Assembly (NCBI GenBank): GCA_965285935.1
Contig: OZ260664.1
Coordinates: 60,636,001 to 60,700,000 of the forward strand
Source of the DNA: Ophelia neglecta
Lineage: Eukaryota
Direction: 5' to 3'
Length of the DNA stretch: 64,000 bases
Made by a program: the position numbers and the translations under genes. The notes beneath the pieces were generated by a model, which had not been told where the DNA came from, ran no database searches, and saw only the letters and a list, made by a program, of their open reading frames with translations. The stretch's first letter is position 1. Each line of letters begins with the position of its first letter. Shown one piece after another: positions 1 to 64,000 of this stretch.

Positions 1-1409
1 CCGGCAAGAGCTGCTACCTGCCAGCACGATCCAATTATCCCGACTCGGCCTCTTCAGTCAGTAATAAATGCTTTCGAAAAAAGTCTGGTTGTTGCACTTA
101 GATTCAATATTCAAGTCTTCACAATATGGCAGTTTGACGTCTGGACAAGAAGGAAAAGGCGGTTTTGATCGAAACAAAAAACATAACGCTTAGATCTACA
201 GTCTACTTAGTATTACAGAGCCAAAATCAATTGTCATTGAGATCTGATCTTAGAATAAGGCATTTGGCAAATATGGCCCAAGATCAGATAAAGCTTTATA
301 AGGGAAGGAAATAAAAATCAGGCGATTTTTATATAGAGCAATGAAATGTAAATAATTAGAATTCTACGGAAGTGGATGAGTTACAGGTAATGCTTGTTTC
401 AGTATTATTCAAGAATCCAAAAACCATTGTTCCGATGTTCCTGGTGTGGTGTTGGATGCGGCCAAGTTTAATAATGATTGGACACTATCTTATCAAGTTA
501 GAGAGAAAATAAAGGGCCGCTGCCCTACAGGCCAAGTATAAAACCCAACACACTCTTAACTCATATACTTCCTTTACTGTCCTTCCGTTTTACCAAAGAA
601 AATCGTTTTAGTTCCCTGTTTATCAGTGTAGATGAACCGTTTTAAGTATCAGAGGAACACTCAGTTCGTTCGGGCAGATCACTTTGAAACCTAATTTCAA
701 TTCTTTCAAATCAATCTAAATAATTTTATTCCAAAAGTAAATTTTATCTTATAAGCACATTATACATTAATGTTAAGGCAATATATAAATATGCTTATGT
801 AGAACGAAAATCGTAGAGATTGTTGTTTAAAGCTTGTGCAAATAGGACTTTTCTTTGTGCCATCCTTAACCGTTTACAAATCAGGTACCTGTGGACAAAC
901 GTTAATGAGAATCGTACCAGTGCATGCTAGACGAGCTTTTTCTGAGATTTTTAATAGTATCTATGACGATAATAATAAAGTAGCACCCTTCTTCCATATG
1001 CATTACAGGAAATGGATACTTCACGAATATTGACACGTCTGCTACCTATCGATGAGTTGCACGTTTGAGCTCCATGCAGGGCCCTTGTGTAAGGTGAGTT
1101 ATAAAACTAGGCCCGCCTGAAGGCTCTTGTCACTTCGTTAACTTCGATATGCCCCTGTGAAGTGTAATAATGGCTCTCATATCGCACATTTACAATTGGA
1201 GGAGGAAACAGTTTAGCGAGAAGAATTTCGATTTAGGAGCATAATAGCCAGTAACGTTCATTTACATAGATATTTCCTCATAACATCAGCCTATTGTGTT
1301 GTTTCATACATTTTTCAAGATAGAGGCAACAGTTTAGATTTTCAAATTAGTAATAATCAGCGGAGTAGACAAAAAAAGATATATATATATATATATTAGT
1401 TTAAAAAAC

Positions 1410-3450
1410 AGAAATGGCATTTGCGTCCTCACATCATGCCGTTTACTAGTTACAGTTGGGGACTTCCACCTGCCTGTGGGTGAACCATCTAACAAGGAGG
1501 CTATGCAATATCTTGATTTTGTTCAAAACTTGATTTGAAATTACATCAATTTCTTACCGACCCAACACAATCATAAGTCGACACAAGGTGACACCTTGGA
1601 CCTAGTGATAACTAGATCAACTGACAACACGGTTCTTCATACAAGGTACTTGCATATCTAAGCTTCGCACTATTGATATGTAACAGGGATATACATTAAA
1701 TCACTGTCTAGAGTGAAGGCCATAGATTAAGGCCAGACCAGTTAGGACATAAGATTAAGACTGGCCCTTCATCACCATCATCACCATCGTCAGCATCATC
1801 ACCATCATCACCATCAAATTCATCACTATCATCACCGTTCTCACCATCAGCATCACCACCATCATCAACATCATCGCCACTATCATCATCAACACCACTA
1901 TCACAGCGTCATCACCATCGTCATCACCATCGCCGTCACCATCATCCCCGTCATCCCCGTCATGGGTTGAGAGGGCTGGGGACAGGTTTGATATGATACA
2001 TGTGTCAGCTGATGGAAAACCATGCTCCGTTACCAGCATAACTATCACTATACGACCCATTTCCTCAACTGTATGATGGAGTAGATCAAGCGTGTGAGGC
2101 GAAGGTTTGAGTTACGAAAAAGAAGACACAGTTGCAGGTCGGCCATAACATGTAAAAGGTTCAGTCAGATGTAGTTTGTACAGGAATCAAATGCAAAACA
2201 TCTCAAGTCCATTGCTGATGAGAACCCACCAGCTCTTTTATGTTTCATCGGCACGCTGCTGAACAGAACCTTAGAAGTCCCACTACCATTCACCGGTCAG
2301 CGAAGACTTTAAAAAATAGCAGATCAGTTAACCAGCTACTTGGGTGGGAAAATATCTAAGATTTGATCTGATCAAGACCTGTCCAAACAGTAGAATGAGG
2401 ATCATCTGAGGACACTAACATCGGATTATCTGGCACGTCGCTTACCTCCTTAGCATCAGGTGAAGGTCGTGGCTGCCAGAGCTATACATCACCTGGATAT
2501 TAACAGGTTGGGAGAGCCCTTCCAGGCTGCTTACAAGAAACTGCACAGACCAGGATCACTGAAGATATTCTTGGGGCCCAACACCGCAAAAGCAATTTCT
2601 TACTTGTTCTCATGGATCTCACTGCTGCCTTCGACACGATGGACCACTCTGTGAGGCTTCGTCGCCTGCAGGGGACAGCGGGCATAGGTAGCTCAGCTCT
2701 CGCCTGGATTAATGCGTACCTGGAGCCAATGTCAGTAAGTCAGTGTGTCCATTGTTCATTCCGACGGCAGCCACTTCACAGTGGAATGCCCCAAGGAACA
2801 TTGGCAGTTTGGGAGACATCATGCCCAAACGCGGAGTTGCATTTCAGCTGAACGCAGATGATAAACAGTTGTATATCTGTTCAGGCAGGTTCACATGGTC
2901 CGGCTGTTGAACAACTTGAGGCACGCATTCACAATGTAAGAGGTTAAATAACAGGACAGTTCCTAAAATTAAATGATGAAAATACGGACGTTCTCCTCGT
3001 TCACCCCCCCCCCCCCCCTGCTACTTCCAGTGTTTAGATTGGTTAATCCCACATCACCCTTCCACATCTGCACGAATAATTGAAAGTCTGCTGTCAATGG
3101 ATAAGCAGATCGCTGATACATGCAAAACAACTTTCTTCAAACTTCACAACATTGCAAGGGGTATTTGTCAAGGGAGCCCCTTGCAACGTGGCGGTCCTGC
3201 AACTTTACTGACCAGCCCCAAGAGGGTACTACTGCAAGACTCATTCCAGGCAACCCGAGGTTGCACAAGTCATTTAACGCCGTGTTTTAGACTTTGCAAT
3301 AGTTACCTGTAAGGCAGCGAATCAAAATTAATGTTTTGCCTGACTACAAAAACTAAGGGCCTCAGGAGTCTGTAAGCTCCTTAACGCTCAGGGTTGCTTC
3401 ATCCATACCTATACGGCTATACCCGGAAACACCTTCTGATTTATTGTAGA
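1410..3450 (+). mobile_element. Decayed CR1/L2-clade non-LTR retrotransposon (ORF2 endonuclease and RT remnants)
   Basis: Frameshifted but colinear motifs. APE endonuclease: VGDFHL (~1455), GDTLDLVITR (~1590). Linker: HAPL..TITIRP (~2020). RT: EPFQAAYKKLH, LMDLTAAFDTMDH..L.RL, ALAWINAYL, SGMPQG, NADDKQLY (~2851, the YADD site), LKLNDENT, MDKQIADTCKTTFFKLHNI. Confidence 0.85.
1768..1962 (+). repeat. Imperfect (CAT/CAC)n trinucleotide microsatellite inside the LINE
   Basis: catcaccatcatcaccatcg... over about 195 bp; accounts for the Asp/Met/Val-rich spurious ORF 1755-2060. Confidence 0.95.
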
Positions 3451-6400
3451 CAGTGCATCTCTAATTAGAGACATGCATGGTATTGATTAAAGCATAAAAT
3501 TGCATGCCATCGACCCTTTGATCTAATTAAACACACTGCCCATGTACCTGCTCTGTTGTAGCATTACACCATCTGATTCATATTGAAAACATGCCCATTA
3601 ATAACACAGTTTTTGCATGCTTGCTTAAATTCCACTCTCTCGATACAGAGCTGATTATGATGAAAAACGACAGTGATCCTGGCAGGAGCCCCATGAATTT
3701 CTATCCATGGGATACCCGATTAATGAGGTAGGCCTTACAGTAATTTGAAGAAGACGAAATCAGCTTGTTTTTTGTTCTCGGCAATGTATAAATCACTAGA
3801 AGGTATAGTCACATATACAACCAGCAATGTCGAAATGTAGTCCGTAATCCGTACCCAGGCCCGATTTGGGAATTATAGCCCCACTGGTCTCATTTCTGCG
3901 ACTACATGCCATATCTAGTTTATTATTAAACTTGTTCCCCGGGCTTCAGGAATCACAATGGTTTACATACGCCGTGCGCATTTAGTTGTCAGAAATCCTG
4001 TATGTGACTTCATTATTGGACAATGATATCGGCGAGAAATAATTGGTAGGTCCCCACCCTCAAACCTCACCGCACTCTCATACCCCACAAACATTTTCAC
4101 GGTAAATAAAACATTCTTAGAAATGCTGCCGCCGTTTTGAGTTTTACAATCAAAGATCAAAGACACCTATATGATATTTGGTTTCATTCGGCCTTTTTTC
4201 GTTCGGATTTTTACCAAACACCGGCTTTCCATATGCTCATGTCATTGACAATGACAGCTCATGAGACATCGGTTGTTAGGACTGGCACATACCATCTGCG
4301 TAATGTCGGCGCATCAGAAAAAGTCTGACAACAAAGAAGTTGGTAAATGCATTTGTGACATCCCGCATTGACTATTGCAATTCTCTTCTGTATGGCGTCT
4401 CGGCTGCAGAAAGTGAAAAAAATTGCTTCTAGATTGGTTGGTGATATCAAAATGCGGTCGCAGCCAGTAGTAAAAAAAACAGCGTCATTGATAGTACGTA
4501 ACAGATAGGGGCTAATTATAACATGGAACCGTCAGTTCCAGGCGCACAAACAGATCTTACTCCATAATGGTTATTAGATTGTGACGAAATAAGGTAAAAA
4601 TGTACATGATACTTCATTCCATTTTAACTGCCTTAGACGTAGCCAGATGGATTCTTGTAAAGATTCCTACAAGCCATTTTACACCTTGCATTAGTCTTGT
4701 GCTTATGGCGAAAAATTCCTCTGTGGTCTCAGATTCACAAGATTGTCAATAACTGAACTAAGGATTGAGGTTTGACCGCCTGCAGCTGTCGGTTCCTTTG
4801 AATTCGGAAATTGGACATCTTTATAAATGATTTCAATTTATCTGCCTGTTTTCCGATTCCGTCGTTTTTTCTCTCGCGGTGAAAAAAAATATGCATTCAG
4901 TTTTTACTTGTGTTTCCATGGTATTTTTATGTTAAAATAAATAATAACACTACCGGTAGCAGGAAACCAGATCAGAAATACTTGGGTATGCCGGAGGGAG
5001 AAACATACTTTTTATCCTCGAGTTATAACATGAATTCCCAGAACAGCTTGATAAGTGACATCCGGTTTGGGAATGAATTGAAAGGTCAATGGCCGTCAAT
5101 GATCGTTACCTCGATATTGAAAACTGATTCATTAATGAAAACTGGGTCGGTAGAAAAGGTAGGGCAGCTTCATAACTCACTCTGCCACCGTCGTGCACAA
5201 AACCATAATTTTCATCACATGGTATTTGGAACATGGCTCATAAAATATTAAACAATGATTCTACAAAGACAAGAAATAGGTTTTGTTTTCAAGAAAAAGG
5301 GAAATAGCACAGCCTGTAGTATTTCCAATGTTTGATTCAGCAATGACGCTGTTTTACATGCTTTTCACAACACAATACTTTCTCAGGACAATCTAATCAC
5401 AAGACTTCCTTCTTTGGAGTTTTCAATCAGCGTCGGTCTCCCGGGAAATCTCAAAATGGGATGACTTTGATCACGAAAAACATTCCATGCTATTTAAACA
5501 ATGATAAGCACCCTTCCTCCAATGAAAGTTTTGATGCACAATTTAACTGACTGACAATGCTTCTGAATGTTGGTGCAAGTAGGCTGATACAGCAGCTACT
5601 AACTGTACCTAATCACGAGGCATACTTATTGATAACATATAAGAGTAATGGAACATATAAGGGCATTCCTCTTTTGTTTTCTAGCCAAAAAATTGCCAGA
5701 CAAACATGAAAAATCCATGCTAAACTAGCAAGTGCTTTTTCCACACGCAGACTCGTTTGCCAACCTGAAACATTGTGCTACTAGAAAATAAATTTTAACT
5801 TATACGTAATAGGTTTAACATAATTATATCGTGACACATCCCCGCAAAGCCACATCCAAAAATATATCATCATTAACAATTTCTGTTTAGGTGTTTCCCT
5901 TGTAAATGGTGGAAGCCAAGGAGCAATTGGTTTCAATGTTACTTGATTACAGCATTGTAATTAAGAATGCAATTAAACTACAATAGGAATGCTAGAAAGT
6001 ATTAATTGTGCGAACGATTTATATATCAATACATCGATTTGCTGTGTTCATATAACTCATTTGTGCCTGTAAATTAATTTCTGGACTTATAGCCCCTGTC
6101 CAAGCCATGCATACAGATACATCTGTCGTCGGATATTCAGTCTACTTTAAACCGAAATTAATGCTTTCTAGGTCTATTGTACTTTTGAAAATAACGTAAC
6201 ACCTTTTTGGCCATTGAAAAATTAAAATGACTCTCCCATCATACCCCCCCCCCCCCCTCGAAAAAATAAAAATAAAACAAAAAGCATACTTAATAATGAG
6301 CAATCTTTAACCGTACCTTTTGTCTTTGTCGATCGGACCGAAATGTCACTTTTTAATTGTAAAGCCGATATCTCTTATACATTATACTCGGCCTAGTTAA

Positions 6401-7469
6401 CAACAGAATAAACCTTTAGGCCCTAACATAAAGGATTTCTTATTATCCCTTCAATTTAGTAGTTCCCTTCTCGAAAACAGACGACAATTCAACGTTCTAC
6501 GTTCTCTTTCAGACGCCATGCCATTTAATTTTCGAGATAACGGCGGCTGAGCTTACGGTTACAATTCAAAGTGGCTTAGCTGCTGACAGGTCTGAATCTC
6601 ATTTGGTGATTAATCTCAGTCGTTTCTACTACTAAGTTTGAGAGTAAATCAGGCGTATGTTTCTTCCAAGTATGTTAAAGGTCCATCTTCTAGACGGACA
6701 TGGAAACCGGTGGCATTGCCTATAGTTCTTCCGAAGACCACTCATGATTTATAGTAACAATCTAATCTGGGATTCTTAACTTTTACTCCTAGTTGAAAAG
6801 CCATGACGACGTATTCTATACATTACCTTTTCAGAAATCTGATAGGCCTAACAGTGTTTCCTGGATAAGTAATTGAACAATTAAAAGGACCATATCTCTA
6901 TAATTATTATCTTACACAATGTTTTGCTTTTTAAAGGAATCAATAAGCTACGACATTGTTTAATACTAGCAAATCAAGACACTGACTGACGATACATTAA
7001 TTATTAAATGTCTTGTGCAGCAGAGCACTCACGGCCGTACACATCACACACGCAACGCTTTCTTAAAACCATATGTCATTGGGATTTACCAAAGACTTGG
7101 AACATGAAAAATTCAGTTCTTCGGAATCATTCTATTGTTCGAGATATCCATTATGCAGGATCCTAGCACTCCCAGGCCTATTGTTGTGACTCCAATTTCT
7201 CTCCATTCCACGAACGCACCTAATATAAGAGACAATCGAGCGGACAGGTGGCCTAAACCAAACCGAAATTTAGATTCGGCGGACAGTTCGTTGGGACCAA
7301 CGTTTCGCCGAGGGAAACACTTATTAAAATGTAACTATCTTTTAATAATCAATATTAAGTTATCTCTATATTCACGACACACTAAAATCAACATTAGGAC
7401 GACAATGTACCAGATTCTAGTCAAAGTTCCAGACATCCTCTGCACTCTAGTGTTCAGATTTCATGACCG

Positions 7470-8843
7470 AACCAGTTTATTGTGATCCACGTTTTGACCA
7501 GTTTATTGTGATCCACGTATTGACCAGTTTATTGTGATCCTCGTTTTGACCAGTTAATTGTGATCCTCGTTTTGACTAGTTTATTGTGATCCTCGTTTGG
7601 CCAGTTTATTGTGATCCACGTTTTGACCAGTTTATTGTGATCCTCGTTTGGCCAGTTTATTGTGATCCACGTTTTGACCAGTTTATTGTGATCCTCGTTT
7701 GGCCAGTTTATTATGATCCACGTTTTGACCAGTTTATTGTGATCCTCGTTTGGCCAGTTTATTGTGAGGCACGTTTTGACCAGTTTATTGTGAGCCACGT
7801 TTTGACTTTTGACCAGTTTATTGTGAGCCAAGTTTTGACCAGTTTATTGTGATCCTCGTTTGGCCAGTTTATTGTGAGGCACGTTTTGACTTGTGACCAG
7901 TTTATTGTGAGCCACGTTTTGACTTTTGACCAGTTTATTGTGAGGCACGTTTTGACCAGTTTATTGTGAGCCACGTTTTGACTTTTGACCAGTTTATTGT
8001 GAGCCACGTTTTGACCAGTTTATTGTGAGTCACGTTTTGACCAGTTTATTGTGATCCTCGTTTGGCCAGTTTATTGTGATCCACGTTTTGACCAGTTTAT
8101 TGTGATCCTCGTTTGGCCAGTTTATTGTGAGGCACGTTTTGACCAGTTTATTGTGAGGCACGTTTTGACTTGTGACCAGTTTATTGTGAGCCACGTTTTG
8201 ACTTTTGACCAGTTTATTGTGAGGCACGTTTTGACCAGTTTATTGTGAGCCACGTTTTGACTTTTGACCAGTTTATTGTGAGCCACGTTTTGACCAGTTT
8301 ATTGTGAGTCACGTTTTGACCAGTTTATTGTGATCCTCGTTTGGCCAGTTTATTGTGAGCCACGTTTTGACTTTTGACCAGTTTATTGTGAGCCACGTTT
8401 TGACTTTTGACCAGTTTATTGTGAGCCACGTTTTGACCAGTTAATTGTGAGCCACGTTTTGACTTTTGACCAGTTTATTGTGAGTCACGTTTTGACCAGT
8501 TTATTGTGATCCTCGTTTGGCCAGTTTATTGTGAGGCACGTTTTGACTTGTGACCAGTTTATTGCGATCCACGTTTAGACCAGTTTATTGTAATCCACGT
8601 TTTGACCAGTTTATTGTGAGGCACGTTTTGACCAGTTTATTGTGAGGCACGTTTTGACTTGTGACCAGTTTATTGCGATCCACGTTTAGACCAGTTTATT
8701 GTAATCCACGTTTTGACCAGTTTATTGTGAGCCACGTTTTGACTTTTGACCAGTTTATTGTGAGCCACATTTTGACTTTTGACCAGTTTATTGTGAGCCA
8801 CTTTTTGACTTTTGAGCCACGTTTTGACCAGTTTATTGTGATC
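7470..8843. repeat. Minisatellite of roughly 50 units of 25/26/33 bp, core CCAGTTTATTGTGA
   Basis: Units are CCAGTTTATTGTGA plus one of TCCACGTTTTGA, TCCTCGTTTGG, GGCACGTTTTGA or GCCACGTTTTGACTTTTGA; accounts for the repetitive ORFs at 7529-8849. Confidence 0.97.
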
Positions 8844-9271
8844 GCTTAAATTGTGAGATCTTTATTGACGAATACAGAATGTACCAATATGCACATAGTA
8901 CACGTTTCCTCGCTACAAATTGCCTCCTTCATCGGGTTAAGTTGCAGTCAGACCTGGCAAATTGGTTTCTATATTACGATAACCGCGCGTGTAATGGTCC
9001 TTAGGATGGCAGCAGGAATGGCCTTGGACATAGACCCTCCTTCTTAACTGAGGACATTGCCAAACCTTGTGGCTGCTCTGATGTTTTGCCAATACTTTTA
9101 TTGCTCCTTTTAAATTAACTCTGCTCACAGAGAAACCCGTATTGTTCCCCTGATAAAATTCTTTTTTATTGCCTCTCTACCCAAATTTTACTTTTAGAAA
9201 TTCTGACATATCAGTTAAATTGCTTAGGAATTTTGAGGACCCGGCCAACCAGAACATATCTATATAACTAA

Positions 9272-9310
9272 ATATCTGAATATCTGAATATCTAAATATC
9301 TAAATATCTA
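9272..9310. repeat. 8-bp tandem repeat (AATATCTR) x ~5
   Basis: aatatctg aatatctg aatatcta aatatcta aatatcta. Confidence 0.85.
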
Positions 9311-12300
9311 TATTATGTTTAGCTTCATATATAGCGTAAGATCTTAACAATTAAATGAGGTATCATTGACACCTAGTTTTATTGGCAAGAGCCACAAGTA
9401 TGAGGCAATGTAGATATAGCTAAAACCGTATCACTCAAATAGGCCTATGCAAGAAGCAGTAATTCGGTTCCTTAACTTTGGGTGTTTCAGTTCACCCTTT
9501 GAATTGTAAAAAGTCTGGCTTCGCTTGGACCCTGAAATGGCCAGCTGTTCTGATTGGGTGTCGGCTGGTAAGAGACATCTCATGCAATGGTGTAACCCTC
9601 TAACCCAGTGGAGAAAATGCATGGTTTAAGCGTGAACAGTGCGCATTTTGGGTGCAGGGTTAACCTATATCTACTGTATACATAAGTATTTAGACGCTCA
9701 ATGTACATTTTTCCCTGCATATATAGGTCCCCTTTACTGCGGACGAGATCAGACTGGACTTTTCATTTTCCTTTGATGATTTTGAGTACGCTACCCTTTT
9801 GAAATTTGTTAATGCCCGAATACACTGCTCGTCGGTATTGATGAATGGATCGTCTGCTTAAGGTCGCAGACGACAGATGTCGGTAATGAGATTATCAATT
9901 GCAAATGTTACTCGCGTCAGTTGGAATGTGGACAAGTAATTCGAAATTATTGGGTATTTTCCGATTATCACGTACCAGAGACTATAGAACTGGAGGACTT
10001 ATTTCTATATAGACTTGCACGCGGACTATGTACTGCAACATTATTTGCGAATCACTTGCCAATTTGAAACCCATGGGGCAATAAGCTACATATTACTTTT
10101 TTTTTTATTCATAACACTATATTCCCTTCACCGAACCAATTCACTGAGCGGAACACATCATTGGGTTCTTTAGTCTGAAGTCAGAGGCAGAGTCAATTTA
10201 ATATTGTTTGACAAATGCGGTTCACAAACGCGTCAACAGTGCCAGAACTTGCATATTTATTTATATATAGATATATGTGTTAGAAAATAATCATAGCCAT
10301 TAAGCGACTGGAAATAGAACAGACTTTTCCTTCTCCGAAAAGATGCGGGAAAAGAAAATACCATAGCAATCAATGAAATCGGTCCGTAGGCGACGGTCGT
10401 ACGAGTCCCATGCGATCCTACTCTGAATTAAATGCGATGTTTTAACCTTTTCCTCGATGTAAACAGGTGAACCGTGAATTAGTCGGAGGAATAGCACACA
10501 AGAGGGCGTCCAGGTCAAAGACCGGATGTACAAACTCAAAAGCCAGGGCATTATAAACATTTCATGCATTTCCTAGAGGGCATGTTTTGGACGTGTTTTA
10601 TTTAGGCTTTAGACATAACAGGGTATACACCACTAACTTCGAGTCCTAGAAGGAATTTAAGTGGCGAGACTGCCATTGAGTCACCAACCGTCATAAAACC
10701 CTGATGTGGTTCACAGTCACTGAGGTGTTAAACAACTCCTGTTTTTGCAATTTTCAGGAACAGAGAGAACCTTCTAGTTGCAAGTTTGCATGAAGGGCGG
10801 ATTTGAAGCCGTTTTGTTTACATGGAGGACAGAGAAGGGGTTTGTTTTTTGTCTGTATTCCCTCAAAAAAGAGATGCCAACAAGAAAATAAGTGTACATA
10901 GAAAAGTTACAAAAATATAAGTAAATTAACAGAAATAGCTCTTTATGTAGACAAGCAATTAACCGCCCCCACTATTCAGTCAGTAAAGTCGTTACAAAGC
11001 ATATCATTGGAGACCAGCTCTACCGTACCAATCACACGCATAATTTTCTCTTCACACAATCCTTGGCCATTAAAAAAGAAACTTACAAATATATCAAGGC
11101 AAGAGTTTTAAAAGTGGATAATGATAAATAATTCTAGAGAGGTCCCATATAAAGGTGGTTCCAGTTCTTAATATGAAAGAAGATGGCGGCTAATATGGTA
11201 CAGACTGTGGTCTGAGATATGTTTGGTCTATAGCTATTGGCATTTAGACACGTCGCACGCTCTTAATTTAATCTATCGCAGTTCTCACTGCATTATTGCG
11301 AATGAAATCTGTCACTGGGGTGCAACTGACCGATACAATTACCATTTTTACGTGAGGTGGTTTTCCAAACAGAACAATCATATACCATAGGGAAATGCGT
11401 CAAATCACCTAACTGAGTGAAGTCCAAGAAGGGATAAACTGACTCAAGTATTGGACGATCACAATGTGCAGCATTTATAGTACACCAAGTTTATTATCTC
11501 ACGTAATAGCCACACTGATGGTGCTTGTCTTACAATACGATGGCTAACATTTCACCGTTTCCATGACAGCACAGTGCAATTCGTGGCATGTTGATGTCTT
11601 ATTTTTTTCTCCAGTGACTATTTTCAATGATGGAGACGGGACAACTAAGGCCCGAACAGGAAATGAGAACAATTTACATACACCATTGGCTTGACCATCT
11701 ATCAGAAAGTCTGTATGTTAAACTGCATCAAACCATATGAGACAAACATCTGAGGCACCCGTACAAAAGAAACAAGCATGTTACACAACTATAGACCAAT
11801 CACAAAGCATATTAATATGACCCCTTAATGGTATTCTACCAACTACATATGCAGGACCATATAATAAAATCAAATGTACAAAGCATAGCAATGTATCCAT
11901 AAAACATAATATAACACCAGATAACATAATATTAACCAAGACAAAACACAGCACCGGGCACAAACCGAATTCCAGGCAGGTAAGCCCGCTTAGATTGGGA
12001 ACCCACCCAAAAATGTTTTTAATTAAGCCCCGAAAAAAGGAAGCCCTGTGGCCGAAAACCCGACACACACCCTGCGCCCTGCCCCACCTCAATACTATTC
12101 CGCTAAAATCATATAGTATAATACAATATAATATTAAAGCCTACTGATTGCACAGGAATTACACCGCGCAGATCACAGATATAGACAGTAAAATTCTTAA
12201 TCATAATAATAATTATAGGCACTTTACAGATAAAGAGTCATAAAAACGAAAATGATAATCAGCTACTGTTACTACTGTCCCTGTCTCCCGCCAGGGGGCA

Positions 12301-13709
12301 TTAAAAGTCATTGTAAATTGCTGTTATTAATGTTAATGTTTATGGCTCCCTGTATGATCCAACCGCGGTTTTTGTAAGGACTCTTGTTTAGTTGTGAATT
12401 GTGCTTGATGCGAGGTTTATAAAAAATATTGATAAAGCGTTCATCGACATAGCGTCTTCCCCACTTAAAACTAACACATTTCAATATAATAAGTTCGTAC
12501 ATTTAAGACTGGTATAAGCGCTCCTCCCTGCATGGCCTGAATATCTCCGGCACACTTGACCAGGTTCCTGTCTCGCATTTCAGGAAAAAACGAGACAAAT
12601 AACGCAAAAACCAAGGTTTTTTAAGTCAATATAGTTGAGGATCAAGTGTTTATAAAACTCCCCGTAGCTTCCAACTAGATAGTCATGAAATTTAACCATA
12701 GTCTGTCTTTCTCAACGAATCTTGAATTGAACAAGCAAGAAATGATTTCCAGGAACGCATTTCGAGAAATATATTAATAAATGACTTCAACAATATGAAT
12801 TGCAAGACATCTTACCTTTCCTGTTTATTGTCGTGACTGCAAAGTATCGGCACACGTCCGCAAAGCACATGTAGGTTATGGGGCCTTAATCCAATATGTA
12901 GCTTGCTGCGGCAGTAGACCCATGCCGAGCTAAGTTGCATTCCAACTAGCTAGAACAGATTTGTCACCCGTTGGCCTTTTTTATGGGGCAATATATGGAG
13001 AATGCATATGGGCCACAACATGAATGTCCGTCAGGATGTCATAGCCTGGTGGAGGAATGGAGTGGCTGTGGCGTTTCAAGGAAAGCGTGTTCCCAATCTG
13101 AGCGCGGACCTCTTCCCGGCGCCCATTTCGTCTGTTACATTTTGTATTCGTCTGTGCCGGGCTGTAGTATGATGATTAACCAAATAATTAAACGACTGGT
13201 TCAGCTGATAGATCTAAGCTCAACACTTGAATTATGACTTTCTAAAGACACTTCTATTGTTCTTTTAGTCCCCTTATAGTTATTAGTTTGGAAAGTCGCC
13301 GAAGAAACCCAATTACTCAAGTTGCAACAAAAGGAATCAGGGACATTTGTCTGTTGAGCCAATCGTGAAAGTCATCTATAGTTTTATTGAGCTAGCCCAG
13401 AAGAGAACAGCCAATTTAACAAAGTGATTCTCCAGACAAAGGCTGATAGATAAGTACAGTAGTGTTTGTTACAGATCACCCTTCTGTAGCCCAGGCCCTC
13501 GAAATTGGAACTGCAGCAATGAGCACTGAGTGATTATGGGTGTAAAAGGAAAGAGTTCTTTTTATGTCGCCCTTCATTTCAAGCACAACCACATTTGAGT
13601 ACGACATTCAAATCATAAGGCAATTTATAAAGCTACCTCGCCCAATGGCAGATGCAAGGTTTTGATGCCTTCTTATTTCCCATAAACATTGATATGCCTT
13701 TACAACCGA

Positions 13710-13905
13710 TACTGTAAAACTCTTATATTTGGCGAGCCCCTTATTACGCGAATTTCGCGAGTAAATAAAAAGACTTGCGCAAATAAGAGGCCCAGCGAAA
13801 ACCTTTTGAAGATGGCTTTGAAACGCAAAATTATAGGGCAGCGTAATAATTTGTGTGCCGTAACCGTGAACATTAAGGGCACCGATTTTTGAGTTTTTTA
13901 CACTA
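13710..13905. mobile_element. MITE-like non-autonomous DNA transposon relic
   Basis: Imperfect terminal inverted repeats TACTGTAAAACTC ... GAGTTTTTTACACTA, with internal cgcgaa/ttcgcg repeats. Confidence 0.6.
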
Positions 13906-15319
13906 TACTGTAGGCCTATATAATTATGCAAAACGGTCAGCAATTAGATGGTTGGTAGTTTATGCTTCCCCCTTCCCCCAATGCTGTGCTTGCTAGGATG
14001 GATAACTATTCATGTTGAATAAGGTTGGTTTAATGTCGGATACTGTCGAATCTGCATAAGCTGGCAATCTGTATGCAATCCCTTAAAGCCCAGCATACTA
14101 CGAATTCTAGCCTGAAGCAAGAGTGATTCTCTTTAACCCTTTGATTATTTTATGGTTGTGAATTATTCGCTTGCATATGGCTTGTTTTTTTATTTGTTGC
14201 CAGTTATGGGGTAGATCATAATTTAGCTGTATTGGAGGTGTGTGGGGGTGGGGGGTGGGGGGGGGGGTAGGGGGTTTATTTATTTTACCTATCTTCTGCA
14301 GCCTGGAACGATCCCTTATAATAAAGGGCAGATTTGTTGGCTATATGAAGAGTGGCTGAAAGGCAATAAGATTTGTTTTAAAATAAGTCGGACGGATGAT
14401 ACTTTCCATCCCCTGTATGGCTGGTCAGTTAACAGAAAGGCTCTTTTGTTTATTAACGTGTATATTAAATTAGACAGCTTCAGCGAAAACGGCTGTTGAG
14501 TTGTTAAACCCAGCAGGCTCAGGCGCATATAAACATCTAAAAGTCAAATTAAGCTTTAACCTGCGCATCTTTTATTCTGTATTTTACTTGTAGTCAGATA
14601 TGCTTCTCATGAGTGGGTTGTGTGCAATATTTTCGTAAGAAATTGCATAGATATGTCGCTTGGTTTATGATCGGGCCTATATCGAAGATTTTGTGCTGGA
14701 GACTATTTGGGTGAAATCATGACGTTTATCGGAGAACGAGTGTCTGAATGCAGACCTGATCGTCTGAAACCATGCTGGTGCTTTTATTTTTTGTCTCTGA
14801 AATCAATAATGATGGCATGATCACTAACACGAATGGCGAATTAAGATGAAAACTGAGTGGACTTCAAGCACAAACTGACTTTAAATATTTAAAAAGAACC
14901 GGGCTATTCATGATTATTTTATTACCGCAAAACAATCAATACCGAATCCAGAAATATTAATTAAAGGTACACGCAAATTGAAAATAGTTTCCAATACTCT
15001 ATTTTTGGATGAAGATAATATTACTATTGTAAAGGTACATTTCTAATCAGGAAAATAAATAAAATAACATACCGATATGTCTCGTGAAAACTTCGGCTAG
15101 CCTTTGTCTCATTCTTTCATCGATTCGTCCTTATCTTATTGTTAAGAGTGATAGGGTGGAAGGTCTTTTAAGACACAAAAGTGTACAAAGCAGCATTTAT
15201 GTATCGCCGCACAACCAACGCTAAGTTTTCACGCTGACAAATGAATTAAGAGTTAACTTAGGTAATGCTGGGGCAAAGCAGTAATGTCGGTTAAATAAAC
15301 ACTTTGGTGCAAAAAGTTA

Positions 15320-16225
15320 CAGATACATAGCACCCGTGCCCTCCCAAGCGAGGCACCGGAAAATGTGTGGATAAAAAGTCCCAAATCCCTTCCACCGAGG
15401 TCCAACGTCAAACAAACGTGTAGTAAGGCGTGATTGGTGGTAGGTGAAAAATAAAAGTAGGAAAAAGGGGTGTAGGAAAGGGCGCAATCGAAAAAAAAGT
15501 TTGCTCAGTGACCAACTGGGCGTAAGAAAAACCCGATAGCTATGGCAGAGCAAGTGTGACAACATGATTGGCCAACTCAGGACTCCTTGCTCAATTTACG
15601 CTCAATCACAAAAATTCAGTAAAAACATACATGAACCATTTTTTGTTTACTTGTATACATAAAACTGCATTTGTGTTTAGCTCTTATATGTTATTAAAGG
15701 ATCTCTATGTAGCGCTGCACAACCAAAGCTATATGTTGAATGTGCCTTCGCCCGCGGATGACAGTCGGTAGTGGACTCATCGTCCGAGATCTTGGAGAGA
15801 GCTAGTCTCGCAATGTGGGTGCTCCGATATAGCCGGCTCTCCCGAGTCTCGTCCTCGCAAAAAGTCCCTCTGGCGAAAAACACTGATTAGGACTGTGGGA
15901 AACGCTCTGCGATAGGGCGGTATATGATGATTCTACTCCTATGTCCTAAATTTTCTACAAAACCAATGTAGACGCTTGGGGTTTAGACCAAATTGCGAGA
16001 GCGAAGTAATGGACGAGTGCTCAATGAGCAGCTGCGGGTGAGAAATGCCCGATAGCTAGGGAAGGGCAAGTGTGACAACGTACAGGATTGGAAATCACTG
16101 GCCACCTGGACACAGTGGCCCAATACGGGTTGGGGGACACCCCTCAGCGACGACTGGCGGGTGCCCTAGAAAATAGTTTGAGTCCCATGGGGCCACGAGG
16201 GGAGACACATACGCTCAATCACTCA
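15320..16225 (+). mobile_element. Two tandem diverged copies (~15320-15610 and ~15760-16225) of a short retroposon-like repeat with an RTE-like 3' end
   Basis: Shared blocks AAAAAGTCCC, GCTCARTGA, CCCGATAGCTA...GCAAGTGTGACAAC and terminal ACGCTCAATCAC. Copy 2 ends in CCATGGGGCCACGAGGGGAGACAC, which resembles RTE/BovB-type tails (recalled similarity, not searched). Confidence 0.5.
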
Positions 16226-16329
16226 TTATGCAGTAGGCTGCTATAGACGGGAAGACCGCCAACTTTCATTTGACCATACCAAAAAAGAAAGAAATGAAAA
16301 TCAGCAAACTCTTCAGGTCATACTGCTAC

Positions 16330-16335
16330 TTTATT
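16330..16335 (-). terminator. Candidate polyadenylation signal (AATAAA) of the SLC6 gene
   Basis: tttatt on the + strand, about 90 nt downstream of the stop codon; positional evidence only. Confidence 0.45.
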
Positions 16336-16424
16336 TACCACATGAAAAGATGAAAATATTATAGTCATTCACTTCACACTCTTATTTGTAAAATCATTGT
16401 CTTTCTAAATATTGTTGTTATTAT

Positions 16425-16673
16425 TTAATCTGCACCCTCAAACGCCGTATTCGAATTCCCCACATACGTTTCGATTGTGGTGCTATCCGTCACTCCAAAT
16501 GACCCAGGAGAAGGTGAGGTAGAGGACAGCCACAAATCACTCTTGTATGTGTAAGCACCACCTCGCGGTGCTCGAACGACCATTTCCGTCTCGTCTGGTG
16601 CGTATTTTCCTGTGCGGTCCTTCTCCCGAGCTGGGCCCCAATTGTCTGTAGGCGAGCCAGACGCCTTCATCAA
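16425..16673 (-). CDS. SLC6 exon 15 (C-terminal tail, stop)
   Basis: aag|[20 protein letters not shown]...NTAFEGAD*; PxxxWGP is the typical SLC6 C-tail motif. Confidence 0.9.
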   Translation of the reverse strand: MMKASGSPTDNWGPAREKDRTGKYAPDETEMVVRAPRGGAYTYKSDLWLSSTSPSPGSFGVTDSTTIETYVGNSNTAFEGAD

Positions 16674-19600
16674 CTTTATAAAAGAAAAAGTACTCCCTTA
16701 ATCTCATTTCACGACCTGATTATTATTTTGATATATATGAACATCAAGTCTCTCATCAATAAAGGTCAAGAATAATTCATAGGTAAAATGTGTAAAATAA
16801 GATATGGATTATTATAATTATGATCAGCTGGGCCAGCATCCCAATATTCTGCTCCCATTGCCTGATGTCATTTATTCCCCCGAGCCTTATCGAGAAGTAG
16901 ATAAAGGTCAGTAAACAGGGTAGGATTCCAACGGCTAGGAATCTTATTCAAGCCACCAGGCTCAGGTTATTTTAAGTCGAATCTTCTTAAAGTTTGGTCA
17001 ACAAGATTGGCTTTTATTATATATATATCTAAATATGAATGCAACCACAAGGAACCATAGAGGACACAAACACTTCAATTTAAGACAGAACTAACCTTAC
17101 AAGCCCACATTTAATTACGAAATAAACCTACGTGTACTGTCGGGCTCCAACGAGATGTGAATGTTCTATGGCAGACGAGACACTTACCGTGTATCCTCCG
17201 TCAATCAGCCATTGGATTACCCACCAGGCGGGTATCCAGACGACCACTGCGGCCACCATGAGCCACCCCAACACGTTGGCCCAATCTGGGTACACGTACT
17301 CGCCATTAAACAAGGTCAAGCCAGTTTGCTGGACAGCCTTGAATGCCACTATCACCTAAATGGGAGCTAAGCATTAAAGTGGCTTATCTGTTTCTCCTGT
17401 TGGTTTAAAATGCTATATTTGAGTCCTTTAAGGAAATAATGGACCATTTACCAATAACCAATCTCGTTTCCAAGACAATCTGCCTTATTATTGTTCCGGC
17501 GCAATAAGATACCGAGTTGACAATAGTCAGGCCCATTGATGGGCATTTTAGTAATGGTATAAATTTCTTTTGAATTTAGAATATAAAGGGGCTTTGTGCA
17601 TCTTCGTGAACATGAAGAAAGGCGTTGGGGATAAGGTGGTCAACATTGACACAGACGGATTGACAGCGAACATGGAAAGCCTATAGTTGTCAAAAAACAC
17701 AATTATTTATTTCCCGAATTGTGAAACTCTATTCATCATTGCTAGATAAAATAACTTCAAATAACATGCATCCTTTTCTGTTTCAAAGTTCTATGATAGT
17801 CTAACTATCGAACATATAGCCAGTTTATTTATCATCTTCTTAATTAATGTACTCACAATAACTAATACGGGAGTGACCACTGTCCAGCATGAGCGATAGA
17901 ACCAGTCAGGTTTCTTTCCCACCATCAACTCAACATCACAGAGAAATTTGTTTAATCCTGTTGAATTAAGAATGATGGATGCCGTGTCTTTACACCTGGA
18001 CTTAGATATAAAACGTTCTGACAATTTCTAATGTATGGAATAGTTTGTTTTTAATACTAAAAAAAACAATGAATATACCGTAAATCCAAATGACGGCAAT
18101 TAATTCGAAAATTCCAGTGAAAAGTCTCGGAAACCCCCCGGCGTATGTATCCATAATGTTGAAAAGATAAAAACCTCCCTGAGAAAAAAGTCATAATTAA
18201 TACAGAATCTGACCCTGCATGTTTAACGAATCGAGTTTGCAAATGGTTTATTTTGATTAAAATAATCACGATTTTACCTCACAAACCATAGGAAGAGACA
18301 GCAGGAAAAAGAGAGAACAACCAATCCCTCGTAACAGAATGGGTCCCCATTTTACTTGAGAGATTACAGGAAACACATCCAGTAAGGCAGTGTATACACA
18401 CTCAACAATGGAAAACTGCAAAGATATACAAGCCTACATGTACATACACTTTTTTTGTGTTAGTTCGATAGAATCAAACACACGCCCACACAATGGCACA
18501 AAGCATGCTTCCTGTAGCACTAAAGACATGTGCAAATAAAACCAACTGCATTCCAGTAAGGGTTATGAAAACGAACTTTGAAATTATCACTTACACCATG
18601 CTTGAGCCGGCATACGATGTGGTACAGCGGACTGACATGATGTATGCTCTAGAGGCAATGCCTGAAGGGCATACATATTCAAGGCCGGTGTACCACTCCG
18701 TATACCGGGTTCATGTGTGTTGTTATGGTTTTATCATATACCTATACCACCAGCAGCATGAAAGCTAAGCTTACGACGGTATACGGGCTAGAACACCCGG
18801 GGTGGTCACCCAATCAGAGACGATTCTTATAGGTTTATGATAAAATCTTTACTTATAACACTTCACAGAATGAAAAAAAAAAGGTTTTCTTAACCGGTGT
18901 ACTTATTTTATTTGTTTAAATGGCTATACTAGTGTTCTTTATAAATTATATCACCTGTGAACTGAATCCGAGAGTGAGCATCATAAAGAAGAAGAAAAAT
19001 GACCAAAGTGGAGCTACTGGCATCTGGGACAGGCCCTCTGGGTACACCACGAAAATAAGACCCGGGCCTGCAGAAAAACACGAGACGCACCGTAACTGTC
19101 CTGAGCAACTTCCGGGTTTAATATATTAGAAATCGTAATTCATCATAACCGCTTTTAAAGGCCAGGGTATCGTTATACTAAGCAATCCATATATTTTGAA
19201 AAAAAATGAACGCCCTTAGTTTATCTGATCTAGCAGTTTTTCCAATGGAGGTAATAATTATTAATCACCAACTGCTAATTACATTCAAATTCCTTAAGCT
19301 CAGTATACGCCTAACTAAAGATTTAATTTGTGGTACCAATCACTAAATGGATTTCTAAAAGCAACATTGAATCAGATAGTTTTAAGTTTTGACGTACCAC
19401 TTTGGGCAACATCCGCTACATCCACGCCTTTCAGGACGGCCAAGAAACCTAAAACGCTGAATACTGCAAAACCAGCAAAAATACTTGTTCCACAGTTGAT
19501 CAGTGGGACCATGATGGAATCTCTGGAAAATCGTAGCAAGGCTATCAGTTTTGCTGTTTATTTTGTCGCATGTGGCTATTATTATATTTGACAAGAATGA

Positions 19601-22600
19601 AAGATAGAATTTAATGTATAATTTTTTTTCTAACACAGTAACAATTGAATAAACTTTTTATAAACTTATTAGATATTATTTTAATAACTATCGGTATCAT
19701 CATAAGTGCATCATGTTTAGACTTAAAAACCATAATAAATGTTGATGCATTCGCGTGATTCAGCTAAACTGTTGCTAGCAAACAAATTGTTATATGTCAT
19801 TTTATTCATATCGGCAGTGGCCCGAGAAGCAGGGTAGTTTGTATTGCCTCTTGGAGATTGCTGTTAGACAAACGCCTAGCGCAAAGGCTAGTAGCATAGG
19901 CCTATACTGTCTTGTGAGTTTTTTTTTCTAAAGTCATCTTAGTCCCCCATTCCTAAGAGGGTCTGGCTTCTAGAAGCACATTTATGCCGGGGCCTGGGTA
20001 GCAATCTCATGAGCTATGAATGTTTTCTTAGATAATTAAGCTATCGTATGAACCTATGACCGTCGAGGAAGACAACTGTTACATGGTATAATTCTAGCGT
20101 CAGACTAATTAGATACTTAATAATTGTTCCCTCTAATTTCTTACCTGTAGGCATTATTGTTGAACTTGTTATAGCTGGCCATGGCTATAAGGCCACCGGA
20201 ACATGTGCTCAAAGAATAGAAAATCTGTACAGCTGCATCGCTCCACACCTGGAAAATAGAGACCATGTGACATTCGGCAGCTGATTCCGACTCGAGCGCG
20301 GGCACTCCTTAACAGCCTAGAGAGGGAAAACAGCTAACCAGCATAATAACCTTATTACAGAATGATGTGGGGTATATTGTGATCTACGGCAGCCATTAAG
20401 TGGAAACTATCAAGAAGATCAGGTTGCTTTGCTTAATAGATTTTCTTGACCTAACCGACTGATACACGGGCATTATAAAATAAACATATATTTCACTGAA
20501 CAGGATAAAAGCGCTTGTTATATTTTTGCAGGAAGAAAGACCCATCTCGCTTTTAAAGTGTACCAGCTATGGTGAATAGCTGACCACAAACTCACACCCC
20601 CTAGCGTTGGGCATGAGACAAAACGCCTATGATGTGATGTACCTAAACTACTGATCCTATAGAACGGTTGTATTGAAAATACATGCACTTTTTATGTATT
20701 GATAATATGTATAGTTGGGTTATGCTATATCATGTTTTTACATCATTATTATCAGTTCGTGTAAATTCTCTCAAAAATGTCATATAGACGTTGAAACTTC
20801 GTTACCCAGTTTGTGACAGTGTACCGGTATAAATATCTATGGCCGTAGTTCGAGCTGATGGAATTGCATCGTGCCTGACAATTTTAATTCAGAGCGGAAT
20901 GTTCTAATTCGATGTATTTAAGGAAGTATTTAAACAAATATATGCTCTTTCTTGATAGTTGTCACATGACCCCAGACTACTTATTCAGTAGGGTGTACAT
21001 GTATTATTATTATAATTAGCAAATAAATCAGTTTGTCAGTATATATGCTTTTTTATGTATTGGTAGTAGGTATAGTTGGATTATACTATATCATGTTTTA
21101 CATCATTATTTTCAGTTCTCGTATATTCTCATAGAAATGTCATATACACGGTGAAACGTCGTTTTTATAGTAAAGGGAAAATATGCTAATGTCAAAATCA
21201 AAACTGCTTTGTCATTGCAAATTGAGTGCCAGTGGAGGCATGTTGAATCTTCTACCAAATATGCAGATTCTTCACGTTAACAGCTCTAGCTTAAGTGCCC
21301 TAGTAATTACGTTGGTGACTATTTAATATTGTGCACGAGGTTAAAATGAACACAGTTTTCAATAATTTAACAATTGGAATTTAAGGTGTTTATATCAATT
21401 AAAATGCTGCATTTTTTATATTTCGCACATATTACAGCTGGGGAACAAGGGACTGGTGGGCCTACAGCTGGTTCATTCCGCTGATTTCATGCCGATTCAA
21501 TCTACAATTTAGAGCACTTGTTTTTCCGGTTTATATTAATAAACACATTGTATACACATTTGGCATTTTTCCATAGTGCCAAAATTTGATGATCGAGTCT
21601 TATATGTTTAATGCGTGATCCTTCAGTTTTCACTGGCAGTTGGTCTAAAGTTTTGGAAAACGTGACAAAGCTAACCTCGGCATCAGCCAACTTGTTCCAA
21701 TCGGGTTTGAGATAAAACTCGATACCTGTACCAGCTCCAGGCAGCATACACCCTCGGACCACCATAATCAGCATCATCACGTACGGGAAAGTCGAAGTAA
21801 AGTAAACCACCTTTAATTAGAATGAGCGAGAAAACTGATTATGTTTTGTGGTTTATGAAATTTGTCCTTAACTTATACTATCCATGAGCCAACCATACAT
21901 GTATACAGTGTTACTATCGGATAGGTCTATCCGGCACCAAGTAGCATTTTTAACCTACAAACCTTTCCAAGAGAAGCGATCCCTTTTAAAAGGACTAGAA
22001 AGACAACCCCCCATGCTAGGAAAAGACTTCCAACAAGGGTCCAAACCAGACTTCCCATCTGGTCTATGCCTGGTGATAACTTAAGCACCTGGTTACTAAA
22101 TGGTTATGAAGAAAAAAACGTATTGTAAAATTTGTCCACGCCATACATATTGAATGTGGTTCTGAATAACAAGATATATAGGTTTATGAAAAACGTCATT
22201 GCCAGAACAATCATAAAAGGGCACGGACTAGAAATACTCTTCACTCGGAGTCCGGATGTCTTCGTTGGTCATGTTATATTCTAAAAATCATTGAAAAGAT
22301 ATTTTAAAATCTTATTTCGATATGTGAACTAACAGAGTTCACACTGCACCATATACAGGCTAACCGAACATCATATTTACATTTACATTTACGTTTAAAT
22401 TACACATATTCCGCTCTTAATTCTGTCATGGTTACATCGGCATAAGACTGATGGTGTTTCATCAACTTATTTACCACAATGTTTCCTTTACTTCCATTTT
22501 GTAGTTGTGAATATTCACAATACCTTTGTATTTTCTATTTATACAATGTACCTAGTTGTTCATGGTGTTTTATATATTTTTTTGCTTGAATACCTTCGAG

Positions 22601-24342
22601 ATAATAATCAACATATGTTTTGTTGGCCATCTCGTCAGCAGTCATACATTGGTATGTGTTCCACGAGTTGTCGCAATCTGTCCAGGGAAGTACACTGGTC
22701 ATGGAGGCGAAAAAGTAATATATGATGTAAGCTACCAGAATGTTGTAGTACAGTCCTACGAAAGTGGACACGGTCACCATGGCCAGCCCTATACCTATTA
22801 AAAGAGAAGCGCGAGTTCAACAGCTTTTCAATACAGCAATTAATGACACACTAATTCTCAGCCATAATAATGTTTGTGTACAAATTCTAAAGAATTCACC
22901 TTTAAATAGAGGGTTGACACTCCATATTTTTAGTGGTCCCAGGCTCGCAAATTGCCCAAAACAAACTTCGAAATAAAAAAGGGGCATGCCGCACAAAGCC
23001 ATCATAATGAAATAAGGTATGAGGAAGGCGCCTGGAAGATATAATCATTAATATCATTATTTAGTAAAATTATATGGAATGTTATTTGTAACAGGTTTGC
23101 ATTTAGGAATAAGGACTCCTTTGTCAATTTATCATTTATGTTTTTTCAGTCCACAAACATCGAAACAAACTTTATAAAAAGAGTGGGTTTCATGATAAAA
23201 TTTAAAGAAAGAAAAAGTTGTTCGAAAGTAACCTTCTAGCTCCCCCCCTCCCCCCCGCCATTTTTCTAATGGTGCGTCCCGTATTGATATTTTGGCACTG
23301 TCCTCACCCCCGCCATTTTTGAAGCACAGATATGGAAATCTCCAGACGTTTCCAAGTCCCACGGCGTATCCCACTACAGTGAGTATAAACTCTAGTTGAC
23401 TTCCCCACTGCTCTCTGGTGTCTTCTTCGTCGTCAATCTTCTCCTCGGTATCAACATCTCCTTGACTTGTCGACTGGCTCTCCTCGCCCTTGTCAACTTC
23501 ACCGCTTTTCCCCTAACATAATAATTTATATGACAAATACGAACAGGAATACCAGTTTATTGGCTATCCTCTATTAACAGAATGATTAAACTCTCGAAAA
23601 AAGAACTGTTAGCTGTAGAAATAACATTAAATAATTGTAATTGCCCTGCATTTTGCAAATGTTATTCAAATTATTATCTCCATCCATATTGCAAACTCGG
23701 GAGGCGGGGTTGGGTATTTTAAACGTATAACTAGACCTCATACTTACGGTATTTTAATATATATATATATACTAAGAAGATATTAACTGCGGGTTGTCCT
23801 TTAGATATCCCGTTAAAGGTCCACTAACGAATGCACCCAGAAAGTAGTTAATCTATGTTGAATGCATATGTGTGCCTACAATAATTATGGAAACTGGATA
23901 TAACACCTTAGTAGCTCCTTGCTTTTATCTATTTTATCCTACTCCCATTTAAATTTGTTTAATCTTCTGCAATAAGGAAAATACAAAGAACTCTGGCTGC
24001 CGAAAAAACGCGCAGTGGGGCGGATGGCTATTGTTTAATGAAGCTTAGTTGATAATGTATGACGACAGAATACTACCACATAATGGAAAAGAAAGTTTTC
24101 TGATCGTATTTACTGTTTATTTATTATCTTCAGTGTCTTATTTGCATCGACCATGGCACCAACTATCCTGACCATTGTTTAAATAATGCCATACGTTCAT
24201 TTTGACAAAAGTTTATAAGCGATACTACAACAACCTAACTCAAAATACACGATTACTATAGTTCATTTGATTACGCCTAGATATGAACGAAAACCAAACT
24301 CACCATATCCAAATCTGGGGCTTCTTTATCACTTGTTGTCAT
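16425..24342 (-). CDS. SLC6 (NSS) Na+/Cl--dependent amino-acid-type transporter, GlyT/PROT-like invertebrate member; 15 coding exons, 1995 nt, 664 aa
   Basis: Exons: 24304-24342, 23308-23512, 22900-23031, 22594-22794, 22229-22280, 21963-22095, 21676-21810, 20145-20248, 19398-19522, 18955-19067, 18278-18415, 18079-18178, 17857-17957, 17188-17355, 16425-16673. All introns are GT-AG with compatible phases and give one open frame. Family motifs: [37 protein letters not shown], LPWxxCxNxWNTxxC, [38 protein letters not shown]. Confidence 0.95.
17188..17355 (-). CDS. SLC6 exon 14 (TM12)
   Basis: tag|VIVAFK...[26 protein letters not shown]...GGYT|gtaagt. Confidence 0.94.
17857..17957 (-). CDS. SLC6 exon 13 (TM11)
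   Basis: cag|[34 protein letters not shown]|gtgagt. Confidence 0.94.
18079..18178 (-). CDS. SLC6 exon 12 (TM10)
   Basis: cag|[33 protein letters not shown]|gtatat. Confidence 0.93.
18278..18415 (-). CDS. SLC6 exon 11 (TM8 end, TM9)
   Basis: cag|[46 protein letters not shown]|gtaaaa. Confidence 0.93.
18955..19067 (-). CDS. SLC6 exon 10 (EL4, TM8)
   Basis: cag|[38 protein letters not shown]|gtgata. Confidence 0.95.
19398..19522 (-). CDS. SLC6 exon 9 (TM7)
   Basis: cag|[41 protein letters not shown]|gtacgt. Confidence 0.95.
20145..20248 (-). CDS. SLC6 exon 8 (TM6)
   Basis: cag|[35 protein letters not shown]|gtaag. Confidence 0.95.
20689..21163. repeat. ~115-bp diverged direct repeat (20689-20803 and 21049-21163) in SLC6 intron 7
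   Basis: ttttatgtattg..ta.ta.gtatagttgg.ttat.ctatatcatgtttt..catcattatt.tcagttc...aaatgtcatata.acg.tgaaac.tcgtt occurs twice, 360 bp apart. Confidence 0.9.
21676..21810 (-). CDS. SLC6 exon 7 (TM5)
   Basis: aag|[45 protein letters not shown]|gttagc. Confidence 0.95.
21963..22095 (-). CDS. SLC6 exon 6 (TM4)
   Basis: tttag|[45 protein letters not shown]|gtttgt. Confidence 0.93.
22229..22280 (-). CDS. SLC6 exon 5 (52-nt EL2 exon)
   Basis: ttttag|[19 protein letters not shown]|gtccgt; contains the conserved PSEEY motif. Confidence 0.88.
22594..22794 (-). CDS. SLC6 exon 4 (TM3, start of EL2)
   Basis: tag|[23 protein letters not shown]...[15 protein letters not shown]...YYLE|gtattc; the donor was chosen by phase match to exon 5. 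Confidence 0.88.
22900..23031 (-). CDS. SLC6 exon 3 (TM2)
   Basis: cag|[44 protein letters not shown]|gtgaat. Confidence 0.95.
23108..23283. mobile_element. MITE relic in SLC6 intron 2 (poly-C followed by a TAATGGTGCGTCCC terminus)
   Basis: The same 14-bp terminus, preceded by a C-run, recurs at 28990-29003, which indicates a dispersed family. The left boundary is uncertain. Confidence 0.5.
23308..23512 (-). CDS. SLC6 exon 2 (N-terminus, TM1)
   Basis: tag|GKSGEVD...[36 protein letters not shown]|gtgag. Confidence 0.95.
24304..24342 (-). CDS. SLC6 exon 1 ([13 protein letters not shown])
   Basis: ATG at 24342-24340, 13 open codons, strong gtgagt donor; phase 0 matches exon 2. No homology support for this short N-terminus. 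Confidence 0.7.
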
Positions 24343-27300
24343 AATGAAGGAGTCTGAAAGGCTAGTGTTAGTCCGTTGAAACAATCACCAAAAACCGCAC
24401 TGTGTGTTAATTTATTCCATAATTTTCAAACAAAAAGCAATTGTGATCCAGGAGCAGATACCGTCACTGCGGGTACTTTGCGAACAAGCGTTTTCTTGAT
24501 TAAGTGCTAAGATAAAGTCCCATTCAAATAGCTCTTCATCTTTTCACCGTTTGAGAACATTAACGTTCCGACTCTGTCCTAAGTGATTAATTGATCACGC
24601 TTCAGATTGTACAAGTCCTTAACGGCGAGAAGGCGTGGGAAAGAAAATGTATGCAAAAATTTTCAATTTAAAAATGAAAATCTCGTCCTCAATCAGGGGA
24701 ATCATTGCCAACGGCGAGTTCTGCTTCTATTAAATAACAATTAAATAATAGAGTGAATTAAGTTTCCTTTATTATTGTTCTTTATCTTGTTCTTAACTTA
24801 AGATAAATGCATGACATCGGATAACCAACCATTATTTTGTTGGCTTTCACGTGGTGTCTTGTCCGCTGCAGTTTTCACACCTACCACGGCTGTGGCAATG
24901 AAGCCATTTACTAATTGGGTCACGCATATATCTATATGAAAAATGATTCATGCATACGCGTGATTAAAATAAACCCGTAAAGAGACAATGCGTGCTTGCT
25001 ACGCCGAGGTCAATGAGATAAGCTGCACAGATAACTGATCTCTTATCACCAGAATTTCGTTTGCTTCACTCGTGTTTTAAATATTTGTTTTTAACCAATC
25101 TTAGGAGCAAAAACTTCGGATGGCGTGCACGGCAGTTACATTTTTACGGTTTATTTTTACATGCTAGATATCGATATTGTTCAAGGAATGGCATAATACA
25201 GCTAGAATGATATCGAGTGGCGTCAGGACAATTATGTGTTTGCACGTAAGACTTCTAATTATTCATGTACTGTACCTTGTTAGATTTAGCTTAACCGGTC
25301 GTCTCGTAAGAACTGTGCAGAAAATTAACCATATAAGCAAGACATGCCGGTGAGGTGGGTGGCACAGTCTATGTTTTGAGCATTTCAAGAAATGGGATAG
25401 AATTAAGAACGGCATTGACTAGACATTTAATCTATTTAAACTTTGCAAATAGTAGTTAAGAGCGGATTTCGCTGGAACATTAAAAATGGACGGATCGGAG
25501 ATATCAAAACGCGCATATTTATGATCCACCGCGAGTCAGATAACGTCTTCCCGGCTTAAGCTTCTAGAAATTTCAATGAAGGAGACGTGTCTGACATCGT
25601 GGCCTTGAAAATGCTACTTAGTGACCATCCTGGCATCAAAAAAATGTATTATTGCTGAATCATATTTATAGATTTTATACACACCATTCAGGATTAAATG
25701 CTTAATTTTGCTTAATTTGTTTAGCAGATTATTTACCCAGTTTTCCCCTATTTGAAACACTCATTTGAAAGTGCTTAATCCAAAATGGCATAGGTTGGAT
25801 ATTCAGTACCACACAATGAGGGACGGGCAATTAGATGACTGGGCGGAATGTTGAAATCGGGACATTGGAAAAAGGATACAAAAAATGTCCAATGATGAAT
25901 TTTATACCCAATCAATTATTAAAACTGCTTCTATATATTTTTTAAATTACTTGCAAGGGAGATAAGATTGTATTGAATGACCAGGAAGAAGAAAATAGAA
26001 ATCCCATTTGTAGCCAGAATGGAGAGAGTTCTGACTTATTATTAAAGAAAATAGAACTGGTTGCCACCGCAGATTTTGCTGCTCTTATAATAAACGCACA
26101 AGTGAAGTGCCAACCGTAATCTATCACAACTATCTCTATCTCATGGACTACAACTTTCACCTCAGGAGGCCATATCATTGATTGGATAAAGCTATTCTAT
26201 TTCAAATTAAACACAACATAGGTCAACTCATCTGGAACTTTCGGTGATGGTTGAGGTGCCTGCGTTATAATGTATGTGCATTCTAATGAGTTTGTTGTTG
26301 TTGTTGAAAGCATTTTGGAGCAGGAAATTTCATGATCATACTTAATAGCCGTTATAGATCACATAAAACCAATCTTATCTAACCTTATCTAACAGAAAAT
26401 CAGTAACATTTAGTTCTTGTGTTAGGTCCTTGCCTTACATGGTACCTCCCCCCCCCCCGGCTAAAAAGAAACCGGTGCTTTATTTATGCCTGGTGCTGCA
26501 GCCATGCCATTTAATAAATTTATTCTATTAAGCACTTAATGAACTTGGACGAGGTAGCATGTTTGCGGGGTCAATGTAGGTTCTAAAATCATTAATTATA
26601 GGATGAATAATATCAGCACAATACAGATTACAGCCTTGAGGTAAATCCACATCCGAGACATTTTTCCAAAAATCTCATTGTCAACTGATAAAAACCAATC
26701 GAGACATCTTAGCTTACAACTTTGGACCGAGTAAGGGTTAAATATATCATCTGAGTATCTCCTTGTATTAAATGCAGGTTAATATAATGATTTGATTGTA
26801 CATGTATAATCTTTCTTATAGTCGCATTCGGTCGTCAGGGCACGACAAAATGGTGTACTCCTTTATTCGTGAATAAATCTATCTATATCCCTGGATGAAG
26901 ATTTATTGATAGTTATGTACAAAGGTAAAAAGATACTTTCAACGCAACATTGAAAATCAATTCTATAGCTATGAATACTTTTATAAAAATCTAATTGTAC
27001 TTTATGATAACGATTAAAATTAATATCTGCAGTTATTCTTTTTAAGGACTACTATGAATAAGTCCATTCAGGGACTAAGTTTAGGGTAAAATATTAGTAG
27101 TGCCGATTGTTTTTTAAACCATATTCAAGGCAGTTTAAGACATACTATACAGTAGTGCAAATAGTGAAATCAAACTCGTCCCAACTATTGTCGTGAACTC
27201 TAAAATGAAAGAATCTGCATTGAACAAAAGAACAATTATTCGATGTATTTCAGGGACCGTCGTAGACAACAAATTCAAAATATGCAAATATTGCAAAACA

Positions 27301-29489
27301 CGTGTTAAACTTAAATACTGCAGAAAAAAAATGACCCTGGAATTGGAAGCATGTTTGTTGAGGAGTATGTTACATTTAGCCTATGGTATACATACAGAAT
27401 CTTAGACACGGGTACATGTACATTTTGACGAAAAGTTTATTGGGAGCTACATTTCATACGGCCAGGATAAAGGAAGTTTAAGATAGAAGTGTCGAATCTA
27501 GCTGAGTTGATCGTTAACAACAAAGCCAGAACGGAGATTTCTGCTTAATCCTATCAGTAATTTGTACATATAAACGCAGGTTAAATTGACTTTGGAGGCA
27601 AGTCCTTTTTATTTGTAATGTATGTGCATATATTTTTGGCATGTTAATCTATTAGTAGTGCCGTTGTTACTAATATCTTGCTAATATCACAATTTTGAGG
27701 GTGATGAAAGGAAGTCGAGTACAGCCTTATTTATAAATATAATATTTTATTGTTTACTTTGTGAGTGCTGTCACAGCACGCATCTTACACACTAATATCT
27801 ATAATATACAAGTACATTTGTATATAATATATTGTTGTTAGGCGCAAGGTGCATTTAGAAGTGTCAACATTAAGACCTACACATAACACTGTGATTACTG
27901 TTTCTACGCAAAGATAACTATATCTGGTACTTTAAGATATCACAGCTCTTGACCTTGCAAAAAGATTGATCAAACACTGAAATGTACAAGAACTTTGAAT
28001 GAACTTAAACAAATCAATATGTTCAAACTTTATCATACCTAAAAGTGTACCCTTAGAAGTGAAAACAGTCTTCGTTCATTCTGTTTCGGGGAAAGTAGTT
28101 TAGAATCGTTTGGATTACCGATGACCGTGTCAAGTTGCCCACAAATGTGAATGATTATATAACCGTAACCGGTAACCTTAAATAACTAGTTACCACTTGT
28201 GAACCGTGCATAGTTTTTATCTATCGTTTTCTTCCCCCTTACATCAAGTAGTTTATTCAATATTAGTATGATTCTTAAGGCGCATTTAGGTAGGCATTTT
28301 AATATGAAAATGACTTATCTTTTTGTGTTTGTTGGCATAATTTTTCTATAAGAATTTTTATCTTTGCCTTAACCAAGCAAAGGGACCCACAATGAAGGTA
28401 ACGGAGGGCAAGGCTATATTATTTCTGGAAGAAAATTGTTTGTCGGCCATATTTGTGGAAAACGCCCTTTTGCAAATAAAAAGTCGTGACCAAATTTAAA
28501 AACAAATTCCATGAAAACGATAAAATTTAAAGATAAAAAGTTTCTTCGAAATAAATCTTCTAGTCCCCCTTTCCCCTTTATCAAATGATACGTTCTAAGT
28601 TAGTATTCCATTTTAATACATGAATGGCTATGCCTTGCCCTTGGTTTCCCAGAACTTTTCAATCGTTTTAATTAATTCCTAATTTTTTGATGCTTTCATG
28701 GCAGCACTGTTTGTACAGAGCTGAAAAATAATAACGTCACGCCCCGGGGATTGCAATGGAACAAATGCCGCCTTAAATGTCGTTAAACTAAAAATGAATG
28801 AATCTTAAAGCCTAACAAAAGAAAAATAATTGGTTGTAATTCAGGAACCGATTTGTTCCTCTGATTGAAGAGTGGAGGCCTATCAAACGCAATCTTGAAA
28901 ATTCCTTGAACTATGATTAGTTTTTTTCCTAATTAAGGTAGACAAACTTTTTTCTTATAAAAAATATTTTAGCCCTACCCCCTTTATCTTAATGGTGCGT
29001 CCCCTAACAAGGTAAGGGCAAGAGTGTTGCCACGACAACACCAAAAAATCATGAATTAGAATTGGTTGAAAAGCCTTCGGAAATAATTATACACATTTTT
29101 TTTGGGTATACAATTACCGGAATTGGTAGCCATAGGGCTTGGCGCGACGTAACGGATCACATGGGCATATTTCCATTGGTGCAACAATTCTATCGATTCG
29201 TTGTTGTACATAAAAACTACTTTTTATGGAAAGTTCAAGTTATTATATAAGGCCAATTATCAAAAACACACCGATCACGTACATTTAAATATGTTTTGCT
29301 TGCTAAAAGTATCATACTGTAATCAGCAATGAAAGAGAGCACTATACAAAGTTGACATCTTGACAAGCATTTAGTAACATCTATGTTATACGATTAAAAG
29401 TCCAATTTACACTATTAACTAGCACGAATGTTATGTTCGCGTAAGGCTTTTCTCTGAGAAATCAATTATAATTTACAGACCAAAGAATT

Positions 29490-30040
29490 TGTTATGAATG
29501 GCGGTAACTAGACAGACACAAGTGATTGCTATATGAATTGCAGAGACTCGACAGACACAAGTGGATGATACGAATGACGGGATCTCGACAGATACAACAA
29601 AAGTTGAACCCCTCATGAGAGACCACAAATAAGTGGTCTTATATGAGGGGTGGTTTCTCATCAGGGGTTGAAATACATGGCAGGTGTAGCAAACCGTTTA
29701 GCAAAAAGAGCTGTTTTGGCCATGTTTGGGTGGTCTTTCAACAGGGGTTTCATTGTACATGACATAAATGAAGGGACCTTGACATACTCAAGTGTTTGAT
29801 ACGAATAGCGGGAACTCGACAGACACAAGTGGTTGATACGAATGGCGGGAAGTCAAATGAGGCAGACTAAATTTGTGTTGGCACGAATGACAGAAACCCG
29901 AATGACATAACTTAAGTGGTTGATGCAAACGACTGACACAAGTAGATGATACGAATGGCCGGAACTCGACATGCGCAAGTTGTTGACTAAATGGCGGAAC
30001 CTCGACAAACTCAAGTGGTAGATACGAATGGCGGGAACGC
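29490..30040. repeat. Degenerate ~37-bp minisatellite (GATACGAATGGCGGGAACTCGACAGACACAAGTGGTT) downstream of the receptor stop
   Basis: Repeated gatacgaatg..gg.actcgaca.acacaagtg units, interrupted at ~29600-29757. Confidence 0.85.
29598..29757. mobile_element. MITE nested in the 37-bp minisatellite
   Basis: Imperfect TIRs (GTTGAACCCCT ... AGGGGTTTCATTGTA), with internal GACCAC/GTGGTC and AGGGG sub-repeats. Confidence 0.6.
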
Positions 30041-30583
30041 GATCTAAAATCCGCCTGGTTACTATCTAACACGAATAGAGCCTATACAAATACAACAAAA
30101 AAGCTTGTTTCTAATTTTCTGGTTTCTAATTTTCTGGTATCAAGACTTGGTCTTTCCGCTATTAGCATTTCAAGAGATATTTGGAATCTCCATTAAACAA
30201 ACAGATATGCGGAAAGATCAGTTACTGTTATTTCGATACCAGAAGAATCTAGTCTCCCAAAGTGGAAACCGCTTGCTTTATACAAGAGCACAAAACACCA
30301 AGTGTACGGCACTATGAAACAACTTATTACCAATAATGTTGCTGGCAATACCGATAGAGCATGAATAATTAGCGCGGAAGATGTATGAAGTGACACGCGA
30401 AAAACCCTTCGCGAATGACTAATCAGACCCTAGGTCCATTCACAAGAATGCCAGATAGCGTTAGCATTGCAGACAGGTAAACAAGGAACAGTGCAGTGTA
30501 AACCGGCAAAATCTATAAATAAAGCTGAATTGGCAAATGAAATAGTTTTCGAATTATTATTTTATAAATAACCCTGCATGGTA

Positions 30584-31212
30584 TCACGTGACGGGCTTTT
30601 TGTCGTCTATGGTCCCCTTTAGGATGGTTTCGTCGCCCAGTAGGCTGAAATAACTCTTAGTCAGGGGGTGAAAGAGGAGAAGGGTGGTGATAACAATGGC
30701 CGACAGAAACGTCCAGAAGAACAGTCTGTCCACCACCTCGGCCAGACGCCGCCATTCCCTCGCCCATTCGTCTTCCAACTTTTTCTGATCCTTTTTTGGA
30801 CGCCTTTCCTCTTCTTGTTGGAAGGTGTAGTGCGAGCGGAATTGGGCTCCGTGGCGGTCGACCAGGGCGCCACCTTCCGCGCGGCTGGCCCCTCCTCTCG
30901 ATCTCTCGCTGGTTGTCTGGTTAGGACCCCCGTTGACGTTGGCTAACAGACCTATCTGACTGCTGATAGCCTTACCAAGGCTGTTTGGAGTAACTCGGTA
31001 TTTGTCCTTTTTAGCCTTATTCAGCTCATTCTCGTCTGCCTCACTTTGGGGCACATATTGACACATACATAGCAGTCGGGCGAGGTAAACGAGGACGATC
31101 GTGTGGGCCCAGCGCGGGACAGGCCGGTCATTGATGTGATGTAAGTTGAGGACAAACACAGTTAACACCATCGACAGTGTAGTGATTGCCATGGTGCACG
31201 TCAGATAGATAC
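30584..31212 (-). CDS. nAChR-like last exon (M3, intracellular loop, M4, stop)
   Basis: ctcag|GIYLTCTMAITTLSMVLTVFVLNLHH...EWRRLAEVVDRLFFWTFLSAIVITTLLLF...KKPVT*. Confidence 0.95.
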
Positions 31213-34200
31213 CTGAGAGAGAAAAAAATGGAAACAGTGTCAAAGACAATTCAATATATATTTTATATAGGTCAAGCCCTAATTGGTTCGTAAAATATCG
31301 TGCGTTTTTTTTTGTCAAACAAACATCTTAAGTTGTTTCATCAAAAGAACGAGTAAAATAATAACATGATAAAAAACCTTTGTCGTACCGAGCAGGGGTA
31401 TGTGGTCTGATGTTTTAGGAATACTGTCAGTCACATTCAGTAGAAAAATCCTAAATGACAATAATACTACAACTCCTATTTGTACTTTCTGCGCAGGCGT
31501 ACAGAAGAATATTGACAGTAAGAGTACGGAAGTCATTAGACTAGGAAGGATGACGTTCATGATGTAGAATGTGTACCGCCGGCGTAAGTACACATTAAAG
31601 GCGACATTTGCAAATTTTTCATCAGGACAGCAATCAAAGAAGAATTCCTGTCGTATCACTTCTGTGTTATATATCTCCCACTCTCCATTTTGTTCATAAC
31701 TATCCATGTTCACTTTTTGATCGGTATTTGACAGGTTCATTTTGGTCGTGTGGTAGCTCCACGCGCCAAACTTCAGAAAACATTTTTGTTCGTCGAAGGG
31801 GTAGTAGGTTATGTCTATTTCACATACGGTTTTGAACACCCCTCCGGGTTCCCAGTGGACTTTACCATCGTAAGAGATGATGGCGCGAAACTGACCATAA
31901 TCTCCGTATATTCCATCGGCTCTGAAATGAAAAATCTCAAAATGTATTTTTAAACAATACACACGTTACAAAGTTAAATGTCTTTATGCCAGCAACATAA
32001 AGTCTAGAGACTAGTGGTGCTTAAACAAACTTTGAATCTGTAATCAATGCATGTCCGACACGCTCACATGGTGAACTCTAATTGACCCAGAAAGCAAATG
32101 ACGCTTGGCATGCTTTCGTCGATGACGTCACCACCAGAAGGCAGCGGCACCCAGGGACACAGTGCTCTGGCAAAACGCGTCAATTGCCTTCGGGTTTAAA
32201 TAGGTCAAACGTCATACATAGCAAACCAATTAGAGGCAGCCTTTTTTTAAACACACCAATTACACATAGACAATATGTGCGTCAGCAGTAGCTTGTGCAC
32301 ACTGGTTTCTATCATCGAATGATTTTAAACCTTTTTTTGCTGAAAGTCTCCAGACTTTATGTGGCTGGTGTAAATAACACATTGATTAAGACGAAGAAGC
32401 GGCATCCGGCGGCTTTAGAATACAAACATTATTTGGACAGGACGTTTGTACATACATGCTCGACCACGAGGCATGCGTTCAATCTAGTCTTGGTTAACTC
32501 ACCGGATAAACTTGAGAAAGGTCCTTACCAACAAATCAGCGAGGTAAAACACATATACATATACTGTTGCTTGTTTTATTAGTTCAATAGCCTTCCTACA
32601 CTTGTGGGTGTATAATTATGCGAAAACAAATGCAGGTTTGTGTTAGTTTAGGAAAGCAGCAAAACGACATTATTACCTGTATTTAAGAAATTATCAGTTA
32701 TTACGCATATACATAGCCGAATTTTAACGGCAATCGTGACGACAAACAATTACAAAAACACACATCATCCTAAGAATTTCTAGGTCTTCATCGGATTTCA
32801 TCGCCCGAGGCTACAATGCATGGTTTAACGTGCAGCATAATAAAGGTATGTGGGATCGAGGAGAAGAAAAACTACAGACCCATTAATGGCGGCAAATTCG
32901 GGTCGCCACAACTGTTTGGCTTCTATGACCAGGTCATCTATTGGAATCTTGACGGGGTCCCACCTCAATCTCTCGTCGTACCATTCCTGTATCAAATCAA
33001 CAATATTTAAAGAGATGGCCGATAATAATTTAAGTTAATGATTTCCCATTTCTATTGCCCCCCGTCTCGGAATTAAATAAATGGTCATGGCCCGCCCTCA
33101 AATCTTTCTTAATTATATCTATATTATTAAATTCAAAAAACCTATTTTTGATAAGGTAAATCATCATGTTTGGTTGAATTATGATTTTCTACGACAGCAT
33201 CCAATTATTGGAGCTTGCATTATCTCCCTCTCAAAAAGCGAACTGATGTCTCATTAAATTGATGTGTTGCAGACAGGTGGTGCTGATTTGTACGGCATTA
33301 AATTAAGTGTGTATATGCAAAAATGGGAAATATATGTACATGAAATGGATTTTTCATGACATTGCCAACTTAAGCTTTCTGCCTTGCCAAAGCTGGGATT
33401 AAAAAAGAAATAATATTATGACTACTCCCATGTTTCACTGGGTATGAGAGTATTCATTTATCAGTAGGCCTAAACACTTTGTTGCTCTACCCTTTCTAAA
33501 TTGGAGCAAAATATAGTATATGGACTTTATTCATTGGTGAGAAGGATAGTCTTGCAGATAGGATTGCTATTATGACGTATAGCTCATGAATAATTTTTTT
33601 TTCGTTAATTGTCGCAAACATTTCTAATATCTATTTAAATATGAATCTTCATTCAAATAAGTAACATGTTAAGTCCCGTAGACTGCGGAAAGTCCGCGAC
33701 AGCAGGGGGACATGCTGCAGGCCTGTTTTGCGCATTCGACGGTGTCGTTTGTTGCATTGTAGATTCATAAACCCTTAGTGGTTTTACTTAGCTATAGACG
33801 AATGTAATTTTGTGTGCGTGGGGAATCCAGATCAGATAGTCATTTTTTAACATTGTTCTCAAAAATATTTTCCAAGAAAAAGACGGAGAAGAAAACCTTA
33901 AATTCCATTGGACGTTAAATTGAATAAAAAAACAAGCCTCTATTGTGTCGTTTTTCTTCAACGGCAATTATAAGATATAACAATACGTTTCTGACTACTT
34001 TTGCCATCATTTCTATACGGCTTGCTAATACCTGCCTCAGAAATCTGATGATGTCGAATTTCAAAGGAATGTTTTTTGTCTTACCAGGATGAGTAACCCT
34101 GTCGTAGTTAGAACTTGATTTCGCAGATTCTGGAAGAGAAAATATGAATAAACTGTTTTAGTTCATAACGATGGCAGCTCGTTCCTTCATTCACTTGAAT

Positions 34201-36331
34201 TCATCCTTGAATGAATATTTTTCTTGGCGACAGGCTTAGATTTTCTGGACTATTTATGTGTCTTTAACGCCTGACTTAGTTTACTTGTTACTGCACGGCT
34301 TTTGTAAAGATCAAATTATCATTACCCAGTGAGCCGGCTTGCATGGGATTTGAATACACTTGAAGAAAACAAACAATGAATTGTAATCTAAATACAGTTT
34401 TTTTACTAGTCCTATTATTCTACTAGACATAAAGTAATGTTCCAATTTCATACGTTAAAACAGGGCAGATATTTCCTCGAGCACTCCTGGACAACGTGGG
34501 GTATAACATTAGGCAATTATATATCCAATGATTAATGCTTGGATGTTTAGGCTTGGAGACGCTGGCTTCTGAAAGTGACATTGTATGTGGCTTTGGGGAC
34601 TAAGACATACCAGCTGGGGAGTTAACTGCTGATCAGGAAAAAGACCGCTCGCTGAATTTAAGGAGAATTGTTTGTCAGTAGACATGAAGATGATAAATCA
34701 GCAAAGAACGGGTAAATTTGAATTAAATCACCAAAAAAACGTGTGCTAAACAGGATCGTCTGGTTGATCGAAATGTAGGTATTTATACATTCAACTCCAC
34801 ACGCCCTGCATTTAGGCGGTCTCTGAATTTCCAAGTATGTCTTATAAAGAAAGCGGTCATTTAAGAAAACCTATCATAATGTCTGATTAATTACGTTAAT
34901 TTTTACTTCATGTACTAACTACACTAATTAAAGCGTTCGTGTTCCCCTTAATAAAAATACGTGAATTTCACTGGGAATATATTATGGGAAATGCTTCGAA
35001 ACTTTTGAAATCCCATATTTTTATCCTTTTTCGTACGAATATCGATCGTATTAGTGAAAATGAATAACATAATACACTCTATTAAAAGAAACTTGCTAAA
35101 ATAAACATCGAAATATTTTATTCAATCAAAAAATAATATAGTTTCCTTGAATTTATCGGACTTATTACCCGATTCAGCGACTGAGGTATTCATTTTATTT
35201 TCCATGAAATTTGGACACTCTGTGTTAATTTAAGGAAAAAAAATGGCTGAAAGTTCATTCGCTGTTCGGTTTCATTTGTGCCAATGTTCTGCGAGCGTTA
35301 TCGCGTAGCCCTCCTTCGAATTGATGTCAAAGTAATTTGCTTTAGCCCCTATAAAGATAGATATGTCGACAAGAACAAGGCAGGTAAGCAACTTGTATCT
35401 AGTTCTCCAAGTAAAGCACTTAGTCTCAATCCACGAAAGTACAGGTATCTCATAGAACCTATTGTAGAGTCATTTTGTTGTCAATATAAGGTAGCGAACA
35501 GAAAACGTCACACAGTAAATGTTGGTTAAGGTTAGGCATAATGGAAAAAAATGTCAAATTTGTCATTGAGTTCACAAAATCTACCCACTACGAACAAATA
35601 CCACAAGGCATTGCAAGGCCAACCTCATCTCCATTTTGACAAAATTGGTTACCGCTATAAATGAATAAAGTTAACACAATATATAGGGGGTGAGGAAGGG
35701 CTGAGAAGTGACTTCAAGGTTAAACAATGACATTAGTGTAGACGACGTGAGATCACGGCATTTTAATTTTATTAAGCGACCTTGCTAAGCAAGTGCTTAA
35801 AAAGGTCACAGTGAAGGTCGTCCTTGGCGCTTTGAGTCTTCTTTCCGGCTCTAATTTTGCATGCTAGTAATAGACTGGTAAACATGTAGTTTCAGTATTA
35901 GCAAAGGCGGATGATCAGCCTCTGGTATAGTGCGCTGAATACAATGAATTATAAACGAGTGGGTATTTATCTCACAAATATTGGTCCGTCTTTTATGATT
36001 GGATTTAAAATTTAAGCTGCCGACAACTCTTTGTCTTACTGCCTGCCAAGCAGGTGTGCATACATACACGGCCCTAATAAACTATACCGAATGCAGGGCC
36101 TACATACACTTCTACAAAGGGTAACATGAACCACCAAGTTGTTTATTCCAGAAAGTTCTGAATAAAGCCTGCTTACCAGTTCCTGTATTTGTAACAATGA
36201 AAATTGCATTTTTACATCGACTGTGTGGGAGGAATTAATCACTGGACGCGCGGAGGGATTGTAGCCGTCAAAAAGTAGTTCCAATAACCGTTCTTCGTCT
36301 GATGGCAGCCGTGGAGTCACCATTGAGGCTG
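30584..36331 (-). CDS. Divergent nicotinic acetylcholine receptor-like Cys-loop ligand-gated ion channel subunit (alpha-type, vicinal Cys); 5' partial
   Basis: Exons 36177-36331, 34085-34129, 32880-32986, 31389-31921 and 30584-31212 are GT-AG, phase-compatible and give one open frame of about 489 codons. Motifs: EERLLELLFDGYNPSARPV, NQVLTT, WxDxRLRWDP, Cys-loop CEIDITYYPFDEQKC, FGAWSY, NGEW, loop-C CC, LRRR, four TM helices, PKTSDHIPLLG, EWRRLAEVVDRLF. The signal-peptide exon was not identified. Confidence 0.95.
31389..31921 (-). CDS. nAChR-like exon (Cys-loop, loops B and C, M1, M2)
   Basis: ttcag|ADGIYGDYGQFRA...CEIDITYYPFDEQKC...FFFDCCPDEKF...IPKTSDHIPLL|gtacga. Confidence 0.95.
32880..32986 (-). 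CDS. nAChR-like exon (loop A)
   Basis: tacag|EWYDERLRWDPVKIPIDDLVIEAKQLWRPEFAAING|gtctgt; phase 2 matches the next exon. Confidence 0.92.
34085..34129 (-). CDS. nAChR-like 45-nt exon (loop 2, loop D)
   Basis: ttccag|NLRNQVLTTTGLLIL|gtaag; same size and position as the conserved DEKNQxLTTNxWL exon. Confidence 0.92.
36177..36331 (-). CDS. nAChR-like exon (mature N-terminal helix, beta1)
   Basis: tttcag|(cag)ASMVTPRLPSDEERLLELLFDGYNPSARPVINSSHTVDVKMQFSLLQIQEL|gtaagc; NAGNAG acceptor. Confidence 0.9.
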
Positions 36332-37859
36332 CTGAAAACGAAGATAACATTGCATGACTTCAAATTGTGATATATAAAAATTGGTAACAGAATAAATGTG
36401 ACCTTTATATAACCCGTTGGCCTTCATCCCCGATGTCTCCTGTGACCGAATAAAATATTTCTTTAGAAATATCGAATTTAAGTAGCCTCTGCCCCCGCGT
36501 TGCTTTATGTAATATTGATTGCTTTGCCACGAACATAGCTTCATTTGGACACAGAATTCCCATGCTTGTTCTAAACATCCTGAAACATAAAAATGAAAGC
36601 AAGTTATGTTACTTTTGGTATAGGCCTATGAGATGTTTGGGATTTCCAAAAAAAATCACGCTAGGCCATTTGGCTTACTCTCCTTGACAAGTACTGTTAT
36701 CTGGTTAGCGAGGAATCGATAGGTAATACAGTTACAGGGCCTGTTAAAGGGCGTTGTATCTGCTCCGCCCAAGTCCTTCACAGCAGACAGATCACCAGAT
36801 GATCAATCTAGAAGGCGTTTATCGACAATCTACGCCGTTGACGGCTTTTGAGATTTTCAACCGAGACAATCTGTCTGCGTGAATTATGCTGTTCAAAACT
36901 TAAGCGATTCGACGAGGGCGTGTAGATAATCTGCCGGGACTGGGACGGGCTATTTCATCTTACAATGAGATTTTAATCCGCAACCGAACACCAGCGAGAG
37001 ACATGAGCAAGAATTACTTTTTGCTGGCAGACTATGACTTGCATGCATTATTCAAGTAAAGGATGCACAAGCGGATGTTAAGTCTCCAGAATGTCCTCAG
37101 TGTGTCGTCTAGGTTCATCACATGATACCGAAGACGTACGGTGCCAGAATACTTGCCTTTGAAGCTAACGACACCAATTATAAGACAGTATAAACCTTTT
37201 TTTTCGGTGCCTGTGAAAGGATTGTTTGGTCCCCGGCTGTAAGTCCCTAGGACTCAAAACATTTAAGGGTGATGAGATTTCGGCGACGAATGTACCAGTA
37301 TTGTAGGACCTGCGAACGTGATAAACCGGGATTTCGACACCTGATCCCAAATATACTAGAATTTCTAGAACGCCGGACTAGAATATACTATTTTATCAAG
37401 ACTGGCGAACTCCCGGACTTGGGAAAGGCTTAATAAAGGCAGTCCAGGGAAAAATTCCTCCCAGGGGACTCTCAAAGTGGTAACGCCGGTACATTCATAT
37501 CCTAAGGATTTTTTTAAGGCGGAATGAGGGGATTGTCGAACAGTCTTTTAGTAATTATGGCAACAAAGTATAACGTTGCCCTGCTATATATACATCGGTC
37601 CAGACAAAATTTGTCTGGTCTGTCGAAAGAGGTATCAAAGAGCATGGACAACAACCAAAAGTACACTAACAGTTCACAATATGAGGAAATTCCACTTAAA
37701 GCTCCTGCCAGCCGTTAGGTGTCCAAAGTCCATAAGTCAAAGCCTCGACTTTTCAATTTTGTGATCCGATCCCCCCTCCTTCTCCGCCCCTACCCCTTCG
37801 TTCTCCGTCCCTCCCTCCCCCCCCCCGGGGGTATAAAATTTATCGGTACATATATTGGC

Positions 37860-38225
37860 TCATGAACTTCTGGGCTCTAACATTACTAGTCGCCACGACT
37901 GTCTGACCCTAAACATACTCCCACCACACACCGGGACTTTCCGCTTTGAGCCCCTGCCAAAACGGGAGACGCCTTACACCAACCATAACCCATGTGACTC
38001 CACGGCAGTCCAACCCTTAGTACACTCACAGCTCACAACACGGGGGAATTCCGCTTTAAGCCCCTGCCAGGCAGGAAGGGAGACGCCTTTACATGACCTA
38101 GGCTCAGTTCACTCCACCGCCAGAGACCAACACACAGCTCACAACACGAGGGACTTCCGCTTTAAGCCATGCCAGGAGCGGAGAGGCCTTGCAGTAAACA
38201 CCACGGCAGTCCAACTCCGGTGAGG
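37860..38225 (-). repeat. Three full and one partial tandem ~110-bp SINE-like units
   Basis: Minus-strand unit GGACTGCCGTGG...AAGGCGTCTCCC...TGGCAGGGGCTTAAAGCGGAAGTCCC.CGTGTTGTGAGCTGTG is repeated. The SINE assignment is by resemblance only. Confidence 0.7.
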
Positions 38226-38399
38226 CACATTTTGCCTTGTCAACCAAAGACATGTAGGAACAATCCTAAGACGCTTCAATGAGGAAAACCTTACAACTCT
38301 TCAATAGTGTGTGTCCATCGATCAAAGTTTAATGTAAGAGAATGTGTAAACTTAATTATCATGCGACACAGAACAGCTAGAACACGGCTTTCCAAAAGC

Positions 38400-38530
38400 A
38401 AACATACATGTAAGGCAATCTTACAGTTCAGACTTCCATGAATAGTTGGAACACCATCTTCTGGTAACCTGTTCCAGGCAATGGGAATAATAATTAGAAT
38501 ATTAACTGATAAATTGCTGACCTCCGATAG
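38400..38530 (-). mobile_element. Short 3'-end fragment of a CR1/Jockey-type LINE ORF2
   Basis: IAWNRLPEDGVPTIHGSLNCKIAL resembles the terminal WNxLPxxVV...SLxxFKxxL motif. Confidence 0.4.
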
Positions 38531-41500
38531 CATGTACGTAGCAGACCTCCTTTCAGTTTTGGGATCAAAAAACCATAGCCACAGAAAGCGACCACGTCTT
38601 AATTTGCCGGTTTATCGTTTATCAACAGCTTCATAGTTAATAGCCTATACCCCGCCAGGTGAAGAGTTCAAAACACGTAGGGCGCGCCACAAACACATAA
38701 ACCATCTTCAGGCGGATGCCTGGGATAAGGCCAGGGACGTTTACAGGTAGCCAGAGGTGTCTTTTTCGAACGTATGCATGAATTGTTTAGTATTTAAACA
38801 TGTGTGGATTATACTGGGAATCTTTTAGCAATAAATTTAAATATATATATTAATTTGCATAGTCGAGGTCCAATTGGGATCAAAGGTTCAGTTAAACATT
38901 TTCTTGCCATTTTTTTAAAACTATTTTTTGGAGCTGTTCTCATAAAAAAATTGGTTTTAATTCTTGATTGTGGTAATTAGGAGACTGGCTGAAGAGATAG
39001 AAAATACATAAAAAGCTCGCGCTTATTTTTATGACCAAAAGTTGGCCCTGGTTGCCAAGAAATGGTAATTTTTCATCATAAATGGCCAATTTGAGACGGC
39101 CAGTGCTCAGACTTGTGGTTATATCTTTAAATAGTGCGGGGACTCCTAATATTTTCAAATGCTCCTATGGTTTTAACCGATAAGCATCTTACCCTTCACT
39201 CAATTGTCTTCTTGTATGATATAGGCCAAATGTATGTGAGCTTAGAACGCTCATTTGAGAAGGGCGCCATTATATTAGGACGAGCCTATATTAATGAGCA
39301 CTCCGTACATTGAATATTATACCTTGTCTTAAAACGATACTTTGAGTAAACTTGTACGCAACTGAAAATCAATGTAGAACCTCTCTCCCATCAAAAACGT
39401 CAACACCACGCGTAACTCTATTTACCATCTTTCCGGCCATATGTTACTGATTAGCGTGGAGACGGCAACCTCTTTAGAAGATGGTTCTTCGTCCTCCATA
39501 AACAAACAGGATGTAAATACTGTTATTAGATGTTATATATATGTTTACTTTATGCAATCTAAAGCTAATGAATGTTTGACAAGTTGGGAGAAGGTTTTAT
39601 CCCAGTGAGCAAATGAGCAAAAATGTCCTTCGTTGAATCTGAGTGAGCAGGTTTTCTGTGTTTCATTAGATATTGCTATGATATCCTATAAGAGCCGCGG
39701 TGGGGGAGGCAATGACAAAAATAAGGGGTGGGATGTGCAGCCGGAAAGTCAAACTGAGAGGTAAATCTTAAAAGGCTAGCGATGCCCATGAAAATCGACC
39801 GTATCTTATACGAATAGCTTAATATGGGAGTTTGTATGCCCCATTTTTTAATTTCGCGAAGTCTGTGTGTAATAAAGACTTCTTTCTTCAGGTTTTTCAC
39901 TGACATACGAAGAAAAGGAAAATACTCCTTTTTTCACGGAATTTGTAACGATCATGTTTACCAATTTGTTCAGGAAGTGCAGGCACCGGGTCGAAGGCCT
40001 AGTAGTTGGTAGTTGGAAATTCTTGGCTGACAGCTTAATTTGTCAAACTACCGTAGTTATATAGGTTTATGATGTTTTGAATGGTAGTTGTATGCACAAA
40101 CCACAAACCACAAACCACAGAGAGGATAGTCACCATGAATAATGGTCAATGTACTTGTCAGCCGAGCCAGAGCTCATATATCTTCAATGATAAATGGGTC
40201 AGCTGAAACCACGGAGGTTCTGTCCATGGACTTCAAGGATGAACATAAATATTATATGACCTAGCGCTTTTTGTCTTACTTTTTATCCTAGATATTATAA
40301 AAATTACCTTTTTTTGAAAAAAATAATCACTGGGAAAAGTAATTTGGTATATGGATTAAAAATTATGTTTTATTTAGAGTAAGACCTGCATGCGAGAAAT
40401 ACATAACTTATATTTACTATATAATAGGACTGAATTTATCCATTCGCTTCACCTGTATCTTATCTGTCTAGTTATAATCTCCGTTAAAAAGGCTTCAGAA
40501 AAGTTCTGGTTCGCGCAAAAGGTCCATCACAATCATGAGATGTTATCACTGGCTTTTAGGGGTTACACACACAAACACTCTTAGATAGGTTTGGCGTTAA
40601 ATGCTTATCGTTAAAATCCGCAGTCAGTCTGCTTCTGCAGGATAATGCGCTTTTTACGGTGCAAAGTAGTCATTGGTGGACATAAAAAGTGGATGGAATC
40701 GAACTGAATAACGATTAACTGACTAAATTAGATGAAAATATTCGCACGCAGATTGTCAAGAGCCATTGTTTAGATTGTCCATCGAATTTGGTTATAAGGC
40801 CAATGGAGGCAAGTACATTACCCGAGTTAAAAAGAAGACCCTCCAGTCAATGCTGGAAATGGCAGAGATTTTAAAAGATAAAAGGCCAACGTTTTTCACG
40901 TGTATATGCACTCGCATTTCGCCATGCCCGCCAGCTAATATCCAAAGACATTCAGCTGTGTCAATAGGGTGGCTTTACTCAACATTTGCAAGGTTTCCAT
41001 CGATATTGGTAAACCCTACATGGCCCGGAAAATTCGAAACTGTTTTTTAAAACTAACAACTTATAAAAATTCCATAGGTGTATTATGTTATATATAATAC
41101 GCGTAATACTTTGACTTAATACATGCTTTTTCAAAGTCTGACGAAAGCCTCAGCGAAAAGCAATGTATCTGATAAACGCGAAAATTCATGCAAGCAGACT
41201 ACTCTATTCCTGAACTGACAGCAAACTGGTTCATTTTCATGCATGTAAAGGAAAGAATCTTTCTGAAACCAAAATGATATTTTGCTTATGGACAGCAAAG
41301 TATTGCTAAACGGATCCAGCCGTATGCAGCTGTTCAAATTGCTGTTCAAATTGCAGTTGTTGGAAAATTAAATTCAGCCGGCGTTGAGATGGCTGAGTCA
41401 ACTACTGAATACATTTAAAAAGTCTGACAACAAAGGGTAGTGTTTACTATATCAATCTCCGACGCTCCCTTTATTTGTTTGAGACAAAATGAAATAAAAA

Positions 41501-44296
41501 GATGGCCTATATCATTTATGAAGGCAAGAAATGTTCGCTAGAACAAACAAAAATCCAATGATTAATATATATGTAGCTCTATCTGTCCTGCAGCTGTTCA
41601 GATAAAATTCAAATAAGGCCGTGGGAATCGTGGTGAGGTGACAGTTTCCTAGGACAGTTGAGAAGCCGAAAAACTGTTGAAGGCATCCTCTAAGTCAATA
41701 ATGCTTTAATATTTGTCGCAACATGAGTACCTTCGTTTGGGGTGAAGTGCAACTTTTGTGCTCTTAAGAAAATACCAACGGAAGCCGAAAGGTGAAAATG
41801 GATACTTCGGTAAAAGTCTTCTGGCAAAGATTGAGCCAAAGAACGCTTAGGCGAATCTTGAAAAAAAAAACCACAATATATTGAATTCTCCAATAGTAGA
41901 ATCAGAACCGTGTATTTTATAGTAGAGAAAACACGTAGGCTAACATTCGATGTAACAGAAAAACACATGGAAACACGGCAGTTTAAATATAGCCAGCATT
42001 CCGGCGGGCGGGCGTCAGTCTACGCTAAGCACATAATCACAACATAATGTCGAGTTATTAATCGTCTGCTCGGGCTAAGCCATGCAAAAATAGGATTTCT
42101 CGCTAATGAAAATATCTTTTAACATGATTATGACAGCTGTTATCCTTCCTGCCGGTGACAGAAAATCATTAAAATATCTCGCTACCAGACTCTTCGAATT
42201 ATTTCGAAGCTATATCTAATGGGAAAAGCGTGTAGTAACCTTAGATTGCATACCAGTTGGTATGTATTTGCCACCCCCTAGCTGGAGACCTGTCAACTCC
42301 GGTATTCTGGTTTCACTACCGCTACACCTCACAGCGATCCATTTCTGGTGATCATAGTGCCAGCTCCATACCCCAGTATCAACCCTTAGATCTCCTGTAC
42401 ATACATGTATCAGTCGAAGACGCATTTTCCAAGCGTGTTTCATAGCACAATTAAATCTTCTTTTTTTCGCTGTCTAAAGCTTCAAGGATATAATACAATA
42501 ACTAACATCTTTATGAAAGCAATGTTGGAGGAGCCGAACCTTATCAGCTGTAAACATGACACGATGAAATTATTAGCAATTGCTGGGCTGCGGCCGGTCA
42601 AATTGCATGACATTTTTTTCTGGGGCTAGCAAACTCATCCATTCCATTAGAGTGGTTTATGACGCAACGATGCAAAAATATAATGACTGTCGTCATAGTC
42701 ATATTGGAAGACGCTACTCTGGCACGCAAACTAATTTAACAGAAACCGTCTTGTGGATTCAGTCCGGGTGATGTTAGTAAGAACAGATGGTTGGCACAAA
42801 TGTAAAAGAAAATTTGAGATTTACTTAAATTTGACTTGACAGTCCAAATTCCAGGGATGTGGCCTTGGCTAATTATTGTGCAAAATGCAAGGCCGATTTT
42901 AAGACCTATTGTTAATGTCGCGTAAGTGTTAGGTGTAAGATAAATCATCCTTGAATGTGGAGAAATCTGCCAGCAAAAACTTAATACCAAACAGGTCTAT
43001 GTATATAAGGAAGATGTATACTTATCAGGCATAGCAAAAATTAGTGTTAGACCTAAGCTACTTATTCATTCAGTGTTAATAGTATTAAGTGATTATCCAG
43101 GGTGAATACACGAGTGTTAAGACAATACAAAACCTGATTTGTGATACTTTTAGCCTATATATACCTGCAATAAGTTTGACGCAGACGTTTTGTTGTATCA
43201 TTTTTCTCATTTCAGTTTACCGTATGTGCGTTTTTTTTATTAATATGTGTAATTTTGAATTGGCCCTTTTACAAAAGAGTGGCTTCCAGATGATAGTATA
43301 TTAAACACATTCAACAGCTCATTGAAAATCTTGAAAAGGAACAGTAAATTAATGATTTGGTCACTAAGCCATGTTACATATTAACAAACGAGATTGATTA
43401 GTTTTGCCTTGGGCTGTGATTGAGTATCGTTTTGCTAACGGTAAAGTGTCATGAAATGATGGTTTGACGAGTTTAGTGCTTTGTTACTGACGGTTTAATC
43501 ACTCTTGCCCCGAGTTAGCACAAGTATTGGGGTGAGGCAATGTTCAACCGAGGGTCATTCCGGTTAGGCGCTCGTTCATCTCCTCGGAGAAGTTTATTAC
43601 ACAGTCACGTTACAGTGTATTAAATGCTGGTTATGTTGATCCTGAGAGCGCGCATGGCAGTAAGTCATCTGACTGAAGGACTCTACTGAGTATTAAATCA
43701 TGCCAAGGGTCTTGTTACTACATATATGCCCCTTGGGCAGTTATGTAAATGAATCAACGTCAGTTGGACCATATATGCCGCTCTTGGTGCTGTGATTAAT
43801 GCTGCTGCGGAAGCACTTGGACATTAATGCGAGTCCTACCAATAAACGAAAGATCGTCTCTTAACACTTAGAGACTCTGCGACCGAGGTTATATCCCATT
43901 ATGATCAACTGTGGCTTCAATAAGAAAATAGTTTAAACACGGCTCTAAATCCTGTTTTGTGGAATATTATTTTATTCTTAAAGGACAAGAGGCAAAGTTA
44001 CCCTGATAAATAGAACCCCACCGTCCTACTTTTTTCTATTTCAAATTGTGTTTTGGAGATATTGTTTTAAATTGACCAATGGTTTGCGGACTCTTTTTCC
44101 ATCGAACTTGACAATAATCAATATAACTCAACACATAGGCCTAGTATAGGGTCTAATATGCCTAATAAAGGTGTATAATTATAGGCCTAGTTTAGGCCTC
44201 GTATAGGCTTACTATAACATGTAATTAAAGTTGCTTCCACTGTCATACATCGGCCAATGGATAATACGAAAACCTGTCCGCGTTGAGCAATGAATA

Positions 44297-44509
44297 AAGA
44301 AATCGTGGGGTCGTGCAGGGCGATAGTTATTAACATGATATTAACTGTCATATTTCTGGCGCTTTTTCCGCGTTGACTACATCATAACTCGACTCCGAAA
44401 GAATGTTAAGATAAACTATCGTCTAAAGATTAATTTGGTGCACAATTATCCAGCTAAATAACTGCTATTAATTAATTAATTGCTTCTAAGCACGACCCAA
44501 CGATCTCTT
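44297..44509. repeat. 20-bp inverted repeat pair flanking ~175 bp (probable MITE)
   Basis: AAGAAATCGTGGGGTCGTGC versus GCACGACCCAACGATCTCTT (2 mismatches). Confidence 0.65.
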
Positions 44510-47500
44510 ATAGCACGAGCACACGAGTTGTCGCATCGTCAGGTGTATTGCACTAAACAATACGTCATAATCGATTAAGAATGTTTTCGCCCGGCTTGAG
44601 TGAACAGATCCTATTTACATGGCGATTTTTTGCAAGTTAATTCAACTTATGAGAGAAACAGAACGAGAACAGTCTCCATTTGATTGTAAACAGACTTTTA
44701 GCAAGGTTCTGAGTTCTGGTATTGTTGTTTTTAACCGTAATTTCCACTCACAAACAACCAAGCTAGGACTAGTAATTACCCCTCCAACCTAATCGACCGA
44801 ACGTAATGTAAGGTAATGATATTCGGGTAAAAGGACTATAGTTTTGTACTTGCAACTGTGCAATTTGCTGCTTTCAGGCATATTGAATTATATATGTTCA
44901 TGGAGATTAAGGAGAACGCCACTTGTTGTTAATAAAATTACATGGCCCTTAGTTTACAAAATGCAAGCCACTTGCTCATTATCCGTCCGCCTGGTATATA
45001 CTGACCACACCCAGATGCACATATGGGTTATTTAAGCCTTGATCCTTTCCGTACTCATCGTGCATTTAAATGTCCGTATTACCTTCATTACACCTTTGAA
45101 AAATACTATACGGTAGAAAAATTTGCTATATGATTAACCGACGAGGGTTCTATATTAACTTACATATCTAAAGGTAAAGTTGATTAAATTATGAAAAAAG
45201 CAAACTTGTTATTTGAAAAAGGGCAATATTCATCTAAAGTCAGGCCTACCGACTAAACTATATGTCGTGAAAAATGTGTGTGTGTGTGTGTTTGATATAA
45301 ATCAAAAGGCACTGTCCAACTTCATGCACGTCAAGAAATGCCGCATTAAAAAGCTAATGTTAATAATAACATCTACATCAACAGTCACCATGGCAGATAA
45401 ATAATTACAAATTTCTAATCCCTGTAGTTGCTGCGAGAATTTGCCAAATATCAGAATGATAATTACATCAGTTTCATGAAAAATAAAGCGATAAGTAGCC
45501 ATCTCTTTACTTGTTTATTCCGCTAACTAAGGCACAGCCTGGGTTAATTTGTTTGTCGGGTATCGACTGCCACTTAAAAAAAACATTTCCTTTGGAGTTG
45601 GCATCCCATTTCTATAGGTGTTCGTCAGGTGTTAGTTCAGGCACATGATTCTTATTCAAACCAGTTGCCTTTAGATGAACACACAAAATGCTCTCAATCA
45701 AAAGCCTGTCTGCCATGCTACAAGCGGAAGCAAGCTGTTTCCAGCCTTTTCGAAGATAGCCTTCGCATGAAAAATGATGATTTAACCGCAGGTTATGTTT
45801 GTGGTTTTTGCCTTCGGAGTACCTTTCGACACAGATCTTCTGTACAAAATATGGGCGGGGTAAGATGGCGACAGTTTGGCAAAACTAGCCCTTATGCATC
45901 TTTACACAGCCAAAGCAACAGGTAATTAAATTCGCCCATAAACTCTGTTATCAACATTAACGTGCATTCCCTTCTCATTACATCCGTTTCGAAATTTATG
46001 TTTTCGTGCAATCTGAGCTAAGACATACGTCAAGTATCTACTTAGGATTTGGATTTTTGGGGCTTAACGACACATAGACACCATGTGGGTCATTTAGTCT
46101 ACTTAGGTCGGCCTACTTGATGGAAAAAAGCCAGACTCTAATCGATTACTGACACAGAGATGACCCGTATGTTTTCTTTATCATAATTCGCTAATTATCT
46201 CGCGTTTTCTTCATTTTAAAAACATCTTTCATCTACCCAGTTATGTTTCTAAGTATTTAACATGTAAATTACAGCCAATCTGGAATAGTGCCTAGCTTTC
46301 CTGGGGCAATGTTTTGATCTTTACAGCATTTAGTGAGATCATAAAAAATAAGTAAAGGCTTGCAGCCAATTTTAAACTCATCACGAAAGTCTAGGAAACA
46401 TTGCTCTAAATAACTTTTTAAGTGGCGGTTCTTAAAAAAGCAGATGCACACTGGAAGTGCAGACACGTGTGATTATTTAACCGCCCGATGGGTGTACACA
46501 CTCCAGAGACGGTAGGGCGTGCATTTCAAAACTTAATAATAAACCGATTTCAAGAACTGACAGATTCTGTCCCCGGGTGGTAATGCCATGATGATGTAAT
46601 CGGGCGCTTGCAAAGGCGGTTGCATAGTGGGAAATCCAAGAGGCAATCTAAAACTCCCTACGGCCTTTAAATACTGACAGCCACCGACCACACGCTAACA
46701 CTGGTTCCGGCAGAGTCCGTGGGCAGAGATGGTAAATTCACAGCCGAGAACTTTCAGAATAATGTTGTCATGTTATATCTTCTTTTTGGTAAGGAAGCTG
46801 CATATTTCAAATCTAGGCTGTCATATTTATATGATAATTCCCTGGTCCATTCATTTAATACGCGGGCCCTACTCATGTTTTCATTGACCCGAGAGCAGCA
46901 GTCAAACTAAGTTAGTCACAAAACATGTCCTTATATCATAAGCACTGTCAGGATAGGGAAAACACTCAAACCTATTGAATGAACTTAGATACTATTCTCA
47001 CAGTCGTATAACGGATTTCACATGTGGTGATGATTGCCGTCTGCTTTCTGCAGCACCTTAACTGATATAAAACATATGAAGGTGAACACACCATAGGCCT
47101 AGGTGAAAATACGAAAATATCGATGAAGTTCTCATGGAGTCTTTTCCATGACGTTAATTAACGCTCCCAAGACATAATATACGATGGCGAAGAAGTAGAT
47201 TAAGTCAATAATCGGCAGAAATTGTCATGAATAAAAGAAGCTAAAATAAGGGATTCAATTAATAAACCGATATTGACAGTGCTACTTCAGGCAAAATGGA
47301 ATGAATTTTTAATAGAGCAAGAACGCTGTCTTCAACCCACTTATGCTTGAACTGTGTCAGATTTTTGAAACACAGTTGTACGACTAAAAATGTTAGTGAT
47401 GTAACGTAGGGATATATATATATGGAAGTAGTAGAGGCTTTATAATTAGTTGTGAGGAAATAGCATAATGATATTATATACCATACCTTTATATAGAATA

Positions 47501-50500
47501 CCAAGTTCGTGTAGCTCCAGAAAACGCAAATATTAAAATTGTTGCCCCCCCTCCTCCCCATTTTTGTCAATCACCATAAAATCGCTCCCAACCACTTGCC
47601 TCGATCAAAATGCAAATACATTCGCATATCTTGACTGGGAAATTGTCTACAATATATGGTGACAGGCCCCAAAGTGAGTGCTGGCACGCCCAGACAAAAT
47701 CTGTCGCCGCATCAGACCCCGAAATTTCTAGCTGTTTCTAGCTGTTATCATTCCAAGCATGATATCGCTAAAACGTTAAATTAACATAAAATGTATAAAA
47801 TCATTATCAATGGCTGGTTTGGAATGCCGAGTTACCATTCTAGTATCAGTGATTCGGCAACTACAACTAGGGTAGGCACTCCAGGGCATGCAGGTGCGTA
47901 ACTTTGGTATTGGTCTTCGTACAGTTATTTATTTCAACGAAAATCAAAACAGTGCGTATCAATATTCATTGGTGTATTCCAAGTCTAAGTTTAAACTGGC
48001 TAGCAAATCAGTAAAGGCTTATCCAGACAACTTTAATTGGAGAACCTGCAGCCGATAGTAACGTTTCATTCAGTTTACCATCACTTTAGCTAAATTGTTG
48101 ATTTTGAATAAGATAAAAAATGCATTTTGTTACGGCTATTCGTGAAAATCGACTATAACTTTGAGGTATAGGAAGCTTTCACTTTATTCATATTCCAATT
48201 ACCTCTGTAGCTGGGGGTGCGTTTGGCGGATTGGGGCGCGGATAGATGGATACCTTTCGACATACAGCAAAGTATCACTGTTCATGAGAAGTAAAAATCA
48301 ATCTATCGAAAATCTTGAAAAAAATTCTTTACACATGAGCAGGATATTATTAAACTGGTATCCAATTGAGAATTGACATGACCGTTTTACTGTGAAGAAA
48401 ATAAAACCATACTTGTTTTTCTAGTATCTCAACCTTTCCACACTCAAAAGATCCATCGTTTATGTGATTTTAGCGATCATATTACAAATTACAACTACAA
48501 GATAGATTATGTACATGCTGAGCGAATTAGGGATTGCTTGTCTGACATTTACAAGTCGGGGTTTTTTCGTTCGGTTTCTAAAGTTTTTTGAGCTGTTTAC
48601 AATCACAACTAGTACTGACATGTTAAAATGTAAACCAATCTCGAAATTTCTCCCAGAATTGAAGTGTCTTGAGTATTGTGTTCTCATATTTATTTGCTTT
48701 TATAAGGCTGAAATTTGTAATCATTTTCATGATACACACACTTGGCTCCGACTTTTCGTTAACTGGAAAGGGGTTCACATTACTGCCGAAGCCAGTCAGC
48801 TCTTCAGCTTCTATTACTGTCTTGACCCACATTACGCCAAACATGGTAGCCAAGAACACACCAGTTAGGCTAACAGATCAAAGCTATCAATGTTTGCTCT
48901 GAATCTAGTTCTATGGAAGCTGTCATGATAAGACGGAAGTTGTCTAAACAAAGTGCGCAATAAAAATGATCCTCCCTAGATGGATATTACTTGCAATAAG
49001 AAGTAGTCAACAGTTTTCTATGATGCGAGCCAGACCACAAAGCAAACAAGTCATTGGTCAAAGTAGAACAGAGATTAACTATGTCCCAAGAGAGCCTATG
49101 AAGCTGTAAGCTCTCTCACAATATTTTGAGACTATAAATAAAATTATAGTATTCTCAGTAAAAACAAAAACATAGAAAGGTGTAAAAGGTCCCTGAAACG
49201 TTAAGAGGAAAATGGTGTCAAATTCCTTTGAAAATACTTGATAATTGTTCTCATGTAAAGTAAACCAGTCACGATTTTAGTGTGACTGATCTACAACATA
49301 CGATATTATATCAGTATGAAGCAGATGTCCTAGGATGAACGGAATAGATCACTCAAAGCCATAGCATTCTTGTACTGCGAAGGTGTTTTACATAATTATA
49401 GTAACAGTGAAGATGTCAAACATATCAAACGGCTGCCATCATTATAGGTCTTGGCATTAGCAACAATGATCCCAATGGCCAGTCGGTGACACTTATCCCC
49501 TATGTAATGTTATCTCATTGATTAGCTGCCTGAGGAAGGATTCTAGAATGGTAGACAAACATTGTTTTTATCACTGCTCCTCCTGCTGAGAGTGTCTGCC
49601 TATGTGATACCGCTTGGGCAGTAACTAATTAACCTGGGTCCTTTAAATATTAGCAAAGGCTGCATAAGATAATAATCAAATGGAGACTAGGCCCTATAAA
49701 ACTAATCATTGTGAACCTGCCCATGGCCAAGGAAGAGACGGGGGTGGGGGTGGGGGGTGGTGTCACCCATCAGTAGTTTTACTGGAGTATGGTTTTTTTT
49801 TTGTAAACTGCTCTTTTGCTGTTGCCTGATAGCTATAAGTGTTGTTTAATTTGTTCCTGGCTAATGTAGTGTTTCTTCGCTTATTTGCCATTTGAAAAAG
49901 CACGCACCCATATAGTAGACATCACTATTGACAATAGGGGTATGATTCCAGTCAGGTATGTCCAAATTGGAAACGTACAATCAGGTTTTGCGAATTTCAA
50001 GTAGTTTGCACTTGTGTGTTCAGGCTTTAGCATATACTGGTGTCATGGCAGATTCGTATTCGACTAGATACTAGGTACGCATTTTGGCGGGATTAATAAT
50101 GACGGGCTTCCGAAATACGACATACTTTATCATTCTTTTATTAAGAACTTCTGGCATGACAATCACTGATTACTACGCGACTATTACTATTCCATGCCAT
50201 AGATTATGATACAACGTATTGAATTGCAGTCAGAATTTCTAGCAAATGCAATATGGAGTGCCTTTAAAACAACAATCCAGTAAAAACGTCTGTTACTAGT
50301 ACTTCGGAGGATGTAAAGGGATAATGCAGTGCGAGGTCGTTGGAGGTGAGGTGTGTCTGTGTTTTAGCTCTTTGCAGCCATGATCATATGTTAAATGAAG
50401 ATACCAGTTATAAAATGTGTGCGATATGTTCTTACGACATGCCTCGCGTAAGAGACCAATTCCAGCGTATCTGTGCCGAGCCGACGAAGGAATCGAATTA

Positions 50501-53500
50501 AGTATGTGTTGTAGATGTTACCGTTCCTTTTGACTCCCACGAGTTAAATCATTTGCCTAATAGTGCTCATAGAGGATGTAATTGAAACCTTGATCTCGGG
50601 CAAATAGATAAGACACATGCTCAGTCCCATAAAAAAAACAAGATGTGAACCAGTTGCTTCAGGTAGGGAATATTCCTAAACTAAATACACATGTACTTTA
50701 CATTGCCAACAGCGGCTGATCCTAAATATTTTAGTCAGGCTTAAAAGAACATAATATTATTCAAAGACTACTACAATGAAAGATTTATTATATCGAGTAC
50801 ATGTTTTGATAATAAGTAGTAAACAAGTGATATCTAGACTAACAAACAAATAAAGAAACCGGATTGAAAAAATACACACAAAAAAAGGATGCTGCAACGG
50901 TGAACTAGCGAAAACATGTAAGTCAGAAAATCCGCTCAAAATACGAACATGTGCAGTCCTGACCCAAGGACATAATTATTATCTTTATGACATGATGATA
51001 TATTGTCAGTTATTTCAGTGAATCGGATCGACTGGTACTTAAGTATATTACTCTGATTGCAATATTTCTGCATGAAAGCTGTGTCTGATTCGTTAATGTT
51101 AAAGAATCGTGGTATTGCATGCCTTTAGAGGCGTAAGGGTGTCGACGGTGCTATTTTCAGCCGGCCTAAATATCTTCCGCAGCGCGAATATCAACATGCT
51201 GCTGACATGTTTTTATATCATGTAAGGTATGTTTTGCTTGGCCTGAACTCCCATTCCTTATTAAGCCTTTCAACATTCTCTCCTGGTATCTGAAGAATGA
51301 AACTGAATCAACAATCACCATCCATTCTGTTCTGCTGCTGGTTGGCAAACTTTGGAAATCCAGCAAATCTCAATATGCTGCCAATCAATAGAATGCCTAT
51401 ATTATACTTAAGCCTCTAGGGTTCAACATTGCAAAGGTGATTAATTCAATCTGGCCATCAATGTCCTATTCTATGTAAAATGGCAATAGATATATAATTA
51501 TGTGCTTTTTATTGCAGATGCTTTGTTTTATCCATGGGCAAAATATAATTTTGAAGACAAATACGTTTATCGTAGAACAAGTCAACGAAGCTTCGTTGAG
51601 TTTTATCTCTTGAGCTGCAAGTTGGTTGCTTGCTATGAAAAAAAACTAACCTGTATCTGAACTGATATTATTTGCATTGCACTGTCATCATCTTCCCTAT
51701 TTAAGTAAGGATATTGAGACACATGAAGGCCTATATGACTTAAAAAATATCTTTTACGTCAGTCGTGAACAAAAATTGACTGATAATTCGATGATAAGTT
51801 TAATCGCACATACTGTCAGAGTCATTATTGATTGTAACACGTGTTCCTAGTCCTCCAGTTCAAGTCATACGGTGACTCAAAAGGAAAATATATTCAAGCC
51901 ACAGTTGTTCGGGTCAACTTGCAGATGCAACACTTAAATGGTATACAGACTTTTTAGCAGCAGGTTTAATTCAACATGACCTGATTGCCTTCTCCCCAGG
52001 CTGTGGCTGTCGTCGTCCAGCCATCAGCAGCCCAAGATAAGAACCACATCTGACTGCTACATGACGACCTTGCTGAACACTGTAGACTTCTCAACCGTTC
52101 TCTGGCTCCATCGGAGCTGTTTACATCGGTACGTTGGCACGACCTCGACGCTTAACGAGGCCATCGGGTCATCTTCCTGATACCCAACAGGGTGGATCAC
52201 GGATGACTTATACATTTAAATAAAACAGATCGTACGTGGTCGGGACCGCCTATTCATCTGTTCTCAGAGTTGCTGATGACCCAAGAGATCTTATCTCGGA
52301 TGTACAACTCTACCATGGATTTAGATTCCTCGTCAATGCCAGCAGCAGACATAGCTTTACGCATTCCAAGATGCGAAAACGAAAACAAACAAGGGACCAT
52401 AAAAATAACAAATAAAAGGCAATCATAATAAATCCCTTGGAATTTGCTGTTGGCCTTTATCGGCAAATAATACTATTCGGCTGTTTGGACAAGGTAAAGA
52501 TGCAAGGCAAATCTCGTCATGATACTTTCCTTTCATTTGGACACGTCTTTTTTAGAAGACAATATTTCCTTATGATATTAGTTTTTCTAGCAGTGGAGAA
52601 ATATGACACCAGACAGACCATTTCAAGCCGGTTATCTACTATGCAGTCAGCTGCTCTAACTACAAATACCTCTCGGAAACAAGGTCGGATGATTTTAAAA
52701 GACAAACGGAATATGAGTGACTCTAGTTAAGACTCTATAATTGTGAAATGTTTCCATTTAGGTTGCGCCAGTCTCAACTAAATATCCAAAAAATGAAAAG
52801 AACAAGTGTAGATGATACACACCTAAGTTCCTTTCACCGTGACGCCTAGTAAATAAAAACCATATGCTGGTACAAACATAAAAATATTTCATAGCCACCA
52901 TCAATTCTAGGCGTCCACACCGTTATTCAACACAGCCGGAAGTTAGAACAAGTTAATTATAACCGACTTATTCATAACATTCCTTCATTGTAAGTACCGG
53001 TATGTGACAATAATGACGTGTAATTACAATTAAAAGCATGCAGTCAAAAATCGTTGTAACCGTTATGATTCGATGTTAGGTAAAATTGTGCATAGATACA
53101 TGACTGACGGTCTAAATATTAGGGACATTAATAGGATTAGGGCTTTAATAATTACATATATTTCACCTGGGTTCGGTCAACAATATTAATACGCTTAACG
53201 GAATTGGTTCGTAGTTCTCTGCCTACAAGTAAACACATATATTACTGCTTTCATTGCCATTTGGTAAGGAGTAGCCTGCAAGCAAAAAAAATCTTTTCAA
53301 GTTTCAGGTCTAAATTTAGACAAATAAGGCCCGAAATCATCTGAAATTCTAGGTGAAACCATCATTTCCTTGGCAACTAGGGCACCGTTATCGTCCGGTA
53401 AAAGTCTTTAAAAATCATACATATAATTTAACTGTCAATCAACTAAGTGCGTGACAGCACTGGTCTGATTCGTGCTATAGAACTGTCCGGTTCTTCGATA

Positions 53501-54124
53501 TTCATAACCGATCAAATCCCATAGATAAAACACTTATTGATAGTACTTTTTCTTGATCAGATTGTTCGATTTCGGTATGTAAGCAGACATATTCAACAAT
53601 ACTAGTTAAGCCAACCTGTTTTAAAAGGAATATGATTTATGTATTTCTGTAATAATGACTGAACCGTAGGAAAATTGATTCTGACAGCACATCATTGGTA
53701 TAAAGAGAATGTGTCAGCAACCTACCAGAGATTTGTCATGATCTCACGCAATGGCTCAAAAAAGATCAGTCATTATAAATAATCATTATCTTCAAATAAG
53801 ATGCCGCATGAACCTGGTTCATTAAATAATAATCGAAATGTATTATAGTTATATATGGATTATTGATGGCAGATACTTGTTTATTCCAATGAGTATTGGA
53901 CTAATACATTTTTTGGATAATATATTAAATGTAGACATAAAAATGTTATTATCTACGGTCATATATAGACTAGGTATGAACATCTCTGTGTACATTAAAC
54001 TTTGAAATGCCTTTCATATAGATTTTGCCTGTTTTCTCTGTTGTGAATCATAATCAGAGATCAACTGAAGTTGAATTACACCAACAGAAAAAAAAAAACA
54101 TAATGGAAATACTGGACGTCAAAG

Positions 54125-54341
54125 TTGGCTTGCTATCTGGGTTGTCCTAGAACCAATGCATATCGAATACATTGGGATGATGTTAACCCGATGTCGACCC
54201 AATGCATATCCCATCTGCATTGAATATGCAAAGGCGTGCTGGCCAATTTGGCGCAACCCCAATGCATATTGTATTGGCAGGCCCGATATAAGTGAGGGCC
54301 CTGGGCCGATGTTGGGCCAATGCATGACTGCTATCTGGGTA
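54125..54341. mobile_element. Terminal fragment(s) of a non-autonomous DNA transposon ending TGCTATCTGGG
   Basis: TGCTATCTGGGT occurs at ~54131 and ~54329 in the same orientation, with CCAATGCATAT/ATTGG sub-terminal repeats between them. Confidence 0.5.
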
Positions 54342-57300
54342 TATATGTCATCCTATTTGCCTTTTTGTGCGGCCAGACTTTCAAACGAGTATAATTTCAA
54401 CATTCCTACCTTCTGTATAAGGCATCCATTGTCTTAACAAAACAATTATCAGCAGTAAAGGCAGCAAACGACAAGACATCTTACGAGCTGATTTTAGGAA
54501 CACACAGCAAAGGGACACTGTTTAGGAGGTGATGTAAATATAGGCGACTGAAAGTGTCTCGACAGTTGAACTGCAATAAAACGAACGGGCAAGATCTACA
54601 CCAGTTAACAAAACTAGATATACCCCTAGGTCACCGTAATTAAAGGAGATTACAAGCCGCTATTGCTAATTTTGTTAATAATAAATGGGTAAATCATGGC
54701 AGACAAAGGGATAAGGGATCAGATTCGGCAATTTCCCCCATTGTTTATTAACACCAAAATGAGATTATCCTCATTTTGCTGTTCTATAAAACGATGGATT
54801 TTAGTAGATTCATTTCAAAGGTTCATTAGTCCCGTATTGTGCGTGCTAGACTCGTTATTGAAAAAAAATAAAAAGGTGTTTGGTAATAGCCAGAAGTAGT
54901 CGTTAATGTTTTGATATTAGCAGGTTACAATAATCAAATTGATTGTATTTAGTGTAATAAACATATTTCTTTTTGCACATCTCATTTGCTCGGCAACTTA
55001 ATAATTAAGTGTGGCAACAAAGTTTATAACGGTCATTTATTGCTGGGGGGGGGGACACAAGGTGGGAGGTATTTACAGTGCTTAATAGTCATAAATGTGG
55101 ACATGGATGAGGAGAGGATAGTAATAAAAGGATGTTATTGGAAAACAAAGGTTTTTGTCTTCTTGTGGGTGTCTATTGACTTACCTTTCTTATATACTTA
55201 TATATGTATATATATATATACTGTATGCTAATTCTACTGGGAAGCTATTCTTGGTTGGTGTTAATTGATATTGATAAAGACAGCATTTTAAGGTAACATG
55301 ATCAGCCATAGAACTAGAAAAACTTATAGCAAAGTGTTGGTTTTGAACATTTAGCTGTTCACCAACCACCGGGTTATCTCTATGAAGCAAATAACTGATA
55401 CTGTTAATGAACTGAGGATTTATCTTAATTAGAAACACACACCAGCCTTTATACTTGGAGTATAACGACTCTATTTTGTAGTATAACGATGACACACTAC
55501 ATTCGGTTGTGATTTATTACGTCTGAGTAAATGTTGGCGTAAATTACCGACGACTGAAAGACAAGATCTACGCTGATGTGTGTATTGGCCTATTTGTGTC
55601 AGGGAAACACTACATCAAAGAATGTTCCTTGAACTTTGCTGTGTAAGAAGTAAGTGTACTCCATGGTACACATCCAACTCCATAGTACATATCCAAATGA
55701 TACAACTAGATGAAAATACCAGTTGTTGGCGCCCTGTGTAGATATATTACACTCCGGATCCGGAGTTAGGAAATGGCTACAAATCGCGATCGGTTTGTCT
55801 ACAAAAATATGCGGAAATTTTTTTTTGCTATTGTGATAAAAATATAAATTGGCTGAGCTTACGCTCTTAAAAATAGGACATCATTTTGTCAAGACTCAAT
55901 CGCAAGCAGACACGCTCATTTTGTGATATTCACCCTTCTGCGCACGTCTAGAGCAAAAAGAACTTCGTATGTACAGAAAAGTTCAATCTTTTTGTTAGAT
56001 GTTAGATGCAAATGTTCCTGCCTTAGTTAATCATATAGGACAATACATGTAGATCTATATGTTTATAATTGCTTGGGGCACCGGCACAATAAGTTTCTAA
56101 ATGCTGAGGCCTATAGTTAAAGAAGCTAAATATTTACCAGTATAGTCCAGATATACTTGTTGCGTTCTAACACAACTGAGCAAGACTCACAGGGCTATCC
56201 AACTTATCCTTATATAGGAAGTCCAATAGTATAAGATTTTCAGGGTGGAAGCAAAGTGTACTTCCAGTGACCCAATAAAAAGTTTCCCTCGAATGAAATG
56301 AAATATTTTTCCTATCTTGAGGAGCGCTTTTCATCATTTGTCTTGCCCTAATGTTTGCAAAATGGTCGACTATTGTCAAATCCTCAACCACATGAATAAA
56401 AGGTTTTGGTTTGTGTCTTTCTCAAGGTTAACCGAAACTGGCATTTCTGAGAATGACATAGAGAATAAGTTGAAAATAAAAGCACGGGGTATGTCTGGCT
56501 GGTTTGTTATAAGTCAAATAAAACGCAGAAAAAGTCTTTCTCCGAGAAGTGAAATAAACCTCAATTTGAGCCTACGACCAAGGTAGCCATATAATTATTT
56601 ATCTAAAGTGCATTAAGAACACGTTGCCTTTGCGTGTTTGTTTATTTGGTATCAATTTTCCTCGAACTGTTATATAAAGGAGGCACACAATACCTTTATG
56701 GGATAATCAGTTTTAACCCAATCGTCTGAAAACACCTTCATTCTCTATAGACTATTGGATTAACATGAGCGTATCGTGTCTGACCTTTCATTTAATTGGG
56801 CCCATGGGCTACCTAACAAAAGATTGACATCAAGTTAATGTTGATAATCACACGGCAATTATTAAACGAGTTACGGACGTCATTAAGTCTTTTCCTATGA
56901 GACAAATTCATTTTGTACGGTGATAAAAGTTGTATTTAGAGCCCAGTGTATGGCAGTAAATGACTCCCCGCAGGTAGACGAGTCATTAACTTAAGCACAC
57001 ATTGAATAGTAGTTACCAGAAAATGTTCCACAACAAGTTTCTTGCGAATGCAAACAAGTATTAAGAACAAGACCTAAACACAGAAAAAAACAAATGCATG
57101 TTAAACACAAGATCTTTGACATTCCTTTTAACCAAATAAAGTCAATAACCTAAACAGAAAATAGTTTGATGAGAGAAAATAAGTTTTAAGAGGGTGGACG
57201 CTGTTATGTCATAGATACAGTCGGGTTTGCAATACTCTTTTTCACTGACTTTTGCATATTTTTAAACGGTTGGGTTGTTGTCATGGTTACTTCGTGAGAT

Positions 57301-60300
57301 GGTAGACAGCGGTTATTTTTGCCTTTCTATTGTGTTTACTTTAGCAAATAGACGTTATCCATTAAGAACTCTGTCATCAGGAAAATAAGGAACAAAGTTT
57401 GCCAAAGTTTTGCCTTTCAGATCGGTGTAGATCGTGTTTAGATCAAAGGGTTGGGTTGGAATAATGAATCCAAAATTAGCGCCCTGACTCAAACTTGGAA
57501 TGATTTTTTAAATCAATATGGACCCAATGGTGCTCAAACCTTTCATATTTTTACCTGATAATGTGCTGAATTACAAAGTATGTTTATATGTGAATGTATT
57601 TAGGGCTGATGCATGGTGTTTTAAGCCTAGTTACAGCCTGCGAACCTTAACCAGAAGAATATATTTGTTGATAATCCTGTTATTGTCACAAACATAGGCA
57701 AGAAATGGCGTGTAGTCCTCAGCTATTCTAATTTTCTTCTCTGTTTGTCAACGCAGAACGATGTAAATTAGACCAAAGTGAACGATAATTGCCATCCCAC
57801 TTAAAACGTTTACACCAACACAATATCTCACACTTTCTGCCCTGAGCAGCAGAACTGAGTGTTATTTGTTTTATTCATGTGAAACTTACTAAGATAATGG
57901 AGAAGTCAGTCTGCCGTCTTAGTGAATTTTGTTGAAAACTACAACGACTTCGACTGTCGACACTCCGCCACAGGATGAATCCTCGTCTCTTACTCGAGGC
58001 CCATCACCAAGTTTACTTTCAGTTTCAAAGCTGAAGGAAGCTCTATAAATACCCAGCGTACTATCATTCAAAGAACCAGTATTTACTTTACGAAGCATTT
58101 CTTAGAATTTACCGACAATCTAATCGTTGTAGGATTGTAACGTACGTGTACACGTATATACTTATCGAACTGCCAATGTAATTGTTCGTTAATAGGTATG
58201 GCTATCATTTTCTCTCAGCATATACCAAAATTGAACATTTTCCTACTACTAAAGTAAATGTAATTTGTCGCAATCAAATCAGAATATGAATTTGAATGCG
58301 ATTGTATAATTAATATTGTCGCCTTATTTACAACCAACTGTCCCCCGGATAATTCATTCTGGGACGATCTTGTTGGCTTCAGAAACAGTTAACTTGTCCC
58401 AGGAGACGATATATTTGACGTATAACTAGAATCAGATATTAAATAACTTGTGGAACTTCTGGCCTTTAACTTAGTAGAATTAACATTTACAGCGCACTTT
58501 CCGTGAACATTACTTACTAAAAGAGTGTCCCTATCGGACAGTGATCCCATGCAGTGACTTTATGAGGGCACGTTTTACACGCCGCGATACAACCAGCTGT
58601 AGCGATATCTAGTCCCACGGGACTTATATAACCGTTTTAAGTTTCCACTGGTCGGGGATGTGTATCGTCTCGGACAAAGTCCTGTTATTCACATGCCACT
58701 AGTACTTAACTCCTGCTGCACCTGGCTAGATATCCTTTTTTTAACAAGCGCCCCTGGTCTCGCATTTTCAGAGCCAAAAAAATATAATCATTATCCATTT
58801 CATGTTTCAGAAATTCCCATATGATTAGGTTTACCTTAGAACAAGTTCAACTTTAGATTTTTTTGGTTTAAAACGAAAAAGCCCCCTCAACGCCAACCCC
58901 CCCCCCCCACCCGAAACCAAATAGAACGCCGCTTCCATTTATAGTACTGTCAATAAGGAAATGGCTGAAAGGTGCGAACAAAAATTGGTTCGTAATGCTC
59001 AGGATATTCAGGGATATAGATCGAGGTCCCCCGAGACAAGTGAGCGGCTGTGTACCGAGATATCGCTCCGAGTCAGTCATCCCTCCAGGGCAGAATCTGA
59101 GTCTCGCCAACCAAAGGACTGCAGTGATAATAATTAGCCCTACGCCAGGTCTACATAAAAAAAATAGAGATATATTTTGTCAGTTGACACGAGGAAAAAC
59201 CGAGCAACGACAAAATGTGCCTTCCACAAAAGGAAAGTCGAGATGCATCATTAATTCCACATTGAAAGACATTAAAAAACATAGACATGAGTAGAACAGC
59301 TTTATGGCTGCAACTGCATGGGGCATGAAAGAACCAAGCCATCACGACCATGCAATATTCATGCGATCACGAAAAAATCCAGAAAATTGATAACCATTCA
59401 ACATTATTCACAACATTTGTCAAAACAAAATGGTTGTCATATATCAACAGTAATGAGTCTATGAATAATAAAGAGAAGCTTCTTTTGTCATCTTAAAATT
59501 TCTGAATTCGAAAGAAAATATAGCTTACACAACACCAGTCTACAGCAATAAAAGAAAATGACAAATTACCGTTGCCCCGGAGAATGGCGATCCAACAATT
59601 TATCAAACAAATTTGATCAAGTGGTCAATATGCTATCCTATCTCAGTCATTTACCAGCGCATTACCAACAACGAAAAGGCTTGAGGCACAAGTCATAATT
59701 CATAGGCAGGTGTGGGGGGGGGGGGGGATGTGAGTTTTTCCCAAGTAATTTTTACACTCGCTTTTTTTGGCCTTCTACTGAATATATCATTTGGTTGGCA
59801 CGCCGTAACTTGTGACCGAGGGCGCATATTCTTAACACAACTTGTTATTTCGAGAATCAGTGGCGGGATTTTTACATACGTAAATTATTTGTCAAGTGAA
59901 TTTTAACAATAAATATTCGAACAATTTCTTCATAGGATAATCGTACCCTGAACCAATCATAGATAGCCTGTTTCCCTCAAGGCACACGTCCCTAAATTAC
60001 ATATACGATAAGCTTGAGAGCGAAACATACATGTATTTATCTAATTTGCTGTATACTTGTTTTAAACCTCCATGCAAGTATTATCAAATAATCCAAAGGA
60101 TCAGTTACGCTTTTAGTGTGACTGAGCACCTGCATTATGCAACGTACCTCAGGAGTATGTAATTGACGCGCTTTGCCCCACTTTTGTCGCCATCTTTTTG
60201 CGTACGCGTACAATGTACGATTTGCCAGTTATTAAAGGAACCTCAAAACACTACACCGCATATTATGTTATAGGCCTTTATGAAAAGTCGGTCTTGGTTG

Positions 60301-62479
60301 TTTAAAAACCTAAAACTTCCCGTTATCAGGGAGATCTTCCTTTATTTTAAAACATAATACGTGGAAAATAGTTAAAAAGTGTGAAAAATGAATACAGAAA
60401 AGAACTAAATTATCCCGACACTCAAATGCCTGTAGGCAGGCAAAGGAATACTGAATATATCATTTATAATGTTAGTTATTAGAATGTAGTCGAGCGGTGC
60501 GTGGTTCTGAACATATGCTTGGCAATAATGGATGAATGAGACATAATCAGGAACATCTTTAAAAAAAATTCTGTCAACACAAAACTTAACCCTACAATTG
60601 TTAGAGCAGGGGCAAATTAACCCGGATAAGGATATTGTCCAGGCAACATGACAGAAGACTGGTCATATAATTTTCTTTCCCTCGTGCATAAAAAAACACC
60701 CGATATAAAATAATATGTACGCAAATGAATCAGTTCTATAAACTTGAAACGTTCGCTGATATTGGAATGGACACCTACGTTTTTGAAGGAAAAAAACATG
60801 TACAACACCTAGAAATGTTGAAAGGAAACGTGATAAAACTTGGAAACATGTGTTTAAACGCCTCAGCTCGCACGAAAAAAGTGCCTGAACGCGTACATAA
60901 ACATTCACAAATCTGAGGTTTGTGTATAGTTATGCTACATCTGTAATTTATAAGATATTCGAGAGGTACCGAGTGATGATGTAAAAATCTGACATTTACA
61001 AAGCGGTATAAAATCTTGTAGTCAAACAACGAGAGGTGCTCCCTACATCCGGGAGGGACTGTAATTAAGATGTAGGCCTACAGTGAGTCCCGCGCCATCG
61101 ACAAGCTTAGTAGTATCATTATAACACATAACTATGTGTTTTGAATCCTTAACTCGTATAATCCTTATTTGAGGCGAATAAAAACATGTTCGACACCCTT
61201 TTACAGCATGCACACTTAGTCTTATCATGACGGAAATAAAGGTTTTCTATTGTTTCACCAGATTTATTTCCAAGGTAAATTTCATATCAGTCCATCAGCT
61301 ACATAGTAATGAACATATACACTCCACGTTGGTGGTCTGTCCGGATATTAACAATGTTCGTATTTCTAGCAAACATACTTTCCAAAAAAGCCTTTGGGCG
61401 AGGACACATTTAAAATTATGTACATAATATACCAGATATGAGATAACTAGGTACTGATAACTACTTCACGCTATAGCCGTGCTAGCTTGTTTTAAACCAC
61501 CTGCCTGACAGAGATTAATTATTTTGGACTCTTCTATTATGAACAAGCTGTAAGAATATTGTACTTTATAAGATGTATCACCAACATATATCAAAAAAAG
61601 TCTCATAAACAAACAAAATTTGATCTATTTGTAATAACAGGTAAATTCCGGACTTTGTCAAAGTCCCATACCAACCCTTCACCAAGTAATGACATATTTG
61701 CCTAGAGATTGAGGGACCTCGGTGCACCCATCTCGTGGGATTAAGTTTGTCGGCCCTCCTTAAATCCACTCAATGCATCAACCGACGCTCCCTATAGGTC
61801 GCTGTTGTTGACAGAGAACGCTGTTTTGCGGTTTCACACGATTTTCCGTTGGGGATTGGTGAGAAGGAACAAGGCGGAAAATAGCAAGATAGCGAGTATT
61901 GATTTATTAAGTATGGGAGAAAAGGTTTGGTCCATCCCCAAATTTCTGCTGAACCATTACAATATGTGTAAGGTGATTATTTATTTATTATTATTACTAT
62001 TATATACACTTTATATAGAGCACATTCTGGAAAAACCAATCGCAACAAGCGCTTTATACGAATAAAATGCAATGTCTATATACAATGAGTAACTGTGTGC
62101 ACGTTATAAGAATACATTGAAATACACGATGGATACATTGAAATATGTGATAGATAACACGCATAATAAAAACATGTCATTTATTATACCAGACTGCGTT
62201 GGTTACTATAGAGAGGGATATATACATTGCGGCAAGGGCCCTTCCAAGCCTCGTTTAAAAATAGTGACTCTTAAAATTTACCTAATTCAAATCAAAATGA
62301 GATAGGGTACAATGCCTAAATCCGGCTGGTAGCGCGAGAAAGAAACATTACATTGCATGATCCGAGATACATTTTAAGCACAAGCCGAGTCAGCCAACAC
62401 TTCCGTTTTCGAGGACAGTTAAAGTTGCCATGCTCCAACGATATATGAACAAGGCATACTGCATGGCCAACTTTCCTGT

Positions 62480-62715
62480 CTTGTTAAAACTCAGCGCTTT
62501 CATTAACCAAAGCGTACTCCTATCTTGTGTAGGAGAGAGGCAAGATGAGGTAGACATCCTAGCGGAGTCATTGAACCTCGTGGATCGACCAGGAAGGGAA
62601 CCCTGGACATTTTATCTGGTTAGCCGCTATAAACTGGTTTACTCGAACACATGGTGTCGGTACTCAGTCCCTTGGCAAAACGTCTTGTTGATGTCATCTT
62701 TGTGCATAACTGGGA
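62480..62715 (-). mobile_element. Highly decayed LTR-retrotransposon (Gypsy-like) RT fragment
   Basis: PVMHKDDINKTF resembles PVHPDDIEKTAF. Further on, after frameshifts, L*RL and PHLASLLHKIGV are colinear with FQRL and HLxxxFxRLxxxGL. Confidence 0.35.
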
Positions 62716-64000
62716 TAGCTAGAATATCACTGAAGGCTACACTACCATCTGTATTTACTTCTTGTTGACTGTTTCAATATACATGTCATGGAAAAATTCT
62801 CACTTATTACTGTACAAATGTTGTAACAGAAGATCCGATTTTTTTGTTATAAATAACATTCCCATCCGCCATCCATATCATAGCTGATTAAAATGCAATT
62901 ATCATATTTGTATTTATCGGCTGATAAGCACAAGTTAATTTGAAACGATACAGATTGATTAATCTGAATGATATGCTTAGAATGCAGGCTATAATAATAA
63001 TAATAGCACGGTACTAATATACATATCCTGGTGATACTCAAACACACCAGATGTCTTGAAGCCACAATATAGGCTGGTACACTGCAGAATCCCTAACAAT
63101 TTAGGGAACCCATATTGTTCTATTAATGGCGCTTAATGTTAATTGACCAAACAAACGCAATAAGTGTTAGTAAGACATAAGTTAAATCTGCCTTGCTAAT
63201 GACCTAGATAGTGACGGTAACATCTCCACAGTTGCTCATGTTCTCCTCTGACAGGTAGACACCGGCTGAGCGTGGGGTCTAAGTGGGTCATTAGGCCTAA
63301 GTGGGTCATTGGGCTATAACTTTCGCTTGAAGTATACTTGTTAATTATTCGGTTCCGTGGAGACTAGGAATATGTGGAGATGAACCCACCTCCTCAAGCC
63401 ATTAGATAACGGACAGCTGGCAGAGAGCATAGCCCAATGAACACTAGTACTGATAGCTTGAAGATTGCTGGATTCTAAATAACGTAGTGGAGGTCAGCTC
63501 TCGTCCACCAGACCCAAGTTGCCAGATCCAATCTCAGACATGCAAAGACGGCTATCCATCAATTGTGGCACAACGGATGACAGCGATCAATTCACTTAAA
63601 ATCTGATTACAGAGCATCAACATGGCTTTATCAATCCAGGTGATTTCACTTTCGTGACAGGCTAGTAATTATTTTGAGGAGGATGTCTTTTAAATTCTCC
63701 CGATCCTGATGCGTTCTTGATGGTTAAAATTATTTTTAATACATAGGAATTGGTATCTTAACTCTTATATATATGAGACAACAATCCACTACAGCAAGAT
63801 ATTGATATTAGGGCTATTGCTGACAATCCCAGTATGTGAATAGGTAACTTGAGCCTCAATAAGAAACTTACACATAAGATTTAAGTGCGGGTGATGATCA
63901 TTGGTGTCATCGATGTTTTGCATGGGGATATCCTATTGTTATGATAAGAAATGTTAGTATTTTGTTATGCACTAGATTTATCGCATTTCATTTTAGAAAA

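Follow-up and report, generated by a model that had tools for sequence, protein, structure and literature searches.

This locus raises the question of whether a nicotinic-like subunit gene with a rebuilt ligand pocket encodes a working channel, and whether such a channel would answer to acetylcholine or to another signal. Within the window (the whole 64,000-nt stretch of Ophelia neglecta DNA that was analysed) we located five exons of the gene on the minus strand between 30584 and 36331. With splicing inferred from sequence and homology, they join into a single open frame of 489 residues whose only stop is the terminal one (TGA), and AG/GT ends are found at all four introns. The first of the located coding exons (36177..36331, 155 nt) runs from the N-terminal helix to beta1 and matches positions 1-39 of Pfam PF02931 (E 9e-07). 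The second (34085..34129, 45 nt), also found with the same size at the related locus L011, carries the beta1-beta2 loop NLRNQ and loop D (TTTGLLIL), and the third (32880..32986, 107 nt) carries loop A (WRPEFAAING). The fourth (31389..31921, 533 nt), to which the exon span of the related loci L001-L004 corresponds, encodes loop E, the Cys-loop, loops B, F and C, M1 and M2, and the last (30584..31212, 629 nt) encodes M3, the intracellular loop, M4 and the stop codon TGA and matches PF02932 (E 4e-17). All exon, motif and codon positions of the gene are on the minus strand. PF02931 or PF02932 was matched by all four exons scanned, the 45-nt exon being too short to scan, and together with the C-X13-C Cys-loop in the 533-nt exon (31824-31780) these matches place the protein in the nicotinic branch of the Cys-loop receptors, with the vicinal Cys-Cys of an alpha-type subunit. 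The motifs on which the original prediction was built (NLRNQ, TTTGLLIL, WRPEFAAING, WSY, FDCCPDEKF) are all present in these exons; the span it had given, 31600..34129, falls inside the gene, which reaches at least from 30584 to 36331.

The exon-3 donor is weak (GG/GTCTGT) and occupies the identical codon position to the donors of L003, L004 and L011, the three related loci examined. Two scans for a signal-peptide exon, expected upstream of 36331, returned only weak and far-off candidates, none of which was accepted; the best of those rejected lies at 54479-54410 (phase 1). Assembled contigs of run X1 are identical to the window across all five exons, and X1 may derive from the same sample. 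No second Cys-loop gene was found within the 64-kb window. Intron 3 holds a MITE-like high-copy element (31983-32374) with 30-nt terminal inverted repeats and a summed contig depth of tens of thousands versus about 37 nearby, which stops about 60 nt short of the next acceptor. A further high-copy repeat lies at 29500-29700, about 0.9 kb downstream of the stop codon. About 7 kb downstream of the subunit gene, a multi-exon SLC6 sodium:neurotransmitter symporter gene occupies 16400-23520 on the minus strand, and two of its exons are closest to the glycine transporters GlyT1/GlyT2 among solved structures; a functional tie between the two genes was set aside, since adjacency alone is no evidence. 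On the plus strand, a weak RVT_1 match at 2504-2848 (E 3e-04, below the Pfam cut-off) is probably a retroelement remnant. At L001, many tandem copies resembling the start of the M3 exon lie in the intron before the last exon (~1400-2450).

Searching with the 533-nt exon yielded 24 longer proteins, 22 of them at 59-87% identity, with one sister-clade protein at 47% and one nematode subunit at 28% making up the rest. A profile search gave 70 proteins, of which the 13 organism-named ones come from Capitella, Dimorphilus, Helobdella, Ridgeia, Lamellibrachia, Paralvinella and Intoshia; all 13 are thus from annelids or Intoshia and none from a cephalopod, and the restriction of the clade to annelids and Intoshia rests on these 13 of the 70. 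Among full-length relatives, Dimorphilus DgyrCDS8593 (P0174) comes closest, with 81% identity over a 303-residue core; region by region, the identities are 156/208 (75%) in the extracellular domain, 84/88 (95%) in M1-M3, 22/22 (100%) in M2, 45/97 in the intracellular loop and 29/33 in M4. The two parts of a split Paralvinella model share 84% and 77% identity with the window protein, and Capitella members of the clade stand at 65-73%. Capitella, Dimorphilus and Helobdella have three named paralogues each, and Intoshia, Ridgeia and Lamellibrachia two each. Four full-length relatives (P0010, P0011, P0016, P0017) are intronless and lie on 1.8-2.7 kb contigs, a hint of spliced transcripts in other animals, with which intronless gene copies would look alike.

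FastTree was run on 158 rows, and IQ-TREE (LG+G4, no mixture model) on 73 of these, picked by hand: all 24 clade rows, 10 from the sister group, one from Owenia, 16 from the superclade and 22 outgroup rows. The trees took rows covering at least 200 core residues, with no vertebrate alpha9/10 and no named DopC sequence among them. In the IQ-TREE analysis the 24 clade rows form a group at 100/100, inside which the window protein and P0174 pair at 100/99. This clade groups first with an annelid sister lineage and Owenia (100/97) and then, at the next node (100/98), with a divergent lophotrochozoan superclade that includes Patella, Lottia, Haliotis, Lingula and Watersipora; the superclade, whose long branches were flagged by the tree program, is sister (99/98) to an alpha9/10-like invertebrate group. 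The annelid sister clade comprises P0019, P0037, P0223-P0229 and P0236, with Owenia P0027 alongside.

Pocket and pore sites were counted across the 75 of 255 proteins that show at least 55% identity over at least 100 residues; n changes with coverage, and the counts take in fragments and near-duplicates, so that they are not independent events. The register was taken from HMMER alignments of two close relatives, P0011 and P0174, to human alpha7, alpha2, alpha3, alpha4, alpha6 and beta3, with Torpedo/alpha7 residue numbers and M2 prime numbers used as customary labels. At the sites concerned, P0011, P0174 and the window protein agree: Leu stands at the TrpD position, Glu replaces the loop-A Asp, Ile replaces TyrA, and Phe occupies both C1 and C2. 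The TrpD position (codon 34096-34094) is Leu in 15/21 clade proteins and Trp in none of the 21, compared with Trp in 116/136 background proteins. In loop A, the Glu that replaces Asp (32899-32897) is found in 22/22 clade proteins versus Asp in 126/136 of the background, and the TyrA site (32887-32885) is Ile in 23/29 and Tyr in 0/29, versus a background Tyr in 104/136. The DYGG turn is replaced and one residue shorter, and TrpB (31759..31761) is invariant (70/70).

On the complementary face, the loop-E motif WEPGG (31840..31854) places a Glu (31851-31849) at the site equivalent to alpha7 Leu119, in the register of the HMMER alignment; it is present in 61/62 clade proteins (54/54 in a separate count), and an acid also occurs there in 24/163 non-clade proteins. 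Vertebrate alpha9 and alpha10 have Asp at this site and are nevertheless acetylcholine-gated. The loop-E doublet is Pro-Gly instead of Pro-Pro in 62/62 clade proteins, yet loss of the second Pro is not diagnostic, because only 59/136 background proteins have Pro-Pro. Loop C (31603..31653) contains an extra Phe two residues before C1 (31644-31642; 70/71, and 54/54 in the separate count), Phe at C1 (31638-31636), the vicinal Cys-Cys (31632-31627) and Phe at C2 (31614-31612). C1 is Tyr in 37/71 and Phe in 32/71 clade proteins, and it is Phe in the nearest relatives of the window protein (P0174, P0023, P0040, L001); the C2 Phe is found in 66/71, but also in 36/136 background proteins, and it accompanies the cysteine pair in 58/71. 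Paralogues P0005, P0009, P0015 and P0017 have lost the vicinal cysteines and keep the other clade signatures. Mean conservation is 0.79 over 11 pocket sites versus 0.70 over the exon-4 part of the extracellular domain, a modest gap. Both faces of the pocket have invariant residues, which fits a real site at the interfaces between clade subunits.

In earlier work on the binding site the aromatic ring was reported as the part of C2 that matters, the hydroxyls of TyrA and TyrC1 were reported to be important for quaternary-ammonium agonists, and it is normal for alpha subunits providing the principal face alone to have a non-aromatic residue in loop D (PMC4006026). The window protein has neither the TyrA nor the TyrC1 hydroxyl (Ile and Phe). 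The claim that four of the five cage aromatics are lost thus holds for TyrA and TrpD and is overstated for loop C, where the C2 Phe keeps its ring and C1 is often Tyr; the check on whether the substitutions are fixed in an orthologous clade gave a positive answer for loops A and D. The loop-C changes are weaker evidence than those of loops A and D. The original prediction missed the loop-E Glu, the Pro-Gly of loop E, the extra loop-C Phe and the rebuilt pore.

The end of M1, a shortened M1-M2 linker and M2 are encoded at 31426..31509. The linker has 18 residues in all 67 clade proteins in which it could be measured, versus 20 in the sister clade, the superclade and nearly all measured background proteins, and the HMMER alignment places a two-residue linker gap against alpha3 and alpha4. 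Position -1' is Gln (31491-31489), found in 67/70 clade proteins and in 0/163 outside, where Glu prevails (145/163), and 12', a position expected to face away from the pore, is Arg (31452-31450) in 67/69 clade proteins versus 1/163 outside. The remaining M2 positions of the window protein read Gln 2', Val 6', Leu 9', Asn 17' and Asp 20', with Gln or His at 2', Val or Ala at 6' and Asn at 17' in 66/69 across the clade. The filter itself reads P-A-Q-K with Pro at -3', and P-A-K at -2' to 0' is absent. Several annelids each have paralogues that share this pore signature. In one study of the intermediate ring, taking away its glutamates is reported to bring the potential there up toward 0 mV (PMC2217203).

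The coupling loop between beta1 and beta2 is altered as well, NLRNQ having Leu in place of the Glu of DEKNQ; none of the 15 clade proteins in which the loop is clear has this Glu, whereas it persists in the four sequences inspected from the sister clade or Owenia. It is a gating-coupling residue, and its absence could mean poor gating by agonists. The rebuilt pore is a more distinctive feature than the changes in the pocket. A predicted model of P0174, the relative and not the window protein itself, has the beta-sandwich and four-helix fold, with the four-helix bundle kept and a mean pLDDT of 85.8; its best matches are nicotinic receptors, the top VIA-align match being alpha7 (Z 28.6, rmsd 6.6, 381 aligned, 32% identity).

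The sister clade shares the loop-A, D and E changes (loop-A Glu in 8/9, loop-E Glu in 10/10, TyrA and TrpD lost), so the pocket change is older than the clade, and its pore is conventional, with Glu-1' and Thr12' kept in 10/10. The sister clade has Leu or Ile at C1. Owenia P0027 is intermediate, with Thr-1' and Asn12'. The tree suggests that the pocket changed first and that the pore and the beta1-beta2 loop followed later; the sister clade represents a second orphan family and offers a natural control.

A subunit of such unusual composition might be a decaying or relaxed gene copy, a reading to which the weak exon-3 donor and the failure of two scans to find a signal-peptide exon lend some colour. 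Against it, the frame is open, an orthologue is 81% identical, and against four related loci compared over the same 531-nt coding span pN is 0.16-0.23 versus a pS of 0.80-0.93 (we give no dN/dS ratio, because synonymous sites are saturated). Moreover, all four exonic alleles seen against X1 are synonymous, among the differences listed, beyond which there are 85 further differences. From these comparisons the gene is under purifying selection, and decay or relaxation is extremely improbable. The expectation of a functional rather than a decaying gene is thus borne out by the open frame, the orthologue, the 22/22 identity of M2, a pN far below pS and the synonymous listed alleles.

We then compared the clade with known receptors. 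Like the vertebrate nicotinic alphas (alpha7 and alpha2/3/4/6), it has the fold, the Cys-loop, the vicinal Cys-Cys, TrpB and Leu9'; unlike them, it lacks TyrA, TrpD and Glu-1', has Glu in loops A and E and Arg at 12', and has a linker two residues shorter. Honey bee alpha5 has dopamine as its preferred agonist even though it retains TrpB, TrpD and the two loop-C Tyr, and restoring its second loop-E Pro moves efficacy from dopamine back toward acetylcholine (PMC12700902). The aromatic box is therefore a poor predictor of the ligand, and the proposed non-acetylcholine agonist is likely, no more. The clade shares with bee alpha5 the non-diagnostic loss of the second loop-E Pro and differs from the bee subunit, which is permeable to Na+ and has TrpD together with the two loop-C Tyr (PMC12700902), TrpD being absent from the clade; the bee loop-E pattern was found in none of the fetched proteins searched. 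The dopamine-gated DopC channels of octopus, Aplysia, bee and Daphnia were placed near alpha9/10 by their authors (10.1101/2025.04.02.646353). Like DopC and bee alpha5, the clade is nicotinic-derived and, if the likely reading holds, prefers a ligand other than acetylcholine, and the superclade is here sister to the alpha9/10-like invertebrate group, but DopC spans molluscs, arthropods and nematodes, whereas the named members of the clade come from annelids and Intoshia. The lophotrochozoan AChRB anion channels (PAK motif) are also nicotinic-derived and also lack Glu-1'; they are acetylcholine-gated, however, and have P-A-K where the clade has P-x-Q-K and a short linker, and the PAK-type octopus P0096 falls far outside the clade in the IQ-TREE analysis.

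The annelid orphans Alpo1, Alpo2 and Alpo4 are described as giving no response to the ligands tested (PMC4801368, PMC10338036). Alvinella Alpo1 and Alpo4 are annelid nicotinic-like subunits as are those of the clade, and in oocytes they are reported to give no response to acetylcholine. Alpo4 lacks the Cys-Cys, has Met16' and shares 27% identity with P0174; the window gene was judged not to be Alpo4. Alpo1, like the clade, is without the -1' acid (PMC4801368); the closest homologues of Alpo1 and Alpo4 are put at 36-37% (PMC10338036), versus 65-73% for the Capitella members of the clade, and the window gene is unlikely to be Alpo1. The cephalopod chemotactile receptors CRT1 and CRB1 are likewise nicotinic-derived with a remodelled pocket, yet they share only 26% and 22% identity with P0174, lower than alpha7, and the clade pocket is conserved, not diversifying. 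With alpha5 and beta3 the clade shares a degenerate principal face (alpha5 having Cys-Cys without the loop-C Tyr), but it forms a separate lineage in the tree, its complementary face and pore are rebuilt too, and the C1 aromatic is kept.

According to PMC6896357, annelids have 52-129 nicotinic-like genes, nicotinic-like expansion with pocket degeneration occurs in lophotrochozoans, and 13/33 oyster alpha subunits have a complete principal site; annelid subunits grouping with alpha9 are mentioned in PMC8634148. An orphan annelid nicotinic-like subunit is unsurprising, because the lophotrochozoan expansion and the Alpo orphans are known. Our literature search, which covered few subscription papers, found no description of the clade or of its pore signature; six clade-member locus tags matched no papers, six of the seven supplements of PMC6896357 held no match to the clade, and a word search of the part of PMC12403961 at hand gave nothing relevant. 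Searching the ESM Atlas retrieved generic nicotinic clusters only. Clade members are probably already among the unannotated rows of published trees.

With modest confidence we favour a functional homopentamer or intra-clade heteropentamer whose cation selectivity would be weakened and whose opening ligand would be something other than acetylcholine, likely a small amine. In this proposal the subunit would assemble with itself or with clade paralogues into a channel. The absence of TrpD and TyrA would leave a roomier pocket, in which the invariant TrpB and the ring of the C2 Phe would bind a small endogenous amine and the adjacent subunit would supply the loop-E Glu to neutralise it, while loss of the -1' glutamate ring would remove an electrostatic well for cations. 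A signal other than acetylcholine seems likely because both the pocket and the ion filter are unlike those of true nicotinic receptors.

[quoted passage not shown] Conservation is indeed highest in the membrane part (M1-M3 95%, M2 100%, versus 75% for the extracellular domain), and several paralogues have lost the Cys-Cys (58/71 keeping it together with the C2 Phe); a dead site, however, would not need the clade-specific loop-E Glu and the extra loop-C Phe to be frozen at 54/54 each, and two to three paralogues per species with one pore signature fit assembly among themselves. Rather improbable is a low-affinity acetylcholine or choline receptor that would manage without the lost Tyr and Trp by means of TrpB, the Phe rings and the loop-E Glu: TrpB, the Cys-Cys, the C2 ring and the 37/71 proteins with Tyr at C1 speak for it, as does the bee alpha5, which still answers millimolar acetylcholine (PMC12700902), while TyrA and TrpD are missing clade-wide and the C1 hydroxyl is also missing in the nearest relatives of the window protein. 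It is quite improbable that an environmental cue (protons, metals, hydrophobic surface compounds) gates the channel or that it stands partly open without ligand. The replacement of TrpD and TyrA by hydrophobic residues and the rebuilt coupling loop and pore would suit such a channel, and there are precedents in the cephalopod CRs (PMC11526382) and the pH-gated Alpo7 (PMC4801368); but octopus CR pockets are reported to be under diversifying selection (PMC11526382), and key sites of the clade pocket do not vary. An endogenous ligand fits better than an environmental cue, given this invariance and a low, stable copy number.

The favoured amine-gated channel can be taken further, to an annelid family of fast receptors built on the nicotinic plan that a non-acetylcholine amine opens and that are anion-conducting or non-selective, their filter (short linker, Gln-1', Arg12') having no relation to PAR/PAK. 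We put this wider proposal forward as doubtful; if true, it would be a further independent route by which both ligand and ion selectivity were switched in the Cys-loop superfamily. Lophotrochozoans have dozens to hundreds of nicotinic-like genes to which no function is assigned, and the majority come from rapidly evolving lineage expansions and are difficult to deorphanise. The clade, in contrast, is small, old and highly conserved, which makes a fixed ligand and a core role in annelids probable. Judging by its conserved, rebuilt pocket, coupling loop and pore, it is a good target for deorphanisation and offers a set of two to three paralogues per species for screening in tractable animals (Capitella, leeches), with predictions at the level of single residues for how the ligand is recognised and how ions are selected. 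If these are confirmed, Cys-loop biology would gain a transmitter-receptor pair or a selectivity filter not seen before.
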